DNA of 64,000 nt from Adineta vaga (taxonomy: Eukaryota > Animalia > Rotifera): positions 3,720,001-3,784,000 of the forward strand of contig CP075494.1 of the NCBI GenBank assembly GCA_021613535.1, given 5' to 3'. Of the stretch, positions 1 through 64,000 are shown one piece after another. Position 1 is the stretch's first letter. Every line of letters starts with the position of its first letter. A model generated the notes under the pieces. The model saw nothing but the letters and a program-made list of their open reading frames with translations. It made no database searches and was not told where the DNA came from. Made by a program: the position numbers and the translations under genes.

Positions 1-361
1 TATGATAGGTTAGAAGAAAGATTTGTATGAAATACACCACCACCATCATTAAATACATTCGATAAATTAGACTTATATGCAAAAGAGCTTAAATCAGGCA
101 ATGAGCAATTAAAATCTCTTAGAGTGAAATGGAAAAATGTATTGAGAGGAACAAAATTAGATCTAACAACATTAATGAGAGAAGCTAAAATTGTTGAGAT
201 AGAAGAAGCTAAAAGAGAATATAATGGGTTACGTATTAAAGAAACTTTCACATCATCTTCGACAATCGTATAAAATTATAAGGCAATTAATAGAAACGAG
301 ACATAGTCAATTCGCTAAGAAAAATTTGAATTTTTTAGCAAAAAAGGCGTACACAATAAAT

Positions 362-784
362 ATATTCTTTGTGATCAAGGTGGAATTTATACACTTGGTA
401 TTCAACCAGGTACCATGATAACGAATAATGTAATCAAAAATGTGTTTAGCTATGCTGCTTATATGTGGGGAATTTATTTAGATGAAGGTTCATCGCATAT
501 TATTGTTTCAAATAATGTTGTGTATAATATTGGTTGGGCTGGTTTATTTCAACATTATGGTGCAAATAATACAATCATCAACAATGTATTTGCACGTACA
601 TCATTAATTTCACCGCCACAACCTGATGATCCAATTCCTGATGGTGATCTTCGTATAATGTCAACTGAAAATCATCTTTCATGGACATTTACACGTAATA
701 TTGTTTATGATACATATCAAGGCACTAATCATTCAATGTTTAAATCTGATTATCCAAATGTATCTGTATCTTTTAATAATAATA
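362..784 (+). repeat. 423-bp near-identical duplicate of an internal part (2817-3239) of the adjacent beta-helix gene; non-functional fragment
   Basis: Direct alignment with offset 2455; I see one difference (CAT vs CAC, synonymous His). ORF 415..798 matches the 741-aa protein until NNN. Confidence 0.95.
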
Positions 785-929
785 CAAATCTGGGTTAACG
801 GATTACGAGGTTAAACGGCGAAAAACGGCATTCGTTTATGCCCGTTTCCGGCACGAATTTAGCCGTTTTTTAGTCGTTTGATGCCTTATACGACGCCGGA
901 AATGGCGCTCGGAATCACTGATCCGGGTA
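785..929. mobile_element. GC-rich MITE-like remnant abutting the duplicated gene fragment
   Basis: Abrupt CpG-rich stretch (aaacggcg, cccgtttccgg) in AT-rich DNA, ending gatccgggta; no matching second terminus found. Confidence 0.3.
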
Positions 930-1336
930 AACCTACGTTATATCCGCGGATTAGAGACGATTTTGTTTTCTAAAATTCAATTGAAAATATAAAAGACCTT
1001 AGACTCTACCCAATATAGAACAATGGCGAACGTATCGAAGAAGTACAAGTGCGTCCGAATGATAATCTAGAATTGAAATAATTCGTTCAATGATTATTTC
1101 TCGACGCTTGTGTTAACTTTGATTTTTCGGTGACCAAAATTTATTGTGATCTTCAATAAATTCATTTTTTGTATATCTTTCAATTATAATGATCGATGTA
1201 AAAAAATATATGTGAATGAAACTGAATTTAACCATATGCTGTTTTATCTTGAATATATTAATAACCTTGAAGCAGTATGCCATTGCATACATCATTTCTC
1301 GTACTTTTAACAAAATATATTAAGAAAAGAAATACG

Positions 1337-3502
1337 ATGATAACAACTCTTCTAGGTCGATTGATGATATTTTTATTGTTCATCAATGAGAATTCGATTG
1401 ATTCAATAGACATTAATCCATCATTGTCGACTGAGTTGTATGTTGTTCCATTTCGAATCTTTCTCAACGATAAAGCAGATGGTTCTATTAATCATCCTTA
1501 TCCATCAATTCAACAAGCACTTGATCATATTGAACGAAATTATCATCATCATGATTATTATGATAGCAAGACAAAGTATCGAATCACAATTCATTTATAT
1601 CCAACTTATCATTTTGTTCAAACAACAATCCGATTACATAAAATCCACAGTCATATGCGATTAACAACGATGAATGATGAAATCACTTCTCTCTATGAAG
1701 AGTTACGAACTTCTAATCCTAATGACTATCATCGATTATCACGTGCTAGCATCAGTGGTGGTATACCAATAACTGATTGGACATCAGCCGGTGATAATAT
1801 ATACAAAGCTACTATTTCACAACCCATCTTTGTCAATCAATTATTTATCAACAATCAACGTATTATTCGTACACGTCTTCCAATGAATCAATCAGAATAT
1901 TTTCAATATGCTGCACCATTACAAGATCCCAATGAAGCTCGATATGGTTTTCAATATGCACGAGGACAATTTGAAGCTTGGCCATTAGATGATGCTATGG
2001 TTGTTGTTTATCATAGTTGGACAACATCACATCATTATATTGATAGAATAGATACAACTAATCAAACAATTTTCTTTACAAATCCATCGAATTCACCCAT
2101 TGGAACATATGTTATTCAAGGACAACGACGATTTCATGTTGAAAATCTTTGTATTTCATTTGTACCAAACTCATTTTGTTTTGTTAATTCAACTAAAACA
2201 ATTTATTTAATGACCGATGGAACATATGATCCAACACAAGTACAAGTAATCACACCAATACAAGAATTCGTCGTTGTTCTTGCTGGTGATGTGAATAATC
2301 CTGTTACAGATATTCTTATTGATAATGTTGTCATAGAACATAGCGCATGGAATATTGATCGATCTGAACAAGCAGATTATCAAGCAGCATCATTTCTAAC
2401 TTATGCATCCGTTTATATTGCAAATGCAACATCAATTCTACTTTCAAATATTGAAATTAATCATAGTGGTTCCTATGGTATTTGGATTAGAGAAGGAACA
2501 ACAAATATCAATCTAATCAATTCGTTGATTACTGATACAGGTGCAGGTGGAGTTCGTATTGGTCAAATGATCACACCTGTAATCATCCCAACGAGTTCAA
2601 TACATATTCTATCCAATGAAATAAGTTATGGTGGAAATGTATTTCCAAGTGGTGTTGGACTTCTTATTCATCGTGCATTTGATGTTATTGCTTCTGATAA
2701 TATTATTCATCATCAACGATATACCGGTCTTTCAGTTGGATGGGAGTGGGGTTATAATCCATCTTATACAAATAATATATTAATTCATGGAAATTATATT
2801 TATAATACGGGAGAACATATTCTTTGTGATCAAGGTGGAATTTATACACTTGGTATTCAACCAGGTACCATGATAACGAATAATGTAATCAAAAATGTGT
2901 TTAGCTATGCTGCTTATATGTGGGGAATTTATTTAGATGAAGGTTCATCGCATATTATTGTTTCAAATAATGTTGTGTATAATATTGGTTGGGCTGGTTT
3001 ATTTCAACATTATGGTGCAAATAATACAATCATCAACAATGTATTTGCACGTACATCATTAATTTCACCGCCACAACCTGATGATCCAATTCCTGATGGT
3101 GATCTTCGTATAATGTCAACTGAAAATCATCTTTCATGGACATTTACACGTAATATTGTTTATGATACATATCAAGGCACTAATCACTCAATGTTTAAAT
3201 CTGATTATCCAAATGTATCTGTATCTTTTAATAATAATATTTATTTTAATCCATATAAAACTTCATTATTATTTGGAATTGAACAAACATCATTTGAAGA
3301 ATGGCAAAACTCGGGACAGGACAATAATAGTTCGATAGCAGATCCATTATTTCTTGGTGATGTTAATCAATGTGATTTTTTTACCATACAAGCAAATAGT
3401 CCAGCAGCTCAACTTGGATTTAAAAATATAACAAAACTTGCAAAATGGACACCAGGATGTCAAATAGATGATACCCACAAGAATCAATTTTATCATTGGT
3501 AA
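1337..3502 (+). CDS. Secreted right-handed parallel beta-helix glycoside hydrolase (GH141-like), bacterial-type, intronless
   Basis: Hydrophobic N-terminus from MITTLL (ATG 1337; ORF open from 1277). Motifs ISGG, QLFIN..R.IRTR.P, VYHSW, DQGGIYTLG and GIYLDEGSS, plus many N-x-I beta-helix rungs. Confidence 0.8.
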   Translation: MITTLLGRLMIFLLFINENSIDSIDINPSLSTELYVVPFRIFLNDKADGSINHPYPSIQQALDHIERNYHHHDYYDSKTKYRITIHLYPTYHFVQTTIRLHKIHSHMRLTTMNDEITSLYEELRTSNPNDYHRLSRASISGGIPITDWTSAGDNIYKATISQPIFVNQLFINNQRIIRTRLPMNQSEYFQYAAPLQDPNEARYGFQYARGQFEAWPLDDAMVVVYHSWTTSHHYIDRIDTTNQTIFFTNPSNSPIGTYVIQGQRRFHVENLCISFVPNSFCFVNSTKTIYLMTDGTYDPTQVQVITPIQEFVVVLAGDVNNPVTDILIDNVVIEHSAWNIDRSEQADYQAASFLTYASVYIANATSILLSNIEINHSGSYGIWIREGTTNINLINSLITDTGAGGVRIGQMITPVIIPTSSIHILSNEISYGGNVFPSGVGLLIHRAFDVIASDNIIHHQRYTGLSVGWEWGYNPSYTNNILIHGNYIYNTGEHILCDQGGIYTLGIQPGTMITNNVIKNVFSYAAYMWGIYLDEGSSHIIVSNNVVYNIGWAGLFQHYGANNTIINNVFARTSLISPPQPDDPIPDGDLRIMSTENHLSWTFTRNIVYDTYQGTNHSMFKSDYPNVSVSFNNNIYFNPYKTSLLFGIEQTSFEEWQNSGQDNNSSIADPLFLGDVNQCDFFTIQANSPAAQLGFKNITKLAKWTPGCQIDDTHKNQFYHW

Positions 3503-4056
3503 AACCACATGAATGTTTATCTTTTGCTTTTTCAAATAAATGTTTAGACTAGTTAAGAACTTGTATTCACAATCGATGATTGTTTTTTCTTTATAACTAT
3601 AGTTGTAATTTGACTGAATAGAAAAAACTCCTTAGAATAAGAGTGTCATTAAAGATGTGAGTGTATATATTAAGTATGTTTTATATATTCACCCTCATTG
3701 CCTATGATATATAGTTCACTTACCTTGCAAGATTAAAAAACAGGTATGTACAATATTAGAATTCGTCATCCATATCATAAGGGTGTGGGTGTGGCTGGAT
3801 CCGATCATATATTCTCATTTATATATACCTTCACTTCAATCTCACCCACACCCACCCTTACTCCTCAAGAATCACCATGAAAGAATCGTTCAAAGAAGCT
3901 CACAATAAAGACAATTCGTGAGATCAATATAAAAATATGTTCAAAAAACGGTTATATAACTTCAAAATCGTGAACTCCTTTTTATTAAATAAACAATAAA
4001 ATATGAAAGCAAATAGGTTTTTATTCGTATACTAAACTAAATTATATTATATGTAA

Positions 4057-7000
4057 TCAAACTGATGCTGAACATTCAAGATATTTTGGATTAAATGATT
4101 CAAATGGATATTTTCTTGTTTTATTTCGTTGATCAATATCTTTCGATAAGTTTCTTAATTGATGTTTGAAATTTTCATAATTCTTTAAATTTTTCTCATA
4201 ATATTGATTATGTTTAATTAAATGATTCCAATCTTCTAATAAACCAGGCATACGTACACCAGTAACAACAGTCAAAATAAGTAATTGTGTATAAGTTTGA
4301 ATATTTTGAATTTCTTTTCCATCTTGTAATTTTGTTCCAATAAATCTTGGATCAATGACATAATCACTCATTTGTCCAACATGTTCATGCATACCTGTAC
4401 TAACCGCAATTAAATGTGATAAAACATCAATAAAACGTTTTAATGATATAATACCTGGTATTCCAAGTTGTTTACATAATTTATCAATAAATTCTATAAT
4501 ATATGAATCTATCGGTAATTTATCATCATCAATATCTTCTTGTATATTATAAGTTATATAAAAGAAATTCTTAACATATTCGTGTATAATTTTCCAAAAG
4601 TTTTCAATATCAAAATAAATTGGATAGACTTTATCCCATTCATCTCTACTTTTCTCATTTTCTTCAGGAGACATTGTTGGCGAAATAAATTCAGGTAATA
4701 AACGAAATTTATAATTCATTGATATATAATCACATACTTTTAAAAATTCATCATAATCAAATGCCCATACTCGATGAACTAAACCATTTCGATTAACTAA
4801 TGACATCGCAGCTTGATAATTAACTGAAACACTATGATATGTAAATGGTTTTAAAAATAATCTTAATGGATGATCAATTGGTAAACATTTTCGTGTCGCA
4901 GTTACAAATGTATTACATTCAATCATATGTGTAACAATCAAATGATCACATATAGTTATATATGCAAAGAATGATGAACGCCAAACATATTTTACATGTT
5001 CCCAAAATTGATCATTTTTTTCAATTAATCGATTAGCATGACACCAATAAATCGCAATTAATTGAAAATCTTTATCAAAATATGCTGCCGCTCCATAACG
5101 TTCAAATGGTTTTCGAACACGAAAGATCGATAAAACAGTCATATCATTAACATAAACAGCATTATTTAAAACTTTCTGTTCCGATGTTCCAATACGTTGA
5201 GTATAATGACATGCACAACCGAAAAATGCTAATCGACTCATTGCTTCATCGGAAAACAATTCCGTATAAACAATATTTGGTAAAGGTACGGAAGGAAAAA
5301 TTTTCGTACGCCATGCAAGTGCTTGTTCTAATGTATCAAATTCAGCTGAACAATCATAAAAATCCCATAGTTTACTGTTAACTAACCAACGAGCAAATTT
5401 TCTTAATGGTCCTGCACCATTTGATTTATCTTCATCCCATAATGGAATAAATTTCGCCATATCAATACGAAATATATCGAAATTCTCTGAAGGTAAATAC
5501 AATGGTAGAGTTATATCAATAGCACGTAATGGAAATAAATTTGATTCTTTAATAACCATTTTCATTAATAATCTGACTATTTTTGTGTAAGTATCTAAGA
5601 CTTTCCAACAATGATTTTCTTCTATTGGATTTAATTGTCGAATTTTTGCACTGAATAAAACCATATCTTGTTCATTTTTATTATTTGTTTGTTGAAATTG
5701 ATTATTATCTTCATCAGTTTCGTTAATAATCGGTAAAAACCGTTCAGCAATATATTGAATAATATCAAGAGATAAATCATGTCCTGGACAATAGCGTACT
5801 GGTCGTTTATTTCTATCTGGATTGATAATATCTTCTTCAACACCATTCCATACAAGTATTTTATTTAAATCTGAACGATCTGGTAGAAATTCATCAGGAT
5901 TTTGAAATATGGTTTTATCACGATTTGCACTAACAAGTGAACAATGAATTGGTGTATTTTCTGGTATTTTTATGTGATGATGATTTTGATTTTGAAAAGA
6001 TTTTTCAATTTCATTCACAATTTCATTTGTTGCTAAGATATTCACTGTTGGTACAACTTTATCCAGTCGTGCACATTCTTTTATAAAATTGTGCGGATTT
6101 TTTTTAAATAAACGAACATTCTTTTCCTTATCCGCCCATAATCGATCAATAACAGTAACTGCTAATTTAGCTGGTGCCGGACTGCCTGCTATACAAAATA
6201 CAACGGTAATAAATTTTAAAACTTCTTCACGAGATTTTTTCTTATCAGCTGCCATAAAAGCCGCTTGTAAAGCTGCTCCATTTTCATACCGTGAAAATGC
6301 TTGAAGAAGAGTATAATAACTACGTAAATTTTTTCGTTCAAAATAATGACCATTGAATAAGAAATTCAACCAATTAGGAAAAAATATGAATGGATTTTTT
6401 ACGCAATCAATAAAAGCTAATCGTTCATTTTTGGTTAATTCTCCATTTGTTCCTAAGAAAAACAAGACTTCTCCTACAGCTTGAAAAACTAACTCTTTTG
6501 TTGGCTTTTCATCCATATGACGTGGAACAATTCGTGATAATTGAAGTTCAATTTCAAAAGTTCGATTTTGTAAATTATGTGGAAAAGCATGTAACCATTT
6601 GAATATAATCTTACGACCTAATTCCATATCTGGATCATCGGTTGAAAGAAATATTGTTGTAAAATTACAGAATGTTTTCAATGATTGTGAAATATCCCAA
6701 GCTAATAATTCATAATCTTTACGTGGTGGAATATCTTGAATATATCGTTTAACTAATTCATAGGAATTAACAGCAATACCATTACCGAAAACAAAATAAG
6801 GAACATGATAAATTTTACGAAAATATTCTTCTAATGATAGAAATAAATGAACAGGCTGTAAATAATTTGTTATATATTCAATTATTGTTGCAAATTGTAA
6901 AAGATAAGATTTGAAATACCATGTAAAATTTCTTTTATCTACTGTTGTTTGAATTAATGTTAATCTCATACTTGCTGTTAGATGACGAACAGATATTGTT

Positions 7001-7725
7001 GATGATGGATCTTTATAAATCATTTGACAATAGATTCTCAAACCAATATAAGCAGGTACAACAATAATGAATAGAGTTATTAATCCAATGATACCAAGTA
7101 GAAAATAATATATCGTACTTATTGGTTCGGGTAATTTGTCACCGAATCGAACTACATGTGGAGCAAATATTTGATTGACGTGAGAATTTTCACTGAAACT
7201 AGCACTATTTTTTATACGACATTGAACTTTAGTTCGATATTCTTTCAAAAATGAATACTTTGCTATGATATAGCATAGAAAACCGAATGGTGCTGCTATA
7301 TAAGTGATTAAGACGATAATAGTAAAAATAAATCTTTCAGATGTCCATGATTTATTTATATGATATGTACCACATGATGTATTTTTATCATTGCAAGTGA
7401 AAGTGTGTCCTGTATAGAAATCAGATACCATCCATTGAGCAATCCATAGATCCATTAGATAAAAATGATTTCTTGTAATCATAATCATAAACAGATCTTT
7501 TAATGATGTGTTCCAAGTTAGTAAATGAAAAAAACTGAATTGTGAATTATTTGTATCTCGAACAAATAACATTAAAGTATATTCAATTGATAAGAATAAA
7601 GTGGGTAAGAAAATGAAATATTTGGAAATTTTATTCAATGGTGCAAATATTAATGCAAACCATCCTATTTTGATAATATTATCCAAATTGATTGCATTGT
7701 CGGATGTCCAGATGTTGAATAGCAT
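4057..7725 (-). CDS. Fusion protein: ABA4/DUF4281-like membrane domain + CYP74-like cytochrome P450 + lipoxygenase
   Basis: N-terminus GWFALIFAP...HFYLMDLW...APFGFLCY. P450 motifs KECAR (ExxR), ANRD..F.NPDEFLPDR and WNG...RYCPG (Cys646). LOX motifs DHLIVTH, LPIDHPLRLFLKPF, TGMHEHVG and terminal LECSASV. One uninterrupted ORF. Confidence 0.85.
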   Translation of the reverse strand: MLFNIWTSDNAINLDNIIKIGWFALIFAPLNKISKYFIFLPTLFLSIEYTLMLFVRDTNNSQFSFFHLLTWNTSLKDLFMIMITRNHFYLMDLWIAQWMVSDFYTGHTFTCNDKNTSCGTYHINKSWTSERFIFTIIVLITYIAAPFGFLCYIIAKYSFLKEYRTKVQCRIKNSASFSENSHVNQIFAPHVVRFGDKLPEPISTIYYFLLGIIGLITLFIIVVPAYIGLRIYCQMIYKDPSSTISVRHLTASMRLTLIQTTVDKRNFTWYFKSYLLQFATIIEYITNYLQPVHLFLSLEEYFRKIYHVPYFVFGNGIAVNSYELVKRYIQDIPPRKDYELLAWDISQSLKTFCNFTTIFLSTDDPDMELGRKIIFKWLHAFPHNLQNRTFEIELQLSRIVPRHMDEKPTKELVFQAVGEVLFFLGTNGELTKNERLAFIDCVKNPFIFFPNWLNFLFNGHYFERKNLRSYYTLLQAFSRYENGAALQAAFMAADKKKSREEVLKFITVVFCIAGSPAPAKLAVTVIDRLWADKEKNVRLFKKNPHNFIKECARLDKVVPTVNILATNEIVNEIEKSFQNQNHHHIKIPENTPIHCSLVSANRDKTIFQNPDEFLPDRSDLNKILVWNGVEEDIINPDRNKRPVRYCPGHDLSLDIIQYIAERFLPIINETDEDNNQFQQTNNKNEQDMVLFSAKIRQLNPIEENHCWKVLDTYTKIVRLLMKMVIKESNLFPLRAIDITLPLYLPSENFDIFRIDMAKFIPLWDEDKSNGAGPLRKFARWLVNSKLWDFYDCSAEFDTLEQALAWRTKIFPSVPLPNIVYTELFSDEAMSRLAFFGCACHYTQRIGTSEQKVLNNAVYVNDMTVLSIFRVRKPFERYGAAAYFDKDFQLIAIYWCHANRLIEKNDQFWEHVKYVWRSSFFAYITICDHLIVTHMIECNTFVTATRKCLPIDHPLRLFLKPFTYHSVSVNYQAAMSLVNRNGLVHRVWAFDYDEFLKVCDYISMNYKFRLLPEFISPTMSPEENEKSRDEWDKVYPIYFDIENFWKIIHEYVKNFFYITYNIQEDIDDDKLPIDSYIIEFIDKLCKQLGIPGIISLKRFIDVLSHLIAVSTGMHEHVGQMSDYVIDPRFIGTKLQDGKEIQNIQTYTQLLILTVVTGVRMPGLLEDWNHLIKHNQYYEKNLKNYENFKHQLRNLSKDIDQRNKTRKYPFESFNPKYLECSASV

Positions 7726-8442
7726 TGCAGAGAAGAACTTTTATATTTGCGTATTCTGTCCGAAAATGTTGAGAAACAACTGAACAATAAATATGTGTTT
7801 TCGACATTTAATCTTTTATTGTTTTATATATATGGTTTCAACTCGTAAATAATCAACATAGACTGAGAGAAAAAAGATAGATAAAATTGTCTATTAACTT
7901 ATTTCATAATAAACTACATTCATTTTTTTTGCATTCAACATATAGTATCTATAAGAATATCATAAAAATTTCGCTTATATATGGTTCGATATTTGATATA
8001 AATACCGTACTGTATTTTTATATTGTCGTTTTATAAGCAGCTAGTAAAGACGGTAGATCCGTCTGGCAAGTGAATACTTTCTAGTATATGATGATTATAC
8101 AACGTATTATAAAAAGAAAAATCATGTCTAAAAGATTGTGTTTATTGCCATCCCCTAGTATAAGATAAGTTTATGGATAGAGAAAGGACGTTTTATTTCG
8201 CATTATATTATTTTTATTTTGTTTTCTTCAGTTCGTTTTTTATCTAGTCGAAATCTTCGATGTATATACTTCTTATGCTGGAAAGTGCACACCCTAATAA
8301 TAGTACTCATCAGTATCGAATTTGGATTATTCAAATGAATAATATACGAATTGTTCACTTTGCAGGGACTGAGAAGTAGTGGAATATTTTTTATGCAATA
8401 AATGAATGTTTCGTAGTCAGCACTATAGGCTCACAGTTCTGT

Positions 8443-9484
8443 CTAAAATCGATTTTCTTCTAGCTGTGTAGTATTTATTTGCCGTTCGATTTTTCCATGT
8501 TCCATTGGTACAACTCGATTGTGATTGTAATTTATTGTATCGAAAATCAGTGTCTTAAATTGTGGTGTCATAATTACCAGTGCAATACTAAATATCATTA
8601 CACCTACAGCTGGTAGCATCCATTGAATTCGGTACATATAATACGAACCTGATATATTTGGATCAATATTTACCATTAAAGTGAAAATACAATTAGGTAT
8701 ACCAGGTAAAGTCAACGTATTGACAATAAATAAGATACGACGAATGACAGTAAAATCACGATGAGCCCTTTTCATCTGTCGAGTTTGTAACAAGTTAGAT
8801 GTTTGATGACGAATAAAAAACATTAAACGAGTATAGATTATGCTTAAAAAAATAACCGGAGAAATATACATAACTACTCCTGAATACATAAGAGCACCAA
8901 AATTTCCGTAGACCATGCCACAATAATAATCATATTTGTACAGTGCATAGATCATATTTGGCCAAAGATATGGTGGTAAGAGAAGAAGAAAACACATAAT
9001 CCATTGAAGTAGTATGCATATAATATAAAATGAGAATGACTATTAAAACAAAAGGTTAGTCCATAAGAAATTCATATTCAAATCTATGACACTGCTGATT
9101 AAATACATCCGTACATACCTGAAAAATTCTTTGTTTGGTGTAAACTACTCTTGTAAATCGATAGAATGCTTGAAGAACAAAACTCATATAACAGCAGGCA
9201 AATGTTACGTAGATGAGAAAACCTTGTAAACGACATGCATTTAATTCATTTGTATTCAAATCTATAAAACCATATAGATCTGCTTTGAATACATGTATAT
9301 TTACGAAAAAAACCATAAAAGAAAATACAAACATAGCCATGTAGGTATTAATCATAAGAAGAAAAATAATATCTTGATTGTATCGAATGTAAATAAACAT
9401 GATTAATAGTAACGTGACTGCAACTAACAGTGATAAACCACTACTAATCAAAGTTATAAAAGTAAAAGCGACATTGGATAGCAT
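8443..9484 (-). CDS. Rhodopsin-like 7TM GPCR, 2 exons (intron 9040-9118)
   Basis: Seven hydrophobic segments; C-R-L-Q-G and LQAFYRF (DRY-equivalent); the GT-AG intron joins the two ORFs in frame. Confidence 0.85.
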
Positions 9485-10976
9485 AATTTTGTTCAGTATA
9501 TAGAAATTGATTATGATGACGATATTGCGACTCTTAGTAACTATATGTAAGATAGAAATAATTCAAAATATAATAAGATAAAAAGTAATATATAAATAGA
9601 TGTTAAATCAAAACCAGAAGAAGTGTATCTGTCATCTTGAGATATGATTAAGATAATCTCGTATACGTATCATTCATTTATTTTGGATAGAATATATACA
9701 TGTAAATGGCATGTATAGGTGAAATACTTTTTGAGTACAAAAGAAAGCTAAAAAAGATTCAAGTTTGATTTATTCACAACTGGTTATTTTCAACAAATGC
9801 AAGACGTAAAAATATCTTGAAATAGAGGATTTTAAGCAGAGTTGTCCAATTTTCTTCTCGTAGATAATTGTAATTCTTTCTTGTAAAAATAACACAAGTG
9901 CGATACGTGCGTAAATGTAGACATTGGATCTCTTGTGCATCTTCTACGCTCATTGACAACAACATTCAATCATCCATCTTTGATCAACTTTAGTGTTGAC
10001 ATTTTTTTTCTTTAAATATTTATTATGTAAATTGTGTCTTTCTTCGTCTTAACGGCGATATGCAGCAAAATATACAAATGTATGGTTCCCTAGGAGAAAA
10101 AAGACGGAAAGAAACATAAATTTTTGAAAGACAAGTTTTTCTCGATTCTGTTCGCTTGTCGGCTATGCAACAGTAATTTATATTGTCATAAACAAAGACG
10201 TCTGTTTTTAAAATATTTTAAGATATAAACCTAAATAAAATATATGAAATGAGAAGGTTTTTTAATCATCTATTCGATTTAGAAAATTTCTATTAGTTAA
10301 ATTTAAAGAAACAGAGTTGATATAGACTATAAATATGGAAATACGGTTAAGAAAAAAGCTTTCTTCTTCATATTCGCTTTTCGATGATAATTAAAGTTAA
10401 AGTTAAAATGATAGTTGATTATTTCTCATTTAAAAACGATGCTTAGAGAAAAATCTGTAAGTAACAAGTAAGTAAATATTAGAGTTATGCATGAAAGAGA
10501 ATCACAATAAGTCATACACACACATATATATATATATATAACCTTGTTTTTTAATTACATTGGCATCCCAAATAAGTAGAACGAAATTCTATAACATTAT
10601 TTAAAACAGAATGTCCTATTTTTAATCAAAGAATTTAATTGATATCGCAACTTAACAATTTTAGAGTGTTAATACCTATGACCACTAAATTTAAGTACCC
10701 GTAGATTATTTGCACTTGAAAAAAATCATTAAGATCAATGTTCTTTTATTAAAAATCCCATCTGCGTTTATTTCTTTTCGTTCTTATCGAATTTAAAAAG
10801 TCATTCGATAAATATTGAAAAAATGCATATCACAGCATACGCAGCAGAATCACTTTTTTTTTCTTTACATTCTATCGATTGAATTAACAATCATTTCACA
10901 TTTTCATTGTAATCATAACATAGTGAAGATTTCCTCTGATTTTCTTTCGGAAAATTAATCAACTTGACCCATTACC

Positions 10977-13900
10977 ATGATGATTGGGAATGATCAATTC
11001 TGGATTGAAATTCTTCGTGATTATAATGTCGATCAAATGCTTTCATTACCTTATGATCGAAAACACATTTCTGTGAAGAGTCGTTCTAATCAAGTATGGT
11101 CAACTACATTCAATTTCGATTTAAAATTATTACAAATATTTCGACAGTGTACAACAAAACTAAAAACAACACTTGAAAACTTAATTTTTACGATCTATTA
11201 CATTTTTCTATTTAAAATCACAAATGATGATACAGACTTCTGGATTGGACGAAATTTTACCGATAAATATGATCATAGAATTCCATTTTATCTACGTGTT
11301 GATCCTCATTTGACGTTTATTGAACTTCTCAATCGCGTAACTAAAATGTCAACACGCACCAAACAACATGCACATGTTCCACTACTGATCAAATCAACTT
11401 TGTTTCCTATAGTTTTTAATTTCCACACTGTCAATTGTGATACCATAGAACCAAGCATATTTGATCTTTGTTTAACAGCTATTTACAGCGAAGAATCGAA
11501 TAATTTGCAATGCCAGATCAATGGATCATCTGATATATTTGATCATATCACATTACAAAAATTATCACAACGATTTCATCTTCTCTGTCAACAATTATTC
11601 ATTTCTTCTTTTGATCTTCATACACAACCCATCTATCAACTATCTATCATCTTACCCGATGAACAACGACTGCTCCAACAGATCCATAATATAGATACAA
11701 CCATATCAAACGATACATCGATCACAATTCCTCAACTGTTTAGTCAACAAGCTATGAAATATCCTCACAAGATCGCTGTTACATTAGATCAAGCATCGCT
11801 CACCTATTCTGAATTATTCCATCGAGCGAAACAATTATCTTTCACTCTTATTGATAGTTACAATGTTCAATCAGGTGATATCATCTGTCAATGTATTGAG
11901 CGAAGTATCGAAATGATCATTGGCATTTTGGCAATCATGATGTCAGGTGGAATCTATGTTCCATTGAATCCATCTGATTCATCTCAACGATTAGATTCAC
12001 TCATTCAACAAATCAAACCAAAATTAATACTGACACATCATCGATCAGCTTCTTCGTCTCTTTCACACAAACCTGGCATTTCCTCAGTTAATATTAATGA
12101 GATTATCAATCGTAACAACGAATGCGAAGAACTGCCTCCTGTCTCAATAACAGGAGAATCCATCTCAAATATAATTTTCACATCAGGATCAACTGGTGTT
12201 CCAAAAGGTGTTCAGATTCGTCATCGAAATTTCGTTTCTTATATGAAAACACAATGCTTTGATGATAGAGATACTATTCTTCAATTGGCAAGTTGTTCAT
12301 TCGATGTTCATTTAGATGAGATTCTTTGTTCCCTTTGTCTTGGTGGAAATCTTGTTTTACTTCGAGAAAATGGTCATCTTGATTTTGATTATATAACAAA
12401 GGTCATAGTTGATCAACATGTCACATTTATAGCACCAGTTCCCTCATGGATTGATGCATTATGTCAATATCTTCGAGCAAATACAGAGGCAAATGAAAGA
12501 ATGAGATCGATTCGATGGTGGTTCATTGGTGGTGAACAATTACTAAGCTCAACAATTCAACAACTGTTACCATTTGTTGATTCAGAATGTCATCTATTGA
12601 ATTCATATGGACCTGCTGAAATAACTGAAGCAGCAACATGTTATGAAATATGTCGTGATGATCTTAATGAAATGATAACGATCCCAATCGGTCAACCATT
12701 GAAAGGTTATCATATCTATTTAGTGGATGAATATCGACAAGAAGTGATACCAAATCAACAAGGTGAAATTATGATTGGAGGTGTTGGTGTGTTTGGTGGA
12801 TATTATCAGCGAGAAGATTTAACAGAAGAAGTACTAGTTGAGATGAATGGAGAAATGTTATAAGACCGGTGATTATTCGAATCGATGCGAAAAGTGGTGA
12901 TTTAATGTTTGTTGGAAGAAAAGATTTTCAAGTGAAACTTCGAGGACAACGCATTGAACTTGGTCATATCGAACATACTATAATAAAGTTTTCAACATCC
13001 ATATCGAACTGTATCGTGATAAAATATGTTTATCATGAACAGGAGCATCTTGTTGCTTACGTTGAAACACCATCAAATACGATCAAAGAGGAAGATTTAC
13101 ACGAGAAATGTTTATCAAATTTATCATCATATATGATTCCATCACTGTTTATTATTTTAGAGAAGTTTCCACTTTCATCGAATGGTAAAATCGATCGTAA
13201 GTCTTTGCCTTCACCTGACTTTAATTCATTGAGTAAAACGATAAATGAAGATATTGAATCAATGACTCCGATGGAAGTACGTGTACACCGATTATGGTGT
13301 GAAGTTTTGGATATGAAACAAATTTCTACGAAAAGACCTTTCTTCTCTCTTCATGGTACATCGTTATTATTTATGAAACTTTACAGTTTATATCAAATAG
13401 AATTTGGTATTGCTCCTCATATTGTAACCTGTTTACAACAAGCAACTATCAGTGAACATGCTCAACTTTTGACATTAGCTATTAATTCAAGTACCGGTTT
13501 ACATTATCAATCCTGGACTTGTTTGCACGTTGATCATGGTAAAATAAATGAATATTGTATATTGATTGATATGCTATAACTCTGTCATTTTAGCGAAAGT
13601 TTCATTTGCACAATCACGAATATTTCTGGATGAACAAATACGATTTCAGTCCTGGAATGAAGAGATGATTGCAATTTATAATCTTCCTCTTCTATGTCGT
13701 TTGTCGAAATCTTCTCTCTCAATCGAAGATCTTCGACAAACTCTTCGACAAATCACTGCAAAACATGCTATTCTACGTACATGCGTACGGCTAGATCCTA
13801 AAACTGGACATTTGTCACAATATATTCAACCCAATGATATCCAAGATTGGTTTAGTTTTGAAATAAGTATCATCGATGACAATAATGAATTGAAAACAAT

Positions 13901-16900
13901 TTTTAATCATGAAGTAATCAATCGAAAGCTTTTTGATATTGCTTTTGGTCGAGTTTTTCGATGTCATATTGTGCGTCAACGTTCATCCGTTGTCAATGCT
14001 ACCGACTTATTGTCGACAGATGATTGGATTATTTTTAATTTTCATCATATCGCCTTTGATGGAGAATCAGAACGAATCTTTCTTGACGATTTTCAACAAT
14101 TGTACAATCACAAACATCAAAAACAAGATAACGATAAACTACTGCAATATATTGATTGTAAGTAATAACTATAATCTATCTTATAGACAGCATATCTTTA
14201 GTCAGAAAATGGATTTGAATTTGTAAATTCTCGAGTAAAATTAGTTAAAACTATATAACGTGAAGATCTATTGTTTTATAGATTCCATTCATGAGCAACA
14301 TATTGATATGACAGCAGCTAAAATGTATTGGCGTCGAATTTTTAAAGATTATGAATTTAAAAAAACAACGATCTTGCCAGTCAATCGAAATTTTTCTTCA
14401 AACAGTATTTCCACTGGTGAAGGACTAAGTATTGAGATATATCTGACTGATCATATCGTTGAACGACTTATTACATATGCTTCAAGTGCCAATACTACTC
14501 TTTATCAAGTCTGTCTGACAATCTATTATGTCTTTCTATACAAACTATCTGGTGGTCGACGTGATATTCTAATTGGTATTGTACAGGCGAATCGGTATCG
14601 TCCAGAACTTCGACATATTATTGGCATGTTTGTGAATACATTACCGTTACTTATTCACATTGATCCATACGATACATTCGAACAAGTACTTTCTAAAGTA
14701 AAAACGATGATCTTCGAATCCCAACCTCATTCTAATTTACCATATCAGTCTATTATTGAACAATTACCTACGAAACGACTTAATCAATGTAATATAATTC
14801 AAACGATGTTTACTTTGGATGAATATCAAACAACAAAATCAACGTCTCAATTGAATCGTACATCTATTATTGAGCCTTATTCTATACATTATTTAGATGA
14901 GAATCTTGCTCAGATTGGAATTCCAACAAATGCACCTGCTATGTTTGATATAGAATTGTCTATGGAATATCTGACCAAGACATATTCCTTACGAACAAAT
15001 CTGTCTGTTTCAAACGAGCTTTGCGATTCATCAACACTGATCAAAATGGCTCGACAATTTCAGTTAGTTGTTGAACAATTTTCTCCGTCGACATCAATTT
15101 GTGATTTATCAATAATATTACCCGAAGAAGTAATACAACATGAACCAAAAACGATAACTAATTCCTTGACAGGTAATTTCAATCAGGTATCATTTATTTA
15201 TCAAATTACAGATGGATTTCTTTCTCTTGATCGTCTTCGACATGCTGTTCAGCTTGTTACTCTCAAACATAATTTAGTTGAAGTAGATACAGTTGATGTC
15301 TTATGTAATCCTTTACATCCTAATAGTTCCAATGGATATCAACAGAAAAATAACAATACAAATCTTCTTGAAAAGAGTGATACTATAGTTTTCAAATTTC
15401 ATCAGAGTGTATTGGATATTTTACCAATGAAAGTATTTTATCAAGAACTTTCTAAAGCATATGAATATGAAACAGCATTGATTAATAGCAATACAGCTGG
15501 TTATCATTTTGGGATGAGATTATGTTTGATTATCAATGGAAACGTTTATTCGATTTGGCAAGTGAAAAACATATTGGTGATACACTTACTGTCAGCTCTA
15601 CGTTTAATAGTGACCTAACAAACGCAATTCTGACTTATGTTTCAACAACAAATAGCTCTTCAATGGACTTATTCCTCGCAATTTATTATATATTTCTGTT
15701 TAAACTTGTCTTCAATCAAACCGATTTATGTGTTGGAATGCCTATCGATAATTTACATAAACTTGATCTGTAAGTTTATTTCTCATCTCATCTATCCATA
15801 AACGATATCATTCTATTATATAGCCTACCACTTCGGCTTCAACTTTATCCATCCGAAAACTTTGAATGTTGTCTGCAACGAGTAACTAAACTTTGTCAGA
15901 AGAGTTTATACTATGCTCACCATATTCATCGAGACGTCAAATTCTCATCATCAACTTATCTCGACATAGTTTTCAATTTTAAGAACAATTCTGACGAGAA
16001 TGAAACTATAAACAAAATTCGATTTCCTACTGCACAATTACAACAAATTCGATATGTTTCTGACACCAACCAATTGTATCATCATAGTGACCCTATACCA
16101 TCGAACTTTGATCTCTGTCTAACAGCAATCCATGATAAAACAATGAATACTTTTCAATATCAATTCGAGGGATCATCTGATATATTTGATCATACCACAT
16201 TACAAAAATTATCACAACGATTTCATCTTCTCTGTCAACAATTATTCATTTCTTCTTTTGATCTTCATGCACAACCCATCTATCAACTATCTATCATCTT
16301 ACCCGATGAACAACGACTGCTCCAACAGATCCATAATATAGATACAACCATATCAAACGATACATCGATCACAATTCCTCAACTGTTTAGTCAACAAGCT
16401 ATGAAATATCCTCACAAGATCGCTGTTACATTAGATCAAGCATCGCTCACCTATTCTGAATTATTCCATCGAGTGAAACAATTATCTTTCACTCTTATTG
16501 ATAGTTACAATGTTCAATCAGGTGATATCATCTGTCAATGTATTGAGCGAAGTATCGAAATGATCATTGGCATTTTGGCAATCATGATGTCAGGTGGAAT
16601 CTATGTTCCATTGAATCCATCTGATTCATCTCAACGATTAGATTCACTCATTCAACAAATCAAACCAAAATTGATACTGACACATCATCGATCATCTTCT
16701 TCATCTCTTTCAAACAAATCTGACATTTCCTCAGTTAGCATTGATGAGATTATCAATCGTAACAACGAATGCGAAGAATTACCTTCTGTCTCAATAACAG
16801 GAGAATCCATCTCAAATATAATTTTCACATCAGGATCAACTGGTATCCCAAAAGGTGTTCAGATTCGTCATCGAAATTTTATTTCTTTTATTAAAACACA

Positions 16901-19900
16901 TTCTTACGATGATAGAGATACTATTCTTCAATTGGCAAGTTGTTCGTTTGATGTTCATTTAGATGAGATTCTTTGTTCATTATGTCTTGGTGGAAATCTT
17001 GTTTTACTTCGAGAAAATGGTCATCTTGATCTTGATTATCTGACAAAGGTCGTGGCTGATCATCATGTCACATTCATAACACCTGTTCCATCAATGATTG
17101 ATGCATTATGTCAATATCTTCGAGCAAATACACAGGCAAATGAAAGAATGAGATCGATTCGATGGTGGTTCATTGGTGGTGAACAATTATTTAGCCCAAC
17201 AGTACAACAATTGCTACCATTTATTGGTCCAGAATGCCATCTATTGAATTCATATGGACCAGCTGAAGTAACAGAGGCATCAACAATCTATGAAATATGT
17301 CGTGATGATCTTAATGAAATGATAACGATCCCAATCGGTCAACCATTGAAAGGTTATCATATCTATTTAGTGGATGAATATCGACAGGAAGTGATACCAA
17401 ATCAACAAGGTGAAATTGTGATCGGAGGTGTTGGCGTGTTTGGTGGATATTATCAGCGAGAAGATTTAACAGAAGAAGTATTGGTTGAGATGAATGGAGA
17501 GACATGTTATAAGACCGGAGATTATGGTCGAATCGATGCGAAAAGTGGTGAATTAATGTTTGTTGGAAGAAAAGATTTTCAAGTGAAACTTCGTGGACAA
17601 CGTATTGAATTATCAATGATAGAATCGGTGATTCTTCAATCATCATCGGAAATCTTGAATTGTATTGTGATTAAAGAAGATTCCTCAAATGACAGTTATT
17701 TATGTGCTTACGTGAAAACAAGAGAAAATGCAGATACAAAGCGCATTGGCGATGAATTAATGAGAATGTGTCATAATCAGTTACCTTCGTATATGATTCC
17801 TTCGAAATGGATGTGCATTACTGAGTTTCCATTGAATTCAAATGGTAAAGTTGATCGACAAAAACTATCAAATCTTTCACAAATTGTAAATTTACCATCT
17901 GTATATCAGCCAATAGTTGCACCATTATCGTGTTTAGAAAAAAAATTAGAAGATATTTTTGTACGTGCTTTTACTTTGAAGACATCACCAGATATATTAA
18001 AATCATTTGGACAATTAGGTGGAACATCGTTGGGTGCAATGCATGCATTGATCTTAATTCGACAAGAAATATATGAACAAATAGATATTAGTCTTCTCTT
18101 TGCTAATCCTTCAATACGACAATTAGCTTCAGTATTAGAACCTCTTTTAGCGAATGTAAAATCGATTGAAGTAGAAAACGAAGATGAGAAAAACTTTTCT
18201 ATTCGACCTAATTCATCATGGCTCATTGAAACACTTGGAATTATTCTACTCGCATGGCAATGGTTATGGCCATTCTATTTCACAAGTCAATCAAATATTT
18301 ATATGTTTCGCTTATTGTTCATTCCATTAATACATTTATTCCAATATCTATTATTTGTTAAACTTCTTGATGCATCATCTTTACATGGTAGTGATAGTTT
18401 ATATTCCTGGCGTTATTATCGTTTATGGTTTTTACGACGTCAATGGTCTTTAAATACATATTGGTTAGGATATCTGTTTGGTACACGATTTTATAATAGT
18501 TATCTTCGTTTCTGTGGCGCTCGTATTAGTAAAACAGCGTGTATTTATACAAGTCAGATTGATGCACCTTGGTTGATTGAAATAGGAGATTGTAGTTATA
18601 TTGGTGAAGAAGTTGTTCTTTCGTCGATGAGTTATCATGATTGCATTTATGAATTACATCAAATTCGTATCGGATCTCATTGTTCAATCGAAACAAGAAG
18701 CGTTTTACATGACAGAGTTGATATGCATGATGGAATATTTATAGCACCATTAACATCTGTTACGGGTCAAATTCTTGGAAATGATGGTGGTGATATTCAC
18801 CTTTCAAGTGAAACTGCTATTCTCAAGCATTCGATATTTCAATTATTGATGATTCTATTAATGATTTCTATACATGCATTGATTTTCGAAATAAGTTGGT
18901 ATGCAATATCTTGTATATCTATTTGTTGGTTTATTTGGTCAATCGTTGGTGCCATTATGAGTTTATTCTTTCTTCGATTTGTGGTTGGTCATGTGGAAGA
19001 AAAGTTTTCTCATCCATTAAGCTCCTGGTCATTTCTTCGTCGGTTTTGGTTACGTCATTTAGTTCTTCATTCATTTCATCCATGTTTATCGACTAGTTTT
19101 GATGGATTCAATTCGTTTACTCCATTCATTCTTCGTTGGTTAGGTGCAACAATTGAAAATAATCATATTGAAATCGCAGATTTCGTTCCACTTCTTTCCA
19201 TTCCATCCAATCTATTAACAATCAAATCGGATGTAACAACAACATCAGAGATTTGTTTTGTTCCATATGATACAACAATCGATGGTCTATGTATTGTTAC
19301 TGGTCCAATTGAAATAAATCGTCGAGTATTTCTTGGAAATAATTGTCTTCTACAATCAGGTGTTTCGATCCCTGAAGATGTTCTGATTGGTTCTTTAACA
19401 CGAATTGATTCAACAACAATGATTCTTCCAGGTGATATCCTTCTTGGTGTTCCTGCTCAATCGATGCCATTTATTTTGTCGGATGTTGATGAAACACGAA
19501 AGATTTCTAATGATTTTCCGCGAATAGTAATTGAATGTATTCATTTTATTTTACTTGATCTATGTCTTTCATTTACTGTAATGAACACGACTAGTTTTAA
19601 TCAATTTTTATTAATGGTACTAATCTGTTGGTTGATTTATTCATTTCTTCTTTATATTATCTATATGTATTACATGAATAATAACACTTCGGAATCCAAT
19701 TGGAAAATAACATTAGCAATGATATTCTATTCTCAATATACGAAATACATAGGTCGTTTTCTCGGTAGTACACAATGGCTTATCTTTATTCTTCGTCAAT
19801 TTGGTGCACAGATTGGTAATGATGTGATTATTGATGAGATGAATTCCTTATATGATGTTCATCTAATTACTATTGATGATCATGCACGCTTATCATCGAC

Positions 19901-21008
19901 ATGTCAGATACAGGTAAAGATTATTTCTTTTATTTACATTTGATCTAACTTTCTTCTTGAAATATAGTGTCATACATTTGAACATCGTCAATTAAAACTT
20001 CGTCCAGTTAAAATTGGTTCCCATTGTATTTTAAAAGATATGTCATTTGTTTTACCAGGTGTCGAATTTCTTGGTTATAATTATTTACATCCTTGTTCAC
20101 TTGCTTTACCTCATGATCAATTTAAATTACATACAGATTGGTCTGGATCACCAACAAAACGTTTGATTGTTCATTATGGAATTCAACCACCAAGATTCAT
20201 TCTTGCTAACCGACAATCATCCATAGATAACTATGTTGTTGTTGTTGCACGAACTGATGATGATATACTTATTCTTTATTTTGGAGAGAACGGATGGACA
20301 AGTTGGCAATCCGGTCTGAATTTACGACAACCCTGTCGACCAAGTTATATTTATATAAGATTATTTTTTACATCATTCTTATGCAATTCAAAACCGAAAC
20401 GTATTCTTATCGTTGGTCTTGGTGGTGGAATATGGCCTATGCTTATTCGACATTATTTTCCGACAGTTATTATTGATGTGGTTGAAATTGATCAAACAGT
20501 AATTGATTTAGCAAACGAGTTCTTTGGAATTGAAGAAGAACAAACAAAGAATAATTACTTGAATTTGATTACAGATGATGGATATCATTATGTTAAGAAA
20601 ACAGCTCATCGATATGATATGATTTTTATTGACGCATTTTTAGAAGATACAATTCCTGCTCAGATTAATAGTCAACAATTTGTTCTCAATTTACATCGAA
20701 TTTTAAATAATAATGGTTGTTTAATTACAAATGTCAATGTTCCATCAACTATTGACTTTGATCGAATTGTTCAAAGACTTACATCCGTATTTGAATCAAA
20801 CATATTATTAGCTCATACAAATACGATTGAAAATGCACGTGTGATCATTTCAGGAAATCAATCGTCTTTAACATCAATATCTTCACGAACAGAAACCATT
20901 CAACAAGCCGAACGATTCGAAATAGAAACACATTTAGAGTTTAGTTTTTCACATTTAATTTCTCTTGCATATCATGGTTTAATCAATAAGAAAATAATAG
21001 AAACTTGA
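10977..21008 (+). CDS. Multi-exon NRPS: partial C - A1 - T1 - C - degenerate C - A2 - T2 - Pls-type membrane terminal domain - SAM-binding (spermidine synthase-like) domain; frameshifts near 12853-12878 and 15500
   Basis: A motifs FTSGSTG.PKG, NSYGPAE, YKTGD, QVKLRGQRIEL and NGK.DR. T motifs LHGTSL and LGGTSL. C motif HHIAFDG. Introns 13539-13593, 14158-14281, 15770-15823 and 19914-19967 each restore the frame. SAM motif ILIVGLGGG...VVEID...DMIFIDAF. Confidence 0.9.
11523..12960 (+). repeat. Internal duplication of the NRPS A-domain region (second copy about 16170-17610)
   Basis: Long near-identical DNA at an offset of about 4647 nt. Confidence 0.9.
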
Positions 21009-21751
21009 AATAAAGTAAAACTCGTAAACTTCTATTCAGATCTACATGTATTTATATCATCATAACATCGATCGCGTATGACTATAGAGAACGAACATAA
21101 ACATCAGTTTGACTCTACTAATATTAATATCTTAACATTTGAAAATAATTGAAGTTTCTGATAGGATATGGAAGGTTGAATCTCTTTCTTTCATTATCTG
21201 ATGAAACAAGTAAGGATATGTAAGTCTATGTTTTACTCTCCAAAAACATATATTTTTGAACATTGCTCATCATCGGCAACTCATAAAGAAAATTAACTTC
21301 TCAAGGTTAAATTCTTATAAGTGATTCAATCAGACGAAATATCATTGGATGCGAGTATGAGTAGAACAGGCTAGTTTCATCTACACTCACGTTCTGTTTT
21401 AATGTGTAAGATGGACAGATTTGTAAACAATCGTCATACAGGGAGAATGGAGGAAAAACATGCAAAATGGTTATTTTTCTTACTTTTGTCTTTCATATAT
21501 ATATACCTAACCACGTTTTCTTTTCCTGTGATGATGAAAACGACCTTGTAGTACGAAACGTGAATGAATAATACAAAAGATGTTTCTTTCAAAAATTGCG
21601 ATTGATTGTAGTTACATATTCATTGAGCTCAAAGTATGCTACTTTTCTGGAGTTATTGTAGTAATTGAAACTCCATATGTTTTTATTTATTGCTTTTTCT
21701 TTATCAATCATAAAATGAATTATTCTATTGAATATAAATTACATTGTAGAA

Positions 21752-23531
21752 ATGAACGGAACACGTGTATCTGGTATACTATTACATATCACAAGTCTAC
21801 CGAGTCCATATGGTATTGGTGATGTTGGCCCAGAAGCATATAAGTTTGTAGATTTTTTGCATGAAACTAAACAAGATATATGGCAGATATTACCTTTAAC
21901 ACCTACTGAACAATGTTCACCATATTCTAGTGTATCAGCATTTGCAGGTAATCAATTATTAATTAGTCCTGATAAATTATATGATATGAAATTATTGACA
22001 AAAGAAGATTTAATTATACCATCTAAATTCGAATTCAATGATCAATATGTAAAATTTAAACAAGTGACAGAATATAAATATGAAATTTTGAAAAAAGCAT
22101 TTGCAAATTTTAAACAACAGGAAAAACATGCTGATAATTTATTAAAAGAATTTCGTCAATCGGAACATTATTGGCTTGATGACTATTCATTATATATGAC
22201 AATTAAAGAACAACAAAATAAGAAATCATGGTCAGAATGGAAACATGAATTAAAATATCGTCAAAAGGAAATGTTAGAAGAAATAAATGAAACACAACAG
22301 AATTTAATTGAATATTATATTTTTATTCAATATATATTTCATCAACAATGGACACAATTAAAAACATACGCCAATAATTTGAATGTTAAATTTATTGGTG
22401 ATATGCCTATTTATGTTGACTATAATTCTGCTGATGTATGGGCAAATACACAAATATTTCAATTAGATAATGAAACATTACTTCCAACAGTCGTTTCAGG
22501 TAATTAATTAGCAAAGTTTCATTAAGATTATATCATACTTTATTTCTAGGATTTCCACCGGATGATTGTAGTACAGAGGGTCAAAATTGGAATATGCCAA
22601 TTTATAATTGGAACGATAATTCAAAAAAGTCCGACGTCTTTCGTTGGTGGATAAAACGATTAGAAAAAACATTGAAAATGGTTGATATTGTACGTATGGA
22701 TCATTTTCGTGGTCTGGAATCATATTGGTCAATTCCTGTCGATGAAAATCATATTCCTTTAAAACCAAAAGATGGTGAATGGGTAAAAGGCCCGTATGTA
22801 TAGTAGAAATCATAGAAATATTATTTGAATACTTTGTTGATTATGTTTAGAGGAACTGAATTTTTCAATACGATTTTCGATACATTAGGAAAAGATTTAC
22901 CTCTTATCGTTGAAGATCTTGGTAATATAACAAAGGAAATCACTGAATTACGTAATCAGTTCAATCTGACTGGTATACGAATATTACAATTTGCATTTAC
23001 TTTTCAACCAGATAATTTACATTTACCACATAATTATATCAAAACTGCGTTGCGTATACAGGCACACATGATACTCTAACAGTAGTTGGATGGTGGACTC
23101 ACCATGCATCGGATGATGAAAAGACGAATTTTTTGGACTATATCAACATACCGATAATGCATGATGACGATGATCATGAGAAAATAAATAATCAAGATAT
23201 TGTGATTTCATATTTGGATAAACATATTAATTGGTATTTTATACAAATGATATTAGGAACAGTTGCTAATACTGCTGTTATTTATTTTCAAGATATTCTT
23301 GGTTTAGATAATGATTCAAGAATGAATGATCCATCTCTGGGTAAGTTTGAAAAAAATCATGTTCAAATCATTATTTTCTCATATTTTCTTTTAGCATCAA
23401 ATCCAGATTATGATGGTCCACAGAATTGGACATGGCGATTTACTTGGCCGATGTTGGAAGATAATTTTCGAAAGAAACTAAGGTTCTTTACAAATATATA
23501 CAATCGAGATGGTTTAAACAAAAAATTATAG
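21752..23531 (+). CDS. malQ: 4-alpha-glucanotransferase (GH77 amylomaltase), 4 coding exons, 1-nt frameshift at about 23041
   Basis: GILLHITSLPSPYGIGD, WQILPL, GDMPIYV, RMDHFRG, VEDLG and YTGTHD. Introns 22500-22549, 22794-22850 and 23341-23394. Confidence 0.92.
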
Positions 23532-23653
23532 ACTGTTTTCGCTTATAATCCAGCAAATTTTATTTACTCTCTTTCTTCTGTATTTCAATACATTATCATT
23601 TTTTTGAATTGACCACACGTTTTTGAGTGTGAGCAAAGGCAAACTCTAGGAGC

Positions 23654-24734
23654 TTACAAATAAACTGGCTGTCCACTTCGCACAGATTCATCACAAGCAA
23701 AAGCGATGTGTAAGCTGTTAACGGCATCTTGCAGGTGATCTGTCAAATTGAGATCATCTTGAATAGCCTTCAGAAAATACTGTTGTTCCCGTATACATAA
23801 TTCTTGATGATCTGGCTCGTCCTGCATATCAATCCAAGTATCATCTTGCGCGAATTGATTGGCATCATTCAGTGAAGCATGATGTACTCGTAAAGATTCA
23901 GCATTAGTATGCATATCCACCTTATCAGATTTACCATCGGCACCAGCGGTCCTGGCGACAATCGATACACAACCTTTTGGTCCAATTACGTCTTTCACAA
24001 AGAAAGCGGTTTGGCTCATCATCGGACCCCAACCAGCTTCATACCAGCCTATAGAACCATCTGCGAATCGAATCTGCAATTGACCATAGTTATAGTTATT
24101 CTCCGGTATCTCATCAGTTAACCGTGCTCCAATGGCATTGACCTGAATAGGCTTTGAACGAGTCATCTGACACATTATGTCTATGTAATGTACTCCACAA
24201 TCAACAATTGGACTAAGACTTTTCATTAAATTCTTATGAACAATCCACATATTGTCATGGCTTTGTTGATTCAAATTCATTCGCATTACTTGGTTTACCT
24301 AATCCTTGAGCTAATTCTACAAATTTTGTCCAGGAAGGATGATGGCGTAAGATATAGCCAACAACTACTTTTTTCCTAGCCATTTCTGCCGCTTTTACTA
24401 TTCGTTTGGCACCTTCCACTGTGTCAGCAAGAGGTTTCTCAATAAATACATGGCAACCATGTTCAAGTGCCATGACAGCAAATGCTTCATGAGTATCAGG
24501 ATAAGTTGAAATACAAACGGCATCTGGTTTTGTGCTGATCAACGCAATCTTAATATCATCGAATAGAGCATAACTACCACCTAATTGTTCATTAAGGACG
24601 TCTTTACTTTTTCCAGTGGAGACCAGGCCACAAATTTCGAATCCAGACAACAGCGAATAAGCTTTGGCATGAGCTGCACCCATGTTTCCACATCCAACAA
24701 CAAGAATACGCACTGTATTAGATGTATTTGACAT
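23654..24734 (-). CDS. Gfo/Idh/MocA NAD-dependent oxidoreductase, resembling D-apiose dehydrogenase; frameshift at about 24289
   Basis: VVGCGNMG Rossmann motif, EKP, MRMNLNQQS and DCGVHYID; intronless. The ApsD-like call is from my recollection of the family. Confidence 0.85.
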
Positions 24735-25002
24735 AATTAAATCTATTCTTCCACAGGACACAATTTAGGGTTTAAATTTGTTATGTAAATTGAAATGTAT
24801 GAAAAAAAGAGTTTATCAGCTACCTGTAAAACTATGTGAAAGAAGAAAGAGAATACTAAATTTATCATAAGTATTGAAACATAGTCACTGTATTTGATAT
24901 ATTCAGATTAAACAAAAGATAAGAAAATTACTTTTCTTTCACATTTTGTTACATCTCTATGCAAAAGTACAGTAAAAATTAAACGATAATTTAAATTGTA
25001 AA

Positions 25003-25773
25003 ATGTACAGATTTCAATTGCTAACATTATTCCTCCTTCAACTCACTGCATTTTTCTTATATGCTCAAACTAAATCACTAAAAGGTGTCTGTTCCACCAG
25101 TCCATCTGATCATTGCAATGAAATAGATCGTCTCAATGCTTCTTGGTATTACAATTGGCTACCAATATCGAACTGTACTCCAAGTCCAACAGCTGCGTTT
25201 ATTCCAATGATTTGGAGCGATGCTTTTATGGATAAACTACCACTCGTTAACAGTTCTGGTGCACCTGTTCTGCTCACTTTCAACGAGCCAGATTTTGATT
25301 CACAGAGTAACATGACCGTAGAACTTGCTGTCTCTCTTTGGCCACTAATTGAACGAGAAATAGATCCTCAAATAAAGATTTCTTCTCCTGCACCTACTTC
25401 TTCTCCGGCAGGGCAACGATGGTTGTTACAATTCATGATAGAATGTGTACATTGTCGTATCGATATCATTGCTTTGCATTATTACAATACATGCGATGCC
25501 GATACTTTTTTTTCATTTCTCAATACTTGGACAATTTTTGGCCTACCTATTTGGCTTACTGAATTCGATTGTATGACAAAATCTGAAGAAGACAATGTGA
25601 AATTTGCACAATCAGTAATTCCTTTGATGGCAGAACGTGTGCCATTACTGCAACGCTATGCATGGTTTGCTACTCGTACTGATATAAAAGATAAATACTA
25701 TTATGGTTGTGCATTATTCAATGCAACAACATCGGAATTAACGAGACTCGGTCGTGTTTATCGAGCATTGTGA
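25003..25773 (+). CDS. Secreted GH128-like (Glyco_hydro_cc/Asl1) beta-1,3-glucanase
   Basis: Signal peptide; WYYNW, FIPMIW, FNEPD (acid/base), PIWLTEF (nucleophile) and RYAWF. Confidence 0.88.
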   Translation: MYRFQLLTLFLLQLTAFFLYAQTKSLKGVCSTSPSDHCNEIDRLNASWYYNWLPISNCTPSPTAAFIPMIWSDAFMDKLPLVNSSGAPVLLTFNEPDFDSQSNMTVELAVSLWPLIEREIDPQIKISSPAPTSSPAGQRWLLQFMIECVHCRIDIIALHYYNTCDADTFFSFLNTWTIFGLPIWLTEFDCMTKSEEDNVKFAQSVIPLMAERVPLLQRYAWFATRTDIKDKYYYGCALFNATTSELTRLGRVYRAL

Positions 25774-26215
25774 TGCTTAAGTGAAAGAATTTAATTTGCA
25801 GATGTGAATGAGAGTGTATCGTCTCCTTGAAAATTCATACCATCACCCTCGATCCGAACCTAGATATGACACAAGTGTGTTCTTGAAACTTTTCTGTTTA
25901 TATAATGAAATTAATATTTCTTGCGTTTTAAAATAAACGAATGAATGAGTTGAAGTTATTCAATTAATGCAATGAGACATTTATGTCGCCTATAATTTTT
26001 TTATTCTTATAAACTTGTTGTTTTGCTTTTTCATTATTAATAGATGATATTCTTTTCATATTTTTTATATAAAAATAACGTTATTTTCAAATCCGTGTAA
26101 AATGAGCTGCTTTAAAGTGAAGATAATTTTTTCTCTCACTTCATTATATTTAATCAAATATTCAAGAATTATTTTTCATTTTACAGTAAAACTCAAACAT
26201 ATTTTCATATTTGAA

Positions 26216-27169
26216 ATGGGAAATTTTCCATCCTATTCATCTAATATTCCATATTTTTGGCCAAAATTTGAATTTTCATTAATATTATTTGGAATCATTC
26301 TCTCAATTCCATGTTATTTATTCGTATTTTATCATATTCTAATGGAAAAAGTATCTCGTCAAAGTCTTCATAATCATGTTATTTTCTTATTATTAATTTA
26401 TAATTTTCTCATTGTTACATTTGATTTACCAATGATATTAAATTTCAATCGTTTAGGATATGTTTCACCATTTAATCCATTCATTTGTCTTCTTTGGCAA
26501 TTTATTGATAATGGAATATGGTATGGTGCTCTTTCATTAATGTTTTGGGCAACATTTGAACGGCATATTCTTGTATTTCATACAAATTTAGTCTCAACAA
26601 AATATCGACGTTTGTTTATTCATTATATTCCATTGATATTTTTCTCTCTTTATACTCCATTAGTATATTTTTATTTAGTCTTCATTTATTCATGTGGACA
26701 AAATTTTGTTATTACGGCAATTCGTTGTGGTTCAATATGCCTTTATATAAATGCTCCACAATGGTTACAATTATATGATTCATATGTTAACTATACATTA
26801 CCAGTTCTTTTAATTCCCATCTGTAGTGTAACACTTTTATCTCGATTTATTAAGCAAAAACGACGTTTACAACAAAATGTCACGTGGCGTCAGAGTCGAA
26901 AAATGATTATTCAAATTACCTTAATATCAACTGTTTACATAGTTTTTGATCTACCTGCTATAATTGTGTTTATCGTACAATCATCTGGTTATCCAACATT
27001 TGGAAATACAATTTGGTCACCATTTTTAACACGTATGACATTAATTCCTTCGATTATTCTACCATTTGCTACTCTATTAGCGTTACCTCGATCCAAAGAA
27101 AAGCTTGCGCGTTTATGCTTTTGGACACATAATCGACGAGCTGTTCTTCCTGGAACGACAACACATTGA
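26216..27169 (+). CDS. Rhodopsin-like 7TM GPCR, intronless
   Basis: Seven TM segments; LHNH and WATFERH; likely start MGNFP (ORF open from 26102). Confidence 0.85.
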   Translation: MGNFPSYSSNIPYFWPKFEFSLILFGIILSIPCYLFVFYHILMEKVSRQSLHNHVIFLLLIYNFLIVTFDLPMILNFNRLGYVSPFNPFICLLWQFIDNGIWYGALSLMFWATFERHILVFHTNLVSTKYRRLFIHYIPLIFFSLYTPLVYFYLVFIYSCGQNFVITAIRCGSICLYINAPQWLQLYDSYVNYTLPVLLIPICSVTLLSRFIKQKRRLQQNVTWRQSRKMIIQITLISTVYIVFDLPAIIVFIVQSSGYPTFGNTIWSPFLTRMTLIPSIILPFATLLALPRSKEKLARLCFWTHNRRAVLPGTTTH

Positions 27170-27741
27170 GAATTTTATTTTATAGTCACTAAAATAAATA
27201 TGACGTGTAAGATACACTTAAAGTTTTATTCATAGTCATTTTTTCTATTAGCTATTACCTTGAAAATTATTGATAAAAATAAACCTTTCTACCCATGATC
27301 TTTTCAATTTTTGAGAATTATTTCTGGATTATTAGTATTATGTTTGATGATGAACAGTAAATTGAATAAGCATGTCTCTTTTCTTTAATCTTTTTTTCAT
27401 ACTATAATTGATGCGATAAAGTACATACACAACGTCAGTGCTCAATGTATTTCAAGGAAAGACGAGAAATAAACATTGATTTTTTTATTTTGAAATTCCA
27501 AATAAAATACGACCGGGAGACGTATAATAATGAACACTGTGCAATGATTGTTGACTATTTCCAACTTCATCAAGACATGATCGACCATAAATAGATGGAC
27601 TATAAGATAAATGATGACTATGTTTACACGGTTCTTTTTCTCCTGTGTTATATTGATGATTGACTTCGAAGGGAAAGTTATAAATAGTAATATGTACCTA
27701 CGGACAGCGTGAGTATACTGATAAAAATAACTTCAAGTCTA

Positions 27742-27794
27742 TGAAGGATGTGGGTGTGATTATCCTCTTGACTCTCACACACCCATATCCTCAA
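27742..27794. repeat. Short hairpin/MITE-like element with GAGGATGTGGGTGT-type inverted termini (related copies 3778-3868, 30810-30876, 38671-38722, 50151-50200)
   Basis: Left end tgaaggatgtgggtgtga; the right end reverse-complements to ttgaggatatgggtgtgtg. Confidence 0.6.
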
Positions 27795-28450
27795 GAAATT
27801 TTCGATGGAACACCTTTAAATGACACTAGAATTATATATGCAAATAGATTGACAGACAATTTAAAACAAATGCTAGTAAAGAAAAGACCAGATAAACAAG
27901 TCGTGAGGTTACAAGCAGAATGAGATACATTCAGTGCTAGTAACAAAAGAAAAATAAAGAATGAAAAATATGAAAAAGATCTATAGCTCAGATAAATCAA
28001 AAAATTTTAATCAATATTAATAAAAATATACATGTAAATATATGTTAAAATGAAAAAGAGGATAACCGCAATTTTATGTGAAATTCATAAAATATCATAT
28101 CATCTACAAGATCCAACATTATTATAATTATTTTAAATACATTATATTAACTCACTATACATTGATAATCATTATAACTTTACTACATCATATCATTTCA
28201 TCTGATACAGTATAATATACATAGATAATATTCAAATCACTTGAAAAAGATATACATTCGAAAGACCTTGTGCTTTTTTGTTCCTCTTTCTTTATTTATC
28301 AAGTGTTGACTTGATTTCATTTAAAAAGCCACATCCACCCAAATCAATAGCATATATATGAAAAAAGTTTATATGCTAAACTATTACAAAATAAAACCGA
28401 TAGACTATAAATAATGTTTATAAAATGTGTTCGTTGGATATTTTCATCCT

Positions 28451-30172
28451 TTAATCAAGCCATAAGTACACTCCTTTGCATGAAGAACAACACCCACCGT
28501 CACATACATAATTTCTTCTCATATTCGGAAGCCAATCTTCGATCTCATAAGCCAATTTTTCATTATCAGAAGGAAATGTTTCATTGTCATCAATGATCGG
28601 TCGAAATATGACATGTGTTAAGTATTTTTCATTTTTCAATATTGCTTTTGCATCATCCAAATGCTCGACTTCAATATCGAGTTCATCGATATAACGAGAT
28701 AATTTCAAAGCAATTTTATCTCGAATGATCAATTTTCTTGTTTTAGAATTTGTACAAGTTATTTTCACTGAACGAAGATCCCATGCTTTTTTGAATAGGA
28801 CTTTCAATTGAACATCCAAATTTCTAATAAATGTGCATTTATCCTGAATTTTCAAGTGTATTTTTTCGAGATTTGATAAATCAATGATTGTTGAGAGACA
28901 TTCGATTGCATCATTCGACCATTCTTGATTAATTATCAATACAAGTTCTTTTACATTTCGAAATTGATACTTCGCTAATAAATTAGTCTAAAAATAAAAA
29001 GATTTTCATATTTCAAAATTGTCGAATAATAATTACCCTATTTTGAGTATTTTCAGTCATAAATTGATTTAAATTCAAAGTTAATCGATGCACATAGAGG
29101 ATAGCCGGTTTGTTATCATCACTTGCTGTCAACATAGAATCTAAGATAGTCATTCGATAACAAGAATAATCGAATTCATCTCGAAAATTCATTCCTACTG
29201 AATAGACATCATACCATTTCTTATTTTCATTAGTTATGTAATCACATCGAACAAACCATTGTTTACGATCACGCCAAAATGGTGTTTGAAATGATTCAAA
29301 TGATTTGTCAATATTGAAAGTATCTCCATATTTGGGCACATGATAAGCAAAATTGAAATCGAATTGTTTTAAAAATGGTAATTTCGTTTCAATCAAATAT
29401 TCCCATTTGTAACCATCAAATAAGGAATTATCAGTTTTATTTTCTGAGCTTTCCAATTGAAGATATTGTAGCTGAGGACAAAGCGTAAGAATCGATTCCA
29501 TATGATGTATTGTGGCTTCATTTTTCATGTTTATTGAGAGTGAAGTTAAGTTACTAACTTGTTCATTATTGGATTTTGTTTCAATAAAAGTATCGAACAT
29601 GTCATTATAAAAAGATTTCAAAACCAATTTTCGTAAATCAGTTAAAGTACTGATGATAAAGACAGTTTGACTCCTTTCAGATTTGTCAAGAATTATCAGA
29701 TTCTTTAATCTACATGATTTAAGTGCTTCTATCAATTTTTCAAAGATTTTTAAATCGTAGTCACAATTCCATATTGAGAGTGTTGTCAGAGATGATTGCG
29801 TAATAAAACTTGAAAATCTGTCCAAATTTATTCGATGATGTATAGCGAGAGTCATTGAAAGTACTTGACTAAATTGCTCAATAGAAAAATGTTCAAGAAA
29901 GAATTGCATTGTACCAACTGATTTATCTTCGTTCGCCAATGTAAGTGAAATAACATTTTTAGGATCGATTAAACGTCGTACCGATCTAGACTAGACACTG
30001 AACTATAACGGAAATCCAATTGATAATGATTGTAACTTTTGCTAATTGTATAAAATCGTTTGCATACACGACGGAATGAAAAAAGAATTATCTTTGCATC
30101 AAGTTCATCACAAATTCGATAAAGAATTTCTGTAGGTAATGTATCAAGATAAGATTTATTTGTAGCAGACAT
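28451..30172 (-). CDS. F-box + LRR-like protein (intron 28988-29036; frameshift at about 29981)
   Basis: LDTLPTEILYRICDEL...VCKRF F-box; DGYKWE...LPFLKQFDF and FQTPFW typical of this expanded family. Confidence 0.8.
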
Positions 30173-31000
30173 AAATCTCTGTATGACGAATGAAAACTTG
30201 TAATAGATTTTTATCTGAAAAACATAAAATATTGTGGAAATGAGTATTACTATATGTTGATCTTAAGCCGCTAACTGCAGTTAACGACTTTCTTGTTTAT
30301 GTGACACGACAATGGATCTAAATGATATGAGAACATATCATTACATATGATTTATACACTGGTACTCTGTTCGCTTTTTTCTTCCTTTAGAAAAAAACAA
30401 AACGAAGAGAATGGGATATAACCAAAAGCATGCGAAGAAGAAAAATAAAACCGTATAAATATTATTTCTCTTTCTCTTTCTACAGTCATTTTAGGCGGTG
30501 ACAACATACCATTTTTTATGAGAGAACTGAAAAGAAAAGAAAAGGAATAGTTCCATATGCAACAAATAATGAATCATGTCGAAAAACACTTATACAACGA
30601 ATTATTATCGAATCTGAGTATTTTACACAATCAACTATAAAAGATTAATTGATTTTCTAAGCCCATATTTTGTCTAAAATATCACTAACATACAACAATA
30701 AAATTATCAACAGTTAATTGAAAGTTGAAAAAAGCTTTCAGCGCCATTAAAAATGTGAAACACGATTGAGCTGGTACAACTTGAATAGAGATAATAATCA
30801 TTATATTTCTTGAGGGTGTGAGTGTGGGTAAGAATGAGATTGATAGAAGTTGGAAAGTAATCATCCACACCGTCAATATCAATTCTCAAAACAAGATACA
30901 GAATCTATTCAGTCCATCTTTTTATTAATAATGCAAATGGTATATTTAAAAAATAATACAATAATATCAAAATCAAGTTTATATGAACAGATCAACATAT

Positions 31001-34000
31001 TCAGGATGATTCAATTGTTAAAAAACAAGATAACTGTTGTTTTTGTTTCAATCGTCGTCGAATATTATCTAAAATGAATAATTTCTTGTCTTCAAGAGAA
31101 ATTCGATAAATAAAATAATTTTCTTCATGTTCTATTATAGCTTCAATTTGATTGAATGATAGTGGAAATGAACTGTGATTACATGTTCGAGTAGATTTTA
31201 CTTCGATATAATGTGTTTTTCCGTTTCTAATTAGAAGAATATCATATGGTAAATGAGATTCCTCAAATTCATTTTCCCATTTAATAGAAACCGAATCTAA
31301 TTGATGGCGATACTCATTCAATAAATATTCATAAATAATCTGTTCACCACGAATACCAATGTCTGAATCTAAAACTTCATTATTTCCAATTTTAGTGAGT
31401 AGATTTGTTGTAAACATTGAGCTTTCTGTTGCTATTAATGATATATCAATCAGTTGAATATTATCGATTTGTTTGTCGTTGGATTCAGATGATAATGATC
31501 TTCTTGGTCTATTCATCATTGAATTCGTTTCTTCAGAAGAATCTAAATTTGAATACAAATTTCAACAAACGTCAAAGATGCGAAGTGTTGGGAATTCACA
31601 GAAAATCACTACCATTCGCGCGTACTAAGGAAAGAAGATTCAATTACCTTGAGAAGAACGATGGCGAAGAGTTGATGAATTTTTGGGTCGATCATTGATA
31701 TCGATTGAAGAAGTAGTAGTGGACTTTTCGTTTTCTGAATGATATTTAATTTGCTTGATATTCGATGAAATATTTGTGTTTATTTCGATCTTCGTTTCTT
31801 CGTTTTCAATTGATGAGAATATGGAAGACTTGATTTCTTCAACAAAACCTGGTATTGGTAACGATTTCAAGACAACATCTCTAGCTATTAACAATTCAAT
31901 TGCAAGTTTTTGAAAATGTTTAATGATATCTTTTTTGTTCGCTCGTAATAGAAATCCAAGTTTATCATCAAATTTTTCAATATTCAATAATTGACATAAC
32001 TTCTTTGGAAGTTCCATTAGAGTCATTTCACCTTTCCATGGTCGATTTATATAAAATTTTTGAGAAAGAATATCATTATATACATACGTTTCTTGGATGA
32101 GTTTACCATCAAAATAGAACTGTAAACAATCTGATTCGATAAAATCGATTTTTTCTTGAAGAATACTATCAATGGATGAAATAACATCAGACGGATAAGA
32201 TAGTTTTGTAAGCCATGCTTTCAAAAATGGAGAAATTTCAATTAATTTGTTACGAAATATTTGAGCAGGTGTAGGATCTTGAGCTACAAGTTTCAAATCT
32301 GTTACTTTTATTTGTTTAATATTGAATAATTCTAAAAGCATCTGTAAATGTCGTTCAGTTTTGTTTTTAAAATCAAGTTTAAGACAAGGAATAATATCAC
32401 CAAGATTATTATTCATTCCATTTTCTTCTATATAAACAAATAGAGTTTTGGCTAATTTCCATTGATTATTTTCAGTCAATAAATACATTTTATTTGCTCT
32501 TGTGTGTATTTTTATTAATTCTCCTTTTGACCATGAGGGGATTTCTTTTAATATGTATGAATATATCAATTGAATCCGTTCAAGATTATCATTTAAATGC
32601 TGTTCATCAAGATGAATCTTTTCTAATAAATCAAAATAATTATCTGATGAAAGATTTGTTTTAAAATTGAAAATATATTGCCAATGTTTTGTATCATGTA
32701 CGGTTGAAAATGAAGGAAAAGGTAAATACTTATCACATAAATCTTTCATTTCCTTTGTATCGATAAAAACATCTTTCGCTAATTCACATGTATTCAAAAT
32801 AGTTGGTATACATTGAGTATTTTTAACGAACCAAGCAACATAACCAGCATTTTCTAACATCGCTCCACTCTTATCATTATCCCAACCACGTTGAGTCCAA
32901 TAAATTCTTATATTTTGTAATAATTTTTCTACTTGAACATTATTTAGTACATATGACCAAAAACATTTGGCAAATTCATAATCATCTATGATGAAAATAT
33001 CATAGAGAATTCTATTTAAATTTATTAGAAAAAGAGTTCTTACTTTTTGTATATTCTAAAAATGTTATCGTTTTCAATCCAGAATAAGAATCTACTTGAG
33101 AACGTCCATCAGGTGAAGTTCTCTTCAAATATTGTCGATGAAATCCTGCTTGAATTGCATCTTGAATAGTTAATTTATGTTGATATTCAATTACACGTAA
33201 TTCCTCTTGAACATTTAACATAAGAAAAAATCGTCGCCATTCTGCTAAATTATCATTACTTTTTTTACAAATACTATTTGATATATAGTCAAAAGATAAG
33301 AATCGATCTTTTTTTGATTTTAAATATGTTTCCAATGGTAATCGTGGTTTATAATGATCAGAAAAATAACATTGTTCAGCTGGTATTAATGTTCTGTGTT
33401 GTTAATAGTTTCATTTGTTTCAATTGATCAAATTCTTTTTTACCGATAGAATTTTTTTCAAATAACATAAATAAGATTTCAATTGTTTCTATGGCATTTT
33501 CTAACGTGATATAAGTAGTTACATTTGGAAGAATTGTTTTATGTAAATATGTTAAATCAGTACGTTCAATTACACCTAAACTTTGTAACCATCCATAGAT
33601 TCCCTTTGGTGCAAACTGATTTAACCAATTAAACACGTATGGATGTACATATACATCTTTTGAATTACCTCGACTATTATTCTTAACTATTTCCATGGAA
33701 AAATAAATATCTTTACTCGCTTGTAGACAATTATTTTGATCCATTATAAATGGAATTTGTTCAATAGATACATGCAGATCACATCCCATTTCAATTCTTG
33801 AGAATTGTGTATAAAAATATTCAATCATAGATATATTATCTTCAACTGAATGAGTTTTGAGAAAAATCTCTGATTTAAACATGTCAACACAATCATGCCA
33901 TGTGAATTGTCTAACACCAATTCGTAGTAAGTTCGGATCACAATCAATAAATGGTTGATCAGCATATTCAGAAGAACTATTCGTCAATTTAGTCATAATA

Positions 34001-35692
34001 TACTGACGCATCGAATAAATATTTATAAAGGATAATTGTTTAGACATCAATGTCGAATCCATGATAACTTGATCAACCTAAATAGAATTTATATTACAAC
34101 AGACGGAATGGTGATTTAAATTTTATTTAATCATTAATATTCACTAAACTTACTCTTAATAGTTGATTTGTTCTATTTAAAATAAAATTACAATGACTAA
34201 TAGATGTTTCATATGATTGATTGAAACATTTCGATAAAATGTTATGTGTTGTCTTTAATTTCAATGGAAGAAGATAATAAGCTTGTGAACCAAATTGTTC
34301 GTTACAAACTAATTCTTTGATCCATTGAAAAATTTCACTCCCTATTTTGTGAAATAACCATTGATTCCACGCTGAATCTACAAATATTTAATGAGAAAAA
34401 TTATTTTTCTATATTCAAAGTTTACCGAGATGAATTTGTTCTCGATTGACATTTGTTAAGAAATTAGCGTTTATTAATATTGGAAATTTGTATTCGAAAA
34501 TCTTTGTTGGTAGATAAGAAAAAAGAATTGAATGTTGATCAATCAATTTTGTTAGACCACCAGAAAATGTACCATCTTGATCATATATTGGATCATTATA
34601 GTTAGCAGCAAATATCATCTCTGCTTTTCTTATAAAACGTAATTTCTCCGGTGCTTTAGAATCTCTTGTTAATTTTTCTTGTACATCACCTGGAATATCT
34701 AATTCCAATCGTTTAACAATCCATTGTGATACGATATTTTCGTCAGAATAAATCTGTATTAAACCATTACTTATATCACGTTCAATGAAAATTCTATTAT
34801 TGAATAGTAAAAGAAATACTATATTAGATATATTTCGTAGAAATAAGAACACATGTGATTGTTGTTTTAAATGATTTATTGCTGTACGAATATCTTCAAT
34901 TTGGTTTAATAAAATAATATAAGCTACTTGAATTTGTTTTTGATTAGAGTGAAGAAAATCTTTGATAGAATCAGGAATGTCATTTTCATCGGTCCATATA
35001 GGATTAATTTGCCAAGGATAAATAAATTGTCGATTATTTTGTTGTTCCCATTGTTGTTGAGTATCAGTTTGCCATTCTTTATTCCATTTGATTTGATATG
35101 TAGAGTCAAATCGAAAATATTCTTCATTCGAATATATAATAACTCTATCTGATTTTCCGAAAGCAGCTTTAAAACCTAAACCTTTATATCCTGTTTTGTC
35201 AAGATCCTTCTTTTTTGTTCCATTATTAATGCCACACAAACCTTGTATATCTTTTTCGTCAAATATTTTTCCTATGTAAAGAGAATTACTCAATCTACTA
35301 GTTTCGCAGACAAAGTCGACGTTCTTGACTGTAAGAAAATGTATAAATGAGTACTAAAAATCACCTTCTCACTCTCAAGATTCGTCGTCGACTTTTCTGG
35401 AAACTTCTAGATCAACCTATATGTAACAATGGGAAATATCAAAGAATATTTTATTACCATCATGAGCGATTATAAAATATTTGTCTTCCAGAATTGTTAG
35501 AATAATATTCTTAGCTTGCGCATCATCTGCATTTTGTATTAATTCATATATAAATCGTATATTGTCCGTATATAAATCACTTGATAAAGATTTTAAAGAT
35601 TCAGCTTGATTTATCACTTGTTCAGGAAATTTATAATCAGTATTTTTCGATGACAGTTCATCGATGTATTGTTTCAAGCTTGTTTTCTTCAT
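31001..35692 (-). CDS. Sacsin/NO VEIN-like protein: N-terminal GHKL ATPase + C-terminal DUF3883 PD-(D/E)xK domain; multi-exon, frameshift at about 33392
   Basis: IYELIQNADDA, KTGYKGLGFKAAF, P.LINANF and HLPYDI...YIEVKST. Introns 35272-35457, 34378-34425, 34078-34153, 32986-33043 and 31543-31647. Confidence 0.82.
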
Positions 35693-36883
35693 CGTAGAGA
35701 TCTTATGAAAAAAACAAAATATAGTGCGTAAAAAATGTCTCAAAACATCGACAAAAGGGATCGATGAGAAGAATTTATGATGATAACATGGTGAAGATAG
35801 TCGATGTTTTTCCTCAAAAATCCTTTTTTACCATGGCTTCAGCAGGTAAAACAGAACTTAACGAAAGATTGGAGTTTTGTGGTCTATCACAGTGGTTTTC
35901 ATTGAAAACATTTTTTGTGAGAAAAACTTGCTTAACCGAACGAGTCTAGAAAAAAAAACTTTCTTTTTTTCTTCCTTTCTTTCTTTCCTCGTTATTAGAG
36001 AAAGACCGGAAAATGTTTTTTTACGTACTTTCACTATGTGTAGTGTATTTCAACCGTCAATAAAATTTCAGATAAATTTTTAGGAGAATGTATGTTATAA
36101 AATCAGACAAAAATATATTTTTCTATGCTTGATTGATGATAAAAAAAAAGAGCTATTATTGTATTTACAAACAGAATCTATGTTACATTTTTCTTTTGCG
36201 TTCTGTCTTAACAGGCGAATAGATAAAACTGTGGCAACTGGCAACGAAGAACGAACAATTGAGATTAGGCCGTTATGTTCTCTTGCCATTGACGACGAAG
36301 TTTGCGATAGACAGAGGATGAGTCATTTTTCACTATTGTAAACATCGCTCCAAAACCATGAGATACAAAATCAACACTATACTGTGGTTTTATTTTAATC
36401 AATAATAAAAAGTTACATAAGGAAAACTAACAAAAAATTCATGTCTATCAAAAGAAATTTTATTTTCATACATGAACACTTCGAAATTCTGATCAGTGTG
36501 AAATAAATATTAATAAAAATCGATATTTTTTTATTTGAAACGTTTGAAACGACTGTTGCTCAGTATTATATATAAGAAAATGAAAAGAACAACATATCTT
36601 TGTTTTCTTTTTCTGCTGTATTCAGATCTTTATGGCATAGTATATTCTATGATGGAGTTTTTTCTTGTAATATATCAACACACGCTTCCAAGTTAGTCAT
36701 ACAGTCAACATTGAAATGAATAAAACGAGAGAATTGTTTTTGTTTTCGTCATCATTATTCTTTTTTTTTATCATTCACATAACTAATATGAAAGTAGGAG
36801 TGCGCGCACACATGCACATGTACTTTCATAATAATGTAAGAAAGTATTGATTCTTTTTTTTAGAAAAACACATGAGTTTATAA

Positions 36884-38665
36884 ATGAATAAATTGCAATC
36901 AATAACAACATTTGAATGTTTTCCAAATGAAATAATAATTGAATGTTTCGAATATTTTCATGGATTGGAGATCTTTTATTCATTTGATGATTTAAATTCT
37001 CGTTTTAACAAACTTATTCGAACTATTCAATTAAATATGAATTTTGAATATGTTCGTAAAATAATATTCGATAAATTCTGTCAAACAATGCAGTCCAATC
37101 CAGAAACTAAAAAACAAATTTCTTCATTAAAACTATCGAATAAAAACACATGTGGTCAAATTCAACATTTTCTTTCATTGTTTTCATTCAATGAATTTAC
37201 TTCCCTTCGATCATTAACTTTAATTGAAGTCGAAGAAAATAATATCGATCAATTAAAAACAATGTTACCACTATTATCAACATCTTGTTTGATACATTTG
37301 ATTGATAGTGATAGTGAAAATCATGGTGAACCATTATTATTAGGAACAAATATACACAAAACATGTCCCTCATTACCGACTTTTCATTGTCCACTTATTT
37401 TTTCTATGTCATGCATTACACATTTAACACTCGGTTACTGTTCATGTCTCGATTTAAGTCAATTATTTCGATATTTATCAATGTTGAGATATGTAAATGT
37501 TGGATATGTTTCCAGCAATAAATCTTGGACGGAATATTACACAGAGTTTTCTAATGATCGTGCTGTTCATCTTACACAATTGATTTTAATGAATTTTTCC
37601 GCAGGATTGACGATATTTGAAAGACTTGCAAAGCAAATACAGAATTTGAATAAATTAATGATAATTTCAAATGGTTGTATAGATATGTTTGACGCTTCTC
37701 GTTGGGAAAACTTAATTGTATCATCACTTCCTTTATTGACTATTTTCAAGTTTGAATTCAACTTCAAGTCTAAGTATGATTGGATAGAAAAGACTATGAC
37801 GGTTTTTACTGAAAAATTCGAATATTTTCAAACTAGTTTTTGGCGAGAAGAACATCATTGGTTTACTGAATTTTCATGCAATTCAAATCGATCAATACTT
37901 TTTTATACGATACCATACATGTCACATGTTGCATTTTTAAATGAATTACCTGAGAAATTGAATACATTTGATCATATAACAGAATTAACTGTTGATCTTC
38001 AACATGACATGAGAAAAGATGAATTTTATTTTGAAAATGTCAGAAAACTTAAGTTATATACACGCAAACAAGATGAGATTATTATTGGAATAGAAGAAAG
38101 TTTTCAATCTCTAAAAATGATGATTAATTTATCTAAATTGAGATATTTGCATATTATAGATTGTTCTACAATTAATTTTCCAATTGTATTATTGAATATA
38201 CTAAAAGAAGCATCACAATTATCATCATTAAAACTCTATCCAAAATTTTTATTATTATCATTTAGCAATGATGAATTAAGCAAATATTTGAATAGCAAGA
38301 TTAAAGAATTAGATCTATATTTACATTCAAGTTCTACTCTATTCACGAATGATGATATAACAAAAACTTTTTGTCGAATATTTTCAAATCTTGAACAACT
38401 TTCGTGTAAGATGGAAGAACAACGTTATTTAATAGTTTTATTAAATCATTTATCAAAATTATCCATGGCACATGTTTCTTTCAGTAATCCAGACTTTTTG
38501 GTCTCCTCGAAAGTTCCGATAGATTTGCAATCATTTCAAAAAGAAACATCGAAAATAAATATGTTGTTTCGTATTAGCCATACTGAATGCGTAGATAATA
38601 CGGAGTATTTTTCAATGTTTTCGCAAACAATCATGTTAACTATTTGGATCGATAATAATATATAA
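36884..38665 (+). CDS. F-box + LRR-like protein, intronless
   Basis: FECFPNEIIIECFEY..LNSRFN; DASRWE..LPLL.IFKFEF; FQTSFW. Confidence 0.82.
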   Translation: MNKLQSITTFECFPNEIIIECFEYFHGLEIFYSFDDLNSRFNKLIRTIQLNMNFEYVRKIIFDKFCQTMQSNPETKKQISSLKLSNKNTCGQIQHFLSLFSFNEFTSLRSLTLIEVEENNIDQLKTMLPLLSTSCLIHLIDSDSENHGEPLLLGTNIHKTCPSLPTFHCPLIFSMSCITHLTLGYCSCLDLSQLFRYLSMLRYVNVGYVSSNKSWTEYYTEFSNDRAVHLTQLILMNFSAGLTIFERLAKQIQNLNKLMIISNGCIDMFDASRWENLIVSSLPLLTIFKFEFNFKSKYDWIEKTMTVFTEKFEYFQTSFWREEHHWFTEFSCNSNRSILFYTIPYMSHVAFLNELPEKLNTFDHITELTVDLQHDMRKDEFYFENVRKLKLYTRKQDEIIIGIEESFQSLKMMINLSKLRYLHIIDCSTINFPIVLLNILKEASQLSSLKLYPKFLLLSFSNDELSKYLNSKIKELDLYLHSSSTLFTNDDITKTFCRIFSNLEQLSCKMEEQRYLIVLLNHLSKLSMAHVSFSNPDFLVSSKVPIDLQSFQKETSKINMLFRISHTECVDNTEYFSMFSQTIMLTIWIDNNI

Positions 38666-39836
38666 TGATCTTGAGGATGTGGGTGTTAGGTATATATAGT
38701 AGCCACACTCACTCCCACCCTACGTCGTTACCGTTTATCCGCATGTCGATTTCAATTGATTTTAATAAAAAGCTATATACTACTTATACGATTGTGTTTT
38801 CGTCTAGTAGGTAGGAAAAAAGGACTGTTGTTTATCTTGTCCCTGTTCTGTCATCGAAAAGGCGCGTGCTTTTTTATATTTCCTATCATTTTGCGCTGCA
38901 GAAATATCTACCTGAAATACGGTGAAAGAAAAAATTACTCATAGAAAATTGAGTTTAATACAAACGGAAGGAAAGAAATGAAATTTTCACTAAAATAGAA
39001 AATCTAAATGATTCAGCACATTTTTTAAATATTTTTCTATGATGGGTCGTCTATGATGGAGAAATATTCTAAACTGGAGAAGGGTTTATTAAAGTTGCTT
39101 CATACTCTCACCTACACTTCTTCATTTTAAACATTGCCTTAAAGATTTCTTATGCCTACCGTGCTCGAATAAATCTTCAGCGTAGGAATTTATAGTGCAA
39201 TTTTGAATCGATTATGACAGATATTAATCTTTATATTTGCATTGAATGATTTCAAGACACAGATATTTTTCTGAAATTCCAATTATCTATAGTTGTTCAC
39301 CGTTCAAAAAGCTTTTCAGTTTATCTAAGTTTAAATTCAAACTCTTCACAACGAATGAAACATTGATCGTTTGTTTTGAATAATTATTTTTGACACCACA
39401 GCTCTTTTAATCAAAATGTCTCGTACCACTTGGATTCTATTTTTAATCGTGTACAACAACATGTGTGTCAGCTCACTTCCTTTTTAAATGAAATTATAAA
39501 TTGATTTAATGTGACTGCATACTTAGAAATTTCCCTGATTTTTCAAATGTCAGGATTTTCTTGCCATGCTCTAATGAAAAAATTGATTTGAATCAATACG
39601 ACTGCATTTTATGCATCACCTGACTACAGCATGTTAATTATTGAAGTATACCTGTTCTCATCATTCATCCAACTCATTTTCAAGAAAGGAAGTATCTAAG
39701 TGTATTTAAATTACAGACAATCTTCGCATTATTTATATAAAAAAACCCATCAACGTACAATTTCCGATACAACAAGGTAAAGTTGACGAGTTTCTCTCAT
39801 CAATGATGTACTTTTGCAACCATCTTGCTTACAGGA

Positions 39837-41549
39837 ATGGTATCTTCTGGTGTGTTTGTATTGATAGTGATTTCGACTGTCGTTCTTCATTGTAATGGTG
39901 CTCCTGCTATCAACACGATAAGTAAAGAACAGTATACAACGATTCAAATTGGATGGAGTCGTACTCAAGTGACAAGTTTAGTTGGTAGTTCTGGAAATGT
40001 TGTACGGTCATATATTGAAAGCAACACGACTGTCATTATTGTTCAATATACGAGGCCTACCCCATCAACTACCGTAGTCACCTTTGGATTTGTCGATGGA
40101 AAGTTGATATCGAAATCTGAAGTTGGTGTCGATTCTCCAGTTACCAACAAAATCACTTTTCATCAATATAGAACCATACAAACCAAATGGACACAACAGC
40201 AGGTCACTGAACTACTTGGTGGACCGGGTAATATTGTTTTACAATCAGGTACACCAGGTTCTCCATACCAAGTTACCATAGTTCAGTATTTTGGAACACA
40301 GTCATCTACAGCAATTGCTTCCTTTCGTTTTGTCGGTGCATCTCTATCTAGCAAGACTCAGGCTGGATTAGATACAGGAATTTATACCATCACTAAACAA
40401 CAGTATACAACGATCCAGCTTGGATGGACACGTGAGCAAGTGGCAAACTTAGTTGGTAGTTTTGGAAATGTGGCATCAGAAGCTGTTACGAATAATTTGC
40501 CCACTGATATCGTGAACTATATTGGATTTGGAACAGTCTTCGCATATGCTACTTTCGGATTTGTAGGTCAAAAGCTAACATCAAAATCTGAAGTCGGTTT
40601 CGATCTACCAATTGCCAATAAAGTCACTCTGCAACAATACAAAGCCGTACAAATAGGATGTAATGTACTGCAACTCGTACAACTTCTTGGCGGTGCCGGT
40701 AATACCGTTTCGCAATCGGGTACTCCTGGTTCACCGTACCAAGTTACCATGGTTCAATATCTTGGAGCACAGTCATCCACGACGATTGCTTCCTTTACTT
40801 TTGTGGGTGCATCCCTTTTTAGCAAAGCTCAGATTGGATTAGATACGGGAATTTACACCATTACTCCACAACAATATGAGATGATCGAGGTTGGATGGAC
40901 ACGTGAGCAAGTGACAAACTTAGTTGGTAGTGCCGGAAGTGCTGTGTCGGAAGCAGGTACAGGTAATACAGGCGCTATTATCATCCAATATAGTGGATCT
41001 GGAACAACTTATGGAAGTGCTACCCTCGGATTTGTAGGTGGAAAGCTGATAACAAAATCTGAAGTCGGTCTATATCCACTAGTCAGCAACAAAATCACTC
41101 TTCAACAATATAAGACCATACAAATTGGATGGACACAACAGCAAGTCACTCAACTACTTGGTGGTACTGGCAATACCGTTTCGCAATCGGGTACAGCTGG
41201 TTCTCCATACCAAGTTACCATGGTTCAGTATTTCGGATCACAGTCATCTACCGCGGTCGCTTCTTTCGCTTTCATCGGTGGATTGCTTTCCAGCAAAGCT
41301 CAAGTGGGACTTGATACAGCAGTTTATACCATCACTAAACAACAGTATACAACAATCGATATTGGATGGACACGTGAGCAAGTGACAAACTTAGTTGGTA
41401 GTGTCGGAAATGCTGCATCAGAAGCTGGCACGGGCAGCGCGACTGTTGTTTTTGTTCAATATGTTGTACCAGAAGCAGCCTATGGCTTAGTTGCCTTTGG
41501 ATTTGTCGGAGGAAAGCTTACTACCAAATCAAAAATTGGTTTTAAATAA
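39837..41549 (+). CDS. Secreted protein of seven tandem BLIP/DUF3862-like (about 78 aa) repeats
   Basis: Signal peptide from MVSSG. Repeat consensus IT.QQY.TIQ.GWT.EQV..LVG..G...A.FGFVG.KL.SK.E.G, with 471-nt dimer periodicity. Confidence 0.8.
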   Translation: MVSSGVFVLIVISTVVLHCNGAPAINTISKEQYTTIQIGWSRTQVTSLVGSSGNVVRSYIESNTTVIIVQYTRPTPSTTVVTFGFVDGKLISKSEVGVDSPVTNKITFHQYRTIQTKWTQQQVTELLGGPGNIVLQSGTPGSPYQVTIVQYFGTQSSTAIASFRFVGASLSSKTQAGLDTGIYTITKQQYTTIQLGWTREQVANLVGSFGNVASEAVTNNLPTDIVNYIGFGTVFAYATFGFVGQKLTSKSEVGFDLPIANKVTLQQYKAVQIGCNVLQLVQLLGGAGNTVSQSGTPGSPYQVTMVQYLGAQSSTTIASFTFVGASLFSKAQIGLDTGIYTITPQQYEMIEVGWTREQVTNLVGSAGSAVSEAGTGNTGAIIIQYSGSGTTYGSATLGFVGGKLITKSEVGLYPLVSNKITLQQYKTIQIGWTQQQVTQLLGGTGNTVSQSGTAGSPYQVTMVQYFGSQSSTAVASFAFIGGLLSSKAQVGLDTAVYTITKQQYTTIDIGWTREQVTNLVGSVGNAASEAGTGSATVVFVQYVVPEAAYGLVAFGFVGGKLTTKSKIGFK

Positions 41550-42538
41550 TGAATTTTTTCTTTTCGTATTAGACTTTTCTATTTTACTCCCGAATATATT
41601 GTATCATTTTCATTTGTTTTTCAATGCTTTAATCAGTTTAATCCGGAATTTATATTCAAGACCTAATAAAACTTAACGAAAAGATACGAAATATTTTTGT
41701 TCATAAAAAGAATTCTATTAGAATCAACGTCCGATGAGAAATAATGTAGATATAAAAAAAAAAAGTTGTTTATCACATTTATTTTCAGTGAGATGATAAA
41801 GATACTTTCTGTATATACCATCGAAATATAATGACTGAGGTTTTTCTTTTTCATCGAACAGAACAGTTGACTGCTTGTATAGCGCACAAATGGTAATGGC
41901 GTTTACAACCTTTGATGATCTAGTAAGTAGAACAACAGTACCGAGCGATTATAAAAATAAAAATTGGAAAAATACAGCCGTTCTAGTCTGTGAGTCGATA
42001 TAATACAAGAAGTACTGGTAGAAACTTTACATCATATGAAAATATATGTTAATATTTTTATCTCTATTGAAGAAAAGTCAAATGTTCTATGCCGACTGCG
42101 TGTACATATAGATATGATCTTGATTTGTCATGCTTTGAATAAAAAAAGTAATTACGTTTTTCAAACATTATATTCGCTGGTTTCTCTCTTCCAATTAAAA
42201 TATCAAAAAAAGAAGAACACGATGGTATCGAAATACATATCACTGTCGTACTTTTCTAAATCAATCATTACATATTTCATTTCGAAGATAACTATCATTT
42301 ATAATTTTTTCATATTAAAATTACTTTTTTATTCTTATTTTGAAGAACTGTAAATTTAATTTATAAATAATTATTTTCTTTCAGGTTGACATGAACAACA
42401 CGTTATGCAATCATTAAATGTAATAAAAACGAAGATACATGTTAAAAATATGATAAATATATCGACATATTCTCATCGAATCCGTATGTATTTTTGCTCT
42501 TCTTTGAATTTAATAAATAATTCAATTGTGTTTTGTAG

Positions 42539-45303
42539 GAATACTCTTTTATTTCTTCGGTATTACATCGAAGTAATGCTGCTGTATATATTTGTCTACT
42601 GTTGTGTATTACGATGATAGCTGGAATTGTCATTGTTTGTCTTACTGTACCAAAACCTAAAGGTTTGTTCTTCATCTATATATGAATAGATGCATATGAT
42701 TTTCTTTCTCCTATTTTTTGTTTTTCAGTACGAAAATGTGAATTAAATTTTGAACTAACAGCTAAAAATTCAATGGAATATAATTATGGTCCGACATCTG
42801 TCGGTATTGGTGATTTTAATGGAGATAATCGATTCGATTTATTCATTATTAATATTGGAAAAAATAATACTGGTTTACTTCTTGGATATGGAGATGGAAA
42901 TTTCGAAGAAGTAAGAACGAATTCAGCTGGATCTTTTTCATCAATATTATTTGCTTTGTACGATTATAATAAAGATAATCGATTAGATGTAATTATTGTT
43001 AATAATGATACTGGTAGTATTGATATTCTTATGGGTTATTTTGAAGGCTTTCCAAACGCTGTACCGTATGATGTTGGCCATTTGGCACTGGTAGTACTTG
43101 CACATGATATGAACAATGACATGATATTAGATATGATAACAATCAGTGAAGAGAGCAATACCATAACTATCTTTCTCGGATCAAGTGATGGATCATTTAC
43201 ATACAAAACAACAGAGTCAACTGGTTTAAAACCATCCTATGCAGTTGTTGGAGATTTTAATCATGATACACGATTAGATATTATGGTAACTGATAAAAAT
43301 AGTAATCATGTACGTGTATTACTTCAAAGTAATAGAGGTGCTCTTACAACCAAATTGAGTTATGCGTCTGGTGGAAGTTCGAAAGTACGATCGATGGTTG
43401 TCAATGACATTAATAATGATACTCAATTAAATATTATTGTTGCGAATTATGGTACTAATGATATAGGTATTCTTTTTGAATATGATAGTATGAATTTTCA
43501 AAATGAAATAACAATCAGTATGGATTCGAATTCTCAACCATCATCAATTACTCTCGGTGGCTTTAATGGCGATAATAAATTAGATATTGCTGTAACTCTT
43601 TCTGGTCGTAGGCAAATAGGAATGATAGTGATAGTATTGATATTTTTAGTGTCTTCAACACTGGCTCATTTACAAATACACAGAAATACTCAGTTGGATT
43701 CTTTCCAGTATGTGTAATCCTTGATTATATTAATAATGATAGTTACATTGATATTGTTGTTGTCAATTCTGATTCTGATGATCTAAGTATTTTGCTTGGA
43801 TATGACAAGGGTAATTTTGCAGATCCAATAACATATCCAGTTGGTTCACATCCCAATTTAGTAGCGGCTGGTGATTTTAATAATGATAATCGATCAGATC
43901 TAGTTATTACTTATGAACGTACTAGTTATATTGATATCTTGTTAGGAGATGCTGATGGTACTTTTGCAAATTCAATATCATATCAATTTGATTCGTCTTC
44001 ATCGTGTGTAGCGGTTGGTGATTTCGATCAAGACACTCGATTAGACGTAGTTGTTGTTCATTCTTCTAAAAATGCTATCCATGTGTTGTTAGGGGATGGT
44101 GCAGGTTCGTTTTCGACTGACCAATCATATGAGACGGACTCTGGTCCACTATACGTGCTTGTAACTGATTTTAACCATGATAGACGTTTGGATATTGCTG
44201 TTCTCAATGATCAGAGTCATAATATAGGCATTTTTCTTGGTTATGGTAATGGTGATTTTGAACAACAAGTAACATATCCCGTTGATCCGTATCCACTTGC
44301 ATTGACAGTTGGAGATCTAAATAATGACAGTCGATTGGACATTGTTGTATCTTGTGTGGGCTATAATTCAATAGCTGTTCTACTTGGTTATGGCGGTGGA
44401 TCTTTTACAGATAAGGAGTCATTTCCAGTGGCTTTTAATCCAACATCTACAGCTATTGGTGATTTCAATAATGATGGCTATCTGGATATTATTGCTGTCA
44501 ATGCAGGTGCTACTTATGTTAGTGTTTTGTTAGGCTATGGCGATGGATCATTTGGCCCTCAAATTAAATATATTACTGGTTCTGGTCCGCGATTTGTAGC
44601 TATTTCTGATTTTAATAATGATAGGCAGCTTGATATTGCTGTTGCAAATTCAGGTGATGCTACTTTAGTCATCATGTTTGGTAGTACAAATTTAGACTTT
44701 CATAAAGAAACAACACTTTTAACTGGTAACATGTCTCGAACACGATCATTTGTGATTGATGATTTTAATAATGATACTAATATGGATATTATTGTAGCCA
44801 ATTCAGGCACTCATAATATTGGCATTTTTCTTGGACATGGTGATTACTCTTTCACAGAGCAAATAACATATTCAACTGGTTTAAAATCATCTCCCTATTC
44901 TATCGCAACTGGTCATTTCAATGATGATACTCAATTGGATCTTGTTATTACTAATTTTGGTTCTGATAATATTGGTATTTTTCTTAATTATGATAATGGC
45001 TCATTTACAAATCAAACAACATATTCAACTGGTACATCTTCATCTCCTTATTCCGTAGCTGTTGGATATTTCAATAGTGATGCTCAATTTGACATTATTG
45101 TTGTTAATTATCACAATAACAAATTTGGAATTTTTCTTGGACATGGTGATGGAACATTTGATGATATTATCTTATTTGCAATGCCATATGGATCTCAACC
45201 ATTTTCAGTTGCCATTGTTGATTTTAGTCATGATGGAAAAATGGATATTGCTGTAATCAACAATGGTACGGACAATTTAAGTATTTACGTTCAAACTTGT
45301 TAG
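42539..45303 (+). CDS. FG-GAP/VCBS-repeat beta-propeller protein with N-terminal TM anchor; 5' end uncertain; frameshift at about 43620
   Basis: More than 12 GDFN.D..LDI.V.N...LGYGDG.F repeats; TM exon 42539-42662 is spliced to 42729. Confidence 0.85.
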
Positions 45304-46378
45304 TTGTATTTATTGTACACATCAGAGATATAAAAGTTTGTAACGATAAAATGACGTAATATGATGTCATAAATAATAGGAAAATGTTTCTTTCTATGAA
45401 ATATTTTTTTCTAAATGCGTGATGCTAATGTCATATGAATATAGTAAAAGATTCATTTTCTTTTTGTACGTGATATATCTTTAAAATCGATATGATATAA
45501 TTAATCATGTTCAACAAATCTTTAATAAAATATGATCACATATTGAAATAAAACAGTTAGTTGAATATATACTTTACATTAAAGACAACAGATGGCATAG
45601 TTGAAAATCGAAGAATTTTATATCTTGCAAGTGCTCTTTTATTTCTATGCGACATTTTCTATATCGTTGCTAATGATGTTCCAATCTGTTTTGTTAATCT
45701 TCTTCTAGGTCAAAGATCTCTGTTTAATTAGTATCGTTTACATTTGGATTATGGCAATGGTGTACACCAAGTTGTAAACATGTTTTTTCGACTTCTGATG
45801 AAAAAATCTTATCTACACGAGCATTTGTAACCATCAGTTGTATTTTATAGATATTATCTATTGAATTTCTCTTAGCTATTTTATTTGTTAATGAAAATCT
45901 CAAAAGAAAAATGTGCCTATTTGGAAAATGTTGGACTATTGCATGTCTTATCAGCGGAATTATTGTTGTTGCTCTTAGAATTTCTGCTAATTTAGGTTTT
46001 GAGATTTTTCTCTTTGAATAATAAAAGAAAAGTATTTCTTCACTATTGAGAGTACAATAAATGTAATTCAAGTACATGTAAGAGGATAAAATACAACTGT
46101 ATCATTCCGACGACGCGTGATACAAATGTTATATTCGAAATTTTCGAAAAACAAAAACTAACAAAATTTATAGAAAAAAAGAAATGAACTGTAAGAAAAA
46201 TAAAATATATTTTATTGAAAGAAGTTTTTCTTTTTCACAAAGATTTGTTCAGAATATATGTTTAAAAACTCGATAAATACACGAGAGAAAAAAAGATAAA
46301 GTTACGGTTGAATGAATATAAGCGTATGTGGTAAATATCGATTCTTTTTTTTCTTGCTCTTCTATTACATATAAACAA

Positions 46379-47047
46379 ATGTCTCAAGAAGATCAAATTA
46401 TTCAATGGAATATTAAATTACGTGATAAAACTCCCTATGAAATTATTCATTGGTCATTAAATCAATTTGGATCTGATAAAGCAATTGCATCGACAAGTTT
46501 TGGACCATATACAGCTGTTCTTCTTCAATTAATTACAGAAATTAATCCATTAATTCCAATAATATGGATTGATCATGGGTATAATCGTTCATCAACATAT
46601 CAATATGTCGAAAAAATACAAGAACTTCTTAAACTTAATCTTCATGTTTATTCTCCACGATTAACAGCAGCACGTCGTGATATTCTTTATGGACCATTAC
46701 CAATCGATCGTGATAATGAATCTGCTCTACAAGAATTTAGTGCGTTAATGAAACTTGAACCATTTTCACGAGTGATGAATGATTTCAAACCTCATGTTTG
46801 GTTTACAGGAGTTCGTCAAACACAAAACTGTCATCGAAAATCATTTGATATTATTTCATTTGATTCAGTATTTGACGTTTGGAAAATTAATCCTTTACTT
46901 TATTGGACTGATGATCAAATGACAAGATTTCTTCATGAACATGATCTTCCTAATGAATTCGATTATTTTGATCCAGCAAAAGGAGATGAAAAACGAGAAT
47001 GTGGTCTTCATGCTCCATGGGCAAAAAAATTCGTTAAACAAAAATAA
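46379..47047 (+). CDS. cysH: PAPS/APS reductase (CysH-like), intronless
   Basis: STSFG, WIDHGY, KLEPF, WFTGVR, KINPLL.W and C-terminal ECGLH; no CC...CxxC Fe-S motif. Confidence 0.88.
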   Translation: MSQEDQIIQWNIKLRDKTPYEIIHWSLNQFGSDKAIASTSFGPYTAVLLQLITEINPLIPIIWIDHGYNRSSTYQYVEKIQELLKLNLHVYSPRLTAARRDILYGPLPIDRDNESALQEFSALMKLEPFSRVMNDFKPHVWFTGVRQTQNCHRKSFDIISFDSVFDVWKINPLLYWTDDQMTRFLHEHDLPNEFDYFDPAKGDEKRECGLHAPWAKKFVKQK

Positions 47048-48667
47048 TTCTTCGTCATTCATTTTTCATCTCATGAGTATCACTTGTCCGTCCCTGTGTT
47101 TTCTTGTCTGTCTATACTTGCACATTGTATACATATATTCATTTCCTTATTGAGATAATAAATTAAGAGCCCATCCTATCTTGAGGTTGTCAGTGTAAGG
47201 TGAAGAAGAAAGAGTTACATTTATATGACTTAGTGTTGAGCCTTTCCGTCAAAATATTCGATCAGTCTTAAATGGTGTTTTAAGAGTATTACGGAATTTG
47301 TTTGTATTAGAAAACAGTCAAATGGCAAGTATTTCTGTCACTAATGATATTTAGATGGATGACACGAACAATCATATTTCGGTAAGTAGAATTATTCTCA
47401 AATCTTGCATTGACAATTTATATTTAGACTAAAAGAGTCTACTTCATTGTGATGATAAACCTCTCGTATTGCACAAAGCTACAAGAGCAACGAGTGAAGT
47501 ATTAGTAACATCAAATGAATATTCATCTACATGTGAAAATAAAATTCACGTAGGAGAAAAACAGTATGAATTTTTTGTTTTACTAGAATGGCCCTTTTGG
47601 TCTAAACTACTAGTTGTTATTATCGGGTTGCTTTATAGGATTGGAAAGATTATAAAATATCAGACATGATAGAGAAATAATTCTCATCTTCTTCTTAAGA
47701 TTTGTTTTTACTGTCTATGTAAATCATCTACTAAGGTAAGATATAGTGATGTTTCTTGCAAATTCAATAATAATAAATTGATTACGATAGCGTTGTATTC
47801 GTTGTTCAAGACATAATCAAGAAAATAGTGACAAATTATCGTCGTTTAAGCTTTTTTCGCAGTTTATAAAACTAATTTAAATGAGACAAACAATATGTTT
47901 ACTATTTACAGGTAAATTAAATGATCTTGATCTATTAACTAGGTACATGAATAAAAACTGTAATGTTCATAGCCCTTTAAAAGACTGAAACAACTCAGAG
48001 ATAACGGACAAATTGAAAATAATTCATTTCAAACGAAGATGAGACAATCACGTTCTATAATTGTTTCGACAATACAATTCGGTCAAAATAAAAACAAAGG
48101 ACATGTGTGCTTTAATTATAGCTAATGCATCATTGAACTACTTCTATAATATATATTATATTCTACAGAATGCCAAGGAAAAAGAATGTAAAAACGTTTT
48201 TATAAATGAGAAATCAAGTGAAACTCCCTGACAAACTTGTTTAAACAAAATAGCAACTACTTTTAATCATTTTTCCTTACTGGCTTATTACGAAACTTTC
48301 GCGAGTTAATTTTGAAATTCTTTCATTGACACTATTACGATTCTAGTTTGTCATTCTGTTTCAATATACTACAGGTAAATATAATATTATGTTGATTCAT
48401 TATTTACCTAATACGAATTTCCTAAACGTTGCAAGAATATTCCATCTCTCACCACTCTATTAATCAATAAGCAATCTAGGACGATATTATACACTTTTGA
48501 AAAAATGACATCTGTTTTCATCTGTAACGAAGAAAAAAGAGTGTTCTTTCCCCTACTCATTTTTACACTGCATCTTTTCTCTTGTACGCGTCATTTTTGT
48601 GTTTTAATAATATTAAACAGCAAAGATATTTTTGTATGAACACATATATTTAGATAAAGGTGATAAA

Positions 48668-49989
48668 ATGGCATCGCTCTTTCTTTTTCTAATCTATTCA
48701 TGGTATCTTCTCAATATTTGTAAATCAAGTATATCACCAAAAATGAACGGACATATTTACAATCAAATGACATATAATTCAACAGCGTTATCACTTGCTC
48801 AAATAATCATAGGAAACAAGATGTTATGTGCTGCTCAATGTGCTCATCAATTTCTGACATGTAACACTGCTGTATTTGATAATTATGCATCAGTTAAATG
48901 TTTATTATTCAGTGAACCAGTGATACAAGAAAATCTTATTCAATCTAACAGTGCAATCGTTTACGATTTTCAACAGAGCAAGTTTAGAGGTATGAAAAGT
49001 AGGAAGATTTTTGCCAAGTAAAATATACAGAAACAAACTGAGCGAAAGAAAAGCTTGTTTCTATAGATATTCTACTTTTTTTTACTTACTATAGTAGTTA
49101 CTTTTAAAACAAAAGAAAAAAATTGTTTTTTTTTTAACAAAATTACTCAATCTTATTTCTTTTAGCTACAACTAGTACAACATCTACTTGTAAGTACAAT
49201 ATTTGTTATAGATGGAATCACTTAATTATGAATACTTTAGCGACGACAACGTCATCATCAACATCATCGTCAACATCATCGTCAACATCAACAACGACAA
49301 CGTCATCGTCAACGTCAACGTCAACGTCAACATCAACATCATCATCAACATCAACATCATCGTCAACGTCATCGTCAACGTCAACATCAACATCAACATC
49401 AACAACGACAACATCAACATCAACAACGACAACATCAACGTCATCGTCAACATCAACAACTGCAAATACAGGTGAGGATATCGAAATTATTCAATTCGAT
49501 AAGATAACTTTTATTTTAAATTAGTTTCACTTTCACTTAGTGGAGTTCAACTCAATCTCAATCCATCCTCGTTGCCAAGTGGATGGACTTTGTGTTATAC
49601 AGCAACATATGACACAGCTATGGGAACAAGTTCTCTTCCAACAATATTATCTACATGCAATAAAAACAAATTACTGCTTGGATGTGACCAGTTGGTGCAC
49701 GGTTTTGACTGTCGCAGCAATGAGTAATCGTAATGATGTTCTCTACGATTGCGGCACGTCAGGGAGTTGTAGTAATGTGGCTAATGGTGTAGGTTGGTAT
49801 TATTCAGATTCATATTCGTGGGGTTTTGTATCTGGTGGTGATACTGTATCACGAAGTTCCTGTGATACTGGTTCAACAAATGCTGCATATCGATTATGTT
49901 GGCATACACAAAACAATGGTGGATATCGATGTGGCTCTGCACTTGACAGTGGCTCAACCTGGGAAAAAGTTATTTATCACGCAAACTAA
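48668..49989 (+). CDS. Secreted PAN/Apple-like + Ser/Thr mucin stalk + Cys-rich C-terminal domain; multi-exon; two 1-nt frameshifts at about 49686-49697
   Basis: Signal peptide; CAAQC...CNTAVF...C; Ser/Thr exon; VGWYYSDSYSWGF...RLCWHT..GGYRCG. Confidence 0.75.
49241..49461 (+). repeat. (ACA/ACG/TCA/TCG)n low-complexity repeat encoding a Thr/Ser stalk
   Basis: Directly visible trinucleotide mosaic. Confidence 0.9.
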
Positions 49990-50630
49990 GTAGTATAAAT
50001 AATTATTCATTGAAAAGAACCTTGCTTGAACGCTTAGCTTGAAAAAAATCTTTATCCATTATTAATAAAATTAAATAAATCATCGCAAAACTAAAGTTAT
50101 AGATAAAAGATGTGAAATGCTATTGATGTGGCTGAAAATAACAAGTTTGTGTGGATGTGTGAGCGGTATATTTATTCATTAATCCCACCCACACCTTCAA
50201 GATGTGTACAATTTACTATCGGTACTTTGTGAAAGTTAAATTGTACTTTCCCTTACATAAACTATCAGTGACAATCATTTTTTTACAAAGAAAAACCTCT
50301 TATGTCATTTAATTTATTGATACACATCAAGCTAGGATTCTGAATGGAAGACTCATGGTAATCCATAGGTTTGTACTTATCTTCAAGTGATGAAATCTGA
50401 ACAATTTACGTAGATAAATATGTTCGTTCCAAAGTTCATTTACATTTTTATACTGAACTTTCTGTTAAAATATATTTTATTAATTTATATCAAGAGTAAT
50501 GTGGCAAAACCGTCTACTTTCATATTCGAATAAAACAATAGTTGTCGAAGATCTCTTCAAATTACGATTTGCATAAAATAGTATCAATAGATAAAAAATG
50601 ATGAATTTAGTTCATAAACATGTATCACAT

Positions 50631-51864
50631 TTAACTGGCATGATAAATAACTTTTTCCCAAGTACTGTCACTATTTAATCCTATTGCTGAGCCACATCGA
50701 TATCCACCATTGTTTTGTGTATGCCAACATAATCGATATGCAGCATTTGTTGAACCAGTATCACAGCTATTTCGTAATACAGTATCATCACCAGATATAA
50801 AACCCCACGAATATGAATCTGAATAATACCAACCTACACCATTGGCCACATTAGTACAACTAGTTGACATGCTACAGTTATAGAGAACATCATTACGATT
50901 ACCCATCGCAGCTACAATCAAAATCGTAGTATTGACTGGTCGACATCCAAGCAGTAATTTGTTTTTATTGCATATAGATAATATCGTTGGAAGAGAATAT
51001 GTTCCCATAGCTGCCGCATACGTTGCTGTATAACACAAAGTCCATCCATTTGGTAACGACGATGGATTGAGATTGAGTTGAACTCCACTTAGAGACAGTG
51101 AAACTAAATAAGAATAAATGCAAGACTATTGAATTGATTAAGTAAGACATCCACACCTGTATTTGCAGTTGTTGATGATGTTGATGATGATGACGTAGTC
51201 TTTGTAGTTGTTGATGTTGTTGACGATGCTGTTATAGTTGTGGCTATAAAAACAAGGTATATTGTATTCGTATTTCAAATAATGTATAAGAACTACACAT
51301 CTTATACCAGATTATTCTTTACCTTTCTGATTGTTAATACAATTAGTTTAATTCCTCGAATATTAGTTAGAATCGAAGTAGTACTGATTTTCGCATTACA
51401 TTATGAAAACCTTTTATAGTAGAATAATTAGCGCAGAGTTTTCATTCATGTGGAAACTTACTTGTGCTATTTGTTATTGTTGAACCTAGTGGAGGACATC
51501 GTTGAGATGATGCACGTTCTATCGGATAACAGACAGGACCTTCACATCGAGTATTATTCACACATACAGTATTTGCAGCAGAACATGTCATATTGTCATT
51601 TTCACATCGAATCAAATTATTACATGAAACGAGAGTATCAGCACACATTCCTCCACCAGTCATCGACATCCACAAACATTCACAGTCACCATTCGTTGAA
51701 CATGATGTTGATTTCAATCGACAATACGCTGTTGGACAACATCCACAACCATTTGACTCAATAACTTGACCTAGAACATCAGTTTTTAAAGTATTTTATC
51801 TTTAATTCTCATCGCTCTTACCTCTGATAATGCAGATAACAAATCTAGAAAAGAAAAATATCAT
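50631..51864 (-). CDS. Paralog with a different Cys-rich N-terminal domain + short Thr stalk + the same C-terminal domain; 5' end uncertain
   Basis: Exons at about 51463-51770, 51158-51245 and 50631-51089; C-terminal domain nearly identical to that of the 48668..49989 gene. Confidence 0.7.
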
Positions 51865-52643
51865 GAAATCATCATCTGACCATAAGAATAAAAAGATTCT
51901 TACATTGTTGTTATTATTATGATGTGAAAAATTCGTTGCATGGTATTGCTTTGAAATAAAAAACGTATTTTTTACAAGAAATGTTGATGTCTTATATGGA
52001 TGAAATGATGCTTTTTCCAACGTGATATTTTCGAGATGTTAGTCACCATAATAAACAAAATAAATGTCCGCAATTCATCTTGTCGATATTATACAATTTT
52101 TAGAAATAATGAAAGAATATGAAAAATCATGGAATAATAATAATATTTCTCCACAGGTATTAATAGGATACATAATTAGTAGTATTTGGATAATTACAGG
52201 AGAAAATAAAATGTCACTGTGGGGGAGCGGAAGTGAAATGTACAAAAAACATCATTTTTACTGCTTTCTATGCCCATTCATTTTAGAAAATTTATTTGTA
52301 AATACTTTATCTACTAAAGATCGAATCAGTAAAGGTAAACATATTGAATAATTCCACGTTTCACAAATGGATATAGTTTTGACACTTTCTTTATGTTAGA
52401 TTAAATGATTACGTTATGATACAGACGTTTGTCAGACTGATTTTATTTATTCATTCACAAAAGTATAAAAGAAAAAATTCCGGATTAATGAGAAATAGAA
52501 TTATCAGTAAATGTAATCGACAAGATTGTCATTTTTGTTATAAAAGATTTGAGCATTCATTCAATATCTTCATGCGTAGTTAATTAGTTCGTACCTGAAT
52601 GAAAAAAGAAAGATAATTAACAATACTTTTCTTTTGTCTGCTC

Positions 52644-53741
52644 TCACTCACCTATATATGGTCGAATAGTGAAATTTGAAATACGTAAGTGATTATTCGC
52701 CCATGCCCAAAAGCCCAAACAAGGTTTACCAAGTAAGTGAATTCTACCACAATTCAGCCTTCTCCAAACACCATCTTCAATAACTAGGATTTGTTCACCA
52801 TTAGCTTTAATAATGATCTTTAAATGTCGTGCTGGTTCATTCTTATATGGTACCACTGAATGTGGAATAGTTGAATGCGCATCAGTTTGATAAAATCGAT
52901 AACCACGATCAAAATATCGATCAATCCAATCAATAACTACATTATTATTCATTGATCTGTCAAATTCATGATCACCATAGTAAATACCACCATGTCGTCC
53001 TACTTCATCATTTGGTACGGTTAAAAATTCCATATCGAATTCTAACACTTGATTTGACAATGATCTGTTCACGGGCAGTTTCAATTGTTCGAATGGAATA
53101 GCACATCCACCTTCGGAATTATGTGTGATTATTTCTAGAACATCATTGGATCGTACGCGATATTCTGTAAATGAATCACCAACAATTGATACATTTGATA
53201 AATCAACTTTTGTAACATAAGTTGTTGGTGGATCTAGAATCAAGAAGAAGTTTCTTCAAACTGAAAGACATCATTGGGAATATCAAACTTACCCGATAAG
53301 AGGTTAATTGGTTTAAATCTCATAACGGATTCAAAATACTAAAAACAAACGTAAATAACTAATCTGTGAATACATTCAATCTTACTGAACACTCATATAG
53401 CTTTATTTCATTTTGAACCATGGAGTTTCTTTAAAAGAATATTTTATAATTAGTTTCAAAGAATAAAATAATTACTATCAACTTACCGAAGTTCTCGTAA
53501 AGCTTTTTTGAAAATTACACGATCACGAATACATGGTATAAGTTCTTTTTGTTCACTTTCAGTAAAATCTTCACTGAGAAGTGTTGCTCCATCAATCTTG
53601 TTATCTACAACAGCAACAATATCCAATATCATACAAGCAAGATTAGTTTGTCTTACTTTCAAATTGATCAAAATACAAGCTCAATCCATTTTCGTTCAAC
53701 CAATCGACCACTCGATCAGTATCCCAATTGGATGGATCCAT
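52644..53741 (-). CDS. SAM domain + beta-sandwich (ConA/DUF1080-like) protein, multi-exon
   Basis: Spliced N-terminus MDPSNWDTDRVVDWLNENGLSLYFDQFE|NNKIDGATLL fits a SAM domain. C-terminal exon ends GFWAW...LRISNFTI; the fold call for it is tentative. Confidence 0.65.
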
Positions 53742-54202
53742 CTAAAACGACTATACATACATCAGATGACAACTGATTTCTTTCGCGTCGTCATGCAAAA
53801 AAGTTAGAAACAATTGCGAGGGGAGTGTGTTTATTGCATGATGAGAATGAGATGGAACACGCACACACAAGTAGAAGATACTGCTTTTATATACTATATG
53901 TGTCTCATGTACATGACTCATGAATTCCTTGACTCATGAGTTATCATGGCTGAAGGCCATGACAACAATATGACCAAAAATTTTCCAACTTCACCTTTTT
54001 ATGTACATACTATAGTAAAACAGACAAACGCAAAAGCATTAATATTTTCCTTTCTATGCATTAGATACTTGAAGTTGTTTTGAAAGTGCCAAAGAGAAAA
54101 TGACTACAGAGCAATTTCGCACAAACGATGAAATACGTGGCAGTAAAAGGGCACAAAAACAACATGCAATGGAGAGAGGGTTTATCGGATCTGATATTCA
54201 AG

Positions 54203-55166
54203 CTAACACCCACCCATATTCTCAAGATTTTCATCTTCACAGAAAGCATCTTCAATTGTTGATTGAGGAATATATTTGTTTGTGAGATAACATTTATAGT
54301 AGTTCCGTTTCAATTGAGCAGATATTTGAGAATTTATATCGTCATATATATTTTTATCATCATTAGAAGGACAATCTAATATACCACTCACTAAATGATG
54401 AATCTTTACATTGATATAAATTGAATTCATTACATAAACTGAAAGGTAGATGAATAATTGGATTATAGTTTACTAGTGTCGAGAAGATTTCATTATAGAA
54501 TTCGACATATCTAAATGTCCACAATATTGGACTGATCATGAAACGATTTATTTGAACATAAATAAGGAAAATTACATAAATGGACATTCTACTTCTATAT
54601 CATGTACACATACATTATTGATAAATTGATTAGTAGCAGTAGGATAATCCGGATTTGATAGACCAAAATAACATTTAAAAGCTGACCAGTTTTTATTTGA
54701 TACAGAAGGATCTTTGTTGGAAAACATCGATTTGACTATGATCTGATGACGATATCGATCAGGAGAACTTGTAATGAATAATGGTGAACCTATCACATCT
54801 TCCCGTTCAAATGTTACTTCAGATATTTCATATCTATATCGTCCATTTTCATCAGTACCATCAAGACAGTCAGGATTATGTGAATCATCATTGGAGAATT
54901 CCTTGGGTATACACAGACCATTCGAACATTGATGTTCATTTTGTTTGCATTCATTGACTTCAAGTTGCCAACAATGTCTTTCATCAAAATCTCCATCAAG
55001 ACAATAAATTCTACCATCACAAATTTCTGACCAATTTAAACATACTGGCGCGTATTTACGATTACATTTCAAATGGATATAACATGTCCAATGATCTTCA
55101 TCATTTCGATAAGTTTCATAATAATCATAAATTATTTCATATAATGTTGTATAATCCCTATGATAA
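54203..55166 (-). pseudogene. Decayed LDLa-repeat gene fragment (paralog of 56429..57864)
   Basis: CLNWSEICDG..CLDG.FDE..C and C..G.CIP....D...DCLDGTDE; stops and frame changes. Confidence 0.7.
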
Positions 55167-55619
55167 GAATCGAATTCATATGAAACATGATATTTTTTTT
55201 CTTTGCATGAAATACAACATTAAAACACACTGCCTATTTATATCGTTATAAAGATTTTTATTTAGGAACAGATTTATTCGTTCCAGTTTGAGAGAGATAA
55301 AGTCCATCAACTAAAGCACGACTGTAAATTTCTGCTTTAAAAGAAATAATTATCTACATCCATCTGCCATACTATTTTCAATAGCATTTAGAATTTAGGT
55401 GAAAAAAAAAGATTCATTGATTATGATTCAAAGACTTTCAAGGTTGCTTGTCTCATCTCATTATAAATAAAAGAACATAAGTCTAGAAATGTTAATTAAA
55501 ATTCATTTTGTTCTCTTTCTGTTTCTATAAATGTCATGATGGTATATTTTTATTTCATTGAAATCCGTACTTGACGAACATTTCATTTTTGATTATATTC
55601 AATTCGAATCAAGCTGAAT

Positions 55620-56432
55620 ATGCATCAGCAACATAAAATTGTATATGTTCAACCATCAGAACCTTCTATATATACTGAACAAGAGAGTAGTATTGGTAAT
55701 TCTTCACTTTCATTGGCAAGTACTGTGTATACAAATGTCCCAGAAACACCGGTCACTTCTCCAATAAAAACATATCAATTCAAAAAGCAAAATTAGTAAG
55801 TTTCTATGTTGATGTTATATGTACAGTCGATCTTCATTTTTGATTATTCATTTTAGTCAACCACCACGAGAAAAGAAAGGATTATTTTCATTACCCAAAG
55901 TGTTTATTATTATCGGAATGATTGTTTTGGGAATGTGTGCATTAGGAGTAGGTTTTACTGCTCTTTTTTTCACTCTCTACAAACCAAATACAACAACAAC
56001 GACAACGACCACATCCACATCAACTACATCAGTCACTACTACTACTACAAGTACGACTTCAACGAGTACAACCACAACTAGTAAGTATCTTTATAATTAC
56101 AGCGAGAAGCGACTTTATTTCTATTGAATTTAGCAACTACAACGGATGCTTTATGTTCAACAACGCCAAACACATGGTATACAACATCCACCACAATTCC
56201 CGAACAATGTGTAAATTATACAGTAGATACAGATGCAACACGACGGTTTTCCTATACGGCATCCACTTCTTACTGCGATAATGCATGGCCATTTAGTAAC
56301 AAAACTGTATGGATTCGATTTCAAGGTGCAGCTGGTTCAATGATTATCAATACAGCAATATCTACTGGTCGTTGTGGAACAACCTATACTGGTTATTATG
56401 CAGGAGAGTATCCTTTAACAACTTATAATTAA
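55620..56432 (+). pseudogene. Type II membrane protein with Thr stalk and truncated uromodulin D8C-like domain
   Basis: ATG 55620; introns 55796-55856 and about 56082-56133; TM segment; WIRF.G.AG...CGT..TG...G.YP followed by an abrupt stop. Confidence 0.6.
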
Positions 56433-57864
56433 TTCATTAAATTACTATTATTCTTCATTATGTTCATATTTTCATCATCATGATGAGGACAATCATAAAT
56501 TCCATTGATAATTTCATAGATTGGAATACATTTCGATGAATTCAAACATTGATAAAATTGTCCAGTACAACTATGATTTTTAAGTAAATGAAATAAATCG
56601 TTAAGAGGAGCAAGATATTTATCTTTCCAACTTGTTAAAATATCAACCTTATGAATCATTTTCGAACGAAAACATGTTCGATTATTGAAAAATATCTTGG
56701 TCGATTTTTCTAAATAATCAGCATAACGAGAATCATTTGAACAAATATAAGGAGAACGATGTATCCAATTACCAAGATAATCTGAATCATTTCTTAAATA
56801 AGTCGTATAGATTTGACCAAATAAAACGGGTAGATTAAGAAAATCCATTATTTCTGGACAAGTCTTTTTAACTGTATCTCGACATTTCGTATTAGCAATC
56901 TGTTGTATAAATCGTGGATATTCCGGAGTTGGAAGAGAAAAAAGACACTTCATTGCTATCCAACATTGATCATCAATGGTATTATCTTTAGTTGAATACA
57001 TTGAATCTCTTAAGAAATCATTTCGTCGAGCATCACAAGAACTGGTTAGAGGTGTATGTTTACATGTTATATCTTCACAACCAAATGTCGGTTCAGATGT
57101 ACTACATTCTTCAAATTGGTGATGAGGTTTATAAATTTCATCAGATTTATCCAAACAATCAGGATTATTCGAATTATCTCGAAAAAATAGTTGAGGAATA
57201 CATTGCCCATTTGCACATTGATATTCATCCGTTTGACATTGATTTATTTCTAATTGCCAACAATATTCTTCATCGAATGGTCCATCTAAACAATCAACTT
57301 TGCCATCACAGATTTCACTCCAATCTAAACATGCAGGAGAATATCCACGATAACATTTTAAATGTGTATAACAAGTGAAATTCATTGATCTATATGTATA
57401 AATTTGATAATAATTGTAGATAAGATCGTGTAAAGATAAATATTCGATTTCATAATGATCGAATTTATATTGGCATAGAGAACCAAATCTTGGAAATGTA
57501 CAATTATAAAAGATTTCCTTATCAAATGAAAATTCAAATGATTGATCAAGATAGGATTGATAACGTTCAATAGATCAATTGATGCTGACCATTTATATAA
57601 ATCTTCACTTGTCACATTCAATTCGGACAATTGAACAAAAGCAAATTTTGGAAATATCTTATCCACTTGAATTTCAGTTGTCGAAACAAATTCACTTATA
57701 CAATAAGATATGATTTGTCGATTCATATCTGTTTCACTGATCGATGCAATAGTTGTTCGTATACAATCATGTTGTATTTCATTGATTTTATCCGTGTAAT
57801 ATAAATTGATATGAGGTGTACTTACGACGAAATGTATAATAATGAAATAGAAAATATATTTCAT
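56429..57864 (-). pseudogene. 5' part of a secreted LDLa/EGF-repeat receptor-like gene, frameshifted (about 57571) and 3'-truncated
   Basis: Signal peptide; SEDLYKWSASIDL[I]ERYQ; NCTFPRFG.LCQY; LDLa repeats; ends abruptly. Confidence 0.7.
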
Positions 57865-58680
57865 GTTATAATGTGAATAAATTATTGGCTTTCCTTCAGA
57901 GAATTAGCAGAAACATTGAAAGGAAGAGAAAAAAACGTGACTTGTATTTGGAAACAGATTGTATACTTACAGATTAAAAAAAGATTTTTAGAATTTACTC
58001 AACAAATATTTAACGGAAAAACGTTTTAATGCAGATTGGATATAATAGTTATTATCTTTCACTCGGAAAGACTTTCATCTATGTTAGTGTAATGATAATT
58101 CATCGTATATTTTTTATGATATATTCTGTTGTATCAGATTCTTTTTCTGATAAGTCGAAGAAGTTTGAATCGGTTGTAAATCATATTTTTGAGTTACAAA
58201 ATTGATAACCTTTAGAAAAAAACATATCTTGAGTATATTTGAGTAATGTAAATATAACTGCTTAATAATGTAAAAATTCTAAAAGTGAGATTGTGAGTGT
58301 TCTATCATTTTTACACTAATCTTCATTCATAAAATGATAACGTAAGAACAATATAGGTCGAGTAAAAATAGTATATTAATGTAAAAAGAGACGATTGCTT
58401 TGAATAACCTTTGCTGGATTTAATCTTAAATGTTTGTGTTAATAACCATAACATGGACATTTGTTTCGTTTAGTGTATTAATAAAACTTATAATAACATT
58501 CAACAGTATAGAGCATTACGAAATGATGAAGCAAAGAAAGAAAATAAATTATATTTTTACTCATATACCTTCCGAAAACAAATCTCTTCGTCTTTTATTC
58601 TTCTAACTTCATTTTTTAGATTTTTTACCAAAATTTTTCGGTAATATTGCATCACTCTAATTAATATAGTGTAACGAAAG

Positions 58681-59337
58681 ATGTCACCTGTTTGCTGGAT
58701 AATATTTTTATGGTTCATCCTAACATTGAAAGCAACAGAATCCAATCAAATTCATCGAAATTTCATAAAAGCTGTCAATCAAGGTAGGTAGAGAATAGTC
58801 TGATGATTTTTATTGATACTTTATAATTGAACTATAGTCCGACGAAATCATAAACTTCCATTGATCTGTCTCTCTCAAAAGTTAAATGCAGCAGCATTAC
58901 AACATTCTCAATGGATGAGCAAGAACAATAAATTAATTCACGGCAGTAGTAAAGATTTAAAAGTATGTACAAATATCCCCATATTCATAAATACAATATT
59001 ATTTTCTATTTTTGATAACAATATATTTCTTTAACTAAATAGACTCGTCTAATCAGAAACAAATATCCTATGAATGGTGCAGCTGCTGAAAATATTGCCT
59101 TAAATTCTGACCGATCTGCGCATTACACTGTTAATCAATGGATGAAGTCCCCGAAGCATCGTGCCAGTATTCTCAATCCCAAGTATAATCAAGTATTTTA
59201 ACTTCTATATTATATTTTTATCTATACATTAAGTATTATTTTTCTTGTAGGTTGGCGTTGGTGCTAATGAAAGAAATAGAAAGATATGGTGGACAATGTT
59301 GATGGCAAGAGGTTCTGATAAATGTATACTCTCGTAG
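58681..59337 (+). CDS. Secreted CAP/SCP-domain protein (YkwD-type), 4 exons; absent from the ORF track
   Basis: Manual splicing gives MSPVCWIIFLW..AVNQ|VRR..LNAAALQHSQWM..H..|..AAENIA..VNQWMKSPKHRASILNP.YNQ|VGVG..WWT..stop. Confidence 0.85.
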
Positions 59338-59550
59338 AAGTTTTAACTTTTGAATAAAAACTCTAAAACTTGATTGGAAAGGTGAGGATCTATGAGACAG
59401 AGCCCTGCACCAATATGCACACTACATACCCATGTATACTCGAATTATTGAAATATATTTATTCGATTTTTATTTAACCTTCTTTTGTGTATACACGTGA
59501 GTAATCTAAAAATTGCTGTCAAATTAGAAATAGAAAATTTTATTTGAGAT

Positions 59551-59917
59551 TTGCTATCGTCCTATGAAAAAACACTTGATATTTACAAGAATACTCTTCC
59601 TGAAAACTATTCTATGATAGCTACTTCCTATAGAAACGTCGGTTCGGTTTATTTCCGTATGGAAGACTATTCGAATGCATTACCTTTGTTTGAAAGAGCA
59701 CTTTATATGCAACAGAATACTCTGGTGAAAATCATCCTGATCTCTTGATTAATTATATTAATATCGGTTCGGTGTTTTATAAAAGAGCAGAATATTCAAG
59801 AGCACTGCCAACTTTCGAACACGCGTTGAACATTTGTCGTCAATTACTTCCTGCCTCTCATCCTCGTACACAATCATAAGTACTCAAACAACTGGAAAAC
59901 ACAAGAGAAAAACTATG
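59551..59917 (+). pseudogene. TPR (kinesin-light-chain-like) gene fragment
   Basis: YEKTLDI..LPENY..ATSY.NVG.VY...AL; frameshift and stops; no start codon. Confidence 0.65.
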
Positions 59918-60768
59918 AACAATGTTTTCTTTCTCTTTTTTTTATACAATCTTGTTTATAAGAATATGTTTTTCATTCAATGACATCGATACCCTCGCTC
60001 ACATCCCTCCGCTGAAACTTCTATCAGAAAATGTCACTTCGACGAAATGTTCGAAGTGGATTTCGTTTTTGGTAAATATAGAACAAATACATGGCAAAAA
60101 TGTAATGAATAATTGCACTTCAAACAACTCTTTCACCGAAGGAGATTCTGTATTTAGAAATCGTTTAAAATTTTCTGCGATTATTTTGTTTGTATAATCA
60201 AAGTGAATATTACTAAAGATGCCGCTACAAATCATTGTGACGTTTTTTGATGGAAGAAGATATGTGCCCTGATGGAAACTAAGTCTTTATTTATTTATTT
60301 CTTCCTCTTAAATCGCATCGTTCAGATACAAAACACATGCTTATATAATCTTCTGTCAAAGAGAAGGAAAGGAGAAAAAAATACTGAGGTACATCAACAC
60401 CTACCGAACTATGAGGACATAAGAAGAAACGAAAGGACAAATAGCGTGCGTACAGCGCATGTACGCGAGATTGTCACAATCATGTTTATAGAGATGATTC
60501 TTAGACTTTGTTTTTCTTTTTCGTAAGAAGACAACTGTATGTCAGACAAGACGCTAATCGATCTTTGAATAATATGTTTAGTGTGTCTGTGTGTGATTAA
60601 TTAGAATACAAATAACGTTGCTATGTTTAAAAAGGAATTGCTTCGTCAGTGTGTTGTTTTCTTTCTAGTCGGCGAAAGAATAACATGTGACAGGTATTTA
60701 ATGCTGTTTGAAAAAAACAAAATTCATGCAGAGAATTCCATAACTATAAGTGTAACTACAATCATCGC

Positions 60769-62898
60769 ATGGGTGTTACTGTTTCTCATCCTCGTTCTGA
60801 CGTTAAATTCAATCGAATTTCAAAGCAATGGTTTTGTTCCAAATGTTCTTCAAGTAATTCAACATCGCTGCATCAAAAATGTCATGTTTGTCATCAAAGT
60901 AAAATAAAATTGACTCTCTCGGATAAAAACTTGTTCACATCAATGAGACCAATGTCTGTTTCAATTCATCATCGACGACAACAAGATGAATTAAATGCAG
61001 AGAAAGTCTTTCAAAAGACTCGCTCCTATTGTTTTCAAGTAAAATGATGAATTTATATATTTTAATTTAAAAAAATTTAAGTTTTGTTTCCTTTGAAGAA
61101 TAAAATTTGTTATAAAGATGAAGAATTTCCACCTTCAACCAAATCATTAGGTCCCGAAATCGGTATTAATGTCAACAAATGGCTTCGAATACGAGATATA
61201 AATTTATCACGAACTGATTCCAATTATTCCTGGCGAATTTGTAGTTCAAATCCACAATCGATCGATATTGAACAAGGTCAATTAGGTGACTGTTGGTTAT
61301 TAGCTGCATTAGCTTTAATTACTGAACGACCAGAAATGCTTCGACATATTCTCTTAACAAAAACTTTAAATGATCAAGGAATTTATCTTGTACGAATTTG
61401 TTACAATGGTTTGTGGAAAAGTGTTTTATTGGATGATTATTTTCCATGTACAGATCGAAATCGTTTAGCATTTAGTAAAGCAAAAAAAGGTCAATTATTT
61501 GTTCCATTAATTGAAAAAGCTTGTGCGAAATTATTTGGTTCCTATTCAAATTTACGTTGTGGATCAACAGCGGAAGGTCTTCAATTGTTAACTGGTGCAC
61601 CATGTCATCAAATCGATCTAAATCCATTCAAGAAAACAATCGATTCCAATGCGATTTGGAATCAACTTCTTTCCGCTTGTCAATCAAAGTAAATACTCAC
61701 ATTATTTTCCCTAAATTTGAAACAAATATAATTTCAGATTACTAATCGGTGTATCAACATGCCGAAGTGATTTGAAGGCAGATGAATATCATCGTGTGGG
61801 TATTGCAGCTAATCATGCATTTTCTCTTCTACTAGCAACAACAGTATCGATTAGTCCTTATCGTTTCTTACTCATTCGTGATCCACATGGAAATACAAAA
61901 TATTCAGATGGATCAATCAATTCATTAATTAATAACCAATTAGAATTAGTATATAAAACAAATCATTCGATGGGCATTTTTTGGATATCTTTTGAGAATT
62001 TTCTTCATTATTTTGATTCCTTAACAATTTCAATTTATCGTCCAGATTCTTTTGATATTCGCGAACAAGCTAAATTTACTCGTTCATCAACTGAATCAGT
62101 TTCTGCTTATTATTTTCATATTCATAAAACATCTACGATTGATATAAGTTTAATTTATCATCGTGAAGATCGTCAACAATCCACTTATCATACGCAATCG
62201 TTTGTTTTATGCGATATTGATGAAAAATCAAAAGTTCTTGGTGAAAATAAAATTGTCTTTGAATCACATCGTGGAGGATTTCTACATTGGTCTGGAACAT
62301 TAAAACCTGCATTTTATGTTTTAATTCCATTTTCAATAAGTTTCTGGCAAAAATCATCGAATGAAAAAAAACATGCAAATCGAAATTTTACTTTAGTTAT
62401 TCATTCAAATATTCAATTGAATGGAAATCTAAACAAAGAACCAGCAACATTACTTGCAGATTGTTTAATTCTTGCCACAATGAAATATTGTGATCGACCA
62501 GAAAAGGTTCGCCATATCGAAATTTTTTTCTTTCCCTAATCGATCGTTTCTCGATTTAGAAAGGAGATTCAATATTTTATGAAACATCTCATCATATCAA
62601 TTCAACGATTATTGTTGGAGAAAATCTTGCAACAAAAGATAATTTACATGTTTTTTTAGAAATTAATCAAGCAAAGAATATTCATCATTCTCGTTTAACT
62701 TCGTTGACAATCGATTATATTCCACCATCTCATCGACAATTAATCTGCATTATGGAATGGACAAATAAACAAGGTGAATATGGTCAAATTAAATATACTC
62801 GTTCACAAGGTTTTACAGATGAATATCACAATTCAGTGCCATCTATTGATACTCATAAACAGGATTTACATTCACCGCGTTTGATTCTTTCGCAATAG
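60769..62898 (+). CDS. Calpain-15/SOL-like cysteine protease with N-terminal RanBP2-type zinc finger, multi-exon
   Basis: WFCSKC..N...CHVC; QGQLGDCWLLAAL; LIEKACAK; NHAFSLL; IRDPHG. Confidence 0.85.
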
Positions 62899-63041
62899 TT
62901 CTTCTAGAAATGATCTATTCATCTCCTATTGTTCTTTTTTATTTCTTTCAGAATGAATTTTGTTTATTCATTGTATAATTTCGTGTGCCTCTACGATGAT
63001 TTCCATATTTTATAATAAATACATTGGATTCTTATATCTCG

Positions 63042-64000
63042 ATGATATCCATTCCATATCCATACACAGATCGAAGAATGATGAACAACACATTATTAAT
63101 CCAAAATCCTCATACTTATCTTTTACCCGGTGTTACTTCGAAAACAATCGAAACATGTTCTCGTCTTCTTCAAGATAATCATGAACATCATCATATCTTT
63201 TTTAATAGTGAAGATGGTTTTCATAATCATACTGCCCATCATCTGTTAGCTGCATTTGGTCTTGGTGCTTCGTGTGAAACACTTGAACGTATCTATAAGC
63301 AACAAAAACAAATACAACAACCGATACATCCACTTCATAATACAAAAGATTTTGATCCGAAAAAATGTTTAGGTGACGAAAATTATTATCATGATTATGT
63401 GAAATTTTTTACTGAAGAATTAGAAAATGAAAAATATCAAGGAAATATTCAAGATTTAATTGAAGATTATTTATTTAATAAAGATTATTTAACTTTAATA
63501 TTAGGTGGTGCTTATCATTCGTTTATTCATCTTGGATATGCTTTAGAATTTCAATCGAAAATAATGACGATCGAAGGTTTAGCAATGGCTTCAATTGATG
63601 CAGTTGGTGTTCAAGATCTTTTAAAACATATGAAGTATGATCGAAATTCATCGAATCAAAAAACAGCACTAGAAATCGTTGAATTAATTATTAAAGATGA
63701 ACGATTTGATGATAAATTATTTTACAACGATAAAGGACCAAAAGTTGATATAGTTTTAAAACGTAATGGTGGTCCATTAGTTATCGAATATGCTCAAATG
63801 TGGAAATGTGATATCGATGATCTTCGACGTGCTGATATTTTAATTAATGCAGGTGCTATACGAGAAAAAAAAGAAGTTCATTTGGATTTTTTTCTTATGC
63901 ATGCAACAACAAGTTCGTTATTTCTAAATATTTTTATTCAATCATTTAAAAATCAAGAAAATCGAATGAAATTCTTAGAAGCGAAGTTTGCAGTTGATCT
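63042..64000 (+). CDS. Questin oxidase/AflY-HypA (DUF4243)-like protein, running off the window end; absent from the ORF track
   Basis: Manual translation: HHIFFN.EDGFHNHTAHHLLAAFGLGAS, GGAYHSFIHLGYALEF, EGLAMA and DFFLMHATTSSLF. Confidence 0.8.
   Translation, partial: MISIPYPYTDRRMMNNTLLIQNPHTYLLPGVTSKTIETCSRLLQDNHEHHHIFFNSEDGFHNHTAHHLLAAFGLGASCETLERIYKQQKQIQQPIHPLHNTKDFDPKKCLGDENYYHDYVKFFTEELENEKYQGNIQDLIEDYLFNKDYLTLILGGAYHSFIHLGYALEFQSKIMTIEGLAMASIDAVGVQDLLKHMKYDRNSSNQKTALEIVELIIKDERFDDKLFYNDKGPKVDIVLKRNGGPLVIEYAQMWKCDIDDLRRADILINAGAIREKKEVHLDFFLMHATTSSLFLNIFIQSFKNQENRMKFLEAKFAVD

Follow-up and report, generated by a model that had tools for sequence, protein, structure and literature searches.

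A membrane-anchored cytochrome P450-lipoxygenase fusion in the bdelloid rotifer Adineta vaga is a candidate single-chain oxylipin synthase

We found a gene in Adineta vaga that joins a multi-pass membrane part of ABA4-like type (aa 1-240), a strongly diverged cytochrome P450 (aa 241-690) and a lipoxygenase (LOX) without PLAT domain (aa 700-1222) in one protein chain. This gene, located in a stretch of 64,000 nucleotides (GCA_021613535.1 CP075494.1:3720001-3784000; the window), probably codes for an oxylipin synthase that is anchored in the membrane, works as a single chain and belongs to an uncharacterised family; we infer this chemistry from the architecture. An earlier note on this DNA had proposed one intronless ORF with a P450 and a C-terminal LOX, and this proposal was borne out: a single ATG-started frame runs through the gene without stop or frameshift, both folds are supported, and every motif quoted in that note was located at its place and is conserved. 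The gene is composed as follows.

4057..7725, minus strand: whole ORF, 1222 aa plus stop, intronless; frame also unbroken in the genome's two paralogous copies
7006..7725, minus strand: ABA4-like (PF14108/DUF4281) membrane part, aa 1-240 (Pfam, hydropathy scan, local HMM)
5656..7005, minus strand: cytochrome P450 domain, aa 241-690 (AlphaFold, Foldseek, VIA, PDB profile)
5629..5655, minus strand: short variable P450-LOX linker, aa 691-699; intron site in orthologues on other rotifer-like contigs
4060..5628, minus strand: LOX catalytic domain without PLAT, aa 700-1222 (Pfam over cut-off, PDB profile, Foldseek)

Three intact copies of the fusion gene are present in the chromosome-scale A. vaga assembly, and purifying selection conserves all three parts of the protein, with dN/dS between the two closest copies being lowest in the P450 (0.28), followed by the LOX (0.33) and the membrane part (0.40). 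In rotifer-like orthologues, the linker holds a GT..AG spliceosomal intron of 47 or about 61 nt, after which the LOX frame resumes; the fusion has thus been kept through eukaryotic gene evolution. The probability that it is an artefact is negligible, whether one thinks of a wrong assembly, contamination, a pseudogene or two separate genes read together. Metagenome gene callers do report membrane-plus-P450 proteins of about 700 aa without LOX, but these split calls arise from the short linker intron, with the LOX directly after it. The three intact copies, the purifying selection and the recurrence of the architecture in other bdelloids and in protist records led us to reject this explanation. 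Transcription of the rotifer gene is weakly supported: contigs from runs guessed to be RNA, which are low-depth fragments, are confined to positions 3979-7076, and one of them bridges the P450/LOX junction.

The P450 belongs to a small clade: out of 1.84 billion proteins, its profile retrieved 283 at E <= 1e-3. Of the fetched members of this P450 clade with at least 900 aa, 55 of 62 contain a LOX domain, always downstream of the P450, and outside the close rotifer set the LOX follows in 31 of 38 members of that length. The order P450-then-LOX is the rule for this P450 clade, in rotifers as well as in protists. Named protist holders are Soliformovum (Amoebozoa), Acrasis (Heterolobosea), Bolivina (Foraminifera) and Effrenium (a dinoflagellate); protist records with transcript-type names code for fused ORFs, and the Soliformovum record, labelled as a complete ORF, contains all three parts. 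A search for the architecture in other rotifers and protists, which the earlier note had recommended, thereby yielded five bdelloid genera and four named protists. The description of the fusion as one found in an animal stands for the bdelloid gene, but animals did not invent the architecture, since protists of four supergroups carry it. Its presence in these four supergroups and, among named animals, in bdelloids only suggests that bdelloids acquired the fusion by gene transfer; their genome is known for gene acquisition.

The Pfam check proposed for the two domains gave a divided result. The LOX model PF00305 scored above its cut-off, whereas PF00067 (p450) remained below it on the single protein (aa 547-618, E 1.1e-3, 18.3 bits versus a cut-off of 22.8), although the homologues P0057, P0090, P0104 and P0123 exceed this value. 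The weak single-sequence score is offset by profile and fold evidence. Foldseek, run with the AlphaFold model of the domain (pLDDT 78.7, pTM 0.80), returned 500 or more matches at E <= 0.001, and all of the 50 listed are P450s; VIA matched the model to solved P450s with Z up to 24.1 (333 residues aligned, rmsd 3.4). In a search of the PDB with a profile of the domain, every one of the 60 chains listed was a P450. The modelled domain thus resembles the P450 fold far beyond chance. Its motifs are the following.

6175..6189, minus strand: I-helix kink A-G-S-P-A, aa 513-517, replacing (A/G)-G-x-(D/E)-T; acid-alcohol pair absent
6067..6078, minus strand: K-helix ExxR, E550-C-A-R553 (ECAR), invariant in close and wide family alignments
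5875..5889, minus strand: PERF-like F-L-P-D-R, aa 613-617; F613, P615 and R617 invariant in 20 homologues; coincides with the PERF region in alignments with solved P450s
5782..5850, minus strand: long Cys loop, aa 626-648, W626-N-G, 17 residues, R644-Y-C646-P-G648; C646 is the presumed heme thiolate

In a close alignment of 20 rotifer-plus-amoebozoan homologues, which share 35-73% identity with the window protein, E550, R553, F613, P615, R617, W626, R644, C646 and G648 are invariant, and the heme Cys and the ExxR Glu and Arg are invariant also in a wide family alignment of 20 sequences. The absence of the acid-Thr pair had been recognised correctly: the form A-G/A-x-x-A-P is maintained across the wide family, and the model helices 499-514 and 516-531 break at AGSPA. 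The lengthened Cys loop (WNG-x17-C, with an insertion of about 13 residues) was found as well; W626 and C646 lie 20 positions apart, which amounts to 13 extra residues if W626 is equated with the canonical Phe, as in the original count. Loop length is highly variable across the family, with W/F-N-G and P-R-x-C-P-G retained, and in the model the L-helix comes after the loop and the helices are rightly placed for P450 motifs. No flavin, ferredoxin or reductase domain was found in the fusion protein by Pfam scan.

The LOX domain was identified by PF00305 (aa 903-1079, E 4.2e-8, 32.6 bits versus a cut-off of 23.6). Its profile matched only LOXs in the PDB, including Fusarium LOX 6ns2 as best match (6e-18), human 12-LOX (1.7e-13) and coral LOX, and the alignment with rabbit 15-LOX reaches the very C-terminus of the domain. 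With the structural model, which is poor (pLDDT 57), Foldseek returned 127 matches at E <= 0.001 (best 4.1e-9), and the 50 listed were all LOXs. The residues of the predicted iron site and pocket are listed below.

4927..4944, minus strand: iron ligands H928-LIVT-H933 (H-x4-H), invariant and aligned to the H-x4-H of solved LOXs
4810..4812, minus strand: A972 in VNYQAA (aa 968-973), the Coffa-Brash Ala position by HMMER alignment to 6ns2, invariant in 20 homologues
4375..4389, minus strand: H1113-E-H1115-V-G1117, third His, with Gly at +4 where Asn/His is usual and a second His at +2
4057..4062, minus strand: C-terminal Val1222 (LOX carboxylate iron ligand) and stop codon; S-x-S-V/I ending kept in most family members

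H928, H933, A972, H1113, H1115 and G1117 are invariant in the 20 close homologues. Of these 20 sequences, 17 terminate in Val and three in Ile, Thr or Ala; most distant members end with S-V-S-I/V. The claim of an Ala at the Coffa site, where this residue is known to denote S-specificity, is confirmed by A972. Lipoxygenases usually provide a fifth iron ligand, Asn, His or Ser, four residues past the third His; none of these occurs at +4 in this family, where G1117 is invariant, in agreement with the Gly previously noted in HEHVG. The LOX iron site is therefore non-canonical. The residue at +2, H1115, is His or Gln in most distant members, and the family-wide conservation of H-x-[H/Q]-V-G suggests a working variant iron site rather than decay. 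H1115 could act as a substitute fifth ligand if the helix is locally irregular, a region in which the HMMER placement differs between 6ns2 and 3d3l and the model pLDDT is below 50 (aa 1111-1164). The PLAT-free catalytic domain, H-x4-H, third His and C-terminal aliphatic carboxylate are shared with PLAT-less and fungal LOXs such as Cyanothece CspLOX2 (5med) and the Fusarium graminearum enzyme (6ns2), from which the fusion LOX differs in having H-E-H-V-G instead of H-x3-N/H and in being fused to a P450. It also has a conserved N-terminal extension of 130-200 residues with a W-D-E-D motif, for which known LOXs offer no counterpart by sequence.

In the window protein, the match of residues 1-240 to the Pfam model of ABA4 is weak (PF14108, aa 20-152, E 1.6e-3, 19.3 bits versus a cut-off of 27); in the homologue P0036 it exceeds the cut-off (27.8 bits), and the precomputed Pfam annotation of many close homologues includes PF14108. 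A hydropathy scan revealed three or more segments of strong hydrophobicity (aa 36-55, 131-156 and 201-234), and a local HMM detected the ABA4-like part in 30 proteins with P450 and LOX. ABA4 (DUF4281) is a plastid membrane protein required for neoxanthin synthesis in Arabidopsis. Unlike plant ABA4, the part described here belongs to a non-photosynthetic animal and is fused to two oxygenase domains. To our knowledge, the ABA4-like domain has no catalytic role, and it may be just an anchor in the fusion protein.

The P450 had also been called CYP74-like, a label that our data do not support as a statement of kinship. The CYP74 clan (plant AOS, HPL, DES and EAS; metazoan CYP440 and CYP443; PDB 2rch, 3dam) is defined by structure, mechanism and phylogeny (PMC10813956). 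Its members dispense with O2 and redox partners, and their Cys loop carries an insertion of nine residues (PMC10813956, PMC6627107), and Asn321 in the I-helix is catalytic in AtAOS (PMC6627107). In the fusion P450, by contrast, the insertion, which sits at the same site, comprises 13 residues on the count given above and varies in length within the family, no Asn occurs in the modelled I-helix (aa 499-531), nor is any Asn column conserved there in 20 sequences, and the domain is joined to its own LOX, whereas the CYP74 enzymes named in the cited papers are stand-alone proteins. Bacterial P450s lead the PDB matches of a wide family profile (CYP107B1 4.2e-15 as best, XplA 4e-13), in which CYP74A ranks about 52nd (4.3e-6), a distance put at eleven orders of magnitude; the Cys-loop profile alone recovers no CYP74 among solved P450s at E <= 10, and the Atlas neighbours of the P450 domain are bacterial P450 clusters. 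In view of these data, it is very improbable that the domain is a true, highly divergent CYP74-clan member by descent, even though its loop length is near that of CYP74, W-N-G resembles the W-S-N-G that precedes the Cys loop in CYP74, and the C-terminal profile aligns to AtAOS nearly gap-free through this loop (query 9-114 versus chain 351-458, E 7.5e-7). AtAOS also gives the longest structural alignment in VIA (361 residues), but with Z 22.0 it is tied with dozens of bacterial P450s (Z 22-24), so that the fold match equals that of any P450. Since 9xhp and 9xho (BcmD) are the only solved P450s that match the long Cys loop, the loop alone is no proof of peroxide chemistry. The missing acid-Thr pair and the long loop are analogies only to CYP74. 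In the explanation that we consider probable as a whole, the likeness would be convergent and not due to descent, as is the case for the catalase-type AOS-LOX of corals and for the dioxygenase-P450 fusions of fungi.

The proposed oxylipin synthase would work in two steps. The LOX iron, predicted to be held by H928, H933, H1113, the Val1222 carboxylate and perhaps H1115, would serve to add O2 to a polyunsaturated fatty acid, dioxygenase activity being assumed, and the resulting hydroperoxide would probably be S-configured because of Ala972. The P450, with its heme Cys and ExxR, could then use this hydroperoxide as both substrate and oxidant and rearrange it in a reaction of the allene-oxide-synthase, epoxyalcohol-synthase, lyase or divinyl-ether-synthase type, requiring neither NADPH nor a redox partner. 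The membrane part would keep the enzyme at the lipid bilayer, the role that PLAT has in other LOXs. Neoxanthin, an allenic carotenoid, is formed from an epoxide, a step for which plants need ABA4, and a three-step assembly line with all modules catalytic can be imagined, in which a CYP74-independent, self-sufficient P450 of convergent origin would convert the LOX hydroperoxide into an unstable allene oxide or epoxy intermediate and the ABA4-like domain would process or channel it in the bilayer towards a jasmonate- or prostanoid-like signal in bdelloids and many protists; we regard this extension as improbable.

Other readings of the two catalytic domains have to be considered. The P450 might be a conventional monooxygenase fed with electrons by a separate reductase, either the CPR of the host or a ferredoxin system. 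It would then carry out hydroxylation or epoxidation on the fatty acid or on the product of the LOX, and co-localisation would be the sole purpose of the fusion. The best PDB sequence matches are indeed bacterial class I monooxygenases (CYP107B1, CYP134A1, CYP150A6), and such enzymes head the VIA fold ranking; P450eryF is among the top Foldseek matches. Loss of the Thr is known also in monooxygenases, for example P450eryF, which functions without it, and the long Cys loop is shared by BcmD. On the other hand, acid and alcohol of the I-helix are both replaced (S-P-A; x-A-P family-wide), the extra residues of the Cys loop are on the proximal face, the docking side for redox partners, and the near-obligatory fusion to a hydroperoxide producer (55/62) fits the logic of known heme fusions with LOX or dioxygenase (DOX), which together make this reading fairly unlikely. 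It is quite unlikely that one catalytic domain has departed from its textbook function, the LOX being a hydroperoxide isomerase like epidermal LOX3 or inactive, or the P450 a heme-less structural or regulatory module. The invariant G1117 in place of the usual Asn, His or Ser, the low model confidence near the third-His helix and the P450 score under the Pfam threshold would fit such a departure, but H928, H933, H1113, C646, R644 and E550/R553 are invariant, the C-terminal Val is widely kept, and dN/dS lies at 0.28-0.33 in both catalytic domains.

A P450-LOX fusion was described in no paper found in the literature searched, in line with the earlier note, whose author knew of no characterised example. 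Two routes of fusing an oxygenase with a hydroperoxide-consuming heme enzyme are known: catalase-type AOS-LOX in corals and dioxygenase-P450 in fungi. Catalase-type AOS with LOX occurs also in cyanobacteria. The coral proteins (Plexaura homomalla and other octocorals; PDB 3dy5, 3fg1; PMC5617202) have the same order as the rotifer fusion, with an N-terminal heme domain that consumes the hydroperoxide and a C-terminal LOX, but their heme domain is catalase-related while that of the rotifer has a P450 fold. Furthermore, the coral LOX is an 8R-LOX with a PLAT/C2-like domain (PMC5617202), whereas the rotifer protein lacks PLAT, carries a multi-pass membrane part and has Ala as its Coffa residue. 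The fungal fusions (PpoA/linoleate diol synthase, 9S-DOX-AOS), in which a self-sufficient P450 rearranges the hydroperoxide without redox partner (PMC13049297), resemble the rotifer protein in joining a fatty-acid-oxygenating domain to a P450. However, their oxygenase is a heme cyclooxygenase-like dioxygenase instead of a non-heme-iron LOX, and their order is reversed, with the dioxygenase at the N-terminus and the P450 at the C-terminus; no cyclooxygenase-like dioxygenase domain occurred among the P450-clade members scanned.

If our reading is true, the P450-LOX chain would represent a third independent solution, a self-contained two-step catalyst that needs no reductase, and peroxide-using P450 chemistry would have arisen outside the CYP74 clan. 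The architecture is not rare, as it marks a whole P450 clade in at least four protist supergroups and in bdelloid rotifers. To the bdelloid genome it would add a lipid-signalling enzyme that is probably foreign, was duplicated and has been retained. The fusion thereby offers a defined gene for asking which oxylipins are made by amoebae, foraminifers, dinoflagellates (including relatives of coral symbionts) and bdelloids.

A single uninterrupted open reading frame of 1222 codons with an ATG start makes up the gene at window positions 4057..7725 (minus strand), and its product combines an ABA4-like membrane part (aa 1-240), a cytochrome P450 (aa 241-690) and a lipoxygenase (LOX, aa 700-1222). 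With the single sequence, Pfam returned a Lipoxygenase match above threshold (aa 903-1079, E 4.2e-8, 32.6 bits), a p450 match just under it (aa 547-618, E 1.1e-3, 18.3 vs 22.8 bits) and an ABA4-like match, also under threshold (aa 20-152, E 1.6e-3), in the membrane part, which contains at least three strong hydrophobic segments. The scan found no flavin, ferredoxin or catalase domain in the window protein. The following motifs are present, and they include, at the same residues, all those quoted in the earlier note, which had read the protein as a lipoxygenase fused to a CYP74-like P450:

aa 513-517, A-G-S-P-A
aa 550-553, E-C-A-R
aa 613-617, F-L-P-D-R
aa 626-648, W-N-G, 17 residues, then C-P-G
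aa 928-933, H-x4-H
aa 968-973, VNYQAA
aa 1113-1117, HEHVG
C-terminus, terminal Val

The window corresponds to C5:3720001-3784000 of the 100.8-Mb, six-contig A. vaga genome, in which we found three copies of the gene, each open and intronless: the C5 copy in the window, a copy on contig C1 (1236-aa open frame, 75% identical to the C5 copy) and a copy on contig C6 (1337-aa open frame, 40% identical). The C5 and C1 copies differ by a dS of 0.36-0.66, with dN/dS values of 0.40 for the membrane part, 0.28 for the P450 and 0.33 for the LOX, which places each of the three modules under purifying selection. NCBI names A. vaga proteins I4U23_004988 and I4U23_027631, and public records label the proteins only as 'lipoxygenase domain-containing' or 'unnamed'. 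Full-length homologues were retrieved from Adineta ricciae, A. vaga, A. steineri, Rotaria, Didymodactylos and metagenome contigs. These form two paralogue groups with 56-73% and 36-39% identity to the window protein, beside which a EukProt protein with 35% identity was found. Residues invariant in a 20-sequence alignment include E550, R553, F613, P615, R617, W626, R644, C646 and G648 in the P450 and H928, H933, A972, H1113, H1115 and G1117 in the LOX part, and the chain ends in Val in 17 of these sequences, the other three ending in Ile, Thr or Ala.

The middle domain is a P450. The profile of aa 241-690 matched 106 distinct chains at E <= 10 among all PDB sequences, the 60 listed being P450s without exception, and a wide family profile, built from 20 diverse members, matched 489 chains at E <= 1. 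An AlphaFold2 model from the 20-sequence alignment (pLDDT 78.7, pTM 0.80) gave at least 500 Foldseek matches at E <= 0.001, of which the 50 listed are all P450s, and aligned to 8fbc by VIA-align with Z 24.1 over 333 residues (rmsd 3.4). In this model, the ExxR motif sits in the K-helix (aa 544-554), the Cys directly precedes the L-helix (aa 649-662), and the long I-helix (aa 499-531) is interrupted exactly at S515-P516. The P450 domain proposed earlier is thus backed by profiles and fold, with the single-sequence Pfam score staying below threshold.

The earlier reading of it as CYP74-like was supported only in part. Two features stood: the acid-alcohol pair is substituted family-wide (A-G/A-x-x-A-P), and the whole family carries an insertion of variable length between a W/F-N-G motif and P-R-x-C-P-G; the family's W-N-G recalls the CYP74 motif W-S-N-G. 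The kinship did not stand. CYP74 came first neither in PDB searches with four profiles, which covered the whole domain, the wide family, the C-terminal third and the Cys loop by itself, nor in two structure rankings. In the wide-profile search, bacterial P450s lead among the solved relatives (CYP107B1, 4.2e-15; XplA, 3.6e-13; CYP134A1, 6.2e-13), followed by P450nor at 1e-9, whereas CYP74A stands about 52nd at 4.3e-6; ESM Atlas neighbours are likewise bacterial P450 clusters. AtAOS (2rcm) yielded the longest structural alignment (361 residues) at Z 22.0, in a ranking where dozens of bacterial P450s reach Z 22-24. The C-terminal-third profile aligned to AtAOS (E 7.5e-7, rank 11) almost without gaps across the Cys loop, so the two loops are alike in length. 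CYP74 enzymes are marked by Asn321 as a catalytic residue, by nine residues inserted in the Cys loop and by needing neither O2 nor redox partners, and the clan is delimited on structure, mechanism and phylogeny (PMC6627107; PMC10813956). The window protein has no Asn in its I-helix, nor does the family have a conserved one there. Among PDB sequences, the Cys-loop profile matched no CYP74; its matches were the BcmD P450s 9xhp and 9xho, another P450 and one unrelated NTF2-like protein. With bacterial P450s outscoring CYP74A, a Cys loop that finds no CYP74 and an I-helix without Asn, we rejected descent from CYP74: as judged from profiles and model, the domain is not a CYP74 by descent, and its likeness to that clan appears to be one of analogy. 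The BcmD chains 9xhp_A and 9xho_A, which match the Cys-loop profile at E 0.005, carry a P-R-K-C-P-G-R Cys loop after a long insertion.

The C-terminal part is a lipoxygenase whose iron site is unusual. Beyond the Pfam match, its profile found Fusarium graminearum LOX (6ns2, 6e-18) and human 12-LOX (1.7e-13) in the PDB and aligned rabbit 15-LOX through to that enzyme's own C-terminus. The AlphaFold model is poor (pLDDT 57.3), and iron-site geometry is beyond what it can judge; Foldseek, run with this model, gave 127 matches at E <= 0.001, every one of the 50 listed being a LOX, in agreement with the domain first proposed. A PLAT domain is absent from the window protein. Conserved are H-x4-H, the third His and a C-terminal carboxylate residue. 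At +4 from the third His, where Asn or His is usual, the invariant G1117 confirms the substitution suspected from the single sequence; at +2, the window protein has His and most distant members have His or Gln, which gives the family motif H-x-[H/Q]-V-G. HMMER aligned this stretch differently to 6ns2 and to 3d3l; H1115 may replace the fifth iron ligand. The Ala read at the Coffa site is likewise borne out, as A972 aligns with the Coffa-Brash Ala, and would predict S-stereochemistry. Conservation is also strong over the first 130-200 residues of the LOX part, which have a low-confidence fold and no sequence match to known LOX and include one invariant run:

aa 763-766 (window position given as about 7430-7438, minus strand), W-D-E-D, N-terminal LOX part

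These residues may constitute a family-specific module at the P450/LOX interface.

When 1.84 billion representative proteins were searched exhaustively with HMMER, the P450 profile found 283 matches at E <= 1e-3, strikingly few for a P450. A local HMM for each of the three modules was applied to all 189 fetched proteins; these detected P450 and LOX together in 62, always with the LOX downstream, and additionally the ABA4-like part in 30 of these. Of the fetched clade members with a length of 900 aa or more, 55 of 62 contain the LOX, and 31 of 38 do so outside the close rotifer set; in distant members, both domains were borne out by Pfam. Looked for beyond A. vaga, the architecture thus turned up in other rotifers and in protists, and fusion to a LOX is, as far as these profiles tell, the rule for this P450 clade and not limited to rotifers. 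Soliformovum irregulare (Amoebozoa) has all three modules in a record labelled as a complete ORF; the other named holders are Acrasis kona (Heterolobosea), Bolivina argentea (Foraminifera) and Effrenium voratum (dinoflagellate), and the Soliformovum and Effrenium records bear transcript-type names. Bdelloids are the only named animals. No LOX gene adjoins the stand-alone clade P450s P0086, P0133 and P0149 on their short contigs (DNA for two). In the distant member P0057 (1572 aa), EF-hands precede the ABA4-like, P450 and LOX modules, which by analogy hints at calcium control; PLAT/C2 domains serve this role in other LOXs. In P0087 (2865 aa, JGI metagenome), a P450 of the clade shares its chain with an ABC transporter (ABC_tran, E 5e-27; ABC2_membrane) and not with a LOX.

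Membrane-P450 proteins lacking the LOX were considered as a separate architecture and rejected, as the two examined proved to be gene calls split at a linker intron. On L001 and L002, two rotifer-like metagenome contigs with orthologues, gene calls of about 700 aa end 14-16 nt ahead of a 573-aa LOX ORF in a different frame, and a predicted GT..AG intron restores the frame to the LOX:

L001, 8078-8124, predicted linker intron of 47 nt
L002, about 8124-8184, predicted linker intron of about 61 nt

This short intron, which the window copy lacks, is why prokaryotic gene callers split the protein, and the fusion persists in lineages that have gained a spliceosomal intron. Upstream of its orthologue, L001 encodes a 1413-aa protein (1469-5710) that combines an ADP-ribosylating-toxin-like domain (PF03496) with numerous TPR repeats. 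In four runs guessed to be RNA, contigs are confined to window 3979-7076, with none in the flanks 3400-3978 and 7077-8400; one (5375-5703) spans the P450/LOX junction, and no splice joint was seen in them. This is weak but consistent evidence that the window gene is transcribed. A run X2 contig at window 5759-5824 contains a 'goes back 66' joint at a low depth of 2.1, probably an assembly artefact.

Architecture, folds, conserved catalytic residues, selection and a persistent fusion are directly established, and from these we infer that the LOX dioxygenates a polyunsaturated fatty acid and that the adjoining P450, which lacks both an O2-activation pair and a reductase domain and has its proximal loop remodelled, would take the hydroperoxide as both substrate and oxidant and rearrange it, while the membrane part may anchor the enzyme in place of PLAT. 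The product could be an allene oxide, an epoxyalcohol, an aldehyde or a divinyl ether, among which sequence does not decide. The main rival reading makes the P450 an ordinary reductase-dependent monooxygenase; we consider it unlikely and retain it at that level because the nearest solved sequences belong to enzymes of this kind and peroxide chemistry is proved neither by the missing Thr nor by the long Cys loop. A LOX feeding its fused P450, as proposed here, would belong to a known type, in which a fatty-acid oxygenase shares one chain with a heme enzyme that converts hydroperoxides. Published work covers coral AOS-LOX, fungal DOX-P450 and, for plants, algae, cnidarians and lancelets, the CYP74 clan. 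In the searchable full-text literature, outside which most subscription journals lie, neither a P450-LOX fusion nor rotifer lipoxygenases are described, so that the novelty claimed in the earlier note stands within that scope; the dinoflagellate-symbiosis oxylipin papers found there do not mention such a fusion.

In a quick, midpoint-rooted tree with long branches, which we used solely for this grouping, both rotifer groups fall within one supported clade with Soliformovum and the homologues P0053 and P0036, the second rotifer group being closer to P0036 than to the first. The 53-kb contig of P0036 is eukaryotic, with a chromodomain retroelement and a guanylate cyclase. Because of this grouping, the restriction to bdelloids among named animals, the intronless state and the neighbouring genes, horizontal transfer from a protist is the likeliest origin, with the donor unnamed by the tree. 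The neighbours include an intronless beta-helix gene and, 3 kb away, pieces of a non-ribosomal peptide synthetase:

1277-3502, plus strand, 741-aa intronless ORF with right-handed beta-helix (PF13229, E 7e-14), adjoining the gene
10977-15618 and 16074-19943, plus strand, non-ribosomal peptide synthetase pieces (AMP-binding, E 9e-70; condensation, E 9e-36)

Beta-helix proteins of the PF13229 kind are common in bacteria and fungi, and the gene at 1277-3502 is therefore another foreign-looking one; acquired genes look enriched around the window gene.

Follow-up and report, generated by a model that had tools for sequence, protein, structure and literature searches.

The locus described here raises the question of how an animal nonribosomal peptide synthetase (NRPS) finishes its product when the place of a thioesterase is taken by a membrane domain of the poly-lysine synthetase (Pls) type. 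It lies in a stretch of 64,000 nucleotides of the Adineta vaga genome (assembly GCA_021613535.1, contig CP075494.1, positions 3,720,001 to 3,784,000 of the forward strand), which is called the window below and whose coordinates are used wherever no other contig is named. NRPSs of bdelloids have been documented and are horizontally acquired (Nowell et al. 2024, PMC11258130; survey in PMC10531068), and the window gene belongs to the same genome and to the same class of intron-bearing C-A-T genes as those reported there. However, the fungus-induced cluster in focus of PMC11258130 is a PKS-NRPS hybrid, unlike the window gene. In word searches, neither main text referred to a transmembrane or poly-lysine terminus, nor did that of PMC10531068 refer to a methyltransferase. 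Supplementary Data 9 of PMC11258130 gives at least 17 NRPS_term_dom matches on this assembly, one of which has the coordinates of a locus also found here; the window locus is not among the matches listed. In the case of PosA, metazoan homologs were mentioned and Nematostella was named, but not rotifers (PMC10522769). No literature description was found of an NRPS followed by a Pls-type end and a methyltransferase. The reading favored here, with about equal weight for and against it, is that of a bdelloid-wide, membrane-anchored two-module NRPS giving short N-methylated cationic oligomers.

Organization of the NRPS gene

Domain and motif searches recovered, from 10977 onwards on the forward strand, a half condensation (C) domain, a first adenylation (A1) and carrier (T1) domain, a condensation domain (C1), a degenerate second one (C2), a second adenylation-carrier pair (A2, T2), the Pls-type end and a SAM domain. 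The N-terminal half C domain with its linker (10977-11735; PF00668 positions 196-270), which is also present in orthologs, comprises the C-terminal lobe only and lacks the catalytic motif. It is followed by A1 (11736-13210; code DVDAFGSEAK), whose frame is broken at 12853-12877 in this assembly, and by T1 (13280-13470) with an intact serine motif, HGTS. An intron of 55 nt with GT..AG borders is predicted at 13539-13593 from the sequence and from a break in the ortholog alignment. C1 (13594-15120) keeps an intact HHIAFDG motif and is split by another predicted intron at 14158-14281. C2 (15121-16373) reads HQSVLD at the catalytic position, where orthologs carry HP or HQ variants, and contains a predicted intron at 15770-15823 as well as a frame break near 15504. 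A2 (16374-17870; code DVDTFGSEAK) and T2 (17940-18140; serine of GGTS intact) complete the second module. C (HHxxxDG), A and T (Ser) domains thus occur in the order of a multimodular NRPS, with an intact catalytic motif in only one of the two C domains, C1.

The Pls/PosA-type terminal domain begins at 18180. The segment up to 19913 holds helical hairpins 1 to 3, beta-helix repeats 1 and 2 and the start of repeat 3; an intron of 54 nt (19914-19967, GT..AG) splits the conserved QxHxFExRxxK motif, and repeat 3 ends in 19968-20165. In the same exon and frame follows a SAM domain with a spermidine-synthase fold of the METTL13-C/NHMT type (20166-21008; GLGGG, VEID, DG and DAF motifs), closed by a stop codon at 21006-21008. 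The first-pass annotation had noticed that neither a thioesterase nor a reductase follows T2; this was borne out by the domain searches, which detected no terminal C release domain either. Its description of the gene as a hybrid of a C-A-T NRPS with a Pls-type terminus and an in-frame SAM domain is likewise supported; the arrangement is spliced, recurs in other bdelloids and is under purifying selection.

The Pls-type terminal domain

The TIGR02353 profile has three matching stretches within 18180-19913 (E 6.1e-30, 104.2 bits), and its positions 633-694 of 695 match where the last exon begins (E 8.5e-08, 31 bits). The two exons were searched apart, without a joined spliced protein, and scanned in this way neither reaches the curated cut-off of 423.1 bits. 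A TIGR02353 match had been anticipated for the spliced end, and what was obtained are significant hits on both exons with scores far below that cut-off. Structural comparison was carried out on the A. ricciae database protein. The model of its terminal domain (pLDDT 89.7) shows three helical hairpins with a beta-helix after each, as described for PosA (PMC10522769), and superimposes on models of Pls/PosA clusters with TM 0.88-0.91 over about 620 residues. In profile-profile alignment by hhalign, the match between the bdelloid profile and canonical Pls extends over 660 columns (probability 100, 18% identity). On both counts, chance and low complexity were rejected as sources of the HMM hit. The domain thus has the arrangement that characterizes Pls/PosA, in which three helix pairs are combined with three left-handed beta-helices, and the three membrane-flanked repeats proposed initially are indeed present in 18180-19913 and 19968-20165, with hydrophobic helices before each.

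The invariant repeat-3 motif of canonical Pls is also retained, as its Q, H, F, E, R and K residues are kept in the window and in almost all bdelloid copies. By analogy with beta-helix acyltransferases, the His of this motif may act as a catalytic base. Matches among solved structures were confined to single beta-helix acyltransferases, and no solved Pls terminal domain was found. A search of 185,579 genomes with exact short patterns, a procedure of low sensitivity, returned no bacterial relative of the window-type terminus.

The window gene thus resembles Pls/PosA in having an A-T unit followed by a single pseudo-threefold domain, in the absence of a thioesterase and in the acidic residue at position 3 of the A pocket. 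It differs from them in that a second module and C domains stand upstream (two A-T units in all), and in that the terminal domain, which is the last one in Pls/PosA, is followed in frame by a SAM domain of 280 aa. In addition, the terminus is about 20% identical to theirs and under the TIGR02353 cut-off, introns are present, and the A domains are similar to those found in ordinary multimodular NRPSs.

Splicing and the junction to the SAM domain

The intron at 19914-19967 is in phase 0 and contains an in-frame stop. It had been suggested that repeat 3 is completed only by its removal. In agreement with this, one contig of run X4 skips exactly 19914-19967, although it is a single contig of low depth (2.5) whose shorter side measures 60 letters, and the run, which was produced in 2018 by another study, is not on record as RNA. 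A second X4 contig (20066-20666) starts in the repeat end and reaches the SAM domain (X4 contig depths are 2.5-3.5). The orthologs of A. ricciae and R. socialis have an intron at the same place, ahead of the CHTFE-type motif, and in 10 A. vaga paralogs this motif is preceded by an AG acceptor.

Downstream of the intron, the frame 19968-21005 is open over 346 aa, covering the repeat end and then the domain detected by PF01564/PRK04457, and the junction between them aligns without gaps in all orthologs. That repeat 3 runs in frame into the SAM domain is hence confirmed by the open frame and by orthologs in three species. A separate SAM gene starting at the ATG at 20040 was rejected, as this ATG lies inside beta-helix repeat 3 and the orthologs are fused at the same residue.

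Orthologs, selection and state of the A. vaga copy

A survey of the architecture across bdelloids had been advised, and it yielded the same layout in A. ricciae, A. steineri and Rotaria socialis. The gene models CAF0762464 of A. steineri (2970 aa) and CAF4299032 of R. socialis (3212 aa) show the full layout, and the A. ricciae model CAF1536394 (2669 aa) is truncated at its 5' end and begins inside A1. In all three, C2 is devoid of the catalytic motif. The gene is under purifying selection: dN/dS against A. ricciae or R. socialis ranges from 0.08 to 0.31 per domain tested (0.16 for the SAM domain), and reaches 0.35 between A1 and A2. Bacterial contamination is rejected by the introns, the chromosome-scale contig and the presence of orthologs in rotifer assemblies. 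None of the six window ORFs occurs as an exact sequence in the protein collection.

Whether the A. vaga copy itself is intact is a separate matter. Alignments with orthologs place two frame breaks upstream, at 12857-12878 in A1 and at about 15504 in C2. The A1 break consists of two 2-nt gaps relative to A2 (12853-12877) that flank the YKTGD (A7) motif and represent either a real lesion or an assembly error; orthologs are continuous across this site. At 15504, DNA contigs of run X1 (2013) carry one more base at full depth, so this break is an assembly error or allele-specific. Real frameshifts had been regarded beforehand as damaging to the proposal; that at 15504 is contradicted by the DNA contigs, and the A1 gaps stand in this assembly.

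It could still be, though we think it rather doubtful, that the family is real but the A. vaga copy or haplotype is a recent pseudogene, or that only a truncated A2-T2-terminus-methyltransferase protein works, a reading about the condition of this locus that does not conflict with the others considered below. Apart from the two gaps in A1 and the frame change at 15504, it draws on the nine presumed RNA runs, which contain next to none of the locus, and on a decayed partial duplicate of 19863-21019 on another chromosome (C3:856064-857070, minus strand, annotated as UJR06701), which has 79% DNA identity, frameshifts and stops. It is opposed by the absence of the 15504 break from the X1 contigs, by a frame that is open from 15824 to the end except for the intron, by the low dN/dS, including that of A1 against A2, and by the existence of a spliced contig. 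Furthermore, no gapped contig of the A1 type was seen at the equivalent A2 site in reads over 15150-21100, although contigs drop variants.

A bdelloid family of Pls-type ends

The Pls end is a genome-wide bdelloid family that extends beyond the window locus. In the six-contig A. vaga genome of 100.8 Mb, TIGR02353 gives 34 matches at about 16 loci. Two of these are canonical Pls genes above the cut-off, at about 510 bits (C1:11882475-11884550 and C1:880858-882927), with no C domain detected near either in the 10 kb examined. Both have the canonical A-T-Pls layout, PosA-like pockets (FDMFLEE and FDLFLEE, with Glu at position 3) and relatives in A. ricciae and Didymodactylos, and among the genes found they are the strongest candidates for a genuine poly-diamino-acid synthetase in an animal. 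The window-type end recurs at 12 other A. vaga loci, most of them behind C-A-T modules. A sample of bacterial Pls-type loci, biased and mostly from Burkholderiales, contains neither a C domain nor a C-terminal fusion in any of 80, and in every one the protein ends 65-88 aa after the motif; this fits the earlier statement that Pls enzymes are normally single A-T-terminal modules.

In a quick tree of the ends, the window-type ones form one clade (support 100) on a long branch, within which the spermidine-synthase-like fusion makes up one subclade (support 100). A separate subclade contains A. steineri proteins fused to a Methyltransf_11/25 domain (P0020, P0036, P0043 and P0049). The same domain lies just downstream of a Pls-type end in A. 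vaga (C6:13706500-13716499, minus strand), to which it is possibly joined through an intron. This distribution suggests that a methyltransferase was fused at this position on two independent occasions, and such a recurrence supports methylation as a coupled step. The conserved methyltransferase fusion is what separates the window locus from its paralogs.

Other members of the family have further neighbors. At C1:13712500-13722499 (minus strand), a Pls-ended NRPS is followed about 110 bp on by a PKS ketosynthase ORF, and a cytochrome P450 gene (locus L040, 7828-9360) comes directly after another paralogous Pls-ended NRPS. A third, very divergent Pls-type gene at C5:2479476-2481679 has a split terminal domain and falls on a long branch outside both main groups.

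The SAM domain as a putative N-methyltransferase

The C-terminal domain had been described as spermidine-synthase/methyltransferase-like, and this can now be refined. The segment 20166-21005 matches PF01564 and PRK04457 (116.7 bits against a cut-off of 304), and its model (pLDDT 93) adopts a full spermidine-synthase fold with a Foldseek TM of about 0.7. Aminopropyltransferases need the acid of GxG(D/E)G for decarboxylated SAM (PMC10349129). This acid is absent from the window and from every ortholog, all of which have GLGGG as motif I, the same as METTL13-C. The residues used by METTL13-C, namely a post-I Glu, a DG motif and a post-II Asp (PMC6109062), are present, as expected for an N-methyltransferase of this fold. 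Because the acid is missing and the METTL13-C residues are kept, the fused SAM domain most likely acts as an N-methyltransferase and not as an aminopropyltransferase. The alternative, in which an aminopropyltransferase makes or extends a polyamine that becomes the acceptor or a side chain, appears very improbable: although the best family and fold matches are annotated spermidine synthases, and the domain has both an N-terminal beta-subdomain and the post-II Asp, the scores fall far under their cut-offs (116.7 against 304 and 53.8 against 249.55), motif I is of the METTL13-C type throughout, and in a sister clade a methyltransferase of the ordinary class I kind was fused independently at this site.

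The likeness to the METTL13 C-terminal domain, to Aspergillus NHMT and to bacterial proteins of the PRK04457 kind extends to all of these motifs, and Aspergillus NHMT is also membrane-tethered, like the window SAM domain. However, METTL13-C and NHMT methylate protein N-termini, whereas the window SAM domain is fused to an NRPS. An even number of predicted membrane helices precedes it, which would place it on the side of the membrane where the A and T domains lie. Its closest non-rotifer relatives are uncharacterized proteins with 28-38% identity, and three stand-alone spermidine-synthase-like proteins encoded elsewhere in the genome (L034, L035 and L036) are 26-38% identical to it.

Adenylation pockets and likely substrate

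The codes read from motif positions in A1 and A2 are acidic at positions 3 and 8. Diamino-acid binding mode 1 is recognized by an acidic residue at position 3 of the code, which is Glu in Pls/PosA (PMC12042044; PMC10522769), and in SulM acids at positions 8 and 9 mark diamino-acid binding (PMC12042044). Position 3 is Asp in the window and in most orthologs, and Glu in one A. steineri copy. The rest of the window code is unlike Pls codes, and many paralogs with the same terminus have no acidic residue at position 3. A diamino acid is a likely substrate for A1 and A2 to judge from these pockets, and their near-identity suggests the same or a similar diamino acid on both. The cationic product initially envisaged is in this sense plausible from the acids at positions 3 and 8, but position 3 is Asp and not the hallmark Glu.

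At the DNA level, A1 and A2 of the window are about 93% identical. Their modules (11460-12958 and 16107-17609) are near-identical within each species but not from one species to the next, a pattern suggestive of concerted evolution through gene conversion; the first exons of A1 and A2 are identical in R. socialis.

Proposed mechanism

In the mechanism favored here, A1 and A2 would load the same or a similar amino acid, probably a diamino acid according to the pockets, onto T1 and T2. C1, whose motif is intact, would join both residues into a dipeptide bound to T2, with the dead C2 serving as a spacer. The role of a thioesterase would be taken by the pseudo-trimeric beta-helix domain of the Pls type, which would couple the T2 thioester to an amine acceptor through an amide bond. 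By analogy with Pls/PosA chemistry, this acceptor would most likely be the previous product, which would lead to short cationic oligomers at the membrane. The fused SAM domain may then N-methylate an amine of the product as a capping or tailoring step. The TIGR02353 score (104 against 423) and the identity of about 20% to canonical Pls speak against this mechanism, together with the Asp at code position 3, the A1 gaps of the A. vaga copy and the single low-depth contig behind the splicing.

The Pls-type domain may instead be a single-turnover off-loading acyltransferase that transfers the dipeptide at the membrane to a small amine, polyamine, sugar or lipid, the methyltransferase tailoring the conjugate without any polymer, a proposal that we entertain as the less probable course. 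In line with it, 12 further NRPSs of A. vaga end in this domain, several of which have two modules or more and varied A pockets; the nearest solved folds of the domain are the beta-helix acyltransferases, and its clade sits on a long branch away from canonical Pls. Single off-loading also fits better than polymerization with the many paralogs lacking an acidic position 3. By contrast, all three repeats, the six helices and the repeat-3 motif have been retained, and the characterized members in the literature covered are all polymerases. Oligomer formation by the Pls domain appears more likely than a single transfer, but not by much. The product may plausibly have a defensive role.

A more far-reaching version, offered only tentatively, is that the Pls membrane polymerase has turned, in bdelloids, into a general-purpose end for multimodular NRPSs to which a methyltransferase was twice fused, and that this clade polymerizes pre-assembled dipeptides into N-methylated cationic polyamides. 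If true, it would imply an animal-made antimicrobial polymer and a new assembly logic, with NRPS module chemistry feeding a membrane polymerase. The importance of the family can be appreciated from the fact that Pls/PosA enzymes have been described as single-module homopolymerases, whereas bdelloids place the same domain behind C-A-T modules and ahead of methyltransferases. Being large and old, this animal family offers natural variants with which to decide between two roles for the domain, that of a polymerase and that of a general release domain that forms amides. For some of the roughly 40 NRPS/PKS clusters of bdelloids linked to antifungal defense, the proposal also specifies a class of product that can be tested, and it hints at a way of making poly-amino acids that are methylated or have a defined sequence.

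Genomic neighborhood

No conserved cluster was found around the gene, as its neighbors differ in A. ricciae and R. socialis. Downstream of it, the window contains a gene for a GH77 4-alpha-glucanotransferase (21728 onward), an oxidoreductase-like gene over two frames on the minus strand (23654-24761) and a glycosyl hydrolase with a signal-peptide-like N-terminus (25003-25773), and these neighbors (21728-25773) look horizontally acquired or carbohydrate-related.
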